Assembly: GCF_055900595.2 (NCBI RefSeq)
Contig: NZ_CM148325.1
Strand: one strand, 5' to 3'
Length of the DNA stretch: 64,000 nucleotides
The notes under the pieces: model-generated
The model's database searches: none
Seen by the model: only the letters and a program-made list of their open reading frames with translations
Told to the model about the DNA's origin: nothing
Made by a program: the position numbers and the translations under genes
Shown: positions 1-64,000 of the stretch, in pieces
Position numbering within the stretch: the stretch's first letter is position 1
How the letters are laid out: every line of letters starts with the position of its first letter

Positions 1-79
1 TGTGTTTAACTAACTGATAATACTAGGATATGACGAGAGAAGTGATAGAGCGGAATAATAACAAATGAACATTATGAAA

Positions 80-115
80 ACTGGAATGGTTCAAAATTGT
101 AGCAATTTTGAACCA
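80..115 (-). terminator. Candidate terminator hairpin downstream of yqeG
   Basis: Perfect 12-bp inverted repeat tggttcaaaatt/aattttgaacca (87-98 and 104-115) with 5-nt loop, T-rich on the minus-strand 3' side. Confidence 0.4.
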
Positions 116-128
116 TTCACAACGGATA

Positions 129-1358
129 TTAGCTAAAGAACATTACCGATACGCACAGGATACCCACGATCAGCGTAATCAGATTTCCGATGGAACGCCA
201 GGGTTTAAGCGCCGGGATGAGATATGTTGACAGCGTAGGCATGATGAAAAGTATCATGGCAATGAGCGGGCCGCTGATCGCGTAAATCATCGAAATCGCG
301 TTCGGGTTAATGCAACAAACAAAGAAGGTAATGAGCGATACCAACATAATTGATAGTGCGCGGTTAAATGCACGACTTTTCTTTACACCAACCTGCTGTA
401 GTGTTGTTTTGACGACCTCCGTGGCACCTTCAATAACGCCAAAGTACGTACCCAGGAATGATTTCGACATCGCAACTACTGCGACAATAATCCCGGAAAT
501 TGACAACCATGCTGGGGCGTTCGGCAGCATAGAAAGCGCCGATAAAATGGTAACCCCTTCTTCTTTAGCCGCTTCAATATACGAAGGTGGAATAGAAAGC
601 AGGCAGCTAAAGACAAAGAACAGTACACTTATGCAGATGATGAGATAAGCGACTTTCATAATTTTTTTGCATTTATCCATAGCGTGTTCGCCATATTTTT
701 CACGTCTGTCTATGGCAAACGTAGAAATAATGGGCGTATGGCTAAAGGCGAAAACCATCACGGGAATCGATATCCATATCTGGTGAAGGGTATTCTGATT
801 GAACTCTACCTGGGTAGTTAATAGATCAGGTTGCCAACTACCGACCAGGTAAATAGATAGAAATAAGAAATAGGCAATCAATGGGAATACCAAAAATCCC
901 ATTACCCGAATAGTGGCATGGCGTCCCATCAGAAAAATGAGATTCAGAATTAATACAACACCCAGACTCACCAACATACGGATGCGAAGATCAATAACCA
1001 TATGCTTTGCCAGCTGTTCCGTAAGTGAGTTGGTAATTGCCACGGCATATATCAACACGACGACAAAAAAGGCGATGAAGTACAGCGTGGTAATCAGATT
1101 ACCAATCTTCTTGCCATAGTAGTGTGTTACCGCGCCCGTTATCCCTTCACCTGCTGATGTTTTTGATGAGAGGATGAATTGGCATAAGGCTTTATGTGGC
1201 CAATATGTTAAAGGCCAGGCGACCAGAGCAGTAATAAACAGGACCACAGCCCCTGCCGAACCTAACTGAATAGGAAGGAAGAGCGTGCCTGCACCAACGG
1301 CTGTGCCGTAGAGTGCGAAACTCCACAGAGTTTCTTCTTTTGACCAAATCTTAGACAT
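129..1358 (-). CDS. yqeG: Putative amino-acid (HAAAP/SdaC-TdcC-like) transporter YqeG
   Basis: 409-aa ORF, highly hydrophobic multi-pass membrane protein; divergent from yqeF as in the E. coli yqeG-yqeF arrangement. Confidence 0.85.
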   Translation of the reverse strand: MSKIWSKEETLWSFALYGTAVGAGTLFLPIQLGSAGAVVLFITALVAWPLTYWPHKALCQFILSSKTSAGEGITGAVTHYYGKKIGNLITTLYFIAFFVVVLIYAVAITNSLTEQLAKHMVIDLRIRMLVSLGVVLILNLIFLMGRHATIRVMGFLVFPLIAYFLFLSIYLVGSWQPDLLTTQVEFNQNTLHQIWISIPVMVFAFSHTPIISTFAIDRREKYGEHAMDKCKKIMKVAYLIICISVLFFVFSCLLSIPPSYIEAAKEEGVTILSALSMLPNAPAWLSISGIIVAVVAMSKSFLGTYFGVIEGATEVVKTTLQQVGVKKSRAFNRALSIMLVSLITFFVCCINPNAISMIYAISGPLIAMILFIMPTLSTYLIPALKPWRSIGNLITLIVGILCVSVMFFS

Positions 1359-1612
1359 TATTTGAACGTATCATCTACAAATTAAACAAAATGGAGGGCA
1401 ATTTACCATAAACCAGGTTCAGTATGGGAGATTAACGCCATATCTACCCCTCTATTGGTGGGTTAGTGGTTGCAAACCTTACGTGCCAGTTATGTCTCTG
1501 AGTGCTGGTCAGGCGTATTTCCTTTGTGATAAAAATCACTTTTTTTAAACAATTAAGATAACTGTAATTAACAATCATTTACTATTGCACTGTCAATTGG
1601 TGCGAGGTTGTG

Positions 1613-2794
1613 ATGAAAGACGTTGTGATTGTCGGGGCGTTACGGACACCTATCGGCTGTTTTCGTGGTGCGTTAGCGGGTCATTCCGCCGTGGAACTTG
1701 GCAGCCTGGTCGTGAAAGCGTTAATAGAACGTACCGGTGTTTCTGCATATGCGGTGGATGAAGTGATTCTTGGTCAGGTGTTGACTGCAGGGGCAGGGCA
1801 AAATCCGGCAAGGCAATCGGCTATTAAAGGTGGTCTTCCTAACAGCGTTTCTGCAATCACTATTAATGACGTTTGCGGTTCCGGGCTTAAAGCACTGCAT
1901 CTGGCTACTCAGGCGATCCAGTGTGGCGAGGCGGATATTGTCATCGCCGGTAGCCAGGAAAACATGAGCCGCGCACCACACGTTCTTACAGATAGCCGCA
2001 CCGGTGCACAGCTTGGCAATAGCCAGTTGGTTGATAGTCTGGTGCATGACGGCTTGTGGGATGCCTTCAATGATTATCATATTGGTGTCACCGCCGAAAA
2101 TCTGGCTCGCGAATATGGCATCAGCCGTCAGTTGCAGGATGCTTACGCACTTAGCTCGCAACAAAAAGCGCGAGCGGCGATTGACGCCGGACGATTTAAA
2201 GATGAAATCGTCCCGGTAATGACCCAAAGTAACGGTCAGGCGTTGGTTGTTGATACCGATGAACAGCCACGCACTGACGCCAGTGCAGAAGGCTTGGCCC
2301 GTTTAAATCCTTCATTTGATAGTCTCGGTTCTGTGACAGCGGGTAATGCATCATCCATAAACGATGGCGCAGCTGCGGTAATGATGATGAGCGAAGCCAA
2401 AGCGCGAGCGTTGAATTTACCCGTGCTTGCCCGCATTCGCGCATTTGCCAGCGTTGGTGTAGATCCGGCATTAATGGGAATTGCGCCGGTGTATGCGACA
2501 CGCCGTTGCCTGGAACGTGTCGGCTGGCAGTTGGCTGATGTCGATCTTATTGAGGCTAATGAAGCGTTTGCTGCTCAGGCGCTTTCGGTTGGCAAGATGC
2601 TTGAATGGGATGAGCGTCGGGTCAATGTTAATGGTGGCGCGATCGCGCTCGGTCACCCAATAGGCGCGTCCGGTTGCCGAATCCTGGTTTCTCTGGTTCA
2701 TGAAATGGTGAAACGTAATGCCCGCAAAGGACTGGCTACGCTTTGTATCGGCGGGGGCCAGGGCGTGGCATTGACCATTGAACGTGACGAATAG
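1613..2794 (+). CDS. yqeF: Acetyl-CoA C-acetyltransferase (thiolase II family) YqeF
   Basis: 393 aa from ATG at 1613 (track ORF begins one codon earlier at GTG); thiolase motifs including active-site Cys in NDVCGSGLKA and C-terminal CIGGGQG. Confidence 0.9.
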   Translation: MKDVVIVGALRTPIGCFRGALAGHSAVELGSLVVKALIERTGVSAYAVDEVILGQVLTAGAGQNPARQSAIKGGLPNSVSAITINDVCGSGLKALHLATQAIQCGEADIVIAGSQENMSRAPHVLTDSRTGAQLGNSQLVDSLVHDGLWDAFNDYHIGVTAENLAREYGISRQLQDAYALSSQQKARAAIDAGRFKDEIVPVMTQSNGQALVVDTDEQPRTDASAEGLARLNPSFDSLGSVTAGNASSINDGAAAVMMMSEAKARALNLPVLARIRAFASVGVDPALMGIAPVYATRRCLERVGWQLADVDLIEANEAFAAQALSVGKMLEWDERRVNVNGGAIALGHPIGASGCRILVSLVHEMVKRNARKGLATLCIGGGQGVALTIERDE

Positions 2795-2950
2795 CTCTGC
2801 ATTTCCTCCTTACCGATAAATATCAGCCGTCATTAATCTGTTGAATAATGGTGGCTGGCGAGTCGACATACATTTTCAGGGCTCCCTGATTTTTCCATTC
2901 TCATGACATATTCGTGATCGACACTGCACTTTTTTCAGTCCTTACCTTAA

Positions 2951-2971
2951 AAATGAAATATTGTTTTATTT
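2951..2971. promoter_or_regulatory. KdgR-type operator upstream of kduI
   Basis: aaatgaaatattgttttattt closely matches the palindromic KdgR box AAATGAAACA-N-TGTTTCATTT; lies about 110 bp upstream of the kduI start. Confidence 0.5.
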
Positions 2972-3080
2972 TTAATTGAAAACCCTATCCCGTGGGCATA
3001 TCATCCCCTTATAGAGAAAACGAAACAGCGTTTCACTATCGTTTTCTATTTTCACGCTTCACTGATTATCGGAGGTTGAT

Positions 3081-3917
3081 GTGGACGTAAGACAGAGCAT
3101 CCACAGTGCGCATGCAAAAACGCTGGATACCCAGGGGTTGCGCAATGAATTTTTGGTTGAAAAGGTATTTGTCGCCGATGAGTACACCATGGTTTACAGC
3201 CACATTGACCGTATTATTGTTGGCGGCATTATGCCGGTAACTAAAACGGTTTCCGTTGGCGGGGAAGTTGGTAAACAACTCGGGGTAAGCTATTTCCTGG
3301 AACGTCGCGAGCTAGGTGTTATCAATATTGGCGGTGCCGGTACGATTACCGTCGATGGTCAATGCTATGAAATCGGTCACCGCGAAGCCCTGTATGTTGG
3401 TAAAGGCGCAAAAGAAGTTGTCTTTGCCAGTATTGATACCGCTACTCCGGCGAAGTTTTATTACAATTGCGCACCTGCGCATACGACGTATCCCACCAAA
3501 AAAGTCACACCGGACGAAGTATCTCCAGTCACGTTAGGCGATAACCTCACCAGCAACCGTCGCACGATTAACAAATATTTTGTCCCGGATGTGCTGGAAA
3601 CCTGCCAATTGAGTATGGGGCTGACGGAGCTGGCTCCGGGTAACTTGTGGAACACCATGCCGTGTCACACCCACGAGCGCCGGATGGAAGTTTATTTCTA
3701 TTTCAATATGGATGATGACGCCTGCGTTTTCCACATGATGGGGCAGCCGCAAGAAACGCGTCATATTGTGATGCATAACGAGCAGGCGGTGATCTCCCCG
3801 AGCTGGTCGATCCATTCCGGTGTCGGAACCAAAGCTTATACCTTTATCTGGGGCATGGTCGGTGAAAACCAGGTCTTTGATGATATGGACCATGTGGCCG
3901 TTAAAGATTTGCGCTAG
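3081..3917 (+). CDS. kduI: 4-deoxy-L-threo-5-hexosulose-uronate ketol-isomerase
   Basis: 278-aa ORF with GTG start preceded by ggagg RBS; cupin-type KduI sequence, followed by kduD. Confidence 0.93.
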
Positions 3918-3946
3918 TTGTGGGCATAAACGAATAAGGTATTGTT

Positions 3947-4708
3947 ATGATTTTAAGTGCATTTTCTCTCGAAGGTAAAGTTGCGGTCGTCACTGGTTGT
4001 GATACTGGACTGGGTCAGGGGATGGCGTTGGGGCTGGCGCAAGCGGGCTGTGACATTGTTGGCATTAACATCGTTGAACCGACTGAAACCGTCAAGCAGG
4101 TCACGGCGCTGGGGCGTCGTTTTTTAAGCCTGACCGCCGATCTGCGAAAGATTGATGGTATTCCTGGACTGCTGGATCGCGCGGTAGCTGAGTTTGGTCA
4201 TATTGATATCCTGGTGAATAACGCCGGATTGATTCGGCGCGAAGATGCTCTCGAGTTCAGCGAAAAAGACTGGGACGATGTCATGAACCTGAATATCAAG
4301 AGCGTATTCTTCATGTCTCAGGCAGCGGCGAAACACTTTATCGCACAAGGCAATGGCGGCAAGATTATCAATATCGCGTCAATGCTCTCCTTCCAGGGCG
4401 GGATCCGTGTGCCTTCTTATACCGCATCAAAAAGCGGCGTGATGGGCGTGACGCGATTGATGGCGAATGAATGGGCTAAACACAACATTAATGTTAATGC
4501 GATAGCTCCGGGTTACATGGCGACCAACAATACTCAACAACTACGGGCAGATGAACAACGTAGCGCGGAAATTCTCGACCGCATTCCAGCTGGCCGTTGG
4601 GGACTGCCGAGTGACCTGATGGGGCCGGTAGTGTTTCTTGCCTCCAGTGCTTCAGATTATGTGAATGGTTATACCATTGCCGTGGATGGCGGTTGGCTGG
4701 CTCGTTAA
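3947..4708 (+). CDS. kduD: 2-dehydro-3-deoxy-D-gluconate 5-dehydrogenase (SDR family)
   Basis: 253 aa; short-chain dehydrogenase with N-terminal TGCDTGLG Rossmann motif and YTASK catalytic motif; adjacent to kduI. Confidence 0.93.
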   Translation: MILSAFSLEGKVAVVTGCDTGLGQGMALGLAQAGCDIVGINIVEPTETVKQVTALGRRFLSLTADLRKIDGIPGLLDRAVAEFGHIDILVNNAGLIRREDALEFSEKDWDDVMNLNIKSVFFMSQAAAKHFIAQGNGGKIINIASMLSFQGGIRVPSYTASKSGVMGVTRLMANEWAKHNINVNAIAPGYMATNNTQQLRADEQRSAEILDRIPAGRWGLPSDLMGPVVFLASSASDYVNGYTIAVDGGWLAR

Positions 4709-4730
4709 TCCATTCTTCTTACTTTTATGA

Positions 4731-4754
4731 CCCTGCCGCATGGCAGGGTTTTTT
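4731..4754 (+). terminator. Rho-independent terminator after kduD
   Basis: Hairpin ccctgcc-gcat-ggcaggg followed by a run of six T. Confidence 0.7.
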
Positions 4755-4965
4755 ATACCTGTAGATCATCATAATCCATATCATGGTTATGAAATAATCC
4801 ATATCAATTATCAATTAGTGAACTTTATGAATTTTATCTGCTTTAAAATTAGTTGGTTAATAATAATCTCAATAATTCAACTTAATTTGAAAATTGGAAT
4901 ATCCATCACATAACGACATGTCGCAGCAATTTAATCCATATTTATGCTATTTCCGACCTGACACC

Positions 4966-4983
4966 TGTGTGAATTGTTCACGT
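4966..4983. promoter_or_regulatory. CRP-like site in araE promoter region
   Basis: tgtgaattgttcacg fits the TGTGA-N6-TCACA consensus; upstream tccata-type repeats resemble AraC half-sites. Confidence 0.45.
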
Positions 4984-5022
4984 ATTTTTTCACTATGTCT
5001 TACTCTCTGCTGGCAGGAAAAA

Positions 5023-6441
5023 ATGGTTACTATCAATACGGAATCTGCTTTAACGCCACGTTCTTTGCGGGATACGCGGCGTATGAATATGTTTGTTTCG
5101 GTAGCTGCTGCGGTCGCAGGATTGTTATTTGGTCTTGATATCGGCGTAATCGCCGGAGCCTTGCCGTTCATTACCGATCACTTTGTGCTGACCAGCCGTT
5201 TGCAGGAATGGGTGGTTAGTAGCATGATGCTCGGCGCAGCAATTGGTGCGCTGTTTAATGGGTGGCTGTCGTTCCGCCTGGGGCGTAAATACAGCCTGAT
5301 GGCGGGGGCTATCCTTTTTGTGCTCGGTTCGATAGGGTCCGCTTTTGCGACCAGCGTAGAGATGTTAATCGCCGCTCGTGTGGTGCTGGGCATTGCTGTC
5401 GGGATCGCGTCTTACACCGCTCCTCTGTATCTTTCTGAAATGGCAAGTGAAAACGTTCGCGGTAAGATGATCAGTATGTACCAGTTGATGGTCACACTCG
5501 GCATCGTGCTGGCGTTTTTATCCGATACAGCGTTCAGTTATAGCGGTAACTGGCGCGCAATGTTGGGGGTTCTTGCTTTACCAGCAGTCCTGCTGATTAT
5601 TCTGGTGGTCTTCCTGCCAAATAGCCCGCGCTGGCTGGCGGAAAAGGGGCGTCATATTGAGGCGGAAGAAGTGTTGCGTATGCTGCGCGATACGTCGGAA
5701 AAAGCGCGAGAAGAACTCAACGAAATTCGTGAAAGCCTGAAGTTAAAACAGGGCGGTTGGGCACTGTTTAAGATCAACCGTAACGTCCGTCGTGCTGTGT
5801 TTCTCGGTATGTTGTTGCAGGCGATGCAGCAGTTTACCGGTATGAACATCATCATGTACTACGCGCCGCGTATCTTCAAAATGGCGGGCTTTACGACCAC
5901 AGAACAACAGATGATTGCGACTCTGGTCGTAGGGCTGACCTTTATGTTCGCCACCTTCATTGCGGTCTTTACGGTAGATAAAGCAGGGCGTAAGCCGGCT
6001 CTGAAAATTGGTTTCAGCGTGATGGCGTTAGGCACTCTGGTGCTGGGTTACTGCCTGATGCAGTTTGATAACGGTACGGCTTCCAGTGGCTTGTCCTGGC
6101 TCTCTGTTGGCATGACGATGATGTGTATTGCCGGTTATGCGATGAGCGCCGCGCCAGTGGTGTGGATCCTGTGCTCTGAAATTCAGCCGCTGAAATGCCG
6201 CGATTTTGGCATCACCTGCTCAACGACGACAAACTGGGTGTCGAATATGATTATCGGCGCGACCTTCCTGACACTGCTTGATAGCATTGGCGCTGCCGGT
6301 ACGTTCTGGCTCTACACTGCGCTGAACATTGCGTTTGTGGGCATCACTTTCTGGCTCATTCCGGAAACCAAAAATGTCACGCTGGAACATATCGAACGCA
6401 AACTGATGGCAGGCGAGAAGTTGAGAAATATCGGCGTCTGA
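5023..6441 (+). CDS. araE: Arabinose:H+ symporter (MFS sugar porter)
   Basis: 472 aa from ATG at 5023 ([15 protein letters not shown]...), preceded by aggaaa RBS; the track ORF start at 4894 is an upstream in-frame extension through the promoter; MFS sugar transporter motifs. Confidence 0.92.
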
Positions 6442-6447
6442 TTTCAC

Positions 6448-6480
6448 GGGCCGGATGTGCTGTACATCCGGCCCTTTTTT
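6448..6480 (+). terminator. Rho-independent terminator after araE
   Basis: 11-bp stem gggccggatgt/acatccggccc with 5-nt loop, followed by a run of six T. Confidence 0.75.
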
Positions 6481-6569
6481 CGTTAATAGAGATTGGGCAC
6501 CTGGCCGTTGAGGCGTTTGTCTCGTTCCTTATTCAGCCTTGTTGCGGTAACACACATCAGGAGAGAGGA

Positions 6570-7262
6570 ATGAAAACAATTGGTTTGCTGGGAGGAATGA
6601 GTTGGGAATCCACTATTCCTTATTATCGTCTGATTAATGAAGGTATTAAACAGCGGCTTGGTGGGCTTCACTCTGCGCAAGTGCTGCTACATAGCGTCGA
6701 TTTTCATGAAATAGAAGAGTGCCAGCGTCGCGGCGAGTGGGACAAAACCGGGGATATTCTGGCTGAGGCGGCGCTTGGCTTACAGCGGGCGGGCGCAGAA
6801 GGCATTGTGTTATGTACCAACACGATGCACAAAGTGGCGGATGCCATTGAGTCTCGTTGCTCTCTGCCTTTCTTACATATAGCGGATGCCACTGGACGTG
6901 CAATTATCCGGGCTGGGATGACTCGTGTGGCGCTGCTGGGTACGCGTTACACCATGGAACAGGATTTTTATCGCGGGCGGCTGACGGAACAATTTTCCAT
7001 CAACTGTCTCATTCCTGAAGCGGATGAACGGGCGAAAATTAATCAGATTATTTTTGAAGAACTGTGTCTGGGGCAATTTACCGAAGCGTCACGCACTTAT
7101 TATGCGCAAGTGATTGCTCGCCTTGCAGAACAGGGCGCACAGGGTGTCATTTTTGGCTGTACGGAAATTGGTTTACTGGTGCCAGACGAGCGCAGTGTTC
7201 TGCCTGTGTTTGATACCGCGGCGATCCATGCCGAGGATGCTGTCGCTTTTATGCTGTCGTAG
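6570..7262 (+). CDS. ygeA: Asp/Glu/hydantoin-family amino-acid racemase YgeA
   Basis: 230-aa ORF with racemase-like sequence; position between araE and lysR matches K-12 order. Confidence 0.85.
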
Positions 7263-8184
7263 CTGACGACAAAATAGCGTCAAGAGAAGTGACCAGTTTC
7301 GGTAATCCCGCTTGTAAATGCTCACTAAACGCCTGAACCAGCGCTGATGACGGGCGGTGCAGGGGGCGGATCAGGCTGACGGTGAACGGAACCGCAATAC
7401 TGAACCGCCGCACTACTAAACCGCTTGCCGCATAATCCAGTGCGGTGAGCGGGTTAACCACAGAAACACCTACCCCCGCCCGTACCATTGCGCAGACTGA
7501 CGCGGCGCTGTGGGTTTCTACGATCATGCGTCGTTTAACCTGATTCTCAGTAAACAATTGATCCAGCAACTGGCGATAGCTGTCAGTACGGGAAAGGCTG
7601 ATGTAGTTCTCACCCTGAAAATCATCCGGCGTTAATACCTTTTTTACCGCCAGCGGATGACCCGGAGGTAACACACACACTTCATCTAAAGAGAGTAATT
7701 CGGTACGTTCTGTTCCCGCAGGCGTATGGAGCGTTTCAGTGAGTCCTAAATCATGACGCTGGGCCGAGAGCCACTCTTCAAGTAGCGGTGATTCCTGGGG
7801 CACGATGTTTAAGCTGACATCGGGATAACGTGCCAGAAAGGGTTGCAGGAGCTGCGGTAAAAAAGATTGCGAAAAGACCGGCAGGCAGGCAATAGACAGT
7901 TCTCCCTGGCGAAACTCGCGCAGACTTTCTGCGGCACTGACAATGCGATCCAGTCCGTACCAGGATCGTTGCACTTCTTCAAACAGACGCAGTCCTTGCA
8001 CGGTAGGATGTAATCGTCCACGTATGCGCTCAAACAATTTCAGCCCGATCACCTTCTCAAAGCGCGCCAGTTCGCGGCTGACGGTTGGCTGTGAGGTGTG
8101 TAGCAGGTGTGCTGCCTCAGTCAGGCTTCCGGCGGTCATTACCGCATGAAAAATTTCAATATGACGTAAGTTAACGGCAGCCAT
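7249..8184 (-). CDS. lysR: LysR transcriptional activator of lysA
   Basis: 311 aa; N-terminal HTH ([23 protein letters not shown]), divergent from lysA. Confidence 0.93.
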
Positions 8185-8305
8185 TAGCGCTCTCTCGCAA
8201 TCCGGTAATCCATATCATTTTTGCATAGACTCGACATAAATCGATATTTTTTATTCTTTTTATGATGTGGCGTAATCATAAAAAAGCACTTATCTGGAGT
8301 TTGTT
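8185..8305. promoter_or_regulatory. lysR-lysA divergent promoter/operator region
   Basis: 121-bp AT-rich intergenic segment between divergently transcribed lysR and lysA; a canonical LTTR-regulated arrangement. Confidence 0.5.
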
Positions 8306-9568
8306 ATGCCACATTCACTGTTCAGCACCGATACCGACCTCACCGCCGAAAATCTGCTGCGTTTGCCCGCAGAATTTGGCTGCCCGGTGTGGGTCTACGA
8401 TGCGCAAATTATTCGTCGGCAGATTGCAGCGCTAAAACAGTTTGATGTGGTGCGCTTCGCACAGAAAGCCTGTTCCAATATTCATATTTTGCGCTTAATG
8501 CGTGAGCAGGGCGTAAAAGTGGATTCCGTCTCGTTAGGCGAAATAGAGCGTGCACTGGTGGCGGGTTACAATCCGCAAACGCACCCCGATGATATTGTTT
8601 TTACGGCAGATGTTATCGATCAGGCGACGATTGAACGCGTCAGTGAATTGCAAATTCCGGTGAATGCGGGTTCTGTTGATATGCTCGACCAACTGGGTCA
8701 GGTTTCGCCAGGGCATCGGGTATGGCTGCGTGTTAATCCGGGGTTTGGTCACGGGCATAGCCAAAAAACCAATACCGGTGGCGAAAACAGCAAGCACGGT
8801 ATCTGGTATACCGACCTGCCCGCCGCACTGGAAGTGATACAACGTCATCATCTGCAGCTGGTCGGTGTTCACATGCATATTGGTTCCGGCGTTGATTACG
8901 CACATCTGGAGCAGGTGTGTGGTGCTATGGTGCGTCAGGTCATCGAATTTGGTCAGGATTTACAGGCTATTTCTGCGGGCGGTGGGCTTTCTATTCCTTA
9001 TCAACAGGGTGAAGAGGCGGTTGATACCGAACATTATTATGGTCTGTGGAATGCCGCGCGTGAGCAAATCGCCCGCCATTTGGGCCATCCTGTGAAACTG
9101 GAAATTGAACCGGGTCGCTTTCTGGTAGCGCAGGCTGGCGTATTAATTACTCAAGTGCGGAGCGTCAAACAAATGGGTAGCCGCCACTTTGTGCTGGTTG
9201 ATGCCGGGTTCAACGATCTGATGCGCCCGGCAATGTACGGTAGTTACCACCATATCAGTGCCCTGGCATCTGATGGTCGTTCTCTGGAACACGCACCAAC
9301 GGTGGAAACCGTCGTCGCCGGACCGTTATGTGAATCGGGCGATGTCTTTACCCAGCAGGAAGGGGGAAATGTTGAAACCCGCGCCTTGCCGGAAGTGAAG
9401 GCGGGTGATTATCTGGTACTGCATGATACGGGGGCATATGGCGCATCAATGTCATCCAACTACAACAGCCGTCCGCTGTTACCAGAAGTTCTGTTTGATA
9501 ATGGTCAGGCGCGGTTGATTCGCCGTCGCCAGACCATTGAAGAATTACTGGCGCTGGAATTGCTTTAA
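8306..9568 (+). CDS. lysA: Diaminopimelate decarboxylase
   Basis: 420 aa; PLP-dependent Orn/DAP decarboxylase fold; classic lysR-lysA pairing. Confidence 0.94.
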   Translation: MPHSLFSTDTDLTAENLLRLPAEFGCPVWVYDAQIIRRQIAALKQFDVVRFAQKACSNIHILRLMREQGVKVDSVSLGEIERALVAGYNPQTHPDDIVFTADVIDQATIERVSELQIPVNAGSVDMLDQLGQVSPGHRVWLRVNPGFGHGHSQKTNTGGENSKHGIWYTDLPAALEVIQRHHLQLVGVHMHIGSGVDYAHLEQVCGAMVRQVIEFGQDLQAISAGGGLSIPYQQGEEAVDTEHYYGLWNAAREQIARHLGHPVKLEIEPGRFLVAQAGVLITQVRSVKQMGSRHFVLVDAGFNDLMRPAMYGSYHHISALASDGRSLEHAPTVETVVAGPLCESGDVFTQQEGGNVETRALPEVKAGDYLVLHDTGAYGASMSSNYNSRPLLPEVLFDNGQARLIRRRQTIEELLALELL

Positions 9569-9574
9569 CTGCGG

Positions 9575-10606
9575 TTAGTCGCTGGTTGCATGATGACTTG
9601 CCTCCAGCGACGGAGTTGACACTGAATGGCGACGTACCAGCGTCGGACTAAAGACATTAGTGATTTCCGGGAGAGGGCGATTATCAGCCAGCGCCAAAGC
9701 CAGTTCGGCAGCCTGGGTCGCCATCGTCACGATTGGGTAACGCACGGTGGTCAGACGCGGGCGCACATAGCGTGACACCAGCACATCATCAAAGCCAATT
9801 AACGAAATCTCACCCGGTACATCAATACCATTATCATTGAGAACGCCCATCGCGCCCGCTGCCATTGAATCGTTATAACAGGCTACCGCAGTGAAATTTC
9901 TTCCTCGCCCCAAAAGCTCGGTCATTGCCTGTTCGCCGCCGCTTTCGTCCGGTTCGCCAAACGTCACCAGCCGATCATTGGCCGGAATACCACTTTCAGC
10001 GAGGGCATCGTAATAACCCTGCAGACGATCTTCGGCGTCAGAAATAGAGTGGTTAGAGCACAAATAACCAATGCGGGTATGACCTTGTTGAATTAGATGA
10101 CGCGTTGCCAGCCAGGCACCGTAACGGTCGTCCAGAGCAATACAACGGTTTTCAAAGCCAGGCAGGATACGGTTGATCAGCACCATACCGGGCATTTGTT
10201 TCATTAATGAGGCTAAGTCGGCATCCGGGATCATTTTGGCATGGACGACCAGCGCAGCGCAGCGATGGCGGATCAGTTGCTCAATGGCCTGACGCTCTTT
10301 TTGCTCGTTGTGGTAACCGTTGCCAATCAATAAGAAATTACCGGTGTGATAAGCCACCTGTTCGACCGCTTTCACCATTGCACCGAAAAACGGATCGGAA
10401 ACATCACCAACGACCAGACCGATCGTTTCAGTGGTCTGCTGCGCCAGCGCACGGGCGTTGGCGTTCGGGTGATAGCTAAGAGACTCCATTGCACTATGCA
10501 CAGCCAGTCGGGAAGCTTCGCTGGCTTTGGGTGAATTATTAATGACGCGGGAAACGGTGGCGACTGAAACGCCTGCCAGTCGGGCTACATCCTTTATGGT
10601 CGCCAT
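9575..10606 (-). CDS. galR: Galactose repressor (LacI family)
   Basis: 343 aa; N-terminal MATIKDVARLAGVSVATVSRVIN LacI-type HTH. Confidence 0.93.
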   Translation of the reverse strand: MATIKDVARLAGVSVATVSRVINNSPKASEASRLAVHSAMESLSYHPNANARALAQQTTETIGLVVGDVSDPFFGAMVKAVEQVAYHTGNFLLIGNGYHNEQKERQAIEQLIRHRCAALVVHAKMIPDADLASLMKQMPGMVLINRILPGFENRCIALDDRYGAWLATRHLIQQGHTRIGYLCSNHSISDAEDRLQGYYDALAESGIPANDRLVTFGEPDESGGEQAMTELLGRGRNFTAVACYNDSMAAGAMGVLNDNGIDVPGEISLIGFDDVLVSRYVRPRLTTVRYPIVTMATQAAELALALADNRPLPEITNVFSPTLVRRHSVSTPSLEASHHATSD

Positions 10607-10819
10607 GAAAATACCTTAGTGGGTAAACGCTTACATTCTGTCAGTGTTACGGAAAATACCTGTTGGTTCAAGTGGCGACGTGTTTTCATCGTGGGAATGT
10701 GAGCCAAACGCAAATAAATAAGACAAAAAAAGAGATTGCAAACCTTTGGTTACACTTTGCGAAACGCTGTTGCGATTGACCGCTGGTTGCGTTTGGCTTC
10801 AGGTTGCTAAAGTGGTGGT

Positions 10820-10902
10820 CCCAGAGGTATTGATAGGTGAAGTCAACTTCGGGTTGAGCACATGAATTACACCAGCCTGCGCAGATGCGCAGGTTTTTTT
10901 TT
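10820..10902 (+). ncRNA. omrB: OmrB small regulatory RNA
   Basis: Starts cccagaggtattgataggtga..., ends with hairpin cctgcgcagatgcgcagg plus a T9 run; about 83 nt; paralogous to the downstream copy. Confidence 0.85.
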
Positions 10903-11016
10903 GCCGGTCATCAATCTGTAACAGTAACCGACAATTTACACACCTCGTTGCATTTCCCTTCATTCCTTTGCGTTTTCTCGCTGGCGAAGAGTCGTCGTGC
11001 AGACCACAATCAAGAT

Positions 11017-11104
11017 CCCAGAGGTATTGATTGGTGAGATTATTCGGTACGCTCTTCGTACCCTGTCTCTTGCACCAACCTGCGCGGATGCGCAGGTTTT
11101 TTTT
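11017..11104 (+). ncRNA. omrA: OmrA small regulatory RNA
   Basis: Starts cccagaggtattgattggtgag..., same conserved 5' seed and 3' terminator (cctgcgcggatgcgcagg plus T8); about 88 nt; immediately upstream of aas. Confidence 0.85.
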
Positions 11105-11170
11105 CGCACCTAATTTACTGTCGCTCGCGTTCTTTATCTCGTGTAATCTCCCTCCATTCGCTTTTACTGA

Positions 11171-14537
<3,367 letters not shown>

Positions 14538-14542
14538 GCTTT

Positions 14543-14571
14543 CACCAGATGGCATATTCAGCCATCTGGTG
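14543..14571. terminator. Perfect 11-bp palindrome between convergent lplT and the DUF4139-like gene
   Basis: caccagatggc-atattca-gccatctggtg, 5 nt after the lplT stop and 5 nt before the opposite-strand stop; no clear U-tract on either side. Confidence 0.4.
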
Positions 14572-14575
14572 AAGA

Positions 14576-16231
14576 TCACATTCCCGAAGGGTGCATACCT
14601 TTCGGATACTTCACGCTGTATGAGAATGGCAGACTCACGTTCTCTTTGCCTGACAGTTTCAGCGTCCAGGACAGTTCACCCGTTTTCGCATCAAACTGTG
14701 CCTGGCCATATTGCATTTTTTCCACCGTAATATCACTGTTAGCACTGACTGGGATCTGGTCGAGTAGAGTGATATCCACCGCTTCGCCGTAGCTGTTCTT
14801 TACATTGAGGGTGTAACTGAAGTTGCGTACCGCGCTGTCGTTAAAGATAGATAACGCATTCTCTTTTTTGAGTACGGCTTTACGCTGAATAATCAGCTTA
14901 GGATCGCGGTTAAGCTGAATATCCAGCGACTTACCATCTTCTGGCGGCTGCAAATAGCCCACGCCGGTACGGTTGTTACCAAAGAAGATCTGACTTTCGC
15001 CGGGGATTAAATTTAACTGTTCCCACTCTTTAATTTGCACCTGGAGATACGCGTCATTACTGATCTTCGGAATAGCAAAGAAGCGATATTTACCGCTGAC
15101 CGACTCTTCCTTAATGACCACCGTGCGCGCGGTATTATCGCTGTCGATTTGCCACGGCAGCGAAAGCGCATAGCGGACATTTTGCGCAGTGAAACTTTCT
15201 GGTCGAGCCGAAGCTGGCACTGCCTGTTCGGCATACTTGCGCCCGGCTTGTCGCTCCCTTGTTTTTTGCATCTCTGCCTTCAGGGTTTTCTGCAATTCTG
15301 AGGCATCCTGGTTAGACGAATATTCCGAACGCTGTTCCATCACGGGTGATGCTGAAAGCGAGCCGCTTACACCACCATACTCCGGAACATCCACATACAG
15401 GGTTTCCAGGTGTGGCAACGTAAGATGAGTATCAGGTTCACTGGTCGAGAGCACGAGATTAACGCCTTTCCAGGGCAACCCCGTATACTGGCGAATATTA
15501 GCCTTGTAAACCAGACGCAGCGGCTGGTTTATGGCAGTGGCGTGAATATCATAGATCGGCGTCCAGGTAGCATCAGGGGTCATATAACGTACCACCGCTT
15601 TCGCTGTGACGGCTTTTGGGGCATAGACCTTAGCGATAATAACCTGCGGATCATTGGCTGCCACCGAATCGCCGTTACTCATGCTCTCGCGTTGCTCCAG
15701 CTTTTCAATTTCAAGCTGCTTATCAGCAAGTTTCTGCGTCAACTCATTGTCGACTTGTAATAACTCACCATTTTTCTCTTTCACCATTTGCAGATACTTG
15801 CCAACTTCGGCGGCACTTTTATTGGTTAATGTGCTATTTGCCTCTAATACCTTAATTTGAGCCGCGATATTGTTTTTCTCGGCGGTCAGTTTTGCCTGTT
15901 CCACCTTTGCTGCTTTTAACTGTTGCTGAATATCTGACGGCAGCGCATTCGGCTGTGTTTCCATTAGCGCGATACGTGAGGAAAGCACCGTCACTCCGTT
16001 ATCGATAGAAATGGCGATGCTGTCGTCGGTTACTGAATTGGCGATATTAGTAAAGATAATTTCGCTTTCACCTGCCGGTAAGTGGAGTATCTCTTCACCT
16101 TGCAGGCTGGCACCATGCAGATAAACAGTGACGTCTTTAAGTGTTAGCGGTTGGGTTACCTGCGCCCCCCAAGCGGAGGACAGGCACCCGGTAAGCAACA
16201 TGGCGAGGGGAATAGGTTTGAAAATCAACAT
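14576..16231 (-). CDS. DUF4139/DUF4140-like (MuiA-like) lipoprotein with central coiled coil
   Basis: 551 aa from ATG at 16231 (MLIFKPIPLAMLLTGC..., aagga RBS 5 nt upstream; the track ORF starts 5 codons earlier at TTG). Lipobox LLTGC; central K/E/Q-rich heptad-like region; Y/T/N-rich C-terminal part. I do not recall a gene at this position in K-12. Confidence 0.75.
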   Translation of the reverse strand: MLIFKPIPLAMLLTGCLSSAWGAQVTQPLTLKDVTVYLHGASLQGEEILHLPAGESEIIFTNIANSVTDDSIAISIDNGVTVLSSRIALMETQPNALPSDIQQQLKAAKVEQAKLTAEKNNIAAQIKVLEANSTLTNKSAAEVGKYLQMVKEKNGELLQVDNELTQKLADKQLEIEKLEQRESMSNGDSVAANDPQVIIAKVYAPKAVTAKAVVRYMTPDATWTPIYDIHATAINQPLRLVYKANIRQYTGLPWKGVNLVLSTSEPDTHLTLPHLETLYVDVPEYGGVSGSLSASPVMEQRSEYSSNQDASELQKTLKAEMQKTRERQAGRKYAEQAVPASARPESFTAQNVRYALSLPWQIDSDNTARTVVIKEESVSGKYRFFAIPKISNDAYLQVQIKEWEQLNLIPGESQIFFGNNRTGVGYLQPPEDGKSLDIQLNRDPKLIIQRKAVLKKENALSIFNDSAVRNFSYTLNVKNSYGEAVDITLLDQIPVSANSDITVEKMQYGQAQFDAKTGELSWTLKLSGKENVSLPFSYSVKYPKGMHPSGM

Positions 16232-16339
16232 GGTTATCCTTAACAATGGGCACAGACATTGAAACGCGCGCTGGCGTTGACCAAAAGAGTCTATTGCGCT
16301 TTGTCAGGAAAGATGCGGAGAAAAGTAGTGAATATATTC

Positions 16340-16382
16340 TGAAAAGTGGAGAAAAGAGACGCCTGGTGCAAAACACCAGGCG
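16340..16382 (-). terminator. Rho-independent terminator after tas
   Basis: Stem cgcctggtg/caccaggcg with caaaa loop, 6 nt downstream of the tas stop, followed on the minus strand by a T-rich tract. Confidence 0.6.
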
Positions 16383-16388
16383 AAAGGA

Positions 16389-17429
16389 TCACGGTGCCGG
16401 ATAAGTATAAACCTGATGTACCGCTTCAATTTCAGCTAATACGTCTTCGCTTAACTCCAGATGCAAACTTTCGACGTTAGTTTTCAGCTGCTCCATCGTG
16501 GTTGCGCCCAGCAGAGTGCTGGCAACAAACGGTTGACGGCGTACAAAAGCGAGCGCCATCTGAGCAGGATCCAGGCCATGACGTCTGGCGATATCGACAT
16601 ACGCCGCGACGGCTTTTTGCGTTTGCTCACCGCTATAGCGAGTGAAGCGGCTAAAGAGCGTATTACGTGCGCCAGCAGGTTTTGCACCGTTGAGGTATTT
16701 CCCGGTCAGCGTGCCGAAACCCAGACACGAATAGGCCAGCAGCTCGACCCCTTCATACTGGCTGACTTCTGCCAGACCCACTTCAAAACTGCGGTTTAAC
16801 AGACTGTAGGGGTTCTGAATGGTGACAATACGCGGCAGATCGTGTTTGTCCGCCAGATGCAGGTAGCGCATTACGCCAAATGCAGTTTCGTTCGACACGC
16901 CGATATAACGAATTTTTCCCGCGCGTTGGTACTCTGCCAGTGCGTCCAGCGTATCCAGCAGCGAAACCGCAGGGGCAGAATCTGTCCAGCTATAACCGAG
17001 TTTGCCGAAGCAGTTGGTTGGGCGCTGCGGCCAGTGCACCTGATAAAGATCGAGGTAATCAGTCTGCAGGCGCTTGAGGCTGTCATGCAGAGCTTCGCGG
17101 ATATTCTTCCGATCCAGCGCCTGATCCGGGCGGATGCCCTTGTCATTATTGCGCGACGGTCCGCTCACTTTGGAAGCGATAATTAACTTTTCGCGGCTGC
17201 CATGTTTTGCCAGCCAGTTACCGACGTAGGTTTCGGTTAACCCTTGCGTTTCGGGGCGCGGCGGCACTGGGTACATTTCGGCAACGTCGATAAGGTTAAT
17301 GCCCTGAGCGACGGCATAGTCGAGTTGTGCGTGGGCGTCGGCTTCGCTGTTCTGTTCACCAAACGTCATCGTGCCAAGCCCCAGCGTGCTGACTTCCAGC
17401 GAACTGTGGGGTATACGGTGATATTGCAT
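16389..17429 (-). CDS. tas: NADP(H)-dependent aldo-keto reductase Tas
   Basis: 346 aa; aldo-keto reductase family sequence (MQYHRIPHSSLEVSTLGLGTMTFG...). Confidence 0.92.
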   Translation of the reverse strand: MQYHRIPHSSLEVSTLGLGTMTFGEQNSEADAHAQLDYAVAQGINLIDVAEMYPVPPRPETQGLTETYVGNWLAKHGSREKLIIASKVSGPSRNNDKGIRPDQALDRKNIREALHDSLKRLQTDYLDLYQVHWPQRPTNCFGKLGYSWTDSAPAVSLLDTLDALAEYQRAGKIRYIGVSNETAFGVMRYLHLADKHDLPRIVTIQNPYSLLNRSFEVGLAEVSQYEGVELLAYSCLGFGTLTGKYLNGAKPAGARNTLFSRFTRYSGEQTQKAVAAYVDIARRHGLDPAQMALAFVRRQPFVASTLLGATTMEQLKTNVESLHLELSEDVLAEIEAVHQVYTYPAP

Positions 17430-17536
17430 AGCCGTTTCCTTTTTATAATCACGACATAAGGAATATAAAAATGGCAGAGGGAAGGGAAAAGGGAAAGCGA
17501 AAAATCTTAAGGCCAGCCGGATGCTGACCTTATTTT

Positions 17537-17755
17537 TTAACGTTCAATAATTTGCGAAACATCATCACGGTTAATTTGCATCGCGTTACCTTGCTGATCG
17601 TGATAACTCACCAGCCCGGTATCATCATCAATTTCAGGTTTTCCATCGGTCAAAATCATACGGCCATCTTTGGTCGCCATGACGTAATCACTGGAACACC
17701 CGGAAACAGCAAACGCCAGTCCGACTGCAGAAATTATTACTGCCCATTTTTTCAT
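17537..17755 (-). CDS. ygdR: Small lipoprotein YgdR (DUF903)
   Basis: 72 aa; signal peptide with lipobox VSGC; paralogous to ygdI at 51386. Confidence 0.88.
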
Positions 17756-17892
17756 CCGGTTATCCTCATTTGGCCCACCTATGATAATAGTCTTTTTATA
17801 AACCGACGTTATATATCTTGAAAGCAGGAAAATCTTAAACTGTGAGGGTAACAGGAGTGAGTACGCTCTCCTGCAGGAGAGCGTACGGAGTA

Positions 17893-18606
17893 TCAGAGCG
17901 GATTCTTTTTGTTGCGAATCAGGTTGAGACTTTCAACCGCAATAGAGAAGAACATCGCGAAGTAGATGTAACCTTTCGGTACGTGGATGTCGAAACTTTC
18001 CAGAATCAGGGTAAAGCCCACCAGAATCAGGAAAGAGAGCGCCAGCATTTTTACCGAAGGATGGCGTTCGACAAAATCACCAATCGAGCGCGCGGCAAAC
18101 ATCATCACGCCTACGGCAATCACCACGGCTGCCATCATAATAAACAGGTGATCTGACAGACCCACAGCGGTAATCACCGAGTCGAGGCTGAAGATAATAT
18201 CCAGCAGCATAATCTGCACGATAGCGCCGAGGAATGATGAAACGCGTGTTTTCAGCCCTTCTTCTTCACCTTCGATGGATTCGTGGATTTCCTTACTGGC
18301 TTTCCAGATAAGGAACAGACCTCCCAGCAGCAGAATCAAATCACGGGCGGAAATTTCCTGACTGAATATTGTAAAAAGCGGATTCGTCAGGCGCGTAACC
18401 CAGGCGATGGATGCCAGCAGCGCCAGACGCATAACCATGGCTCCCGCCAACCCCAGACGGCGCGCATGTGCACGTTGTGCTGTGGGGAGCTTTGCCACCA
18501 CCAGAGAAAGAAAAATAATATTGTCGATCCCAAGAACGATCTCCAGCAGCGTCAGCGTACCGAGCGCAAGCCAGGCGTTAGGATCGGTTATCCATGCAAA
18601 TAACAT
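17893..18606 (-). CDS. ygdQ: TerC/UPF0053-family inner membrane protein
   Basis: 237-aa multi-pass membrane protein; position between ygdR and mutH. Confidence 0.88.
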
Positions 18607-18674
18607 CTAAAAAGCCCTGCCAAAAAAATGAAGCGGTAATTATATGCCCGGAAAGCGGCAGGTCAAAGCGATGG

Positions 18675-19364
18675 CTACTGGATCAGAAAATGACGGGCCA
18701 GTAGCGCACTGGTGAAATTCTTCTTCAAATAAAAGCCACGCGGCAGCGTCAGAATCCGTTCGCCCCGGGCACCAATGGCTTCGGTAAGCGCTTTCGCATT
18801 CGCTGCTTTCGGGCGTATCTGTAAATACTCCCCGTGACGAGCGGTGATCCGCTCAACCTGACCGAGAACAATCATATCCATTAATTCTTCCCAGTCTTCG
18901 CGCAGTTGCCGGTCTTCCTCTTCATTCGGGCTCCATAGCAATGGTGATCCTACGCGACGCTGCGCCAGCGGGATGCTGCGCTCGCCTTCAACCGGTATCC
19001 ACAGTACGCGTTTGAGCTTGTGGCGCACGTGGCTGGTTTCCCAGGTCACCCCGCTATTACCCGTTAACGGGGCAACACAAACGAATGTTGTTTCCAGCGG
19101 ACGACCAAGACTATCCACAGGGATAGTTTTAAGTTCCACGCCCAGAGCAGCAAAATCTTGCTCAGGTTTACTCCCTGCGCTGGCACTTAGCCAGATCTCC
19201 AGTAACACGCCAATCCAGCCCTTATCGCGTTTTAAATTCTCCGGCGTCACCAGCCCGGCAAGTGCCGCCAGTTCTCCCAATGTATAACCAGAAAGTTGTT
19301 GTGCTTGCGCTAACAATTGTTCTTCAGTTTCGGGAGGAGAGAGCAGTGGGCGAGGTTGGGACAT
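18675..19364 (-). CDS. mutH: DNA mismatch repair endonuclease MutH
   Basis: 229 aa; MutH sequence ([33 protein letters not shown]...). Confidence 0.95.
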
Positions 19365-19549
19365 GTCATGATACCTTGGTTAAAAAACAAACAGCACTTC
19401 TGTGCCGAATATTCGCAGTGTAACTTTTTCCACATGCGTTGTTCAATTCTCTGATTTATATTGCTTTTTAGATTGTCGGTAATCGAGTTGCGCAACACTG
19501 CAACGGGTTTTCCAAATCTGGTCACTGAAAATAAACAGGATCTTACACC

Positions 19550-19696
19550 ATGTTATCCACAGAAAGCTGGGATAACTGTGAAAAACCTCCACTACTGTTT
19601 CCATTTACAGCCTTGACGTGCGACGAAACTCCAGTTTTTAGTGGTTCAGTGCTTAACTTAGTGGCACATTCTGTGGATAAATACGGCGTTGGTTGA
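19550..19696 (+). CDS. ygdT: Small 48-aa ORF in the mutH-rppH intergenic region
   Basis: ATG at 19550 preceded by agga RBS; encodes MLSTESWDNCEKPPLLFPFTALTCDETPVFSGSVLNLVAHSVDKYGVG. Below the ORF-track length cutoff. The symbol is a tentative recollection of a K-12 small protein at this position. Confidence 0.35.
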   Translation: MLSTESWDNCEKPPLLFPFTALTCDETPVFSGSVLNLVAHSVDKYGVG

Positions 19697-20048
19697 TCTT
19701 TCGCCAACCTGTAAATGAGAGGTGTGACTTGGGTCACGAATTACTCCTTTTTATTACTTAAATTACATGTAATGCATTGACTAATAATGATTATTTTAAA
19801 ATGTCGATATCAGGCTTATTCAGAATGCTCCGGGTTTTCCCGTAGTAATTCCGTAGTTCTTCACAACTCTATCCACAGAAAAGGTGAATAAAAACGGCTA
19901 TCCACCCCTTCCTCTGTTTATAACTCTGCACATAACTGTGAGTTATTCAATTGTTATTAGTGTGTAATGCCCTGCAGAGAGTGGTTTACCGTCTTCATGG
20001 AGTATGAAACAATCATTCGTATATAAAGCTTTATTTTGAGGTAGTCCG

Positions 20049-20579
20049 GTGATTGATGACGATGGCTACCGCCCAAACGTAGGTATCGTGATTTGTAATC
20101 GCCAGGGGCAGGTAATGTGGGCCCGGCGATTTGGTCAGCACTCCTGGCAATTTCCGCAAGGCGGAATTAACCCAGGAGAATCCGCAGAACAGGCGATGTA
20201 CCGTGAATTGTTTGAAGAAGTAGGATTAAGCCGCAAAGACGTTCGAATCCTTGCTTCAACGCGTAACTGGTTGCGCTACAAATTACCGAAACGTTTGGTG
20301 CGTTGGGACACGAAGCCGGTTTGTATCGGCCAAAAACAAAAATGGTTTCTCTTGCAGCTGGTGAGCGGCGATGCAGAAATCAATATGCAAACCAGCAGTA
20401 CACCAGAGTTTGATGGCTGGAGATGGGTAAGTTACTGGTATCCGGTCAGACAGGTGGTGTCATTTAAACGTGATGTCTACCGTAGGGTAATGAAAGAGTT
20501 CGCGAGTGTTGTGATGGCGCTGCAGGATAATACGCCAAAACCACAAAACGCATCTGCTTATCGACGTAAAAGAGGTTAA
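20049..20579 (+). CDS. rppH: RNA pyrophosphohydrolase (Nudix)
   Basis: 176 aa, GTG start; Nudix box [23 protein letters not shown]; 12 nt upstream of ptsP. Confidence 0.94.
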
Positions 20580-20591
20580 GTCACGCCAATT

Positions 20592-22838
20592 ATGCTCACT
20601 CGCCTGCGCGAAATAGTCGAAAAGGTAGCCAGCGCACCACGCCTGAATGAGGCGTTAAATATTCTGGTTACCGACATCTGTCTTGCGATGGATACCGAGG
20701 TCTGTTCGGTCTACCTGGCCGATCATGACCGACGTTGTTACTACCTGATGGCGACCCGGGGGCTGAAAAAACCACGCGGTCGCACTGTAACGCTTGCGTT
20801 TGATGAAGGGATCGTCGGCCTGGTTGGCAGGCTGGCGGAACCGATAAACCTTGCAGATGCGCAAAAGCACCCCAGCTTCAAATACATCCCCTCCGTAAAA
20901 GAAGAACGTTTCCGCGCGTTTTTAGGCGTACCAATTATTCAACGTCGCCAGTTGCTTGGTGTACTGGTGGTACAGCAACGAGAGTTGCGCCAGTATGACG
21001 AAAGTGAAGAATCCTTCCTGGTGACGCTTGCCACCCAGATGGCAGCGATTCTTTCTCAGTCGCAGTTGACTGCCTTGTTTGGGCAATATCGCCAGACGCG
21101 AATCCGTGCATTACCGGCAGCGCCCGGTGTAGCAATTGCCGAAGGCTGGCAGGATGCCACGTTACCTTTAATGGAACAGGTGTATCAGGCATCAACGCTG
21201 GATCCGGCTCTGGAACGCGAACGACTGACCGGGGCGCTGGAAGAAGCGGCAAACGAGTTTCGCCGCTACAGCAAACGCTTTGCCGCCGGTGCACAAAAAG
21301 AAACGGCGGCTATTTTCGATCTTTACTCGCACCTGCTTTCGGACACCCGGCTGCGTCGCGAATTGTTTGCCGAGGTTGATAAAGGCTCGGTGGCAGAGTG
21401 GGCGGTAAAAACGGTCATTGAAAAATTTGCCGAACAGTTTGCCGCGCTAAGCGATAACTATCTCAAAGAGCGGGCTGGCGATTTACGTGCGCTGGGTCAG
21501 CGATTGCTGTTTCATCTTGATGACGCTAATCAAGGGCCGAACGCCTGGCCGGAACGTTTCATTCTGGTGGCAGATGAACTGTCAGCGACAACGCTTGCTG
21601 AGCTGCCCCAGGATCGCTTAGTCGGTGTTGTCGTGCGAGATGGCGCAGCCAACTCCCATGCTGCGATCATGGTACGTGCGCTGGGGATTCCTACCGTAAT
21701 GGGCGCGGATATTCAGCCTTCTGTGCTGCATCGTCGGACGTTGATCGTCGATGGTTATCGCGGTGAATTGCTGGTCGATCCGGAGCCGGTACTGCTGCAA
21801 GAATATCAGCGGCTAATTAGTGAAGAGATTGAGCTTAGCCGTCTGGCGGAAGATGACGTCAATTTACCCGCCCAGTTAAAAAGCGGCGAGCGCATTAAAG
21901 TCATGCTCAATGCCGGTTTAAGCCCGGAACATGAACAAAAACTGGGCAGCCGTATTGATGGCATAGGACTTTATCGCACTGAAATCCCATTCATGTTGCA
22001 AAGTGGTTTTCCGTCGGAAGAAGAACAGGTGGCGCAGTATCAGGGGATGCTGCAAATGTTCAATGATAAACCCGTCACCTTGCGTACGCTGGATGTCGGA
22101 GCAGATAAGCAGCTGCCTTACATGCCGATCAGCGAAGAGAATCCATGCCTGGGTTGGCGTGGGATTCGCATTACGCTCGATCAGCCGGAGATCTTCTTGA
22201 TTCAGGTGCGGGCGATGCTGCGTGCTAATGCCGCTACGGGCAACCTGAATATTCTGTTGCCGATGGTCACCAGCCTCGATGAAGTTGACGAAGCACGCCG
22301 CCTGATTGAACGTGCCGGACGTGAAGTCGAGGAGATGATCGGTTACGAAATTCCCAAACCACGTATCGGCATCATGCTTGAAGTGCCGTCAATGGTATTT
22401 ATGCTGCCGCATCTGGCAAAGCGGGTCGATTTTATCTCTGTTGGCACCAACGATCTGACTCAATACATCCTGGCCGTTGATCGCAACAATACCCGGGTGG
22501 CGAACATTTATGACAGTCTTCATCCTGCAATGTTACGAGCTCTGGCGATGATCGCTCGGGAAGCGGAAATACATGGCATCGATCTCCGTTTGTGCGGTGA
22601 AATGGCAGGCGATCCCATGTGCGTGGCAATCCTCATTGGGCTTGGCTATCGCCATCTGTCTATGAACGGACGGTCTGTTGCGCGCGTAAAATACCTGCTG
22701 CGGCGCATTGATTTTGCCGAAGCAGAAAACCTTGCGCAGCGCAGTCTGGAAGCGCAACTGGCGACCGAAGTTCGCCATCAGGTTGCGGCCTTTATGGAGC
22801 GTCGCGGCATGGGCGGGTTGATTCGCGGAGGGTTATAG
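20592..22838 (+). CDS. ptsP: PEP-protein phosphotransferase EI-Ntr (GAF domain-containing)
   Basis: 748 aa; N-terminal GAF domain and C-terminal PEP-utilizing Enzyme I domain. Confidence 0.94.
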   Translation: MLTRLREIVEKVASAPRLNEALNILVTDICLAMDTEVCSVYLADHDRRCYYLMATRGLKKPRGRTVTLAFDEGIVGLVGRLAEPINLADAQKHPSFKYIPSVKEERFRAFLGVPIIQRRQLLGVLVVQQRELRQYDESEESFLVTLATQMAAILSQSQLTALFGQYRQTRIRALPAAPGVAIAEGWQDATLPLMEQVYQASTLDPALERERLTGALEEAANEFRRYSKRFAAGAQKETAAIFDLYSHLLSDTRLRRELFAEVDKGSVAEWAVKTVIEKFAEQFAALSDNYLKERAGDLRALGQRLLFHLDDANQGPNAWPERFILVADELSATTLAELPQDRLVGVVVRDGAANSHAAIMVRALGIPTVMGADIQPSVLHRRTLIVDGYRGELLVDPEPVLLQEYQRLISEEIELSRLAEDDVNLPAQLKSGERIKVMLNAGLSPEHEQKLGSRIDGIGLYRTEIPFMLQSGFPSEEEQVAQYQGMLQMFNDKPVTLRTLDVGADKQLPYMPISEENPCLGWRGIRITLDQPEIFLIQVRAMLRANAATGNLNILLPMVTSLDEVDEARRLIERAGREVEEMIGYEIPKPRIGIMLEVPSMVFMLPHLAKRVDFISVGTNDLTQYILAVDRNNTRVANIYDSLHPAMLRALAMIAREAEIHGIDLRLCGEMAGDPMCVAILIGLGYRHLSMNGRSVARVKYLLRRIDFAEAENLAQRSLEAQLATEVRHQVAAFMERRGMGGLIRGGL

Positions 22839-22988
22839 CGCGGATCATATACATATCTTTTAACGGTATCCGGCAACCAGCCAGGTCCCCTTGTGCTATT
22901 ATTCGCACCTTTGGAGCGCCTGAAACCTGCGGCGCGCATTTCAATCGCTGTTCTCTTTCAGCGAAATAACAAGAACTTGTGGTGACAG

Positions 22989-23864
22989 ATGACCAGTAGC
23001 TATCTGCATTTTCCGGAGTTTGATCCGGTCATTTTCTCAATAGGACCCGTAGCGCTTCACTGGTACGGCCTGATGTATCTGGTGGGTTTCATTTTTGCAA
23101 TGTGGCTGGCAACACGTCGGGCGAATCGTCCGGGCAGCGGCTGGACCAAAAATGAAGTTGAAAACTTACTCTATGCGGGCTTCCTCGGCGTCTTCCTCGG
23201 TGGACGTATTGGTTATGTTCTGTTCTACAACTTCCCGCAGTTTATGGCCGATCCGCTGTATCTTTTCCGTGTCTGGGACGGCGGCATGTCCTTCCACGGC
23301 GGCCTGATTGGCGTTATCGTGGTGATGATTATCTTCGCCCGCCGTACTAAACGTTCCTTCTTCCAGGTTTCTGATTTTATCGCACCACTCATTCCGTTTG
23401 GTCTTGGTGCCGGGCGTCTGGGCAACTTTATTAACGGTGAATTGTGGGGCCGCGTTGACCCGAACTTCCCGTTTGCCATGCTGTTCCCCGGCTCCCGTAC
23501 AGAAGATATTTTGCTGCTGCAAACCAACCCGCAGTGGCAATCCATTTTCGACACTTACGGTGTGCTGCCGCGCCACCCATCACAGCTTTACGAGCTGCTG
23601 CTGGAAGGTGTGGTGCTGTTTATTATCCTCAACCTGTATATTCGTAAACCGCGCCCAATGGGAGCTGTCTCAGGTTTGTTCCTGATTGGCTACGGCGCGT
23701 TTCGCATCATTGTTGAGTTTTTCCGCCAGCCCGACGCGCAGTTTACCGGTGCCTGGGTGCAGTACATCAGCATGGGACAAATTCTTTCCATCCCGATGAT
23801 TGTCGCGGGTGTGATCATGATGGTCTGGGCATATCGTCGCAGCCCACAGCAACACGTTTCCTGA
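22989..23864 (+). CDS. lgt: Phosphatidylglycerol-prolipoprotein diacylglyceryl transferase
   Basis: 291 aa; Lgt signature region (HGGLIG) in a polytopic membrane protein; 6 nt upstream of thyA. Confidence 0.95.
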
Positions 23865-23870
23865 GGAACC

Positions 23871-24665
23871 ATGAAACAGTATTTAGAACTGATGCAAAAA
23901 GTGCTCGACGAAGGCACACAGAAAAACGACCGTACCGGAACCGGAACGCTTTCCATTTTTGGTCATCAGATGCGTTTTAACCTGCAGGATGGATTCCCGC
24001 TGGTGACAACCAAACGTTGTCACCTGCGTTCCATCATCCACGAACTGCTGTGGTTCCTGCAGGGCGACACTAACATTGCTTATCTACACGAAAACAATGT
24101 CACCATCTGGGACGAATGGGCCGATGAAAACGGCGACCTCGGGCCAGTGTATGGTAAACAGTGGCGCGCCTGGCCAACGCCGGATGGTCGTCATATTGAC
24201 CAGATCACTACGGTACTGAACCAGCTGAAAAACGACCCGGATTCGCGCCGCATTATTGTTTCAGCGTGGAACGTAGGCGAACTGGATAAAATGGCGCTGG
24301 CACCGTGCCATGCATTCTTCCAGTTCTATGTGGCAGACGGCAAACTCTCTTGCCAGCTTTATCAGCGCTCCTGTGACGTCTTCCTCGGCCTGCCGTTCAA
24401 CATTGCCAGCTACGCGTTACTGGTGCATATGATGGCGCAGCAGTGCGATCTGGAAGTGGGTGATTTTGTCTGGACCGGTGGCGACACGCATCTGTACAGC
24501 AACCATATGGATCAAACTCATCTGCAATTAAGCCGCGAACCGCGTCCGCTGCCGAAGTTGATTATCAAACGTAAACCCGAATCCATCTTCGACTACCGTT
24601 TCGAAGACTTTGAGATTGAAGGCTACGATCCACATCCGGGCATTAAAGCGCCGGTGGCTATCTAA
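23871..24665 (+). CDS. thyA: Thymidylate synthase
   Basis: 264 aa; canonical ThyA sequence with active-site Cys in [13 protein letters not shown]. Confidence 0.97.
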
Positions 24666-24686
24666 TTACGAAACATCCTGCCAGAG

Positions 24687-24714
24687 CCGACGCCAGTGTG
24701 CGTCGGTTTTTTTT
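24687..24714 (+). terminator. Rho-independent terminator after thyA
   Basis: Stem ccgacgc/gcgtcgg with 6-nt loop followed by a run of eight T. Confidence 0.7.
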
Positions 24715-24849
24715 ACCCTCCGTTAAATTCTTCGAGACGCCTTCCCGAAATTTTGCAACCTCCTGCAACGGCGTAAATAGTCCGGAAGATGCGCCGAAGA
24801 AATAGAAACTGGCCCTCGTCTTTTTTTCTCCTCGCTCCATACTGCCGGC

Positions 24850-25320
24850 ATGAAAACACAACATGGTTATACGCTGATTGAAACGCTGGTCGCGATGCTG
24901 ATTCTGGTCATGCTAAGCGCAAGTGGACTCTATGGCTGGCAATACTGGCAGCAGTCGCAACGGCTATGGCAAACCGCCAGCCAGGCGCGGGACTATTTGC
25001 TCTATTTACGTGAAGATGCCAACTGGCATAACCGCGACCACAGTATCAGCGTTATCAGGGAGGGGGCGTTATGGTGCCTTGTGAGTTCCGCGGCTGGGGC
25101 CAATACCTGTCATGGCAGTTCACCATTGGTCTTTGTGCCACGCTGGCCCGAAGTCGAAATGAGCGACCTGACACCTTCGCTTGCTTTCTTTGGCCTGCGC
25201 AATACCGCATGGGCCGGGCATATTCGCTTTAAAAACTCAACGGGCGAGTGGTGGCTGGTGGTTTCGCCGTGGGGAAGACTCCGGCTTTGTCAGCAAGGAG
25301 AAACAGAAGCATGCCTGTAA
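24850..25320 (+). CDS. ppdA: Prepilin peptidase-dependent protein A (type IV pilin-like)
   Basis: 156 aa; N-terminal [14 protein letters not shown] prepilin-type leader and hydrophobic segment. Confidence 0.88.
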
Positions 25321-25874
25321 AAGAGCTAGGTTTTTCTCTGCTGGAAGTGTTGATTGCTATGGCGATCAGTAGCGTATTGTTGCTGGGGGCAGCACGCTTT
25401 CTGCCTGCGTTACAGCGTGAAAGTTTAACGAGCACCCGTAAGCTGGCGCTGGAAGATGAAATCTGGCTGCGGGTATTTACCGTCGCGAAGCATCTCCAGA
25501 GGGCGGGTTATTGTCATGGCAGCTGTACCGGCGAAGGGCTGGAAATTGTCGGACAGGGGGACTGTATCATTGTGCAGTGGGATGCGAACAGTAACGGTAT
25601 CTGGGATCGCGAACCGGTAAAAGAGTCCGACCAGATTGCATTTCGTCTGAAGGAGCATGTGCTGGAAACGCTACGCGGTGCGACATCCTGTGAAGGTAAG
25701 GGCTGGGATAAAGTCACTAATCCGGATGCCATCATTATCGACACTTTTCAGGTTACCCGACAGGATGTCAGCGGTTTCTCGCCGGTGTTGACGGTTAATA
25801 TGCATGCTGCCAGCAAGGCTGATCCACAAACTGTGGTGGATGCCAGCTATAGCGTGACAGGATTCAACCTGTGA
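25311..25874 (+). CDS. ppdB: Prepilin peptidase-dependent protein B
   Basis: 187 aa from ATG at 25311 ([18 protein letters not shown]...), aggag RBS; overlaps the ppdA stop; the track ORF is a 21-codon upstream extension. Confidence 0.85.
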
Positions 25875-26278
25875 ACCGCGAAAAGGGTGTTTCGTCACTG
25901 GCTCTGGTCCTTATGCTGCTGGTTTTGGGTAGCTTGCTATTGCAAGGAATGAGTCAGCAGGATCGCAGTTTTGCCTCTCGCGTGAGCATGGAAAGTCAGT
26001 CATTGCGCCGCCAGGCCATCGTTCAGTCGACGCTGGAGTGGGGAAAAATGCACGCCTGGCAGACGCAGCCCGCAGTTCAGTGCTTACTGTACGCTGCCAC
26101 CGGTGCCCGGGTTTGTCTGCGTTTATTGGCAGATAATGAAGCCTTATTGATTGCCGGTTATGAAGGCGTTTCGTTGTGGCGAACAGGCGAAGTCATCGAT
26201 GGAAACATTGTTTTTTCGCCACGCGGCTGGAGCGATTTTTGTCCGCTGAAAGAGAGGGCGTTATGTCAGCTTCCCTGA
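25871..26278 (+). CDS. ygdB: Pilus-assembly-like protein YgdB
   Basis: 135 aa; GTG start overlapping the ppdB stop; N-terminal hydrophobic segment. Confidence 0.8.
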
Positions 26279-26586
26279 AGAATCAACAAGGCTTTAGCCT
26301 GCCGGAGGTGATGTTGGCGATGGTGCTGATGGTGATGATTGTCACTGCGTTATCGGGTTTCCAGCGAACATTAATGAACAGTCTTGCCAGCAGAAACCAG
26401 TACCAACAGCTCTGGCGGCATGGCTGGCAGCAAACGCAACTGCGTGCGATTTCGCCACCTGCCAACTGGCAGGTCAACCGAATGCAGACATCGCAGGCGG
26501 GATGTGTCAGCATCAGCGTTACGCTAGTTTCACCCGGGGGCAGAGAAGGCGAGATGACCCGCCTGCATTGCCCGAATCGTCAGTAG
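26263..26586 (+). CDS. ppdC: Prepilin peptidase-dependent protein C
   Basis: 107 aa from ATG at 26263 ([21 protein letters not shown]...), prepilin-type N-terminus; overlaps the ygdB stop. Confidence 0.85.
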
Positions 26587-26598
26587 TCAGGAGCCGCT

Positions 26599-29500
26599 AT
26601 GTTAAGGGTCTACCATTCCAATCGTCTGGACGTGCTGGAAGCGTTGATGGAGTTTATTGTCGAACGCGAACGGCTGGACGATCCTTTCGAACCAGAGATG
26701 ATTCTGGTGCAAAGTACCGGTATGGCGCAGTGGCTGCAAATGACCCTGTCGCAAAAGTTTGGTATTGCGGCAAACATTGATTTTCCGCTGCCAGCGAGCT
26801 TTATCTGGGATATGTTCGTCCGGGTGTTACCGGAGATCCCCAAAGAGAGCGCCTTTAACAAACAGAGCATGAGCTGGAAACTGATGACTCTGCTGCCGCA
26901 ACTGTTGGAGCGCGAAGACTTTACCCTGTTGCGGCATTATCTGACTGACGATAGCGACAAGCGAAAACTGTTCCAGCTTTCCTCTAAAGCGGCGGACCTG
27001 TTTGACCAGTATCTGGTCTATCGCCCGGACTGGCTGGCACAGTGGGAAGCCGGGAATCTGGTAGAAGGACTTGGAGAGGCGCAGGCCTGGCAAGCGCCGT
27101 TGTGGAAGGCGCTGGTGGAATATACCCATCAACTCGGGCAACCGCGCTGGCACCGCGCCAATCTCTATCAGCGCTTTATCGAAACGCTGGAGTCCGCGAC
27201 GACCTGCCCGCCGGGGTTACCTTCGCGCGTCTTTATATGCGGTATTTCCGCGTTACCGCCTGTTTATCTCCAGGCGCTACAGGCGCTGGGTAAACATATT
27301 GAAATCCATCTCCTGTTTACCAACCCCTGCCGTTATTACTGGGGCGACGTTAAAGATCCTGCTTATCTGGCGAAACTGCTGACTCGCCAGCGCCGACACA
27401 GTTTTGAAGATCGCGAATTACCGCTATTTCGCGACAGCGAAAATGCCGGGCAGCTCTTTAACAGCGATGGTGAACAGGATGTCGGCAACCCGCTGCTGGC
27501 CTCATGGGGCAAGCTTGGGCGCGACTACATTTATCTCCTTTCTGATCTGGAGAGCAGCCAGGAGCTGGACGCTTTTGTCGATGTGACGCCAGATAACCTG
27601 CTGCATAACATTCAGTCTGACATTCTGGAACTGGAGAACCGCGCCGTTGCGGGTGTGAACATCGAAGAGTTTTCCCGTAGCGATAACAAACGCCCTCTTG
27701 ATCCACTGGATAGCAGTATCACCTTCCACGTTTGCCATAGCCCGCAGCGTGAAGTTGAAGTTTTACACGATCGCTTGCTGGCGATGCTGGAGGAAGACCC
27801 GACACTTACTCCGCGCGACATCATCGTGATGGTGGCCGACATCGACAGCTACAGTCCGTTTATTCAGGCTGTGTTTGGTAGCGCACCTGCGGATCGTTAC
27901 CTGCCTTACGCCATTTCCGACCGTCGAGCGCGGCAGTCGCATCCGGTACTTGAAGCGTTTATCAGCCTGTTATCGTTGCCAGACAGCCGATTTGTGTCGG
28001 AAGACGTGCTGGCATTACTGGATGTGCCGGTGCTGGCGGCGCGGTTTGACATCACCGAAGAAGGGCTGCGTTATTTACGTCAGTGGGTCAACGAGTCCGG
28101 AATTCGTTGGGGGATAGATGACGATAACGTTCGCGAGCTGGAACTCCCCGCCACAGGTCAACACACCTGGCGGTTTGGCCTGACGCGCATGTTGCTGGGC
28201 TACGCGATGGAAAGCGCGCAGGGCGAGTGGCAATCGGTTCTGCCTTATGATGAATCGAGCGGCTTAATTGCAGAACTGGTGGGGCATCTGGCTTCACTGC
28301 TAATGCAGCTAAACATCTGGCGTCGCGGGCTGGCGCAGGAGCGTCCGCTGGAAGAGTGGTTGCCGGTTTGTCGCGATATGCTCAACGCCTTCTTCCTGCC
28401 GGATGCGGAAACCGAAGCGGCGATGACGCTGATCGAACAACAATGGCAGGCGATTATCGCCGAAGGTTTAGGTGCGCAGTATGGCGACGCGGTGCCGTTG
28501 TCACTATTGCGTGATGAACTGGCACAACGTCTGGATCAGGAACGTATCAGCCAGCGTTTTCTCGCCGGGCCGGTTAACATTTGTACTCTGATGCCAATGC
28601 GTTCCATCCCATTCAGAGTGGTTTGCCTGCTGGGAATGAACGACGGCGTTTACCCACGCCAGCTTGCGCCATTGGGCTTTGACCTGATGAGTCAGAAACC
28701 GAAGCGTGGCGACCGTAGCCGTCGCGATGATGACCGCTATCTGTTCCTGGAAGCGTTAATTTCCGCGCAGCAAAAACTCTATATCAGCTATATCGGGCGT
28801 TCCATTCAGGATAACAGTGAACGTTTCCCGTCGGTGCTGGTGCAGGAACTGATCGACTACATCGGGCAAAGCCATTATCTACCGGGCGATGAAGCGCTCA
28901 ATTGTGATGAAAGCGAGGCGAGGGTAAAAGCGCATCTTACTTGCCTCCATACCCGGATGCCGTTTGATCCACAAAACTATCAGCCAGGTGAACGACAAAG
29001 CTATGCACGTGAGTGGTTACCTGCGGCAAGCCAGGCTGGTAAGGCACATTCTGAATTTGTTCAGCCGCTGCCGTTTACCTTGCCGGAAACCGTGCCGCTG
29101 GAGACGCTACAACGATTCTGGGCGCATCCGGTGCGGGCGTTTTTCCAGATGCGCTTGCAGGTGAACTTCCGTACCGAAGATAGCGAAATTCCCGACACCG
29201 AACCTTTTATTCTTGAAGGGCTTAGTCGTTATCAAATCAACCAGCAGTTATTGAATGCTCTGGTCGAGCAAGATGATGCCGATCGCTTATTCCGCCGCTT
29301 CCGGGCGGCAGGGGATTTACCGTATGGCGCTTTTGGTGAAATTTTCTGGGAAACACAGTGTCAGGAGATGCAGCAGCTTGCCGACAGAGTCATTGCCTGT
29401 CGCCAACCGGGGCAAAGTATGGAAATTGATCTCGCCTGCAACGGTGTGCAAATAACGGGTTGGTTGCCGCAGGTGCAGCCGGATGGCCTGTTACGCTGGC

Positions 29501-29967
29501 GTCCCTCTTTATTAAGTGTGGCGCAGGGAATGCAACTTTGGCTGGAACACCTTGTCTACTGTGCCAGCGGTGGTAATGGTGAAAGTCGCCTTTTTCTACG
29601 CAAAGACGGCGAGTGGCGTTTTCCGCCGCTTGCAGCCGAACAGGCTTTACATTACCTCTCAGAACTGATTGAGGGGTATCGTGAAGGGATGTCCACGCCG
29701 CTGCTGGTGTTACCTGAAAGTGGCGGCGCGTGGCTAAAAACCTGTTATGACGCGCAAAACGATGCCATGCTGGATGACGATTCCACGTTGCAGAAAGCCC
29801 GTACGAAATTCCTTCAGGCTTACGAAGGCAACATGATGGTGCGTGGAGAAGGTGATGATATCTGGTATCAACGGCTCTGGCGGCAATTAACACCAGAGAC
29901 AATGGAAGCCATCGTTGAACAGTCGCAACGTTTCCTGTTACCGCTGTTTCGCTTTAATCAGTCATGA
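26599..29967 (+). CDS. recC: Exodeoxyribonuclease V gamma subunit
   Basis: 1122 aa; RecC sequence; first gene of the recC-ptrA-recB-recD cluster. Confidence 0.96.
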   Translation: MLRVYHSNRLDVLEALMEFIVERERLDDPFEPEMILVQSTGMAQWLQMTLSQKFGIAANIDFPLPASFIWDMFVRVLPEIPKESAFNKQSMSWKLMTLLPQLLEREDFTLLRHYLTDDSDKRKLFQLSSKAADLFDQYLVYRPDWLAQWEAGNLVEGLGEAQAWQAPLWKALVEYTHQLGQPRWHRANLYQRFIETLESATTCPPGLPSRVFICGISALPPVYLQALQALGKHIEIHLLFTNPCRYYWGDVKDPAYLAKLLTRQRRHSFEDRELPLFRDSENAGQLFNSDGEQDVGNPLLASWGKLGRDYIYLLSDLESSQELDAFVDVTPDNLLHNIQSDILELENRAVAGVNIEEFSRSDNKRPLDPLDSSITFHVCHSPQREVEVLHDRLLAMLEEDPTLTPRDIIVMVADIDSYSPFIQAVFGSAPADRYLPYAISDRRARQSHPVLEAFISLLSLPDSRFVSEDVLALLDVPVLAARFDITEEGLRYLRQWVNESGIRWGIDDDNVRELELPATGQHTWRFGLTRMLLGYAMESAQGEWQSVLPYDESSGLIAELVGHLASLLMQLNIWRRGLAQERPLEEWLPVCRDMLNAFFLPDAETEAAMTLIEQQWQAIIAEGLGAQYGDAVPLSLLRDELAQRLDQERISQRFLAGPVNICTLMPMRSIPFRVVCLLGMNDGVYPRQLAPLGFDLMSQKPKRGDRSRRDDDRYLFLEALISAQQKLYISYIGRSIQDNSERFPSVLVQELIDYIGQSHYLPGDEALNCDESEARVKAHLTCLHTRMPFDPQNYQPGERQSYAREWLPAASQAGKAHSEFVQPLPFTLPETVPLETLQRFWAHPVRAFFQMRLQVNFRTEDSEIPDTEPFILEGLSRYQINQQLLNALVEQDDADRLFRRFRAAGDLPYGAFGEIFWETQCQEMQQLADRVIACRQPGQSMEIDLACNGVQITGWLPQVQPDGLLRWRPSLLSVAQGMQLWLEHLVYCASGGNGESRLFLRKDGEWRFPPLAAEQALHYLSELIEGYREGMSTPLLVLPESGGAWLKTCYDAQNDAMLDDDSTLQKARTKFLQAYEGNMMVRGEGDDIWYQRLWRQLTPETMEAIVEQSQRFLLPLFRFNQS

Positions 29968-30142
29968 GTGCTGTATAAAAATTGCGCAATTCATCTGCTT
30001 ACTTTATGATGCGCACCAGTCACGGACTGATGGTTATATAGACATAGGCTGACTCGTGCAGCACAAGATTAAATTCTGCCGGATAATTTTCGTTAACGTA
30101 TTGAATCTGGACAGAAAATAAAGTTGATAATGAGGTCCGTGA

Positions 30143-33031
30143 ATGCCCCGCAGCACCTGGTTCAAAGCATTATTGTTGTTTGTTGCCCTTTGGGCACCCT
30201 TAAGTCAGGCAGAAACGGGATGGCAGCCGATTCAGGAAACCATCCGTAAAAGTGGTAAAGATAACCGCCAGTATCAGGCTATACGTCTGGATAACGGTAT
30301 GGTGGTTTTGCTGGTTTCTGACCCGCAGGCGGTTAAATCGCTCTCGGCGCTGGTGGTGCCCGTTGGGTCGCTGGAAGATCCCGAGGCGTACCAGGGGCTG
30401 GCACATTACCTTGAACATATGAGTCTGATGGGTTCGAAAAAGTACCCGCAGGCTGACAGTCTGGCTGAATACCTCAAAATGCACGGCGGCAGCCACAATG
30501 CCAGCACGGCACCGTATCGCACGGCTTTCTATCTGGAAGTTGAGAACGACGCCTTACCCGGTGCGGTAGACCGCCTGGCCGATGCTATTGCTGAACCCTT
30601 GCTCGACAAGAAATACGCCGAACGTGAGCGTAATGCGGTGAACGCTGAATTAACCATGGCGCGTACGCGTGATGGGATGCGCATGGCACAGGTCAGCGCA
30701 GAAACCATTAACCCGGCACACCCAGGTTCAAAGTTTTCTGGTGGTAACCTCGAAACTTTAAGCGATAAACCCGGCAATCCGGTACAGCAGGCGCTGAAAG
30801 ATTTCCACGAGAAATATTACTCTGCCAATCTGATGAAGGCGGTTATATACAGCAATAAACCGTTGTCGGAGTTGGCAAAAATGGCGGCGGACACTTTTGG
30901 TCGCGTGCCGAACAAAGAGAGCAAAAAACCGGAAATCACCGTGCCGGTAGTCACCGACGCGCAAAAGGGCATTATCATTCATTACGTCCCGGCGCTGCCG
31001 CGTAAAGTTCTGCGCGTTGAGTTTCGCATCGATAACAATTCAGCGAAGTTCCGTAGTAAAACGGATGAATTGATTACCTATCTGATTGGTAATCGCAGCC
31101 CAGGTACACTTTCTGACTGGCTGCAAAAGCAGGGATTAGTTGAGGGCATTAGCGCCAATTCCGATCCTATCGTCAACGGCAACAGCGGCGTATTAGCGAT
31201 CTCTGCGTCTTTAACCGATAAAGGTCTGGCGAATCGCGATCAGGTTGTGGCGGCCATTTTTAGCTACCTCAATCTGTTACGCGAAAAAGGGATTGATAAA
31301 CAATACTTCGATGAACTGGCGAATGTGCTGGATATCGACTTTCGTTATCCGTCAATCACCCGTGATATGGATTACGTTGAATGGCTGGCAGATACCATGA
31401 TTCGCGTTCCTGTTGAGCATACGCTGGATGCAGTCAATATTGCCGATCGGTACGATGCTAAAGCAGTAAAAGAACGCCTGGCGATGATGACGCCGCAGAA
31501 TGCGCGTATCTGGTATATCAGCCCGAAAGAGCCGCACAACAAAACGGCTTACTTTGTCGATGCGCCGTATCAGGTAGATAAAATTAGCGCACAAACTTTC
31601 GCCGACTGGCAGAAAAAAGCCGCCGACATTGTGCTCTCTTTGCCAGAGCTTAACCCTTATATTCCTGACGATTTCTCGCTGATTAAGTCAGAGAAGAAAT
31701 ACGACCATCCAGAGCTGATTGTTGATGAGTCGAATCTGCGCGTGGTGTATGCGCCAAGCCGTTATTTTGCCAGCGAACCCAAAGCTGATGTTAGCCTGAT
31801 TTTGCGTAACCCGAAAGCCATGGACAGCGCCCGCAATCAGGTGATGTTTGCGCTCAATGATTATCTTGCCGGACTGGCGCTTGATCAGTTAAGCAACCAG
31901 GCGTCGGTTGGTGGCATAAGTTTTTCCACCAATGCTAACAACGGCCTTATGGTTAATGCCAATGGTTACACCCAGCGCCTGCCGCAGCTGTTCCAGGCTC
32001 TGCTGGAGGGCTACTTTAGCTATACCGCTACGGAAGATCAGCTTGAGCAGGCGAAGTCCTGGTATAACCAGATGATGGATTCCGCAGAAAAGGGCAAAGC
32101 GTTCGAGCAGGCGATTATGCCCGCGCAGATGCTCTCGCAAGTGCCGTACTTCTCGCGAGATGAACGGCGCAAAATTTTGCCTTCAATCACTTTGAAAGAG
32201 GTGCTGGCCTATCGCGACGCCTTAAAATCAGGGGCTCGACCAGAGTTTATGGTTATTGGCAACATGACCGAAGACCAGGCAACAACGCTGGCACGCGATG
32301 TGCAAAAACAGTTGGGCGCTGATGGTTCGGAGTGGTGTCGTAACAAAGATGTCGTGGTCGATAAAAAACAATCCGTCATCTTTGAAAAAGCCGGTAACAG
32401 CACCGACTCCGCACTGGCAGCGGTATTTGTACCGACTGGCTACGATGAATACACCAGCTCAGCCTATAGCTCTCTGCTGGGGCAGATCGTACAGCCGTGG
32501 TTCTACAATCAGTTGCGTACCGAAGAACAGTTGGGCTATGCCGTGTTTGCGTTTCCAATGAGCGTGGGACGTCAGTGGGGCATGGGCTTCCTGTTGCAAA
32601 GCAATGATAAACAGCCTTCATTCTTGTGGGAGCGTTACAAGGCGTTTTTCCCAACCGCAGAGGCAAAATTGCGGACGATGAAGCCAGAAGAGTTTGCGCA
32701 AATCCAGCAGGCGGTAATAACCCAGATGCTGCAGGCACCGCAAACGCTCGGCGAAGAAGCATCGAAGTTAAGTAAAGATTTCGATCGCGGCAATATGCGC
32801 TTCGATTCGCGTGATAAAATCGTGGCCCAGATAAAACTGCTGACGCCGCAAAAACTTGCTGATTTCTTCCATCAGGCGGTGGTCGAGCCGCAAGGCATGG
32901 CTATTCTGTCGCAGATTTCCGGCAGCCAGAACGGGAAAGCCGAATATGTGCATCCTGAAGGTTGGAAAGTGTGGGAGAACGTCAGCGCGTTACAGCAAAC
33001 AATGCCCCTGATGAGTGAAAAGAATGAGTGA
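30143..33031 (+). CDS. ptrA: Protease III (pitrilysin, M16 family)
   Basis: 962 aa; signal peptide; inverted zinc-binding HYLEH motif. Confidence 0.96.
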   Translation: MPRSTWFKALLLFVALWAPLSQAETGWQPIQETIRKSGKDNRQYQAIRLDNGMVVLLVSDPQAVKSLSALVVPVGSLEDPEAYQGLAHYLEHMSLMGSKKYPQADSLAEYLKMHGGSHNASTAPYRTAFYLEVENDALPGAVDRLADAIAEPLLDKKYAERERNAVNAELTMARTRDGMRMAQVSAETINPAHPGSKFSGGNLETLSDKPGNPVQQALKDFHEKYYSANLMKAVIYSNKPLSELAKMAADTFGRVPNKESKKPEITVPVVTDAQKGIIIHYVPALPRKVLRVEFRIDNNSAKFRSKTDELITYLIGNRSPGTLSDWLQKQGLVEGISANSDPIVNGNSGVLAISASLTDKGLANRDQVVAAIFSYLNLLREKGIDKQYFDELANVLDIDFRYPSITRDMDYVEWLADTMIRVPVEHTLDAVNIADRYDAKAVKERLAMMTPQNARIWYISPKEPHNKTAYFVDAPYQVDKISAQTFADWQKKAADIVLSLPELNPYIPDDFSLIKSEKKYDHPELIVDESNLRVVYAPSRYFASEPKADVSLILRNPKAMDSARNQVMFALNDYLAGLALDQLSNQASVGGISFSTNANNGLMVNANGYTQRLPQLFQALLEGYFSYTATEDQLEQAKSWYNQMMDSAEKGKAFEQAIMPAQMLSQVPYFSRDERRKILPSITLKEVLAYRDALKSGARPEFMVIGNMTEDQATTLARDVQKQLGADGSEWCRNKDVVVDKKQSVIFEKAGNSTDSALAAVFVPTGYDEYTSSAYSSLLGQIVQPWFYNQLRTEEQLGYAVFAFPMSVGRQWGMGFLLQSNDKQPSFLWERYKAFFPTAEAKLRTMKPEEFAQIQQAVITQMLQAPQTLGEEASKLSKDFDRGNMRFDSRDKIVAQIKLLTPQKLADFFHQAVVEPQGMAILSQISGSQNGKAEYVHPEGWKVWENVSALQQTMPLMSEKNE

Positions 33032-36000
33032 TGTCGCCGAGACACTAGATCCTTTGCGCTTGCCCTTACAGGGCGAGCGCCTGATTGAAGCCTCTGCCGG
33101 CACAGGCAAAACCTTTACGATTGCGGCGCTCTATTTGCGCCTGTTACTTGGACTAGGCGGTTCTGCCGCCTTTCCCCGCCCGCTGACCGTTGAAGAACTG
33201 CTGGTGGTGACCTTTACCGAGGCTGCCACGGCAGAATTGCGCGGTCGTATCCGTAGCAATATCCACGAGTTGCGCATCGCCTGTCTGCGTGAAACCACCG
33301 ACAATCCACTGTACGAACGCCTGCTGGAAGAGATCGACGATAAAGCGCAAGCCGCGCAGTGGTTGTTGTTAGCCGAACGGCAGATGGATGAAGCGGCAGT
33401 CTTTACTATTCACGGTTTTTGCCAGCGCATGCTCAACTTGAATGCCTTTGAATCCGGCATGCTGTTTGAGCAGCAGCTGATTGAAGATGAGTCTCTGCTA
33501 CGCTACCAGGCCTGCGCCGATTTCTGGCGTCGCCACTGCTACCCGCTGCCGCGTGAAATTGCCCAGGTGGTCTTTGAAACCTGGAAAGGGCCGCAGGCGT
33601 TGCTGCGCGATATTAATCGTTATCTGCAAGGCGAAGCACCGGTTATCAAAGCACCGCCGCCCGATGATGAAACGCTGGCTTCCCGCCACGCGCAAATTGT
33701 GGCGCGTATTGATACGGTAAAACAGCAGTGGCGCGACGCAGTGGGTGAACTGGATGCGCTGATCGAATCTTCTGGTATTGATCGACGCAAGTTTAACCGT
33801 AGCAATCAGGCTAAATGGATCGAGAAGATCAGTGCCTGGGCAGAAGAAGAGACCAACAGTTATCAGTTACCGGAGTCGCTGGAAAAATTCTCTCAGCGTT
33901 TCTTAGAAGATCGCACGAAAGCCGGGGGGGAAACCCCGCGACATCCACTGTTTGAGGCGATCGATCAACTGCTTGCAGAACCATTGTCGATCCGTGATCT
34001 GGTGATCACCCGCGCATTGGCTGAGATCCGCGAAACAGTAGCGCGTGAAAAACGCCGCCGTGGCGAATTGGGTTTTGATGACATGTTAAGTCGGCTCGAT
34101 TCCGCGCTGCGTAGCGAAAGCGGCGAGGTGTTGGCAGCGGCGATCCGTACGCGATTCCCGGTGGCAATGATTGATGAATTTCAGGATACCGACCCCCAGC
34201 AGTACCGAATTTTTCGCCGTATCTGGCACCATCAGCCGGAAACCGCATTGTTGCTGATTGGCGACCCGAAACAGGCCATATATGCATTCCGGGGTGCGGA
34301 TATCTTCACTTATATGAAGGCGCGTAGCGAAGTTCACGCCCACTACACCTTAGATACCAACTGGCGCTCCGCACCAGGAATGGTGAACAGCGTGAATAAG
34401 CTTTTCAGTCAGACTGATGACGCGTTCATGTTTCGCGAAATACCGTTTATTCCAGTGAAATCAGCCGGGAAAAATCAGGCGTTACGTTTTGTGTTTAAAG
34501 GTGAAACGCAGCCTGCGATGAAAATGTGGCTGATGGAAGGCGAAAGCTGCGGCGTTGGCGATTATCAAAGTACCATGGCGCAGGTATGTGCTGCGCAAAT
34601 CCGCGACTGGCTACAAGCCGGACAGCGGGGCGAAGCGTTGCTGATGAACGGCGACGACGCGCGTCCGGTGCGTGCTTCGGACATCAGTGTGCTGGTGCGC
34701 AGCCGCCAGGAGGCCGCTCAGGTGCGCGATGCCTTAACGCTGCTGGAAATCCCTTCCGTTTACCTTTCGAACCGCGACAGTGTTTTTGAAACTCTGGAAG
34801 CGCAGGAGATGCTTTGGCTGTTGCAGGCGGTGATGACACCAGAACGTGAGAACACCCTGCGCAGTGCGCTGGCAACGTCAATGATGGGGCTGAATGCGCT
34901 GGATATTGAAACGCTGAATAATGACGAACATGCGTGGGATGCGGTAGTCGAAGAGTTCGATGGTTATCGGCAAATCTGGCGCAAACGTGGCGTTATGCCG
35001 ATGCTGCGGGCGCTGATGTCGGCGCGTAACATTGCAGAAAACTTGCTGGCAACAGCAGGCGGTGAGCGGCGTCTTACCGATATCTTGCATATCAGCGAAT
35101 TGCTACAAGAAGCCGGAACGCAGCTGGAAAGTGAACATGCGCTGGTACGCTGGTTATCGCAACATATCCTCGAGCCAGACAGTAATGCCTCCAGCCAACA
35201 AATGCGTCTCGAAAGTGATAAACATCTGGTGCAGATTGTCACGATCCACAAATCGAAAGGGCTGGAATATCCATTGGTCTGGCTGCCGTTTATCACCAAT
35301 TTCCGCGTCCAGGATCAGGCGTTTTATCACGATCGCCACTCGTTTGAGGCTGTTCTGGATCTTAATGCTGCGCCAGAAAGCGTCGACCTCGCGGAGGCCG
35401 AACGTCTGGCGGAAGATCTGCGTTTGCTTTACGTTGCGCTGACGCGTTCGGTTTGGCATTGCAGTCTCGGCGTTGCACCGCTGGTGCGCCGTCGTGGCGA
35501 TAAAAAAGGTGACACCGACGTCCACCAAAGTGCGCTCGGGCGTTTGCTGCAAAAAGGGGAACCGCAAGATGCGGCAGGGCTTCGCACCTGTATTGAAGCG
35601 TTATGCGATGATGATATTGCCTGGCAAACGGCACAAACTGGTGATAACCAGCCCTGGCAGGTTAATGATGCTTTAACTGCAGAACTGAATGCGAGGACGC
35701 TACAACGATTGCCCGGCGATAACTGGCGTGTCACCAGCTACTCCGGTTTGCAGCAGCGTGGTCACGGTATCGCTCAGGATCTGATGCCACGGCTGGATGT
35801 TGATGCCGCAGGCGTGGTCAGCGTCGTTGAAGAACCGACGTTAACACCGCATCAGTTCCCGCGCGGTGCGTCACCAGGGACATTCTTGCACAGTTTGTTT
35901 GAAGACCTCGATTTTACCCAGCCGGTTGACCCGAACTGGGTACAGGAAAAACTGGAACTCGGCGGCTTTGAATCGCAGTGGGAACCAGTGTTGACCGAGT

Positions 36001-36566
36001 GGATCACGGCTGTCCTCCAGGCACCTCTCAATGAAACGGGTGTTAGCCTGAATCAGCTTTCCGACCGCGATAAACAGGTGGAGATGGAGTTTTACCTGCC
36101 GATTAGTGAACCGCTCATCGCCAGCCAGCTTGATGCACTAATTCGCCAGTTTGATCCGCTATCCGCTGGCTGCCCGCCGCTGGAGTTCATGCAGGTACGC
36201 GGCATGTTAAAAGGCTTTATCGACCTGGTATTCCGCCACGAAGGGCGTTATTACCTGCTCGACTATAAATCCAACTGGCTGGGTGAAGACAGTTCGGCTT
36301 ATACCCAACAGGCTATGGCAGCGGCGATGCAGGCACACCGCTATGATCTGCAATATCAGCTTTATACCCTGGCGCTGCATCGTTATCTGCGCCATCGCAT
36401 TGCTGATTACGACTATGATCGTCACTTTGGCGGCGTTATCTATCTGTTCCTGCGTGGCGTTGATAAAGAACATCCGCAACAAGGGATTTACACAACCCGA
36501 CCCAACGCCGGGTTGATTGACCTGATGGATGAGATGTTTGCCGGTATGACCCTGGAGGAGGCGTAA
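33024..36566 (+). CDS. recB: Exodeoxyribonuclease V beta subunit (helicase-nuclease)
   Basis: 1180 aa from ATG at 33024 ([11 protein letters not shown]...); Walker A GTGKT; overlaps the ptrA stop by 8 nt. Confidence 0.96.
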
Positions 36567-38392
36567 TGAAATTGCAAAAGCAATTACTGGAAGCTGTGGA
36601 GCACAAACAGCTACGCCCGCTGGATGTGCAATTTGCCCTGACCGTGGCGGGAGATGAACATCCTGCCGTCACCCTCGCGGCAGCCCTGTTAAGCCACGAC
36701 GCCGGGGAAGGGCATGTCTGTTTACCGCTCTCACGACTGGAAAATAACGAGGAGTCACATCCGCTGTTAGCAACCTGCGTCAGCGAAATCGGTGAGTTAC
36801 AAAATTGGGAAGAATGCTTGCTGGCTTCACAAGCGGTCAGCCGGGGAGATGAACCAACGCCGATGATCCTCTGTGGTGATCGTCTTTATTTGAATCGCAT
36901 GTGGTGTAACGAGCGCACAGTGGCACGCTTTTTCAACGAAGTGAATCATGCCATTGAGGTTGATGAAGCTCTACTGGCGCAAACCCTGGACAAACTTTTT
37001 CCAGTAAGCGATGAAATTAACTGGCAAAAAGTGGCGGCGGCAGTGGCGCTGACGCGGCGGATCTCGGTGATTTCCGGCGGCCCTGGCACCGGTAAAACGA
37101 CCACCGTAGCGAAGTTGCTGGCAGCGTTAATTCAAATGGCAGACGGCGAACGCTGCCGTATCCGTCTGGCTGCACCAACGGGTAAAGCTGCCGCGCGCTT
37201 AACCGAATCTCTCGGCAAGGCTTTGCGCCAGTTACCGCTGACCGATGAACAAAAGAAACGCATTCCGGAAGATGCCAGCACTTTGCACCGATTGCTGGGT
37301 GCGCAGCCGGGTAGCCAGCGTTTACGTCATCATGCCGGTAACCCGCTGCATCTTGATGTGCTGGTGGTAGATGAAGCGTCAATGATCGATCTGCCTATGA
37401 TGTCGAGACTGATCGACGCCTTGCCCGATCATGCGCGAGTGATCTTTCTCGGCGATCGTGATCAACTGGCCTCGGTTGAGGCTGGGGCTGTGCTGGGCGA
37501 TATCTGCGCTTATGCCAATGCGGGCTTTACCGCAGAGCGTGCCGGGCAGCTAAGCCGCCTGACGGGAAGCCACGTCCCGGCGGGAAGCGGTACGGAAGCG
37601 GCATCTTTGCGCGACAGTCTCTGCCTGCTGCAAAAAAGCTATCGTTTCGGCAGCGATTCTGGCATTGGTCAGTTAGCTGCGGCGATCAACCGTGGTGATA
37701 AAACGGCAGTGAAAACCGTTTTTCAGCAGGATTTTACTGATATCGAAAAACGGCTTTTACAGAGCGGCGAAGACTATATTGCGATGCTTGAGGAGGCTCT
37801 TGCGGGTTACGGGCGTTATCTGGATCTGCTTCAGGCACGTGCCGAGCCGGATTTAATCATTCAGGCGTTCAATGAGTACCAGCTTTTGTGCGCCCTGCGG
37901 GAAGGGCCGTTTGGCGTGGCTGGACTGAATGAGCGAATTGAGCAGTTTATGCAACAGAAGCGCAAAATTCATCGTCATCCGCACTCTCGTTGGTACGAAG
38001 GCCGACCAGTGATGATTGCCCGTAATGACAGCGCGCTTGGGTTGTTTAATGGCGATATCGGTATTGCGCTGGATCGCGGGCAGGGGACGCGCGTCTGGTT
38101 TGCGATGCCGGATGGCAATATTAAGTCTGTGCAACCGAGCCGCCTGCCAGAACACGAAACCACGTGGGCGATGACGGTACATAAATCGCAGGGATCGGAG
38201 TTTGACCATGCGGCGTTGATTTTACCGAGCCAACGCACGCCAGTTGTAACGCGAGAGCTGGTTTACACTGCGGTGACCCGCGCGCGTCGCCGTCTGTCGT
38301 TGTATGCCGATGAGCGCATATTAAGTGCGGCAATCGCCACTCGTACTGAGCGGCGCAGTGGTCTGGCGGCGTTGTTTAGTTCGCGGGAATAA
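36566..38392 (+). CDS. recD: Exodeoxyribonuclease V alpha subunit
   Basis: 608 aa; Walker [10 protein letters not shown]; start ATG overlaps the recB stop (TAATG). Confidence 0.96.
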
Positions 38393-38401
38393 ACGTGATT
38401 G

Positions 38402-38510
38402 CCTGATGCGATGCATGCGCGTCCTGTCATGCCTCCGGGCATTGCGCATATGCGCATCTGGCGATTTCCGTCGCTTACCCTAAATCCGCCATCAACACCT
38501 TTGATTTGAT
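38402..38510. repeat. Degenerate direct copy of the argA 3' end and flank
   Basis: About 109 bp (cctgatgcgatgcatgcgcg...ccatcaacac) about 85% identical to 38559-38667, which contains the real argA stop. Confidence 0.7.
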
Positions 38511-38546
<36 letters not shown>

Positions 38547-38558
38547 TGAGCGTCAATA

Positions 38559-38667
38559 CCTGATGCGATGCTAGCGTGTTTATCATGCCTCCAGGCATTG
38601 CGCATGTCGCATCTGGCGATTTCCACCACTTACCCCAAATCCGCCATCAACACTTTGGATTTACGCT
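38559..38667. repeat. Second copy of the direct repeat (overlaps the argA 3' coding end)
   Basis: Reverse complement of 38633-38653 encodes the ArgA C-terminus ...VLMADLG followed by the stop codon. Confidence 0.7.
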
Positions 38668-39961
38668 GGTAGTTGTACAACTGCTTTTTGCTCTCGGGCA
38701 GTAAATCAATATCCACCGGGGTAAATCCACGTTCCTGGAACCAGTGAATACTGCGCGTGGTCAGTACAAACAATTTGCTTAATCCGCTTTGCTTCGCCTG
38801 AGCGGCAATGCGCTCCAGCAAAACCTCGCCCCTTGATGAGCTGCGGTAATCCGGGTGAACGGCCACACAGGCCATTTCCCCAATCTTCTCTTCCGGGAAC
38901 GGATAGAGTGCTGCGCAGGCAATAGTCGTGTTATCGCGCTGAATAATAGTGAATTTGTCGATTTCCATCTCCAGTTGCTCGCGAGAACGGCGTACCAGAA
39001 TACCTTGCTGCTCCAGTGGGCGAATCAACTCCAGAATGCCGCCAATATCGTTGATTGTTGCGCGACGAATTTGCTCGGCGCTTTCCATCACAATCTGCGT
39101 ACCGATACCGTCACGTGAGAACAACTCTTGCAACAGCGCGCCATCTTCCTGGTAACTAATTAAATGACAGCGACGTACGCCGCTGCGGCAGGCTTTCACC
39201 GCACCACGCAAAAAGCGCACCGTACCGGAGTTGTAATCGCCTTTCTCTTCCTGAGCTTCTACCCGCGCTTGTGCTTCGTTAGGGAAAAGCTCGGAGACAA
39301 TATCGCCGTCGTCATTAGTGACGCCCTGTGAAGAGCAAAAACCAATCATCTTTTCAGCTTTCAGTTTGATGGCCAGTTGAGTGGCGATCTCTTCCGAGGT
39401 CAGATTAAAGCTCTCGCCAGTGACTGAAACCGCGACCGGCCCCAGCAGCACTATCGCACCGCTGTCCAGTTGACGATGAATCGCATCTTCGTCAATCCGC
39501 CGGATACGCCCGCTATGGCAGTAATCCACACCGTCATCCACGCCCAGCGGCTGGGCAATAATAAAATTGCCACTGACGACGTTGATATGCGCGCCCTGCA
39601 GCGGCGTGTTATTGAGACTCATCGACAGGCGAGCAGTAATGTCCAGTTGCAATGTTCCCGCAGCCTGCTTCACCAGTTCTAGTGTTTTGGCGTCGGTCAC
39701 GCGTATATTTTTGTGATATAGCGGTTCGTGGTGATGCGCTGCCAGATTCGCATCGATCTGCGGGCGCGCTCCATAGACCACGACCAGACGGATGCCGAGG
39801 CTGTGCAGCAACCCGATATCATTAACGATACTGGAGAAATTCTCATGCTCAATGGCTTCACCGCCGAGCATGATGACAAACGTTTTTCCCCGGTGGGTAT
39901 TGATATAAGGAACCGAATGGCGGAATCCCTCGACCAACTCGGTTTTACGTTCCTTCACCAC
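38630..39961 (-). CDS. argA: N-acetylglutamate synthase
   Basis: 443 aa from a GTG start ([33 protein letters not shown]...); amino-acid kinase-like domain plus GNAT domain; the track ORF carries a 24-codon upstream extension. Confidence 0.93.
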
Positions 39962-40191
39962 GGCACACCTCTTTGCATGATTATTCGTAATTATTGTATT
40001 TTTATTCTGTTTTTTCACTGGGTGCAAGTGCAAATTTTACGCATGAGCAACTTTTTTATCAGTAATGCCGTGAATATAAAAAGAATGTTTACCGTTTATT
40101 AGATGACAGATTATGCGTCTTTCGCTAAAGTTTCCGGTCAAATTAGTCGTTTATTTGTTACACAGCTTAGATTTTTTTGCTCGGGAGATGC

Positions 40192-41445
40192 ATGTCGGGA
40201 TCCAACACAGCAATCAGCCGTCGTCGTTTACTGCAAGGCGCGGGTGCCATGTGGCTATTGAGCGTAAGTCAGGTCAGTCTGGCTGCGGTCAGCCAGGTCG
40301 TGGCGGTGCGCGTCTGGCCTGCGTCCAGCTACACCCGTGTGACGGTAGAATCTAATCGTCAGCTGAAATATAAGCAGTTCGCGTTGAGTAACCCTGAACG
40401 CGTGGTGGTGGATATCGAAGATGTAAACCTGAACTCAGTGCTCAAGGGGATGGCGGCACAAATTCGTGCTGATGACCCGTTCATCAAGTCGGCGCGCGTC
40501 GGGCAGTTTGACCCGCAAACCGTGCGGATGGTTTTTGAGTTAAAGCAAAACGTAAAACCGCAGCTGTTTGCCCTTGCTCCGGTCGCCGGGTTTAAAGAGC
40601 GTCTGGTGATGGATCTCTATCCTGCCAATGCTCAGGACATGCAGGACCCGCTGCTGGCGCTGCTGGAGGATTACAATAAAGGCGATCTCGAAAAGCAGGT
40701 GCCGCCTGCGCAGAGTGGCCCGCAGCCAGGCAAAGCAGGGCGCGATCGTCCGATTGTCATTATGCTTGACCCTGGCCATGGCGGCGAAGACTCCGGTGCG
40801 GTGGGGAAATACAAAACGCGTGAAAAAGATGTGGTATTGCAAATTGCCCGCCGTTTGCGCTCTCTGATTGAGAAAGAGGGCAATATGAAAGTTTACATGA
40901 CCCGTAATGAAGACATCTTCATTCCGTTGCAAGTGCGCGTAGCAAAAGCACAGAAACAGCGTGCTGACTTGTTTGTCTCTATTCATGCCGATGCCTTTAC
41001 CAGTCGCCAGCCGAGCGGTTCCTCTGTGTTTGCGCTCTCTACCAAAGGTGCAACCAGTACCGCGGCAAAATATCTGGCGCAAACTCAGAACGCCTCGGAC
41101 TTGATTGGTGGCGTGAGTAAGAGCGGCGACCGTTATGTCGACCATACTATGTTCGATATGGTGCAGTCGCTGACCATTGCCGACAGTCTGAAGTTTGGTA
41201 AAGCTGTGTTGAATAAGCTCGGTAAAATCAACAAGCTGCATAAAAATCAGGTTGAACAAGCCGGGTTTGCCGTGCTGAAAGCGCCTGATATACCCTCCAT
41301 TTTGGTCGAAACGGCGTTTATCAGTAACGTTGAGGAAGAACGTAAACTGAAAACGGCAACCTTCCAGCAGGAAGTTGCGGAATCAATCCTCGCAGGGATA
41401 AAAGCGTATTTTGCCGATGGGGCGACGCTGGCGAGAAGGGGATAA
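40192..41445 (+). CDS. amiC: N-acetylmuramoyl-L-alanine amidase AmiC
   Basis: 417 aa from ATG at 40192 ([23 protein letters not shown]... Tat-type RR signal); gggaga RBS; Amidase_3 catalytic domain. Confidence 0.94.
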
Positions 41446-41613
41446 TGTTTTTATTTATTCAATGAATTTATATTTCGTTGAATAGATAATATTTACCTGA
41501 ATATTAGACGTTGGTTTTGTGACTGATGTCGAATATTTGAATGTCGGCTTGAAAAATAAGCCGACCATCTCTTTAATTAAGCACAATTCCGTGTAATGTA
41601 TATGCATTAGTTA

Positions 41614-41647
41614 ATCATCTTGTAACTGTTAAATCAGGCAAGGCAAT
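41614..41647 (+). promoter_or_regulatory. RAT (ribonucleic antiterminator) element in the operon leader
   Basis: tcatcTTGTaACTGtTAAAtCAGGCAAggCa resembles the SacY/LicT/BglG RAT consensus GGATTGTTACTGATAAAGCAGGCAAAACC; its 3' part overlaps the left arm of the following terminator. Confidence 0.6.
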
Positions 41648-41691
41648 GTTTGAAGTAATTATTACTTCTGACGTGCCTTGCCTTTTTTTTT
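41638..41691 (+). terminator. Leader rho-independent terminator overlapping the RAT
   Basis: Outer stem ggcaaggca/tgccttgcc (41638-41646 and 41674-41682) with an inner stem gaagtaat/attacttc, followed by T9 (41683-41691). Confidence 0.7.
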
Positions 41692-41702
41692 GGAGCTATG
41701 GA

Positions 41703-42527
41703 ATGATCATCGAAAAAGTCATGAACAATAATTGTGTACAGGCATCGATGAATGGACAGGAGGTTATCATTTCTGGGCCTGGCGTCGGTTACAACAAAAA
41801 ATATGGAATGTCGGTCCCTGAGCATCCGGCTAACCGGATTTTTTATGTCAGAAATGAACAAAAAAATAAACTCTACAAATTGATTGAACATGTGGATATT
41901 GAGTATGTTTTTGTTGCCGAAAAAATAGTGCAATATGCGGAGAACAATCTCGAAAAAAATCTCAATCCATCGCTACTATTGATTCTTGCTGATCATATTT
42001 CGAATGCAATATCCCGAGTCGCTTCAGGCATACAAATTAATAATGTTTTCCTTGATGAAATCAAAGCGTTGTACAAAGCAGAGTATGCGATAAGTCGCGA
42101 TGCATTAACTATCATTAATGAGCAATTCAGCGTTCAACTTCCTGATGATGAGATTGGTTTTATAGCATTGCATATTTTAAATAATTATGAAAATTCAGTT
42201 GATTATGAATCAGTACGGATTATTGAGTTGTCGCAAATAATCACGGGGCTTATTGAAGTTGTTTATAACAGAAAGGTGGACAGAAGTTCATTTAATTATT
42301 CCAGGTTCATGATACACCTTAAATATTTTTCAAGTCGCGTATTATGCAATGAAAAAATAAAACAGAAAGATATTGGTGATCTCTATGAACAGTTTCTTGA
42401 GAAAGACATTCTGTTACAGCGCGCAATTCATGAAATTGAAAGGTATTTGTACGCCACTTTTAAATATGAATTGATTTTGGAAGAAAAACTATATCTCTCT
42501 ATTCGCACCAAAGTATTAATGGACTGA
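41703..42527 (+). CDS. BglG/LicT/SacY-family transcriptional antiterminator (CAT domain plus two PRDs)
   Basis: 274 aa from ATG at 41703 (MIIEKVMNNNCVQASMNGQEVIISGPGVGYNKK = CAT RNA-binding domain); conserved His in PRD-like segments (IGFIALHILNN, RFMIHLKYFSS); ggag RBS 7 nt upstream. The track start at 41646 lies inside the terminator hairpin. Confidence 0.8.
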   Translation: MIIEKVMNNNCVQASMNGQEVIISGPGVGYNKKYGMSVPEHPANRIFYVRNEQKNKLYKLIEHVDIEYVFVAEKIVQYAENNLEKNLNPSLLLILADHISNAISRVASGIQINNVFLDEIKALYKAEYAISRDALTIINEQFSVQLPDDEIGFIALHILNNYENSVDYESVRIIELSQIITGLIEVVYNRKVDRSSFNYSRFMIHLKYFSSRVLCNEKIKQKDIGDLYEQFLEKDILLQRAIHEIERYLYATFKYELILEEKLYLSIRTKVLMD

Positions 42528-42558
42528 TTATATATAACATTTATATGAGATAACCCGC

Positions 42559-44139
42559 ATGAAACAAAAGAAAGCCTGGAGTTTTTTTCAGAGCCTGGGA
42601 AAGGCATTTATGTATCCCATCGCTCTGCTAAGTGTATGTGGCATGATGTTAGGGCTAGGAAGTGGTTTAGCCAGCGATGATATGGCAAAATTAATTCCAC
42701 TACTGGCTATTCCCGTAATTAAAACCATTCTTGATTTTATTGTTAGCCTTGGTTTGTTTGCCTTTGTCAATTTACCTGTATTGTTTGCGATAGCTATACC
42801 TCTGGGGTTATTAAAAGAGAAAGAGGATAAAGCCTATGGCGCTTTTTCTGGCTTAATTGGTTTCATGGCGATGCATCTGGGAACGAACTTTTATCTTAAA
42901 CAACATGACTTATTGGTCGCTGCTGATCAAATGTCGACACATGGGCAAACCATTATTCTGGGAATCCAGTCCTACAATACCAGTGTGTTGGGTGGGATTA
43001 TAGCAGGATTATTAGTCGCCAGTATGTATAAAAAGATCGTTAACTTACGTATTCCTGAATCATTAGGATTTTATAGTGGCCCACGCCTGGTGCCTATTAT
43101 TACACTGATTGTGATGAGCGGATTTGGTCTGATCATCCCTTTTATCTGGCCGCCATTTTTCAATCTTTTCATGCTCATTGGCCACTGGATTTCAACTTCC
43201 GGTCCTGTTGGCTATTTTTTCTATGCAGTCGCCGAACGCGTGACGATACCTTTTGGTTTAAATCACCTGGTGACGTCAGTTTTCCGCTTTACCCCCATCG
43301 GCGGATCGGCAGTGATCGGCGGAGAAGAGTATTATGGCACCCTGAACATGTTTATGGCGTACGTCAAAGAGAATGCGGTCATTCCGCTGGATTTGGCGGG
43401 GAAAATGGAACAGGGCAAACTGATGATTCAGTATGGTCTGGCTGGTGCCGCGCTGGCGATGTATCGCACTGCTCATGCTCAAAACAGAAAAGCTATCAAA
43501 GCATTGCTTATTTCCGGGGTGCTTACAGTCATTATTGGCGGCGTCAGCGAACCGATTGAGTTTCTGTTCTTATTTGTCAGTCCACTGCTATTTGTCTTCC
43601 ATGCTTTTATGAATGGATTCGCCAACATGGTCTTGCCATATATGGGCGTGAAGATGGGATTTACTGGCGATCTGATTCAATTTATTAGCTTTGGCGTATT
43701 GCGTGGCACAAGAACAGGTTGGCCAATAGCGGTGTGTGTCGAAGTGGCCTATTTCTTTATTTATTACTTTGTGTTCCGTTGGACTATTCTCAAATTTAAC
43801 CTGATGACGGTAGGCCGTGAAGAGTCCAGTCCTGTCACGCTGAACGCTCATGAGGATACGGCTATAGCGGATATCCCACCGCTTGATAAATCAGAGCTGC
43901 AAGCAGCGGAGCAGATGGTTAAGGCACTTGGTGGTAAAGAGAATATTAAATCCCTGGATAATTGCGTAACTCGTTTACGTTTAACAATCGCAGATATGGG
44001 ATTGATTGACGAGGCAGCAATAAAAAGAGCTGGCGGAATTGCGGTTGTTAAACTTGATCAAAATACCCTACAAGTCATTATCGGTACTAAAGTCATCGCC
44101 TTGCGTCGGGATATGGATAACTACATGGGGATATGCTGA
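42559..44139 (+). CDS. PTS glucose-family EIICB permease (no EIIA domain)
   Basis: 526 aa; about 10 TM segments (EIIC) then a C-terminal EIIB domain with phosphorylatable Cys in NCVTRLRLTIADMGL...AVVKLDQNTLQVIIGTK. Confidence 0.85.
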   Translation: MKQKKAWSFFQSLGKAFMYPIALLSVCGMMLGLGSGLASDDMAKLIPLLAIPVIKTILDFIVSLGLFAFVNLPVLFAIAIPLGLLKEKEDKAYGAFSGLIGFMAMHLGTNFYLKQHDLLVAADQMSTHGQTIILGIQSYNTSVLGGIIAGLLVASMYKKIVNLRIPESLGFYSGPRLVPIITLIVMSGFGLIIPFIWPPFFNLFMLIGHWISTSGPVGYFFYAVAERVTIPFGLNHLVTSVFRFTPIGGSAVIGGEEYYGTLNMFMAYVKENAVIPLDLAGKMEQGKLMIQYGLAGAALAMYRTAHAQNRKAIKALLISGVLTVIIGGVSEPIEFLFLFVSPLLFVFHAFMNGFANMVLPYMGVKMGFTGDLIQFISFGVLRGTRTGWPIAVCVEVAYFFIYYFVFRWTILKFNLMTVGREESSPVTLNAHEDTAIADIPPLDKSELQAAEQMVKALGGKENIKSLDNCVTRLRLTIADMGLIDEAAIKRAGGIAVVKLDQNTLQVIIGTKVIALRRDMDNYMGIC

Positions 44140-45314
44140 TGGATGTTTTTAATACTCCTATTTCCCGCAAAGGAACATATTGTACCCAATGGGACTTTTG
44201 CGAGGACAGATTTGGTGTAAAAGATGTATTACCATTCTCTATTTCAGATATGGATCTTCCGATACCGGAAGCTATCATCAGGGCATTAAAAAAACGTCTG
44301 GAACACCCGATTTTAGGGTACAGCCGTTGGCAGCATGATGACTATCTGAATGCGATAGTCAATTGGTATCATCAACAATATAAAACTGAAATCAAACCAG
44401 AATGGATCACCTATAGCCCAAGCGTGATGTACTCCATTGCTAAAGCAATAGAGTTATTGACATCGCATGGTGATAATATTCTCGTTTTTACACCTGTCTA
44501 TAATGCATTTTTTGATATAATTAAACATAGTGAGAGAAATATTCTGACAGCCTCTTTGATTATAAAAAATGAGGGGGGCTACGCTATCAATTGGCAAGAT
44601 TTTGATCTTAAGATTCAAAGCGCAAAGATGGTGTTATTATGTAATCCTCATAACCCGACAGGAACCGTCTGGTCGGAAGAAGATCTGCATAAAATCGCTG
44701 CAAGCTGTGCAAGACATAATGTCTGGTTATGTTCAGATGAAATTCACAGTGATTTTGTTTTTAATCGTAGCTTTACATCTGCGCTTAAAATAAAAAAAGA
44801 AAAAGTAGTGGTGTTTAATTCGATATCGAAGACATTTAATGTTCCCGCGCTAACAGGATCGTATATGATTTCAACTGACGATAATTTTAATCATAAGTTC
44901 AGAACGATATCAAGATATCGCGATTTTGTAAACTCCCCATCCGTACTGAATATAATTGCAACTATTATTGCCTATAACGAATGTGAGGGATGGTTAAAGT
45001 CATTAAAGGCACATATTGCCTCTAACATTCAATTCACCCAGCAGTATCTGAACGAAAATACTCCAGAATTGATCGTAAGGCCAGCTGATGGTTGCTATTT
45101 TTCGTGGATAGATTGCTCTGCTATTGGTTATCCATTTGATGAATTCTACAGTCGATTAATTCATGAAGGCAAAGTGGGCATTATGGCGGGGAATGTCTAT
45201 GGAACGGAGGGGGAGGGCTACCTTCGTCTGAACCTGGCCTGCGGTCGAGAAAAATTATATATGGGGCTTACGCGTCTTGCGAGTGTAATTAAAAATATTA
45301 ATCAAGGAAAATAA
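44133..45314 (+). CDS. PLP-dependent aminotransferase class I/II, MalY/PatB-like C-S lyase
   Basis: 393 aa; NPHNPTG motif and Schiff-base Lys in NSISKTFN; start overlaps the PTS gene stop (ATGCTGATGGA). Confidence 0.8.
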   Translation: MLMDVFNTPISRKGTYCTQWDFCEDRFGVKDVLPFSISDMDLPIPEAIIRALKKRLEHPILGYSRWQHDDYLNAIVNWYHQQYKTEIKPEWITYSPSVMYSIAKAIELLTSHGDNILVFTPVYNAFFDIIKHSERNILTASLIIKNEGGYAINWQDFDLKIQSAKMVLLCNPHNPTGTVWSEEDLHKIAASCARHNVWLCSDEIHSDFVFNRSFTSALKIKKEKVVVFNSISKTFNVPALTGSYMISTDDNFNHKFRTISRYRDFVNSPSVLNIIATIIAYNECEGWLKSLKAHIASNIQFTQQYLNENTPELIVRPADGCYFSWIDCSAIGYPFDEFYSRLIHEGKVGIMAGNVYGTEGEGYLRLNLACGREKLYMGLTRLASVIKNINQGK

Positions 45315-45316
45315 AA

Positions 45317-45913
45317 ATGAACAGCACGGATCTTATCCATCTCATTAAACATTTTATGCGTAACGAACATAAAGCAGTTGAAGAAGTTATTGATTCCCCC
45401 CTTTCGGAGGTTGCAAATTTAATTAAAGTATTACAGTCTTGTCAGGGGAAAGTTGTTTTTATTGGTGTCGGTAAGTCCGGTATTATTGCCCGAAAACTCG
45501 CCGCAACATTTGCCAGCACTGGAACTCCCTCGTTTTTTGTTCACGGTACTGAAGCCGTACACGGCGATCTTGGGATGGTGGCGAAAGATGATGTTGTTAT
45601 TCTTATTTCAAACAGTGGTGAGACGACAGAAATCCTGGCAACACTACCTAGTCTGAAAAAAATGGGTAATTATTTGATCTCCTTTACCCGCAGTCATCGC
45701 TCATCGCTTGCGATAAGTTGTGATTTATCCGTTGAAATTCCCGTAAAAAGTGAGGCGGATAATTTAGGTTTAGCGCCGTCATGCTCATCAACAGTCGTTC
45801 TGGTTGTTGGTGATGCGGTGGCGCTTGCGCTCTCCGAATTGAAAAAGTTTACTCGTGCTGATTTCGGCTTATATCATCCAGGAGGTGCGCTCGGTATTAA
45901 AGCAAACTCATAA
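45317..45913 (+). CDS. SIS-domain sugar-phosphate isomerase (KdsD/GutQ-like catalytic domain without CBS domains)
   Basis: 198 aa; VVFIGVGKSGIIARKLAATFASTGTPSFFVHGTEAVHGDLGMV...ISNSGET...HPGGALG closely resembles the SIS core of arabinose-5-phosphate isomerases; no C-terminal CBS pair. Confidence 0.8.
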   Translation: MNSTDLIHLIKHFMRNEHKAVEEVIDSPLSEVANLIKVLQSCQGKVVFIGVGKSGIIARKLAATFASTGTPSFFVHGTEAVHGDLGMVAKDDVVILISNSGETTEILATLPSLKKMGNYLISFTRSHRSSLAISCDLSVEIPVKSEADNLGLAPSCSSTVVLVVGDAVALALSELKKFTRADFGLYHPGGALGIKANS

Positions 45914-45983
45914 TTTTAGAATATAAAACAGTAACCGGTCACGCCATCTTTTGGGGTGGCGTTCATTGATGTGAGTGTCAGCT

Positions 45984-46931
45984 ATGAAAAACGTTCTGGT
46001 CACCGTTCCCAGCTTTTCAGCGCGTTGTGTTTCTGCCAGCAAGCTGCTAAGAGAAAATCATTTTAACCTTATTATCAAGAATAATGTGGAGCATCTGGTT
46101 AAATCAGAATCCACAGTATTACGAGAATCTATTTGCGCAGTCATTGCCGGAAAAGATTGTTATCAAGCGGATACGTTATCGCGACTACCAGGAGTGAAAA
46201 TAATATCGAGATTCGGGACAGGGATTGATAATATTGATCTTCATACGGCTCGACAATCAGGTATTGTGGTCAATAATGCTGTTGGGATTAATTCAAATGC
46301 AGTCGCGGAATTTATCATTGGTCTTATTTTTGCGAGCATGAGAAATATCCCCGGTAGCTATCATGCGATGCAAAATGGTTATTGGGGCGAGTCGCATGGC
46401 TGCGAGTTACAAGGTAAACGTATTGGCCTGCTTGGCTACGGCAATATTGGCAAAACACTGGCGAAAAGGTTATCTGGTTTTGATGTTGAGCTTTTAGCTT
46501 TTGACAAACAACCCGATTTCCAGGCCGCAGGCAAAGATGGAGTTCAGTTCGTATCAATTGAAGATATCTTTATGCAGTCTCATGTCATCATCGTTCTTTT
46601 GCCATTTTCTCCTGAGCTGGAGAACTTCATTAGTCATAAATATTTGTCGATGATGCGCAATGGTGCTCTTATCATCAACGCCGCAAGGGGAAAGTTGCTG
46701 GATGAGGGGGCTTTACTTCAGGTAATTGAAGAACGAAATGTTTTTGCAGCACTGGATGTGTTTAGCTCTGAACCGCTAGCGCAATTTAGCCCATTGCTAC
46801 ATGCCAGGAATATCATTACAACGCCGCATATTGCGGCCGCCACCGTTGAGTCATACCAGCAAACCGGGATATACGTTGCCAGGTCGATAATAGATTTCTT
46901 TGCAGGAAGGGAGATAAAAAACGTGCTGTGA
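45984..46931 (+). CDS. D-isomer-specific 2-hydroxyacid dehydrogenase family, NAD(P)-binding
   Basis: 315 aa from ATG at 45984 (MKNVLVTVPSF...; the track ORF starts 3 codons earlier at GTG); GLLGYGNIGKTLAKRL nucleotide-binding motif; catalytic-region motifs NAARGKLLDE and TPHIAAAT. Confidence 0.8.
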   Translation: MKNVLVTVPSFSARCVSASKLLRENHFNLIIKNNVEHLVKSESTVLRESICAVIAGKDCYQADTLSRLPGVKIISRFGTGIDNIDLHTARQSGIVVNNAVGINSNAVAEFIIGLIFASMRNIPGSYHAMQNGYWGESHGCELQGKRIGLLGYGNIGKTLAKRLSGFDVELLAFDKQPDFQAAGKDGVQFVSIEDIFMQSHVIIVLLPFSPELENFISHKYLSMMRNGALIINAARGKLLDEGALLQVIEERNVFAALDVFSSEPLAQFSPLLHARNIITTPHIAAATVESYQQTGIYVARSIIDFFAGREIKNVL

Positions 46932-46957
46932 GTTCAGCTAAGGAAGATTTCAGGTAC

Positions 46958-46991
46958 AAAAAAACCGCAATCTGTGAAACACATTGCGGTT
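46958..46991 (-). terminator. Terminator of the tRNA-fMet operon (bidirectional hairpin)
   Basis: Stem aaccgcaat/attgcggtt with 11-nt loop; on the minus strand it is followed by a U7 tract (the A-run 46958-46964), 19 nt downstream of the tRNA 3' end. Confidence 0.65.
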
Positions 46992-47009
46992 TATCAGCAT
47001 CATAAGTGT

Positions 47010-47086
<77 letters not shown>

Positions 47087-47119
47087 TCACCGTACTGCTT
47101 TACTTCATCAAATTTTGAT

Positions 47120-47196
<77 letters not shown>

Positions 47197-47229
47197 TCAC
47201 CGTACTGCTTTACTTCATCAAATTTTAAT

Positions 47230-47306
<77 letters not shown>

Positions 47307-47514
47307 TCCGTGGATGCGCACTATACTCCGCTCGCGTTTTCATGCAACCTTTTTTTTACCCAGATCACGGATTTGGTATGATTTTGAGCAAAAACAAATC
47401 ACTAAAGCCTGTTTTTTGTGCAAAATTTGCGTCAGGGAGAGGCTGCTCATTTCATTAAACGCGGCGGTTTGTTATCTTCATTGCGCCTTATTTTTTAAAC
47501 TGAAGAAGAGAACA

Positions 47515-48612
47515 ATGAAAGGACGTTGGGTAAAGTACCTTCTTATGGGCACGGTTGTGGCAATGCTTGCCGCCTGCTCTTCCAAACCAACCGATCGCGG
47601 ACAGCAATATAAAGACGGGAAATTTACCCAGCCTTTCTCTCTGGTAAACCAGCCAGATGCCGTTGGCGCGCCAATTAACGCCGGTGATTTTGCCGAGCAA
47701 ATTAACCATATCCGTACTTCGTCACCGCGTCTGTATGGCAACCAGAGTAATGTTTATAATGCGGTGCAGGAGTGGCTACGCGCAGGCGGTGATACCCGCA
47801 ATATGCGTCAGTTCGGCATTGACGCCTGGCAGATGGAAGGTGCCGACAACTATGGCAACGTGCAGTTTACGGGCTATTACACGCCTGTCATTCAGGCGCG
47901 CCATACCCGTCAGGGCGAGTTCCAGTATCCTATTTACCGTATGCCGCCAAAACGTGGTCGTCTGCCGTCTCGTGCGGAGATCTACGCGGGAGCATTGAGC
48001 GATAAATACATCCTCGCTTACAGCAACTCTCTGATGGATAACTTCATTATGGATGTGCAGGGTAGCGGGTATATCGATTTTGGTGATGGCAGTCCGCTTA
48101 ACTTCTTCAGCTATGCCGGAAAGAATGGTCATGCCTATCGCAGTATTGGTAAGGTGCTGATTGACCGTGGCGAAGTGAAAAAAGAAGATATGTCGATGCA
48201 GGCGATTCGTCACTGGGGTGAAACACACAGTGAAGCCGAGGTTCGCGAGCTGCTGGAACAGAACCCGTCTTTCGTCTTCTTTAAACCGCAATCTTTTGCT
48301 CCGGTGAAAGGGGCAAGTGCGGTGCCGCTGGTTGGTCGCGCTTCAGTTGCGTCCGATCGTTCCATTATCCCACCTGGTACAACCTTACTGGCAGAAGTGC
48401 CGCTGCTGGATAATAACGGCAAATTTAACGGTCAGTACGAACTACGGCTGATGGTGGCGCTGGATGTCGGTGGTGCAATCAAAGGCCAACACTTCGATAT
48501 TTATCAAGGTATCGGGCCGGAAGCCGGACACCGCGCAGGTTGGTACAACCACTATGGACGTGTTTGGGTGCTGAAAACCGCCCCGGGCGCAGGTAACGTC
48601 TTTAGCGGCTGA
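47515..48612 (+). CDS. mltA: Membrane-bound lytic murein transglycosylase A
   Basis: 365 aa from ATG at 47515 (MKGRWVKYLLMGTVVAMLAACSSKP..., lipobox LAAC); the track ORF 47233-48612 is an in-frame extension running through tRNA copy 3. Confidence 0.93.
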   Translation: MKGRWVKYLLMGTVVAMLAACSSKPTDRGQQYKDGKFTQPFSLVNQPDAVGAPINAGDFAEQINHIRTSSPRLYGNQSNVYNAVQEWLRAGGDTRNMRQFGIDAWQMEGADNYGNVQFTGYYTPVIQARHTRQGEFQYPIYRMPPKRGRLPSRAEIYAGALSDKYILAYSNSLMDNFIMDVQGSGYIDFGDGSPLNFFSYAGKNGHAYRSIGKVLIDRGEVKKEDMSMQAIRHWGETHSEAEVRELLEQNPSFVFFKPQSFAPVKGASAVPLVGRASVASDRSIIPPGTTLLAEVPLLDNNGKFNGQYELRLMVALDVGGAIKGQHFDIYQGIGPEAGHRAGWYNHYGRVWVLKTAPGAGNVFSG

Positions 48613-48647
48613 TGTGTTATTCTGTATACCGTTTTGACGGATACGAC

Positions 48648-48674
48648 AGGGTGAGGGATAACCTCGCCCTTTTT
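48648..48674 (+). terminator. Rho-independent terminator after mltA
   Basis: Stem agggtgagg/cctcgccct (one G-U pair) with 5-nt loop followed by a T-run. Confidence 0.55.
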
Positions 48675-48688
48675 AATTCTGAGGTGCT

Positions 48689-49495
48689 ATGTCTGTGGTA
48701 ATTAGTGATGCATGGCGTCAGCGTTTTGGTGGCACTGCGCGTCTGTATGGTGAAAAAGCGTTGCAACTGTTTGCTGATGCGCATATTTGTGTGGTCGGTA
48801 TCGGTGGCGTTGGTTCCTGGGCGGCGGAAGCGTTGGCGCGCACGGGTATTGGCGCAATCACACTTATCGATATGGATGATGTGTGCGTCACTAATACCAA
48901 TCGGCAAATTCACGCGCTGCGCGATAACGTCGGGCTGGCTAAAGCGGAAGTCATGGCCGAACGTATTCGCCAGATTAACCCAGAGTGCCGTGTAACGGTG
49001 GTGGATGACTTCGTAACGGTGGATAACGTAGCACAATATATGAGTGCCGGTTATTCGTACGTGATTGATGCCATTGATAGTGTGCGACCCAAGGCGGCGC
49101 TGATTGCTTATTGTCGTCGCAATAAAATCCCTCTGGTCACGACTGGTGGTGCTGGTGGGCAGATTGATCCGACGCAGATTCAGGTTACCGATCTGGCTAA
49201 AACGATTCAGGACCCGCTGGCGGCGAAGTTGCGCGAGCGCCTGAAAAGCGATTTTGGTGTAGTGAAAAACAGCAAAGGTAAGCTCGGCGTGGATTGCGTG
49301 TTCTCTACCGAAGCGCTGGTGTACCCGCAGTCAGACGGTACGGTGTGCGCGATGAAAGCCACGGCAGAAGGGCCGAAGCGGATGGATTGTGCATCTGGAT
49401 TTGGCGCGGCGACGATGGTGACCGCCACCTTTGGTTTTGTTGCGGTTTCTCATGCGTTGAAGAAGATGATGGCGAAAGCTGCGCGTCAGGGGTAA
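48689..49495 (+). CDS. tcdA: tRNA threonylcarbamoyladenosine dehydratase (E1-like)
   Basis: 268 aa; ThiF/MoeB-type nucleotide-binding fold (CVVGIGGVGSWAAEALARTGIG). Confidence 0.9.
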   Translation: MSVVISDAWRQRFGGTARLYGEKALQLFADAHICVVGIGGVGSWAAEALARTGIGAITLIDMDDVCVTNTNRQIHALRDNVGLAKAEVMAERIRQINPECRVTVVDDFVTVDNVAQYMSAGYSYVIDAIDSVRPKAALIAYCRRNKIPLVTTGGAGGQIDPTQIQVTDLAKTIQDPLAAKLRERLKSDFGVVKNSKGKLGVDCVFSTEALVYPQSDGTVCAMKATAEGPKRMDCASGFGAATMVTATFGFVAVSHALKKMMAKAARQG

Positions 49496-49500
49496 ACAAT

Positions 49501-49541
49501 CAGGTCGGATGCGACGTGAACGTCTTATCCGACCTGGTTTT
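49501..49541 (+). terminator. Terminator between convergent tcdA and csdE
   Basis: 10-bp stem caggtcggat/atccgacctg with structured loop followed by gttttg. Confidence 0.55.
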
Positions 49542-49545
49542 GCGC

Positions 49546-49989
49546 TTAACCCTGCTTCGCCGCCGCGATAATCGCCTCACTTAACGCATTCAACCCCTGG
49601 CTGCGTGAGGCGCTAAGCTGCGCACGCAATCCCAGCTCATCAAACAATGCCAGCGGCGACTGAGCCTGCAATTCGGCGGCGGTTTTCCCCTCAACGGCAG
49701 TCAACAACACTGCCAGCAGGCCGCGCACAATGCGTCCTTCGCTGTCGCCAAAGAAATGCATCGTGCCGTTTTCAGCCACGGTATACCCCAGCCAGACGCG
49801 GTTTTCGCATCCGGCAATCTCTTTAGCCTGCGCTTTTAACTCGTCTGGCAAAGCAGGAAGCTGTTTCCCCAACATAATCAGCTGGCGATATTTGTCTTCC
49901 CATTGCGTCAGTGGCGCGAAAGTATCGCGTAACGTCTCTATGGTAACGGTTGTGCCGAACGGATGTCCGGCGAATTGCGGGTTTGTCAT
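49546..49989 (-). CDS. csdE: Cysteine desulfurase sulfur-acceptor protein (SufE-like)
   Basis: 147 aa; SufE family; start overlaps the csdA stop. Confidence 0.9.
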
Positions 49990-51194
49990 TAATCCACCAA
50001 TAATTCCAGCGCGCGGTCAACGGCATTCACCAGCGCATCCACATCACTCTTTGTATTATATGGCGCAAAAGAGGCGCGCAGTGTGCCGGTTACGCCTAAT
50101 TCTGCCAATAGCGGCTGAGCGCAATGCTGCCCGGCCCGCAGGGCAATGCCGTACTCCGCCAGCAGCGTCACCATATCGCTTTGATGAACGCCAGCAAAAT
50201 CAAAGGCTAGCAGGCTGGAATCCTGGCTGCGGAATGAACGAAAGCCTGGACGTTTCGTCAGCGCATCTTCCGCCAGCGTTGCTAAGCTACGGCTCCAGCT
50301 TTCGGCCTGGTTGATATCGTAATCTGCCAGCCATTCCAGCGCCGCGCTTAATCCTATGACACCAGCGACATTTGGCGTTCCTGCTTCCAGTTTCCACGGC
50401 GCAGATTGAGTGATGAAGCCGTCAAAACTCACTTCGTGAACCATTTTGCCGCCGCCCAGCCAGGGCGACATTGCTTCCAGCAGTTCTGGTTTGCCGTAAA
50501 GTACGCCTATCCCTGTCGGGCCATACAGTTTGTGACCAGAGAAAGCGTAAAAATCAATATCCAGTTGCTGAACATCTGCGGGGAAATGCACCGCCCCCTG
50601 AGCACCATCAACCATCACCACCATCCCGGCTGAATGAGCAAAGGTAATCGCTCGTGCCAGATCCGGGCAACCGCCAGTGACGTTAGACATCTGGCCCAAC
50701 GCCAGAATCCGACTATGGGGAGTAATCAGTTCAGGCAACAAATCGATATCTGGCAACCGCTGCGCATTAAGCGGCAATTTCACCACTTTGGCTCCGGTTT
50801 GTTGGGCGACCATCAGCCAGGGGACGAGGTTGGCGTGATGCTCTGCCACACTGACAATAATTTCATCGCCCGGTTGCAGACGCGGACGGGCATAGCATTG
50901 CGCCACCATGTTGATGGATTCAGTGGTGCCGCGCGTCCAGACGATAGTTTTGTCATCTGGTGCATTCAGTAATAGCGCCACTTTTTCCCGTGCAGCTTCG
51001 TAACGCGCGGTCAGGCGTTGGGCCTCGGCAAACTGGCTACGATGGACGTTTCCGGCGCTCAGGCTGTAAAACTGTCGGGTTGCTTCAACCACGGCTTCAG
51101 GTTTAAGCGCGGTCGCGGCACTGTCGAGATAGACGCCCGCATCCTGTAGCGCGGGAAACTGGGCGCGAAATTGCGCGGGATTAAAAACGTTCAT
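49989..51194 (-). CDS. csdA: Cysteine desulfurase CsdA (class V aminotransferase)
   Basis: 401 aa from ATG at 51194 ([16 protein letters not shown]...); PLP-binding motif around [10 protein letters not shown]; the track ORF has a 12-codon extension. Confidence 0.93.
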
Positions 51195-51385
51195 GGTACT
51201 CCTCGGCTTGATGCACCGATCGTGACGCAAAATTCACTTTGATACAAGGAGAGTGCTAACCATCAGAATTATCTGGATATCCTGGCGAAGCCGCGTAAGT
51301 AACATATGCTAAATAGTGTTAGGCGTTAATTTTAGCCTGTTAATCAATACTATTAAGATTTATTAATCGCTTTAAGGAGAAGATG

Positions 51386-51613
51386 ATGAAAAAGACTGCC
51401 GCAATTATTTCTGCCTGTATGCTGACTTTTGCCCTGAGCGCCTGTTCCGGTTCGAACTATGTGATGCACACCAATGACGGACGTACCATCGTCTCTGACG
51501 GCAAACCACAGACTGATAACGATACCGGTATGATTTCGTATAAAGACGCTAATGGCAACAAACAGCAGATCAACCGTACCGACGTGAAAGAGATGGTCGA
51601 ACTGGATCAGTAA
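51386..51613 (+). CDS. ygdI: Small lipoprotein YgdI (DUF903)
   Basis: 75 aa; signal peptide with lipobox LSAC; paralog of ygdR; aggaga RBS 5 nt upstream. Confidence 0.88.
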
Positions 51614-51629
51614 TTCGCGATCGCAAGGT

Positions 51630-51835
51630 AAAAAAAAGCACCGCAATTAGGCGGTGCTACATTAATCACTATGGACAGACAGGGTAAATGTACAGGAAGT
51701 GAAAAAAGGTAGCTTTGCTACCATGGTCTGAATCGCAGACCAATTGCAAACACAACAACACAACATCACAACCGTAAGCCAAAAGTTCACCAGAACACGC
51801 ATTCCGATAAAACTTTTCGTTCCGGCTCAGGAAGT
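51630..51835 (-). ncRNA. gcvB: GcvB small regulatory RNA
   Basis: Minus strand reads ACTTCCTGAGCCGGAACGAAAAGTTTTATCGGAATGCGTGTTCTGGTGAAC...GTTGTGTTGTTGTGTTTGCAATTGG...GCACCGCCTAATTGCGGTGCTTTTTTTT: G/U-rich seed region and terminal hairpin plus U8; divergent from gcvA. Confidence 0.9.
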
Positions 51836-51963
51836 GCCGCCACTATAGGTATTTGCTGGTAGAAGCTCAACGGACAATTTATAATGGCTCAGATTAAAAA
51901 AACTAATAGGTTACACAGAGTGATCTAATTGTTAAATTCATTTAACATCAAAGTTTAAAAGCC

Positions 51964-52881
51964 ATGTCTAAACGATTACCACCGCTAAATGCCTTACGAG
52001 TTTTTGATGCCGCAGCACGCCATTTAAGTTTCACTCGCGCAGCAGAAGAGCTTTTTGTGACTCAGGCCGCAGTAAGTCATCAAATCAAGTCTCTTGAGGA
52101 TTTTCTGGGGCTAAAACTGTTCCGCCGCCGTAATCGTTCACTCCTGCTGACCGAGGAAGGGCAAAGCTATTTCCTCGATATCAAAGAGATATTTTCGCAA
52201 TTAACCGAAGCGACACGTAAACTCCAGGCCCGTAGCGCCAAGGGGGCGTTGACGGTCAGTTTACTCCCCAGTTTCGCCATTCATTGGTTGGTTCCACGAC
52301 TTTCCAGCTTTAATTCAGCTTATCCGGGAATTGACGTTCGCATCCAGGCGGTTGATCGTCAGGAAGATAAGTTGGCGGATGATGTTGACGTGGCGATATT
52401 CTATGGTCGGGGCAACTGGCCGGGACTACGGGTGGAAAAACTTTACGCCGAATATTTATTGCCGGTGTGTTCGCCGCTACTGCTGACAGGCGATAAACCC
52501 TTGAAGACCCCGGAAGACTTGGCTAAACATACGTTATTACATGATGCGTCTCGCCGTGACTGGCAGACATATACTCGCCAATTGGGGTTAAATCATATCA
52601 ACGTTCAGCAAGGACCAATATTTAGTCATAGCGCCATGGTGCTGCAAGCGGCTATCCACGGGCAGGGAGTGGCGCTAGCGAATAACGTGATGGCGCAATC
52701 TGAAATTGAAGCCGGACGTCTTGTTTGCCCGTTTAATGATGTTCTGGTCAGTAAAAACGCTTTTTATCTGGTTTGTCATGACAGCCAGGCAGAACTGGGT
52801 AAAATAGCCGCCTTTCGCCAATGGATCCTGGCGAAAGCCGCTGCTGAACAAGAAAAATTCCGCTTTCGTTATGAACAATAA
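51964..52881 (+). CDS. gcvA: Glycine cleavage system transcriptional regulator (LysR family)
   Basis: 305 aa; N-terminal LysR-type HTH (LSFTRAAEELFVTQAAVSHQIKSLE). Confidence 0.94.
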   Translation: MSKRLPPLNALRVFDAAARHLSFTRAAEELFVTQAAVSHQIKSLEDFLGLKLFRRRNRSLLLTEEGQSYFLDIKEIFSQLTEATRKLQARSAKGALTVSLLPSFAIHWLVPRLSSFNSAYPGIDVRIQAVDRQEDKLADDVDVAIFYGRGNWPGLRVEKLYAEYLLPVCSPLLLTGDKPLKTPEDLAKHTLLHDASRRDWQTYTRQLGLNHINVQQGPIFSHSAMVLQAAIHGQGVALANNVMAQSEIEAGRLVCPFNDVLVSKNAFYLVCHDSQAELGKIAAFRQWILAKAAAEQEKFRFRYEQ

Positions 52882-52899
52882 TTTACGTAGGGTACGACC

Positions 52900-53295
52900 A
52901 TGACCAGCCGTTTTATGCTGATTTTTGCCGCCATTAGCGGCTTCATTTTTGTGGCTCTGGGCGCTTTTGGCGCGCATGTGTTAAGTAAAACCATGGGGGC
53001 CGTTGAGATGGGCTGGATCCAGACCGGTCTCGAATACCAGGCGTTCCATACGCTGGCGATCTTAGGTCTGGCGGTGGCAATGCAGCGTCGCATCAGTATC
53101 TGGTTTTACTGGAGTAGCGTTTTCCTTGCGTTAGGCACGGTGCTGTTCAGCGGCAGCCTTTATTGCCTGGCGCTGTCCCATCTGCGTTTGTGGGCATTTG
53201 TCACACCGGTTGGCGGCGTGAGCTTCCTCGCGGGCTGGGCGTTAATGTTAGTTGGTGCTATCCGTTTAAAGCGCAAGGGCGTAAGTCATGAATAA
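52900..53295 (+). CDS. ygdD: DUF423 inner membrane protein
   Basis: 131 aa, four predicted TM helices; overlaps the rlmM start. Confidence 0.85.
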
Positions 53296-54388
53296 GGTTG
53301 TATTGCTGTGCCGTCCGGGCTTTGAAAAAGAGTGCGCCGCAGAAATTACCGATAAAGCCGGCCAGCGGGAAATTTTCGGTTTTGCCCGCGTGAAAGAGAA
53401 TGCGGGTTATGTCATTTATGAATGTTATCAACCTGATGATGGCGATAAGTTAATCCGTGAGCTGCCGTTCAGTTCATTAATTTTTGCCCGCCAGTGGTTT
53501 GTGGTCGGGGAACTCCTGCAGCATTTGCCGCCAGAAGATCGTATTACCCCCATTGTCGGCATGTTACAGGGCGTAGTAGAGAAGGGCGGTGAACTGCGTG
53601 TTGAAGTTGCCGATACCAACGAAAGCAAAGAGTTGCTGAAATTCTGCCGTAAATTCACCGTGCCGCTACGCGCTGCCTTGCGCGATGCCGGGGTGCTGGC
53701 GAACTATGAAACGCCGAAGCGTCCGGTTGTGCATGTATTCTTTATTGCACCAGGTTGCTGCTATACCGGTTACTCATACAGCAACAATAATTCGCCGTTC
53801 TATATGGGCATTCCGCGCCTGAAATTTCCGGCAGATGCGCCGAGTCGTTCCACGCTCAAACTGGAAGAGGCATTTCATGTGTTTATTCCGGCGGATGAGT
53901 GGGATGAACGTCTGGCGAACGGGATGTGGGCGGTGGATTTAGGCGCTTGCCCAGGCGGCTGGACCTACCAACTGGTGAAGCGCAACATGTGGGTTTATTC
54001 CGTCGACAACGGCCCGATGGCGCAAAGTCTGATGGATACCGGACAGGTGACGTGGCTGCGGGAAGACGGTTTCAAATTCCGTCCGACACGCAGCAATATC
54101 TCCTGGATGGTATGCGATATGGTTGAAAAACCGGCGAAAGTTGCGGCATTGATGGCGCAGTGGCTGGTTAATGGCTGGTGCCGTGAAACCATTTTCAACC
54201 TCAAACTGCCGATGAAAAAACGCTACGAAGAAGTGTCACATAATCTGGCGTATATTCAGGCACAGCTTGATGAACATGGCATAAATGCTCAGATTCAGGC
54301 GCGACAGTTGTATCACGATCGTGAAGAAGTGACGGTGCATGTCCGCCGCATCTGGGCTGCGGTGGGAGGCCGTCGCGACGAGCGATAA
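53288..54388 (+). CDS. rlmM: 23S rRNA (cytidine2498-2'-O)-methyltransferase
   Basis: 366 aa; THUMP-like N-terminal domain plus FtsJ-like methyltransferase domain (motif [10 protein letters not shown]). Confidence 0.9.
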
Positions 54389-54394
54389 CAGGCA

Positions 54395-54418
54395 AGGCCG
54401 GGGCGTCGTCTCCGGCCT
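54395..54418. terminator. Hairpin between convergent rlmM and fucR
   Basis: Stem aggccgg/ccggcct with 10-nt loop; modest U-tract on the plus side. Confidence 0.4.
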
Positions 54419-54431
54419 GCTACCCTTTCCG

Positions 54432-55163
54432 TCAGGCTGTTACCAAAGAAGCCGCAACCTGGCGCTCATCAGAAATAATGTGCGTGACCTCATCCAGATG
54501 CCCGATGCGGGCTTCCCCTGAACGATTAAATTTACTTTTATCAATCAATAACAACGATTGCGCGGCACGTTTTAATAGCATCGATTTGTAATCAGCGTTG
54601 ATGGCATTGGAGTCCCACAGTGCACCGCTGCTATCGATCCCTTCACAAGAAAAAATAAACAGATCGATTTCCAGCGATTTAAGTTGGGAAATCAGCGAGG
54701 GATTGACGTAACAGCCATATTTGCGCTCAAGTGTGCCGCCGGAACTGATCAGTTGAATGCGTTCACGTTTACCGAGTTCATGGCAAATCGGATGGCTATT
54801 GGTGAAGACCTGAATGTCGATGTCAGGCAACTGGCGTGCCAGATACCAGCAAGTTGAACTGGCGTCTAAGGCTATCACCATCCCTTCTTCAATCCACGCG
54901 AGCGCTTCGCGCGCGATATCTGCTTTATGCGCATAATGGCTTTTCAGCCGGATGTGAAAGGGATCGCCACTGTCTTGATTTTGACGGTGGATATATTTAG
55001 CGCGCCCATGATTGCGCAGAATTTTACCCTGCGTCTGTAATTCATTGAGATCGCGACGAATGGTTTCTTTACTGACCTTTAGCTGTTCAGAGAGAGCTTC
55101 CGTGGTCAGGCTGGTATGGTTCAGCAGCAGGTCGACTATCGCTTGCTGGCGTGCCGCTTTCAT
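54432..55163 (-). CDS. fucR: L-fucose operon activator (DeoR family)
   Basis: 243 aa from ATG at 55163 (MKAARQQAIVDLLLNHTSLTTEALSEQLKVSKETIRRDL = DeoR HTH). Confidence 0.93.
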   Translation of the reverse strand: MKAARQQAIVDLLLNHTSLTTEALSEQLKVSKETIRRDLNELQTQGKILRNHGRAKYIHRQNQDSGDPFHIRLKSHYAHKADIAREALAWIEEGMVIALDASSTCWYLARQLPDIDIQVFTNSHPICHELGKRERIQLISSGGTLERKYGCYVNPSLISQLKSLEIDLFIFSCEGIDSSGALWDSNAINADYKSMLLKRAAQSLLLIDKSKFNRSGEARIGHLDEVTHIISDERQVAASLVTA

Positions 55164-55220
55164 ATTTTTCACCCCATCATTCGATAACCGCCCGCGTCAT
55201 GCGGGCGTACCGGTATGAGA

Positions 55221-55643
55221 TTACGGTGTTACCCCTTTTTTTAAAAGAATATTCCCGTACTTCGCTCGTTCGCCTGTGATAACGATCGCAAAGGCTTTTT
55301 GCGCCCGCTCATAAAACGCAAAACGATTGATGCGGATGATGTCAGGACAGGGGGCTTGTAGTGAAAGCGCATTACGATAACGTCGTTCTACTTCAGGATC
55401 GAGAGTGTCACCTTCTACCGCCGCCATCATCACCAGCGGCGGTGCATAACTGTCCAGTTCAAATAACGGGATAATCGCCTGGAGTAAGTCGCTCACCAAC
55501 AGGCCATCAGCACGGATCACCTGCGGTCCCATCGAATGGGCGGGAAAGTGAGCATCGGAAAAAATAATTTCATCTCCATGTCCCATCTCTGCCAGCACTT
55601 TCAATAGTTCGGGAGAAATTAACGGCGAAATTGTTTTCAGCAT
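55221..55643 (-). CDS. fucU: L-fucose mutarotase
   Basis: 140 aa; RbsD/FucU family. Confidence 0.93.
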
Positions 55644-55644
55644 T

Positions 55645-57063
55645 TCACACTTCCTCTATAAATTCAGGTTCAGTTTGTGGGTAGAAATAACGGTACTGAT
55701 AATGAATCTGCGCGCGAGCTTCTTCCGGGCTGTTAAATTCCCCTACGCCATACCAACCGAACAGCGCAGCTCCTGCGACGGTCGTTTCGGCGTCGTCGAG
55801 AACTTTTACCGGAATATCAAGCATATTGGCTTTAATCTGATTCCACAATGTGTTGCGACTTCCTCCACCTACTAACAATAATTCAGAGGCTTTAAAGTGC
55901 CCGATTTTTTCCAGCATCTGTAGATTGCGCTGTAATTGCGCGGTTAACCCTTCCAGCGCCGCGCGATAGAAATGTCCGCGCGTGGTATTGAGCGTCACTC
56001 CTTGCCAGCCAGCGTTCTGACACGACAATAAATCACACTGCATTTTCACGCCATCCGCGCCAGGCGCGATCAGACGAGCCTCTTCAATCAACATTTGCCA
56101 GGGCGTTTCAGCAGTCCAGAACAGTTTTCTCACCCATTCCAGCACGCCGGATGCCAGCCATTGCATACCTGGGTTATACAACCCTGCCTGACTATCCAGT
56201 TCGCAGGTCGAACCGGCGTACTGACTTAACAGCGAAGTATCAACCTGGGCGCTACGGACCATTAAAATTTCCCATGTACCGGAAGAGAGCACGGGTTCAT
56301 TTTGTTCGGCACCAGCGCCAAAAAGGGCGAACTGGGTATCGTGACCTGCGGAAATCACCGGTATGCCAACGGGTAAGCCGAGCATTGCTGCGGCGCTGTT
56401 CTGTAACGTACCAATCTGTTCACCCGCTTCCCCCAGACGAGGGAAGAGTCGGCGCGGAATACCGGTGGCTTGTAAAATTTGCGGACTGAAATCGCGTTGC
56501 TGGATATCCAGCATCTGGCTGGTTCCGGCCATCGTGATATCAGTAGTGAATTCGCCGGTTAAACGGTGGTTAATCAGCGACGAAATAAAGAGCCAGGCGT
56601 GCGCGCGTTCCAGCAGTTGTGGATGATTTTCTTTCAACCACACCAATTTATATAACGTATTGAAACTAAAGGCTCCGACGCCAGAAATAGCCTGCAACTG
56701 CTGTGCGGAGATCAACCGTTCAATATTGTCCATTACCGCTGCTGTTCGCGGACATTTCCAGCTAATGATCGGATAGAGCAGATTGCCTTGCTTATCTACC
56801 AGAGCGCCATCCACACCAAAGGTGGTGACGGCGATACCGCGGATGTGGCATTCAGTCAGTTCACTATTGATTTGCCGACAGCAATCAGCAAAGCGTTGCA
56901 AAATGGCGTCTAAAGACCACTGGTGCCAGGTGTTGTTTTCCATCGCGATATCGCTGGCATTAGGCGTTGAGGCGCGGGCAACAATTTTTCCCTGCCGATT
57001 AACCGCGATGGCCCTGACATTGGTCGCGCCACAGTCGAGTACCAGGATAACTTCTTGTTTCAT
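55645..57063 (-). CDS. fucK: L-fuculokinase
   Basis: FGGY carbohydrate kinase; start chosen at [18 protein letters not shown] (472 aa) because of a strong aggag RBS; an alternative upstream ATG at 57093 would give 482 aa. Confidence 0.9.
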
Positions 57064-57171
57064 AATCGCTCCTGCAATATAGCCGGATAACATTGCTTAT
57101 CCGGCTAACCACTCTTGCTTGTTCAGGCCCGGAAGCCGGGGCGACCGGGCATCACATCAGGGAGTAATGTA

Positions 57172-58947
57172 TTAACGCTTGTACAACGGGCCGTAGTTCT
57201 GGCAAGCGCGGTAATCCTGGCCTTCAATATCCATGCCGTGCGCGGCCCAGGCAGAAGGACGATACACTTTGGTCTCTTCAACGTTATGCATACATACCGG
57301 GATACGCAGCATGGAGGCGAGAGTGATAAAGTCAGCGCCAACGTGGCCGATGGTCAGAACCCCGTGGTTAGCGCCCCAGTTCGCCATTACCGAGTACACA
57401 TCCGTAAACGGCCCTTTACCGGTGAGGCGCGGTGCAAACCAGGTGGTTGGCCAGGTTGAGTTGGTGCGTTTGTTGAGGATGTCATGCACATCCTTCGGTA
57501 ACTCAACGCTCCAGCCTTCCGCGATTTGCAGTACCGGTCCCAGGCCTTTGATGATGTTGACACGGGTCATGGTGAACGGGACACCGCCTTCAGTAAGGAA
57601 GCGGGAAGAGTAACCACCGCCACGGAAATATTCGTGGATAGCCGGGCACCATTCGGTCGCGGCGAGGCAAGCGTCAGCCTCTTGCTGAGAGATTTCCCAG
57701 TGCGGCTTCATCGTCGGTTTACCTTCGCTGTCGCGTTGTTTACAGGATCCGTCCAGCGCAGCAGAACCGGAGTTGATCAAGTGGATGATGCCGTGTTCTG
57801 CCAGTCCGTCCAGTTTATGCCCCGTTACTCGCTCAATTGCTTCTGGTGACCAGTAGGTACGCACATCGGCAAATACCTGAGCGGTGCCGGTGAGTTGGTG
57901 ACCCATTAGCATTGCCACGCCGTTAAGACTGTCGTTTTCGGTCGCCACGACAAAGGGTTCGCGTACGCCATTCCAGTCAAATGAACTGTTGAGGATCGCT
58001 TCGGCGGTGTCGCCATTTGGATATTGATCGGTCCAGTGACGTTGCCCCTGGAAGCCCGCAGCGATGGCGTTGTAACCAAGAGATTCTTCCACGCGACCAA
58101 TATCGGCCAGTTTGCTGTTGCCTTGCATCATGTCGCGGATACACATCGTCATCAGTAAACTTTCGCGTAGAACTGCGCGGCTTTGCTCGGCATTGCGTTG
58201 ATACTGTTTGTTATTTTCATCTTCGCCATAGCGGAAGTTTTTATCAGCCCAGGCCAGCGCCATTTCCAGTTCTGCTTCGTCGTAAATCTTCTGATCAATA
58301 CGGCGACGCAGTTCGGTCATATCCACCGCCTGGACTTTCATTCCCAGCCAGGATTCAAAGAAGTTGTGGTCAACGATGGAACCGGCGATCCCCATCGAAA
58401 CGCCGCCCAGCGACAGATAGCTTTTACCTTTCATACTGGCGACTGCCAAACCGGCGCGGGCAAAGCGCAGCAGTTTTTCTTCAACGTCGGCAGGAATCGA
58501 TGTGTCATCGGCATCCTGAACGTCATGACCGTAAATGGAGAATGCCGGGATACCTTTCTGACTGTGAGCTGCCAGAGCTGCGGCGAGGTAAACAGCGCCT
58601 GGGCGTTCAGTGCCGTTAAAGCCCCAAATGGCTTTCGGGCGGGTAGGGTCCATGTCAATGGTTTCACTGCCATAGCACCAGCAAGGCGTTACCGTAATGG
58701 TGAGGCCTACATTCTGGCTGCTGAATTTTTCTTCGCAAGCAGCAGCTTCAGCCATACCCGCGATACAGGTATCGGAAATGACACACTCGACGGCAGCTCC
58801 GCAGGCATGGCGCAGTTTCTCGGTCAGCAGTGCGGCCGTAGCTTTCGCCATATTCATTGTTTGTTCTTCAAGCGACTCACGAACACCCATGCGACGACCG
58901 TCAATAACCGGGCGGATACCAATTTTCGGTAAGCTGATTTTTTTCAT
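57172..58947 (-). CDS. fucI: L-fucose isomerase
   Basis: 591 aa; FucI sequence ([19 protein letters not shown]...). Confidence 0.96.
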
Positions 58948-58979
58948 TACAGATTCCTCACTTTATTCGGAAAATATGT

Positions 58980-60296
58980 TCAGTTAGTTGCCGTTTGAGA
59001 ACGGAAACGGGCAAAGATAAAGATGACCGCGAAGCAGAGTGCGGGGATCAGTTCGGCTGTGGGGATGTTGCCCGCCGCGTCACTGACAAAACCCATGACC
59101 GGAGTGACAATACCGCCGCCAATAATGGTCATAACGATGAAGGACGAGCCGTATTTGGTGTCCTGGCCGAGATTCTTTATGCCCAGCGAGAAGATTGTTG
59201 GGTACTGAATCGACATAAAGGCGCTGCATAAAGTCAGGGCTATTAAACCCACATGACCGCCAGCGAAGGCTGAGATCAGGCACAGTGCCATAGCGATTAA
59301 TGCGTAGGCTGCCAGGACTTTGTGTGGTGCGAAGCGACTGATGAGCCAGGTGCCGGTGAAACGACCAATAAAGAAGCACACCATGGTTCCGGTTAAATAG
59401 TTAGCGGCAAAGCCTGCGGTCATACCTGGAATTTCTTCTACAGCGTAGCGAATCAAATAGCTCCAGCAGGCCGTTTGCGCGCCGACGTAGCAGAATTGCG
59501 CTAATACTGCCCAGCGCCAGTGGCGAATACGCGCCAGGCGAGAAAGCGATGCGGAGAACGATCCTTGTTTGGCGTCACTGTGATTATCACTCTGCAATGC
59601 CGGGAATTTCGTCAGCATGATCAGCAGGGCGACCAGTAACACGATAGCCACGATGATCATATAAGGTGTCTGTACCGATAATACCAGGCTGTGTTTATAC
59701 GCACTCAATTGCTCTGGTGACATTTTATCGAGAACGTCTTGCGATTGATGTGGCACGTTAGACAAAATAAGACTTTGCCCAAAGACAACCGCAATAATTG
59801 CGCCAAATGAGTTAAATGTTTGCGCAAGATTTAAGCGAAAGTGACCGCTGCTTTCTGGTCCTAATACCGTAACGAAAGGGTTTGCGGCAGTTTCCAGACA
59901 ACCTAATCCGGCTGCAATAATAAATAGGCCAATTAAAAATAAGGTGTAGTTCATTATTTCTGCGGCGGGCCAGAATAATGCAGCGCCGAAGGCATATAAA
60001 AACAATCCGGTAATAATCCCTGCTTTATAACTGAGTTTTTTCATCAATATCCCGGCAGGGATTGGGATAATGAAATAACCAAAGTAAAAGGCCGATTGGA
60101 TCAGACCTGCCTGAAAGTTTGTCAGCGTAAAAGCCTGCTGAAATTGAGGCAATAAAATGTCGTTAAGGTTATTGGCTACCGCCCAAAGAAAAAACAGTGA
60201 GCACAGCAGCGCGAATGGAATAATGTAACTTCTGCTTTGCCCTGCATCTTTATCTACCGCACGGTAACTCTGCGTTTGTATTGATGTGTTTCCCAT
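58980..60296 (-). CDS. fucP: L-fucose:H+ symporter (MFS)
   Basis: 438 aa; 12-TM MFS permease. Confidence 0.95.
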   Translation of the reverse strand: MGNTSIQTQSYRAVDKDAGQSRSYIIPFALLCSLFFLWAVANNLNDILLPQFQQAFTLTNFQAGLIQSAFYFGYFIIPIPAGILMKKLSYKAGIITGLFLYAFGAALFWPAAEIMNYTLFLIGLFIIAAGLGCLETAANPFVTVLGPESSGHFRLNLAQTFNSFGAIIAVVFGQSLILSNVPHQSQDVLDKMSPEQLSAYKHSLVLSVQTPYMIIVAIVLLVALLIMLTKFPALQSDNHSDAKQGSFSASLSRLARIRHWRWAVLAQFCYVGAQTACWSYLIRYAVEEIPGMTAGFAANYLTGTMVCFFIGRFTGTWLISRFAPHKVLAAYALIAMALCLISAFAGGHVGLIALTLCSAFMSIQYPTIFSLGIKNLGQDTKYGSSFIVMTIIGGGIVTPVMGFVSDAAGNIPTAELIPALCFAVIFIFARFRSQTATN

Positions 60297-60842
60297 AGCA
60301 TCCTCTTAGGTTCAGAAGCTTAAGCACGTAATCGGTTATGTTTTCAAAAGTGCAAAACCAGCGAGTTCGGGCTTCATATCAGTGAATATTTGCCTGTCTG
60401 AAATGAACTCATGGATTCATTTTCAAATAAAAAACGCTCTGTAATATGACGACGGTCACACTTATTAGCTGGGAGGTGACTTTATGTGACTACCATCACT
60501 TTAATAATCGAAATTTCATGCCCGTTTCAGAAAATAAATCATAAAAAACACAAACCAGATGACCGTATTAATTGTTTATGCCGAAAACGGGCATTTCTGG
60601 CGAGGGGAAATGGAAAAATGACCGTTTTGATAAATATTTTTAAGAGCGGTCATTTTTAACGGGGTTATAAAAAGAGAACTTGCAGTTATTTACTGTGATT
60701 AGTTGAGCCAGGTCACAAAATATAAGCTTGTGAATTTCTTTCCGGTTAATCAGGAAGAAGATGGTGGGTAATTAAACGGCTAATTCAATAGTGTGAAAGG
60801 AACAACATTATTGCCCTGTTTTGAATCAGAGAGAGGTAGCTA
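60297..60842. promoter_or_regulatory. Divergent fucPIK / fucAO control region
   Basis: 546-bp AT-rich intergenic segment between divergent operons; contains several inverted-repeat motifs (atgcccgtttc ... gaaacgggcat; atgaccg ... cggtcat). Confidence 0.6.
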
Positions 60843-61490
60843 ATGGAACGAAATAAACTTGCTCGTCAGATTATTGACACTTGCCTGGAAATGACCCGCC
60901 TGGGACTGAATCAGGGAACAGCGGGTAACGTCAGTGTACGTTATCAGGATGGGATGCTGATTACGCCTACAGGCATTCCGTATGAAAAACTGACGGAGTC
61001 GCATATTGTCTTTATTGATGGCAACGGTAAACATGAGGAAGGAAAGCTTCCCTCAAGCGAATGGCGTTTCCATATGGCGGCCTATCAAAGCAGACCGGAT
61101 GCCAACGCGGTTGTTCACAATCATGCCGTTCATTGCACGGCAGTTTCCATTCTTAACCGACCTATCCCCGCTATTCACTACATGATTGCGGCGGCTGGCG
61201 GTAATTCTATTCCTTGCGCGCCTTATGCGACCTTTGGAACTCGGGAACTTTCTGAACATGTTGCGCTGGCTCTCAAAAACCGTAAGGCAACTTTGTTACA
61301 ACATCATGGGCTTATCGCTTGTGAGGTGAATCTGGAGAAAGCGTTATGGCTGGCGCATGAAGTTGAAGTGCTGGCGCAGCTTTACCTGACGACCCTGGCG
61401 ATTACGGACCCGGTGCCAGTGCTGAGCGATGAAGAGATTGCCGTAGTGCTGGAGAAATTCAAAACCTACGGGTTACGGATTGAAGAGTAA
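60843..61490 (+). CDS. fucA: L-fuculose-phosphate aldolase (class II)
   Basis: 215 aa; class II aldolase fold with His-rich metal site (VHNHAVHCTA). Confidence 0.95.
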   Translation: MERNKLARQIIDTCLEMTRLGLNQGTAGNVSVRYQDGMLITPTGIPYEKLTESHIVFIDGNGKHEEGKLPSSEWRFHMAAYQSRPDANAVVHNHAVHCTAVSILNRPIPAIHYMIAAAGGNSIPCAPYATFGTRELSEHVALALKNRKATLLQHHGLIACEVNLEKALWLAHEVEVLAQLYLTTLAITDPVPVLSDEEIAVVLEKFKTYGLRIEE

Positions 61491-61517
61491 TTTCGTAAAG
61501 CAAAAAGGAGCAGGATG

Positions 61518-62666
61518 ATGGCTAACAGAATGATTCTGAACGAAACGGCATGGTTTGGTCGGGGAGCTGTTGGGGCCTTAACTGAGGAGGTGAAACGCCG
61601 TGGTTATCAGAAGGCGCTGATCGTCACCGATAAAACGCTGGTGCAATGCGGCGTGGTGGCGAAAGTGACCGATAAGATGGATGCTGCAGGGCTGGCATGG
61701 GCGATTTACGATGGTGTAGTGCCCAACCCGACAATTACTGTCGTCAAAGAAGGGCTTGGTGTATTCCAGAGTAGCGGTGCGGATTACCTGATCGCTATTG
61801 GTGGTGGTTCTCCACAGGACACGTGTAAAGCGATTGGCATCATCAGCAACAACCCGGAATTCGCCGATGTGCGCAGTCTGGAAGGGCTTTCCCCGACCAA
61901 TAAACCCAGTGTACCGATTCTGGCAATCCCCACCACAGCAGGCACTGCGGCAGAAGTGACCATTAACTATGTGATCACTGACGAAGAAAAACGACGCAAG
62001 TTCGTTTGTGTTGATCCGCATGATATCCCGCAGGTGGCATTTATTGACGCTGACATGATGGATGGTATGCCGCCTGCGCTGAAAGCCGCGACGGGTGTCG
62101 ATGCGCTCACTCATGCTATTGAGGGGTATATTACTCGTGGTGCGTGGGCGCTAACCGATGCGCTGCACATTAAAGCGATTGAAATTATTGCTGGGGCGCT
62201 ACGAGGATCGGTTGCTGGTGATAAGGATGCCGGAGAAGAAATGGCGCTCGGGCAGTATGTTGCGGGTATGGGCTTCTCGAATGTTGGGTTAGGGCTGGTG
62301 CATGGTATGGCGCATCCGCTGGGCGCGTTTTACAACACGCCACACGGTGTTGCGAACGCCATCCTGTTACCGCATGTCATGCGCTATAACGCTGACTTTA
62401 CCGGTGAGAAGTACCGCGATATTGCGCGTGTAATGGGCGTAAAAGTGGAAGGTTTGAGCCTGGAAGACGCGCGTAATGCCGCTGTTGAAGCGGTATTTGC
62501 TCTCAACCGTGATGTCGGTATTCCGCCACATTTGCGTGATGTTGGTGTACGCAAGGAAGACATTCCGGCACTGGCGCAGGCGGCTCTGGACGATGTTTGT
62601 ACCGGTGGCAACCCGCGTGAAGCAACGCTTGAGGATATTGTAGCGCTTTACCATACCGCCTGGTAA
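61518..62666 (+). CDS. fucO: Lactaldehyde reductase / L-1,2-propanediol oxidoreductase (Fe-ADH)
   Basis: 382 aa from the second ATG (aaggag RBS 7 nt upstream); iron-containing alcohol dehydrogenase motifs (GGGSPQDT). Confidence 0.93.
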   Translation: MANRMILNETAWFGRGAVGALTEEVKRRGYQKALIVTDKTLVQCGVVAKVTDKMDAAGLAWAIYDGVVPNPTITVVKEGLGVFQSSGADYLIAIGGGSPQDTCKAIGIISNNPEFADVRSLEGLSPTNKPSVPILAIPTTAGTAAEVTINYVITDEEKRRKFVCVDPHDIPQVAFIDADMMDGMPPALKAATGVDALTHAIEGYITRGAWALTDALHIKAIEIIAGALRGSVAGDKDAGEEMALGQYVAGMGFSNVGLGLVHGMAHPLGAFYNTPHGVANAILLPHVMRYNADFTGEKYRDIARVMGVKVEGLSLEDARNAAVEAVFALNRDVGIPPHLRDVGVRKEDIPALAQAALDDVCTGGNPREATLEDIVALYHTAW

Positions 62667-62681
62667 TTGCGCTGATGTGAC

Positions 62682-62716
62682 GATGCCGGATGCGACGTTT
62701 GCGCCGTATCCGGCAC
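62682..62716. repeat. REP-type palindromic element after fucO
   Basis: gatgccggatgcgacgtttgcgccgtatccggcac: GCCGGATGCG / CGCCGTATCCGGC imperfect palindrome. Confidence 0.6.
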
Positions 62717-62720
62717 GCCG

Positions 62721-63587
<867 letters not shown>

Positions 63588-64000
63588 TTAATCGCAGGCA
63601 ACAATCTTCATCGCCAGGCCACCACGAGAGGTTTCGCGGTACTTGGCATTCATATCTTTACCTGTTTCGTACATGGTTTCGATAACTTTATCGAGGCAGA
63701 CACGTGGTTCGCTGGTACGGCGTAGCGCCATACGTGCAGCGTTCACCGCTTTTACTGCCGCAATGGCGTTACGCTCAATGCACGGTACCTGAACTTGTCC
63801 AGCAACCGGGTCACAAGTCAGACCGAGGTTGTGTTCCATGGCGATTTCCGCCGCGATGCACACCTGCGCCGGGCTTGCGCCTAACAATTCTGCCAGACCA
63901 GCTGCCGCCATAGAGCACGCCACGCCAACTTCACCCTGGCAACCCACTTCGGCACCAGAAATCGAGGCGTTCATCTTATAAAGAGAACCAATCGCGCTGG
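63588..64000 (-). CDS. sdaB: L-serine dehydratase (C-terminal part; gene continues beyond the window)
   Basis: C-terminal residues ...[37 protein letters not shown]; the reading frame runs off the window end. sdaA/sdaB paralog assignment rests on the neighbouring xni and fuc genes. Confidence 0.8.

Follow-up and report, generated by a model that had tools for sequence, protein, structure and literature searches.

Convergent genes in bacteria may end so close to one another that a single palindrome serves the 3' ends of both transcripts, and the junction between the lipoprotein gene ygdI and the small RNA gene gcvB raises the question of how one hairpin can do so when only one of the two strands carries a run of uridines behind it. 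The junction was analysed here in a stretch of 64,000 nucleotides taken from contig NZ_CM148325.1 (NCBI RefSeq assembly GCF_055900595.2), which is referred to as the window throughout. A first-pass annotation, made from the sequence, had recognised a GcvB gene of 206 nt on the minus strand, and had proposed that its terminator hairpin may terminate both transcripts. Our best explanation, which we hold with high confidence, is that the region is gcvB, and that the hairpin is the GcvB terminator and also sets the 3' ends of both the GcvB and the ygdI RNAs. How the ygdI transcript comes to end there is a separate matter, on which the readings considered below carry much lower probabilities.

The region 51630..51835 (-) is the known E. 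coli gcvB in its usual location, and as a gene it adds nothing new. When the whole window was scanned with Rfam cmscan, the GcvB covariance model (RF00022) matched at exactly the coordinates of the first-pass annotation, with 199 bits against a gathering score of 42, an E value of 1.1e-46 and an alignment spanning model positions 1-204 of 204. Sequence comparison showed that all 206 of the 206 nt are identical to MG1655 b4443 (NC_000913.3 2942696..2942901); seven substitutions were present in the surrounding 851 bp compared, and none fell within gcvB. The gene order in the window, csdA (-), ygdI (+), gcvB (-), gcvA (+), ygdD and rlmM, matches that of K-12, and the order of gcvA, gcvB and ygdI is unchanged in Salmonella. 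The identification as GcvB thus has three supports: the covariance model, a sequence without a single mismatch to the annotated gene of K-12, and synteny. Furthermore, an 801-bp stretch around gcvB was found in 5,425 of 5,426 complete E. coli genomes, with at least 99% identity in 5,384 of them, and the folding of the GcvB RNA beats all 200 shuffled sequences (z-score -3.6).

The neighbours of the gene are equally familiar. On one side lies ygdI (51386..51613, +), a DUF903 lipoprotein gene convergent with gcvB, assigned from the open reading frame list, a match to Pfam PF06004 (E 7e-24) and the RefSeq annotation. On the other side lies gcvA (51964..52881, +), a LysR-type regulator gene supported by the open reading frame list, the Pfam domains HTH_1 and LysR_substrate and the annotation; its ATG at 51964 stands 128 nt from the gcvB 5' end, which agrees with the divergent arrangement described at first pass. 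GcvB is an Hfq-dependent small regulatory RNA, whose transcription is activated by GcvA with glycine and repressed by GcvA/GcvR (PMC1557403), and which represses dppA, oppA and other transporter mRNAs in an Hfq-dependent manner (PMC1557403; Hfq co-immunoprecipitation in Sittka 2008). Since the sequence is identical to that of the gene in which this regulation was studied, the published regulation carries over to the gene in the window. Compared with GcvB of K-12 (RF00022, b4443), the gene has the same neighbours, the same regions R1 and R2, the same internal terminator t1 and the same terminal t2, and differs in nothing; it is that very gene, carried by another E. coli strain. GcvB is among the best-studied bacterial small RNAs, and the modest value of the locus lies in its junction with ygdI only.

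A consensus scan placed a candidate gcvB promoter at 51842..51870 (-), a sequence match consisting of TTGAGC, a 17-nt spacer and TATAGT; its -10 hexamer, ending 7 nt before the first base of GcvB, fits the annotated 5' end at 51835. Promoter function is known from Urbanowski 2000, as cited in PMC1557403. GcvB is transcribed leftwards, on the minus strand, from a promoter placed back-to-back with gcvA. The G/U-rich stretch R1 (GGUUGUGAUGUUGUGUUGUUGUGUUUGCAAUU; GcvB nt 63-94, 51742..51773, -) was located by direct reading and by the Rfam alignment; it is placed between stem-loops 1 and 2, is mostly unpaired in the centroid fold and aligns to an unpaired block of the Rfam consensus. From established knowledge of GcvB we take R1 to be the seed, as the first-pass annotation had also done for a G/U-rich segment; its partners are C/A-rich sites in mRNAs for transporters of amino acids and peptides. 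R2, the conserved CACUUCCUGUACAUUUACC at nt 135-153 (51683..51701, -), coincides with an upper-case, that is conserved, block of the Rfam consensus. Between R2 and R1 lies a terminator-like stem-loop followed by U6 (51702..51722, -), which is the published terminator t1 and gives a form of about 130 nt; in lacZ-fusion assays, t1 reportedly halts transcription of gcvB in about 90% of cases (PMC1557403), and no Term-seq 3' end is listed at it in Adams et al. 2021 (PMC7815308).

The terminal structure t2 was found by the terminator scan at 51630..51658 (-), and bears out the terminal hairpin and U8 noted at first pass. It consists of an 8-bp stem with six G-C pairs, a 6-nt loop and U8, and reads AGCACCGC-CUAAUU-GCGGUGCU from 51658 to 51637 (-), followed by the U8 tail at 51637..51630, so that base 51637 is common to tail and stem. 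The hairpin folds at -14 to -16 kcal/mol. On the GcvB side, these features point to a classical, canonical intrinsic terminator, in which a GC-rich stem of 8 bp is followed by the U8 that serves also as the Hfq-binding 3' end.

The same palindrome is met from the other direction almost as soon as translation of ygdI ends. The TAA stop codon of ygdI occupies 51611-51613 and is separated from the GcvB 3' end by a spacer of 16 nt, TTCGCGATCGCAAGGT. Beyond it the plus strand carries A8 (51630-51637), the complement of the GcvB tail, and its first A is the 17th base past the stop. The stem-loop itself extends from 51637/51638 to 51657/51658, and its stem begins 24-25 nt past the stop. The first-pass statement that the hairpin lies 17 nt beyond the ygdI stop is hence right for the first base of A8/U8, which is the GcvB 3' end, and wrong for the stem. 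With the stop and the GcvB 3' end just 16 nt apart, the ygdI 3' UTR has as its first structure the t2 palindrome on the opposite strand, which we list, from its fold and from Term-seq, as the 3'-terminal stem-loop of the ygdI mRNA (51637..51662, +). Read in this direction, the hairpin folds at -15.6 kcal/mol with a z-score of -5.2, and its stability is equal on both strands, at about -15 kcal/mol. In the matter of tails the two strands differ. The plus-strand bases past the stem-loop are ACATTAATCACT, and the tail on the ygdI side, ACAUUAAUCAC, has three U in eight and no U-run, and does not qualify as a terminator tail. The terminator scan found no plus-strand terminator at the hairpin and reports the minus strand only, because the plus strand is without a T-run. 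As an observation apart, a Hfq CLASH dataset (Iosub 2020) contains one chimera, a single read, joining the ygdI 3' UTR (AAGGUAAAAAAAAGCACCGCAAUUAGG, 51625-51651, +) with the aldB coding sequence, and ygdI also figures in a table from that study.

Published 3' ends show that the hairpin borders both RNAs. The check suggested at first pass, 3' end mapping on both strands, is available from the Term-seq data of Adams et al. 2021 (eLife, PMC7815308, supplementary file 1), which were converted to window positions via K-12 coordinates and which put both ends at one stem-loop. In all three growth conditions, a "primary" 3' end of ygdI is listed at MG1655 2942870/2942869 (-) (PMC7815308), which corresponds to 51661/51662 (+) in the window, 3-4 nt past the stem. 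It is supported by average reads of 36,630 in LB at OD 0.4, 1,164,820 in LB at OD 2.0 and 441,780 in M63 glucose (PMC7815308). The GcvB 3' end is listed at MG1655 2942894 (+) with 134,815 reads in LB at OD 0.4 (PMC7815308), corresponding to 51637 (-). The ends of ygdI and GcvB flank one stem-loop, and the two RNAs overlap by about 25-33 nt. The hairpin therefore marks the 3' ends of both RNAs, and both ends are already present in published tables. The proposal that one structure may terminate both transcripts is upheld in so far as the mapped 3' ends of both flank the hairpin; for ygdI, the end mapped at the hairpin may reflect termination or processing, which steady-state 3'-end maps cannot tell apart.

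The two ends behave differently across conditions. The full-length GcvB 3' end is not called in LB at OD 2.0 or in M63 (PMC7815308), and the ygdI end rises 12- to 30-fold from LB at OD 0.4 to M63 and LB at OD 2.0. The ygdI end is strongest where no full-length GcvB end is called, and is therefore independent of convergent gcvB transcription. Moreover, ygdI is listed among RpoS-dependent genes, which fits the high 3'-end signal in stationary phase. Two details of the GcvB ends were recorded alongside. The Term-seq end of GcvB falls on the first U of U8 (51637) and not on the annotated last base, 51630, which may be a technical effect of the homopolymer. Further Term-seq ends lie within R1, at window positions 51763 and 51768 (-), nt 73 and 68 of GcvB; they correspond to MG1655 2942768 and 2942763, with 132,094 reads in LB at OD 2.0 and 1,692 in M63 (PMC7815308), and suggest a stable 5' fragment, made of stem-loop 1 and part of R1, once full-length GcvB is gone.

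The breadth of this arrangement was examined with a pattern derived from conserved GcvB blocks, which retrieved 120 loci from bacterial genomes, 119 of them genuine. The remaining match, in a member of the Flavobacteriales (L114), was rejected as a chance hit without T-run, gcvA or ygdI. A gcvA homologue stands divergent and upstream at related GcvB loci wherever the fetched DNA reaches, Pasteurellaceae included. A ygdI gene convergent with gcvB is seen in Enterobacteriaceae, Serratia, Yersinia, Rahnella and Hafnia, whereas Morganellaceae, Edwardsiella and Pasteurellaceae have no ygdI at this place. Each of the 119 genuine loci carries the GcvB terminator hairpin, with folding energies from -11.6 to -17.3 kcal/mol, and in an alignment of 20 species four of the seven pairs of the t2 hairpin stay paired despite changes on both sides.

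Among 70 enterobacterial species with ygdI beside gcvB, the spacer between the ygdI stop and the GcvB 3' end measures 8-43 nt in 59, and a separate terminator on the ygdI strand was found in the spacer of none of these 59 short-spacer loci. The remaining 11 have spacers of 62-162 nt: L045 and L120 (Hafnia), L099 (Entomohabitans), five Rahnella loci (L034, L051, L071, L086 and L103) and three Yersinia loci (L012, L058 and L059). In the Hafnia and Entomohabitans spacers ygdI has a hairpin and T-run of its own, and similar hairpins are visible in the Rahnella spacers; in several long spacers, a palindrome placed between A- and T-runs looks like either ygdI's own terminator or a second bidirectional one. 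In most Enterobacteriaceae, then, the ygdI mRNA has no structure other than the GcvB terminator that could end or cap it. The plus-strand tail ACATTAATCACT is conserved in 50 of the 70 species, and was considered as a sign of selection for ygdI termination; it was set aside, since these bases are part of GcvB as well and their conservation says nothing on how ygdI ends.

On the ygdI side, the hairpin is probably a weak or collision-assisted stop, a barrier to 3' exonucleases, or both. The reading that survives best, although we put it somewhat short of an even chance, is that polymerases coming from ygdI read through the hairpin and stop downstream, at Rho or on collision with promoter complexes of gcvB and gcvA, after which PNPase or RNase II trims the RNA back to a protective hairpin. 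The position of the ygdI end, just past the stem, resembles the trimmed ends of Rho-terminated transcripts. The DNA downstream is also of a suitable kind, as the plus-strand stretch 51728..51805, which is the complement of the GcvB seed, contains 26 C and 9 G in 78 nt, and few stretches of the window are as rich in C and as poor in G: compared with all 78-nt windows on both strands of the 64 kb, it ranks in the top 0.4% by C minus G and in the top 0.06% by C/G ratio. This stretch is rut-like and, going by its base composition, may serve as a Rho-loading site; any ygdI read-through would then come to its end beyond the hairpin, plausibly through Rho acting on the C/A-rich complement of the seed.

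For such a course of events the closest known parallel comes from Dar & Sorek 2018, in whose Rho-terminated mRNAs a stem-loop protects the 3' end, and ends at stem-loops lacking a U-tract have rut sites just downstream. The ygdI hairpin is like these stem-loops in being a stable stem-loop without a U-tract, with the 3' end immediately downstream and a C-rich, G-poor sequence further on. It differs from them in being the terminator of the opposite gene and not a dedicated element, and in that Rho dependence was not detected: the bicyclomycin experiments of Adams 2021 (supplementary file 2, PMC7815308) list no Rho region on the ygdI strand in the interval from ygdI to gcvA. This counts against read-through followed by trimming, although the test has little sensitivity at this junction, with gcvA on the ygdI strand inside the 800-nt downstream window and ygdI weakly expressed at OD 0.5. 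Moreover, Rho-dependent ends are without upstream A-tracts (Dar & Sorek), whereas an A8 precedes the stem at this junction, there solely as the complement of GcvB's U8.

The second reading, a true bidirectional intrinsic terminator, supposes that polymerase arriving from ygdI is released at the stem-loop despite the poor U-tract, and we regard it as possible but rather unlikely. The ygdI end at the hairpin is precise and very strong in three conditions, the same absence of a called Rho region on the ygdI strand (PMC7815308) speaks in its favour, and most Enterobacteriaceae have no room for another terminator. Convergent 3' ends that overlap at one stem-loop are the published signature of overlapping bidirectional terminators in E. 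coli (Ju, Li & Liu 2019, as cited by others; Wang et al. 2022), and the junction is like them in this respect. It departs from them in that a U-run is present in the GcvB direction only, with ACAUUAAUCAC on the plus strand, and in that the ygdI end does not need active gcvB. A typical bidirectional terminator carries an A-tract on one side of the hairpin and a U-tract on the other, so that a hairpin and a U-run are met in both directions. At this hairpin the plus strand lacks the U-run and is passed over by the terminator scan, and the ygdI end lies 3-4 nt past the stem as against the usual 7-8 nt for intrinsic termination. Read-through with trimming is accordingly rated somewhat above bidirectional termination, and a mixture of both is plausible.

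Head-on collisions between polymerases from gcvB and ygdI, which would set both 3' ends with the stem-loop fixing their position and which Wang et al. 2022 present as needed against read-through at convergent pairs and as positioned by a stem-loop, are very improbable here, and were rejected as the main cause of the ygdI end, as this end forms without appreciable gcvB transcription and peaks, in M63 and in LB at OD 2.0, when GcvB is not detectably made.

In the literature, no paper was found treating the junction of the ygdI/gcvB pair, and Wang et al. 2022 make no mention of gcvB or ygdI. A match for "bidirectional terminator" together with "gcvB" was discarded, as it concerned a synthetic terminator in a reporter plasmid and not the ygdI-gcvB locus. 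The junction shows clearly, and across many species, how the terminator of a small RNA gene can also provide the 3'-end structure for a convergent mRNA lacking a U-tract, and it offers a handy natural test case for distinguishing bidirectional termination from hairpin protection after downstream termination.

A regulatory reading can be placed on this asymmetry, which we consider improbable. The junction would act as an asymmetric insulator, in which ygdI read-through, or the perfectly complementary RNA of the ygdI 3' hairpin, affects gcvB, and the seed complement loads Rho. Without a U-tract, some polymerases would get beyond the hairpin and go on transcribing gcvB in antisense, in the direction of the gcvB and gcvA promoters, and the C/A-rich complement of the seed would serve as the Rho loading site that stops them. 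The basis cited for this reading is the RpoS dependence of ygdI together with its 3'-end signal, about 30-fold higher in stationary than in exponential phase. If it were true, ygdI read-through or the 3' hairpin RNA might contribute to silencing GcvB whenever the cells are not growing fast in rich medium.

Further features were recorded elsewhere in the window. A strong Rho-dependent termination region lies on the gcvB strand at 51380-51630 (-), corresponding to MG1655 2943134 (+), with a Rho score of 10.3 and p 2e-71 (PMC7815308); it is antisense to the start of ygdI and upstream of csdA. Transcripts which pass the GcvB terminator, or which start antisense within ygdI, are stopped there by Rho before they reach csdA. 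A candidate antisense start within ygdI is provided by a promoter-like site at 51558..51530 (-), found as a consensus match. At a greater distance, Rfam identified tandem genes for small RNAs of the OmrA-B family (RF00079) at 10820-10901 and 11017-11104 (+), with 86 and 97 bits, and three tandem tRNA-Met (CAT) genes, 110 nt apart, occupy 47010-47306 (-).

What the first reader, a model, noticed from the sequence alone, without database searches (positions are those of the whole stretch)
60297..60842. fuc divergent control region contains several long-range inverted repeats
Beyond the expected CRP and FucR sites, the 546-bp spacer carries inverted motifs such as atgcccgtttc (about 60518) and gaaacgggcat (about 60585), and repeated atgaccg / cggtcat units. 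They may be FucR operator arrays or DNA-looping elements.
Basis: seen in the sequence. Interest (0 to 1): 0.3.

Follow-up and report, generated by a model that had tools for sequence, protein, structure and literature searches.

The report
FucR activator boxes between fucP and fucA
The repeated and inverted motifs are binding boxes for FucR, the fucose-regulon activator, in the well-studied E. coli fucP–fucA control region, so the finding is ordinary, although their paired layout is more strictly conserved than published descriptions suggest.

Summary
Window 60297-60842 is the E. coli fucP/fucA divergent intergenic region. It carries five copies of one motif, AAACGGKCAT, within 137 bp: S1 60518-28(-), S2 60559-69(-), S3 60584-94(+), S4 60618-28(-), S5 60644-54(+). 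A single 10-nt inverted repeat is not unusual here; the recurrence of the motif is.

These are not "beyond" the FucR sites. They are the FucR sites. S3 and S5 are OFucR2 and OFucR3, validated by mutagenesis in K-12 (Zhang et al. 2024).

Comparison of 80 Enterobacterales fucA loci shows the boxes form converging pairs, TGNCCG-N22/23-CGGNCA, with invariant spacing. S2/S3 sits in a rigid fucP-side module with S1 and two CRP sites. S4/S5 sits in a rigid fucA-side module with a third CRP site. A linker of variable length separates the two modules.

I found no evidence for a hairpin or for phase-locked looping.

One small point may be new. The literature I could read counts four FucR sites, yet five canonical boxes exist, and S4 scores best. 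However, a published K-12 truncation lacking S4 keeps about 70% of induced activity.

Verdict: a known regulatory element, low interest.

The parts
60518..60528 (-). FucR box S1. Read on the - strand it is GAAACGGGCAT.
   Evidence: It lies a fixed 34/35 bp from CRP site OCrp1 and 40-42 bp from S2 in 39 genomes. It is identical in 8 E. coli. It ranks 8th in a scan of the whole window with a PWM (position weight matrix) trained on non-Escherichia boxes.
60543..60553 (+). S1': a conserved A-rich element (AAAAAACACAA here, AAAACCCACAG in most genera). It sits exactly where a converging partner of S1 would lie. It may be a degenerate FucR half-site; this is unproven.
   Evidence: In Photorhabdus the same position holds a canonical box, AATTCGGTCAT. 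In Enterobacteriaceae the CGG core is lost but the element stays conserved.
60559..60569 (-). FucR box S2 (AATACGGTCAT on the - strand). It is the left arm of the composite operator 60559-60594.
   Evidence: (D4). S2-S3 spacing is 28 bp in 38 of 39 genomes. PWM rank 4.
60584..60594 (+). FucR box S3 = published OFucR2 (15-mer 60581-60595). The window has CGGGCAT; K-12 has CGGTCAT.
   Evidence: sequence and mutagenesis in K-12, about 30% loss. (T/G difference). (G in 6 of 8 sampled E. coli). PWM rank 3.
60595..60617 (.). Variable linker between the fucP-side and fucA-side modules.
   Evidence: Its length runs from 20 to 53 bp across genera. Of 26 positions that vary among 8 E. coli, 11 fall in 60596-60612.
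60618..60628 (-). FucR box S4 (AAAACGGTCAT on the - strand). It is the left arm of the composite operator 60618-60653. No paper I could read gives it as a sequence.
   Evidence: It is the best PWM hit in the whole 64-kb window, score 21.4. S4-S5 spacing is 28/29 bp in all 32 genomes where both were found. It is also present in a stand-alone fucAO promoter in Serratia sp. DD3. Against a necessary role: the K-12 truncation at -206 removes it and keeps about 70% of activity.
60644..60654 (+). FucR box S5 = published OFucR3 (15-mer 60640-60654). It is essential for fucose induction of PfucAO in K-12.
   Evidence: mutation gives a >50-fold loss. The 15-mer is identical to K-12. It lies a fixed 56/57 bp from CRP site OCrp2.
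60442..60463 (.). CRP site OCrp0 (taatatgacgacggtcacactt), part of the fucPIK promoter module. It contains a chance CGGTCAc.
   Evidence: The K-12 sequence is given in PMC11894529. There is one spacer difference at 60452. Conserved across genera.
60482..60503 (.). CRP site OCrp1 (TGTGActaccaTCAC core at 60485-60499).
   Evidence: The literature places OCrp1 just downstream of the IS5 site. No paper I read prints its sequence, so the coordinates are my own placement on the TGTGA-N6-TCAC core. That core is conserved and lies 39/40 bp from OCrp0 and 34/35 bp from S1.
60699..60720 (.). CRP site OCrp2 (ttagttgaGccaggtcacaaaa), the main CRP site of PfucAO.
   Evidence: Sequence and mutagenesis in PMC11011485. 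There is one spacer difference from K-12 at 60707. Conserved across genera.
60770..60780 (+). PfucAO -10 element (aattaa, 60770-75) and transcription start C at 60780 (-63 from the fucA ATG).
   Evidence: 5'RACE in K-12, PMC11011485. The positions were mapped onto the window from the ungapped alignment.
60789..60810 (.). CRP site OCrp3 (tagtgtgaaaggaacaacatta), in the fucA 5'UTR.
   Evidence: PMC11011485. Identical to K-12.
54432..55163 (-). fucR, the DeoR-family activator that reads the boxes.
   Evidence: Annotated as 'L-fucose operon activator' in the strain that matches the 546-bp query 100%. Pfam HTH_DeoR 7e-23 and DeoRC 3e-45.

Best explanation
The inverted and repeated motifs are an array of binding boxes for FucR. 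FucR is the DeoR-family activator of the fucose regulon, and the literature reports that fuculose-1-phosphate activates it. The box consensus is about TTAAAACGGKCATTTT.

Five canonical boxes lie within 137 bp between the CRP sites of the two divergent promoters. They are arranged as two converging pairs, ATGMCCGTTT-N16-AAACGGKCAT (S2/S3 and S4/S5), plus a lone box S1. S1 has a degenerate partner position, S1'.

Shown elsewhere: in K-12, S5 is essential and S3 auxiliary for fucose induction of PfucAO, acting together with CRP at OCrp2.

Shown here: the layout falls into two rigid modules.
- fucP side: OCrp0, OCrp1, S1, S2, S3.
- fucA side: S4, S5, OCrp2.
- A linker of free length and sequence joins them.

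Inferred:
- Each converging pair is occupied by one FucR dimer, or by one side of a larger oligomer. That would give cooperative binding.
- Each module presents FucR at a fixed distance and face to its CRP site. FucR could then help CRP bind or recruit RNA polymerase, as the Saier laboratory proposed for OFucR3 and OCrp2.
- S1 and S2/S3 do for PfucPIK what S4/S5 do for PfucAO.
For: Identity with validated operators:
- S5 matches OFucR3 15/15. S3 matches OFucR2 14/15, and the one difference sits at the T(G) position of the published consensus.
- The motif comes from an in-vitro FucR binding assay (Baumgart 2021, as cited).
- fucR itself is present in the window.

Enrichment: 0 of 5000 shuffles reach the observed box count, and the composite occurs only twice in 64 kb, both times here.

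PWM (position weight matrix) scan: with a matrix trained only on non-Escherichia boxes, 5 of the top 8 hits in the window are S1-S5.

Conservation:
- The orientation pattern (-,-,+,-,+) is seen from Escherichia to Yersinia, Hafnia, Buttiauxella and Edwardsiella.
- All 84 converging pairs span 34-35 bp, while distances between diverging boxes range from 12 to 66 bp.
- Inter-site distances are fixed to within 1 bp inside each module, apart from S1-S2 at 40-42 bp, against a 20-53 bp linker.
- 89 of 91 composites in 524 kb of fucA loci lie upstream of fucA.
- Serratia sp. DD3 has the S4/S5 pair, a 56-bp gap and a CRP site in front of fucAO, with no divergent fucP.

Within E. coli: the boxes are invariant in 8 strains except for the degenerate K position of S3.

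Consistent genetics: IS5 insertion between OCrp0 and OCrp1 silences fucPIK. That insertion separates the fucP promoter from every box.
Against: - No direct binding data were available to me for S1, S2 or S4. The literature calls OR0 and OR1 'putative'.
- The pair is not obligatory for fucAO. K-12 construct PAO.V6 starts at -206 (window 60637). It lacks both S3 and S4 and still keeps about 70% of induced activity, the same loss as the S3 point mutation alone.
- PAO.V5 (-270) lacks S1 and S2 and keeps full PfucAO activity. Their assignment to fucPIK therefore rests on inference.
- FucR's oligomeric state and DNA-bound geometry are unknown. No close solved structure exists.
- The two half-site centres lie 26-29 bp apart, an unusual reach for a simple dimer.
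- The fucP transcription start was not available in any text I could read. I place it from memory and sequence only.
Confidence: 0.85

Rival explanations
1. Orientation-specific single sites. Each 15-bp box is an independent FucR site that works only toward the promoter it faces. S1, S2 and S4 would serve fucPIK, and S3 and S5 would serve fucAO. The inverted arrangement would then be a by-product of divergent transcription, not a dimer operator.
For: - S5 alone, without S4, supports about 70% of PfucAO induction in K-12.
- The published work treats the sites as single 15-mers.
- The boxes facing fucA (S3, S5) are the two shown to act on fucAO.
Against: - This model does not explain why the converging spacing is fixed at 34-35 bp in all 84 pairs, while the S3-to-fucA-module distance floats by 33 bp.
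- S4 is kept next to S5 in a stand-alone fucAO promoter that has no fucP to serve.
- S3 travels rigidly with the fucP module, not with fucA.
Confidence: 0.2
2. Long-range DNA looping. An oligomeric FucR bridges distant boxes such as S1 with S3, or the S2/S3 unit with the S4/S5 unit. The loop would couple the two divergent promoters, as in DeoR, GlpR or AraC systems.
For: - From my own knowledge, DeoR-family proteins are commonly tetramers or octamers that loop DNA.
- Several operator units lie within 140 bp.
- S1 and S3 form a perfect 10-nt inverted repeat in this strain.
- S3 makes a small contribution to fucAO.
Against: - The linker between the two units varies from 20 to 53 bp, and it is the most polymorphic stretch within E. 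coli. Helical phasing between modules is therefore not conserved.
- The units are only about 59 bp apart, which is short for a loop.
- Removing S1 and S2 has no effect on PfucAO.
- A biosensor study fitted a Hill coefficient of 1 for the fucose response. This is weak, indirect evidence.
Confidence: 0.1
3. The inverted repeats are structural. They would form a cruciform in DNA or a hairpin in a transcript, or they are chance repeats in AT-rich DNA.
For: - Inverted arms of 10-25 nt exist (I1, I3, I8).
- The minimum-energy DNA fold pairs S1 with S3 and S4 with S5.
Against: - The fold is no better than shuffles: z = -1.39, and 22 of 200 shuffles fold at least as well.
- The degenerate position in the two arms does not covary: 42 of 84 pairs match against 36.4 expected.
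- There are no Rfam matches.
- The boxes lie upstream of the mapped fucA start at 60780 and upstream of the CRP sites of fucP, so they are probably not transcribed.
- Chance is excluded by shuffles and by cross-genus conservation.
Confidence: 0.02

Closest known systems
FucR operators OFucR2/OFucR3 (OR2/OR3) and putative OR0/OR1 of the E. coli K-12 fucPIK/fucAO intergenic region (Zhang et al., IJMS 2024, PMC11011485; NAR 2025, PMC11894529)
   Same: This is the same locus. It has the same 546-bp length with no indels. S5 is identical to OFucR3, and S3 equals OFucR2 apart from T->G at the degenerate position. The four CRP sites and the PfucAO start are the same.
   Different: The papers describe single 15-bp sites and count four of them. 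Here there are five canonical boxes plus one degenerate position, arranged as fixed-spacing converging pairs inside two rigid modules. S4 is not given as a sequence in any text I could read. The window strain also differs from K-12 at 18 positions, including loss of the IS5 target CTAG.
Operators of DeoR-family repressors in E. coli (GlpR, DeoR, UlaR); comparison from my own knowledge, not tested here
   Same: The protein family is the same: HTH_DeoR plus DeoRC domains. All use roughly 10-bp half-sites in inverted orientation, several operators per control region, and a sugar-phosphate effector.
   Different: FucR is an activator that works with CRP from far upstream, about -110 to -190. Its half-sites are separated by about 16 bp rather than abutting. 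There is no evidence here for phase-locked looping between operator units.
Divergent CRP-plus-specific-activator control regions such as malEp-malKp (MalT with CRP) or araC-araBAD; comparison from my own knowledge
   Same: All are compact intergenic regions. Several activator sites and several CRP sites jointly drive two divergent sugar operons.
   Different: The activator family and the site architecture differ. In the fuc region the two promoter modules look separable: the linker varies, and the fucAO module exists on its own in Serratia sp. DD3. This contrasts with a single shared nucleoprotein complex.

Membership tests
FucR operator (cis-element of the E. coli fucose regulon) | Matches the FucR binding consensus, with CGG and CA invariant: G(A)C(T)C(G)A(C)A(G)A(TC)A(T)CGGT(G)CAT(A)T(CG) | tested here: met
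   All five boxes carry CGG-K-CAT with an A-rich 5' flank. The consensus is quoted in PMC11011485. Five of the top 8 hits in the 64-kb window are these boxes, using a PWM (position weight matrix) trained on other genera.
FucR operator (cis-element of the E. coli fucose regulon) | Identity with operators validated by mutagenesis | tested here: met
   S5 matches OFucR3 15/15. S3 matches OFucR2 14/15, with the difference at the degenerate position. S1, S2 and S4 have no published mutagenesis that I could find.
FucR operator (cis-element of the E. coli fucose regulon) | Located in the control region of FucR-dependent operons, in a genome that encodes FucR | tested here: met
   The boxes lie between fucP and fucA. 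fucR is at 54432-55163, with HTH_DeoR and DeoRC domains.
FucR operator (cis-element of the E. coli fucose regulon) | Conserved in orthologous control regions (phylogenetic footprint) | tested here: met
   The boxes stand out as islands of conservation in a 21-species alignment. The five-box pattern and its spacings are found in 39 of 48 genomes by a strict core match. The boxes are invariant in 8 E. coli apart from the K position of S3.
FucR operator (cis-element of the E. coli fucose regulon) | Direct, effector-dependent binding of FucR protein to each box | not testable with these tools
   This needs EMSA, footprinting or ChIP. Only an in-vitro genomic binding assay is cited for OFucR2.
DNA-looping operator system (DeoR/GlpR/AraC type) | Distant operators kept in a conserved helical phase | tested here: not met
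   The linker between the two operator units varies from 20 to 53 bp, and it is the polymorphism hot spot within E. coli.
DNA-looping operator system (DeoR/GlpR/AraC type) | A regulator that is a tetramer or higher oligomer able to bridge two operators | not testable with these tools
   No close solved structure exists. The best DeoR-family match is the C-terminal domain in 7l6l, E = 0.16.
Structured nucleic acid (cruciform or RNA hairpin) | Folding energy beyond shuffled controls, and compensatory changes between the arms | tested here: not met
   z = -1.39. The arm positions do not covary: 42 of 84 against 36.4 expected. No Rfam family matches.

The most novel reading that the evidence does not exclude
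The functional FucR operator is not the published 15-bp single site. It is a split palindrome, ATGMCCGTTT-N16-AAACGGKCAT, about 36 bp long. The fuc control region holds three such units: S1/S1' (decayed in Enterobacteriaceae, intact in Photorhabdus), S2/S3 and S4/S5. They are organised as two separable promoter modules. The fifth box, S4, scores best and appears to be unreported. It would matter for FucR affinity or for sensitivity at low fucose rather than for maximal induction.
Probability: 0.45. Interest if true: 0.3.

Novelty: already known. Interest (0 to 1): 0.2.

Why it matters
The finding mainly confirms textbook-level regulation, so it has little general importance. It has modest value for people who work on the fuc system, for example on IS5-mediated activation, fucose biosensors or gut colonisation.
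- The comparative data give a full box map: five boxes rather than two or four.
- They provide a spacing rule for the boxes.
- They divide the region into two rigid modules.

From these follow concrete experiments. The map also warns that the K-12 sequence is atypical of natural E. coli at two points: the S3 allele and the IS5 target site.

Tried and rejected
- Consensus promoter and terminator scan of 60250-60900 found nothing. Both promoters depend on activators, so this says little.
- Rfam search of the region gave no match.
- Single-strand DNA folding was not better than shuffles.
- PDB sequence search with FucR, meant to infer dimer geometry on DNA, found no useful homologue.
- Literature searches for a described split-palindrome or half-site architecture of FucR found nothing relevant.
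- Podolny et al. 1999 (PMC94201) should give the fucP start site and CRP positions, but it is not held. The fucP start is therefore only inferred.
- The supplements of the NAR 2025 paper do not give the OR0/OR1 sequences. I could not tell which of S1, S2 and S4 are already listed.
- A strong lone PWM hit at 21406-21421 lies inside a 748-aa ORF and has no partner, so I treated it as chance.
- A cluster of ATGACCG/CGGTCAT heptamers inside fucP and fucI lacks the A-rich flank. The hits sit in mixed codon frames, so I treated them as a coding-sequence coincidence.

Full report
**What is there**

Window 60297-60842 is the 546-bp spacer between fucP (58980-60296, minus strand) and fucA (60843-61490, plus strand) of an Escherichia coli chromosome. 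fucI, fucK, fucU and fucR lie beyond fucP, and fucO lies beyond fucA. The spacer is present in 5024 of 5426 complete E. coli genomes, mostly at 95-99% identity. It aligns to K-12 MG1655 without gaps, with 18 substitutions.

**Checking the observation**

ATGCCCGTTTC is at 60518-28. The quoted partner is really AAAACGGGCAT at 60584-94, so the perfect inverted repeat is 10 nt, not 11. ATGACCG occurs at 60559 and 60618, and CGGTCAT at 60647.

A lone perfect 10-nt inverted repeat is not significant in this AT-rich DNA: 23% of shuffles have one. The significant feature is the recurrence of one motif.
- CGGKCAT occurs five times in 137 bp against 29 times in the remaining ~63.9 kb.
- None of 5000 dinucleotide shuffles of the spacer reaches the observed count of the CGGNCA core.
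- The composite TGNCCG-N22/23-CGGNCA occurs exactly twice in the 64-kb window, at 60560 and 60619.

**What the motif is**

Zhang et al. (IJMS 2024, PMC11011485) took the FucR motif from an in-vitro genomic binding assay (Baumgart 2021). In this consensus CGG and CA are invariant and the position between them is T or G. They defined two K-12 operators and tested them by mutagenesis.
- OFucR2 (ccgaaaaCGGtCAtt): mutation cut fucose-induced PfucAO activity by about 30%.
- OFucR3 (ttaagagCGGtCAtt): mutation cut it more than 50-fold.

In the window OFucR3 is 60640-54 and is identical to K-12. OFucR2 is 60581-95 and differs only by T->G at the degenerate position.

fucR is in the window at 54432-55163 and has HTH_DeoR and DeoRC domains. 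I label the five boxes as follows.
- S1: 60518-28, minus orientation
- S2: 60559-69, minus orientation
- S3: 60584-94, plus orientation; equals OFucR2
- S4: 60618-28, minus orientation
- S5: 60644-54, plus orientation; equals OFucR3

**Comparative evidence**

A scan of one genome per species returned 80 fucA loci from Enterobacterales. In 48 of them fucP is divergent from fucA, as it is here.

The five boxes keep the same order and orientation (-,-,+,-,+) in a wide range of genera. These include Escherichia, Salmonella, Citrobacter, Klebsiella, Raoultella, Kluyvera, Enterobacter, Yokenella, Hafnia, Buttiauxella, Yersinia and Edwardsiella. In a 21-species alignment the boxes and the CRP sites stand out as islands of identity in otherwise diverged sequence.

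Spacing is highly constrained. All 84 converging box pairs found within 60 bp of each other span 34 or 35 bp, whereas diverging neighbours lie 12-66 bp apart.

Distances measured in 39 genomes define two rigid blocks.
- Block 1: OCrp0, 39/40 bp, OCrp1, 34/35 bp, S1, 40-42 bp, S2, 28 bp, S3.
- Block 2: S4, 28/29 bp, S5, 56/57 bp, OCrp2.
- The S3-S4 linker between them ranges from 20 to 53 bp.

The same linker is the polymorphism hot spot inside E. coli. Of 26 positions that vary among 8 strains, 11 fall in 60596-60612. The five boxes show a single change, G/T at S3.

Across 524 kb of the 80 loci, 89 of 91 composites lie upstream of fucA.

Serratia sp. DD3 has fucAO without a divergent fucP. It still carries one perfect composite, AATGCCCGTTT-N16-AAACGGGCATT. 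A CRP-like site follows 56 bp later. The fucA-side block therefore exists as an independent unit, and S4 is kept even where there is no fucP to serve.

In Photorhabdus, S1 has its own canonical converging partner at the same 34-bp span. In Enterobacteriaceae that position holds a conserved but degenerate element, AAAACCCACAG (AAAAAACACAA at 60543-53 in the window).

**Alternatives to protein binding**
- Single-strand DNA folding of 60505-60665 is no better than shuffles, z = -1.39.
- The degenerate base in the two arms of a pair does not covary: 42 of 84 match against 36.4 expected. The arms are conserved as a sequence motif, not as complementary strands.
- Rfam finds nothing.
- The boxes lie upstream of the mapped PfucAO start, C at -63, which is window 60780.

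**Mechanism**

Shown in K-12 by others: FucR and CRP both activate PfucAO. S5 and OCrp2 are essential, and S3 and OCrp3 are auxiliary. IS5 insertion between OCrp0 and OCrp1 silences fucPIK. That insertion cuts the fucP promoter off from OCrp1 and from every FucR box.

Inferred here:
- Each converging pair is one FucR operator. Its spacer is AT-rich, 84% AT against 65% for the spacer region as a whole.
- Each operator is held at a fixed distance from a CRP site, so that FucR can assist CRP or RNA polymerase.
- The block S1 plus S2/S3 serves PfucPIK, and S4/S5 serves PfucAO.

There are important counter-evidence and gaps.
- The K-12 truncation PAO.V6 starts at -206 (window 60637). It lacks both S3 and S4 and keeps about 70% of induced activity. 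S4 is thus not needed for near-maximal induction at saturating fucose.
- PAO.V5 (-270) lacks S1 and S2 and is fully active. Their role at fucP is therefore only inferred.
- FucR's oligomeric state is unknown, and no usable solved homologue exists.
- The fucP start is my inference, about 60411. The fucP-strand sequence runs from 60424 down to 60419 and reads GAAAAT, a plausible -10 element. That start would put OCrp0 near -41.5. I also recall from Podolny et al. 1999 that a CRP AR3 mutant activates this promoter, but that paper is not held.

**Looping**

Nothing supports phase-locked looping between the two units, because the linker length is free. I cannot exclude bridging within a block, for example between S1 and S3, whose distance is fixed.

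**Comparison with what is known, and novelty**

The element is a known one. The NAR 2025 paper from the same laboratory speaks of "all four known binding sites": OR0 and OR1, putative, for fucPIKR, and OR2 and OR3 for fucAO. It gives sequences only for OR2 and OR3.

Five canonical boxes exist, so at least one is not in that count. With a position weight matrix (PWM) trained only on other genera, S4 is the best-scoring site in the whole window. I found no description of the converging-pair rule or of the two-module layout. I could not see the figures or the Baumgart data.

These are refinements of a known system, not a new kind of element.

**Verdict**

Novelty: already known. Interest is low, 0.2.

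Noticed in passing
window 60469-60472: In K-12 the IS5 insertion hot spot that activates fucAO is CTAG, at -374 to -371 from fucA. The window reads CTGG at that place. So do 5 of 6 other sampled natural E. coli; only K-12 and one strain identical to K-12 at every variable position carry CTAG. The classic IS5-mediated propanediol-positive mutation may therefore be favoured by a K-12-lineage allele. A TTAG lies 4 bp upstream and could be an alternative target.
   Followed up: partly
window 60591: The S3 (OFucR2) core is CGGGCAT in the window, in 5 of 6 other sampled E. coli, in E. albertii and in Escherichia sp. MOD1-EC7003. K-12's CGGTCAT is the minority allele in this small sample.
   Followed up: partly
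window 60402-60421: There is an inverted repeat AATGAA-N8-TTCATT (AATGAACTCATGGATTCATT). It is strongly conserved across Enterobacteriaceae and lies between OCrp0 and fucP. It overlaps the place where I infer the fucP -10 element and start. It is not the SrsR box, which is GCAAAACCAGC at 60352-62. Its function is unknown; it may simply be core-promoter conservation.
   Followed up: partly
window 60543-60553: A conserved A-rich element (AAAAAACACAA here, AAAACCCACAG in most genera) sits exactly where a converging partner of box S1 would be. In Photorhabdus that position holds a canonical FucR box. It could be a decayed or low-affinity half-site, or a site for another factor.
   Followed up: partly
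window 60743-60744: The window has CG where K-12 has TT, so TTGTTA becomes CGGTTA just upstream of the PfucAO -10 element. The C at 60743 is unique to the window among the 8 E. coli compared. Separately, the -35 element printed in PMC11011485 (TTGtgA at -96 to -91) does not match the sequence at those coordinates in K-12 or in the window. TTGTGA occurs at -115 to -110.
   Followed up: no
window 60596-60612: This 17-bp stretch between S3 and S4 holds 11 of the 26 positions that vary among 8 E. coli spacers. It is also the only segment whose length varies among genera.
   Followed up: yes
E. coli genome search; H20 NZ_CP035846.1: About 400 of 5426 complete E. coli genomes have no match to the fuc spacer. 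Strain TW10598 matches only its last 67 bp. This suggests deletions or rearrangements of the fuc control region in some lineages.
   Followed up: no
window 58314-59423: Six ATGACCG/CGGTCAT heptamers fall within 1.1 kb of fucI and fucP coding sequence. The heptamer is also over-represented in the whole window, 19 against 8.7 expected. The coding-region hits lack the A-rich flank of FucR boxes and sit in mixed codon frames, so they are probably a coding-sequence coincidence.
   Followed up: partly
window 21406-21421: A lone high-scoring FucR-like half-site, TAAAAACGGTCATTGA (PWM score 19.5), lies inside a 748-aa ORF (20592-22838). It has no converging partner and is probably chance.
   Followed up: partly
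L031 (NZ_SZPQ01000009.1) and L060: A contig labelled Martelella alba, an alphaproteobacterial name, carries an Enterobacterales-type fucP-fucA locus with the full box array and 89% FucA identity. This suggests a mislabelled or contaminated assembly. Separately, Serratia sp. DD3 has fucAO without a divergent fucP but with a stand-alone FucR pair plus a CRP site.
   Followed up: partly
window 60486-60659 (+): A 57-aa GTG ORF spans the FucR boxes. It overlaps conserved non-coding operator sequence, so it is most likely spurious.
   Followed up: no
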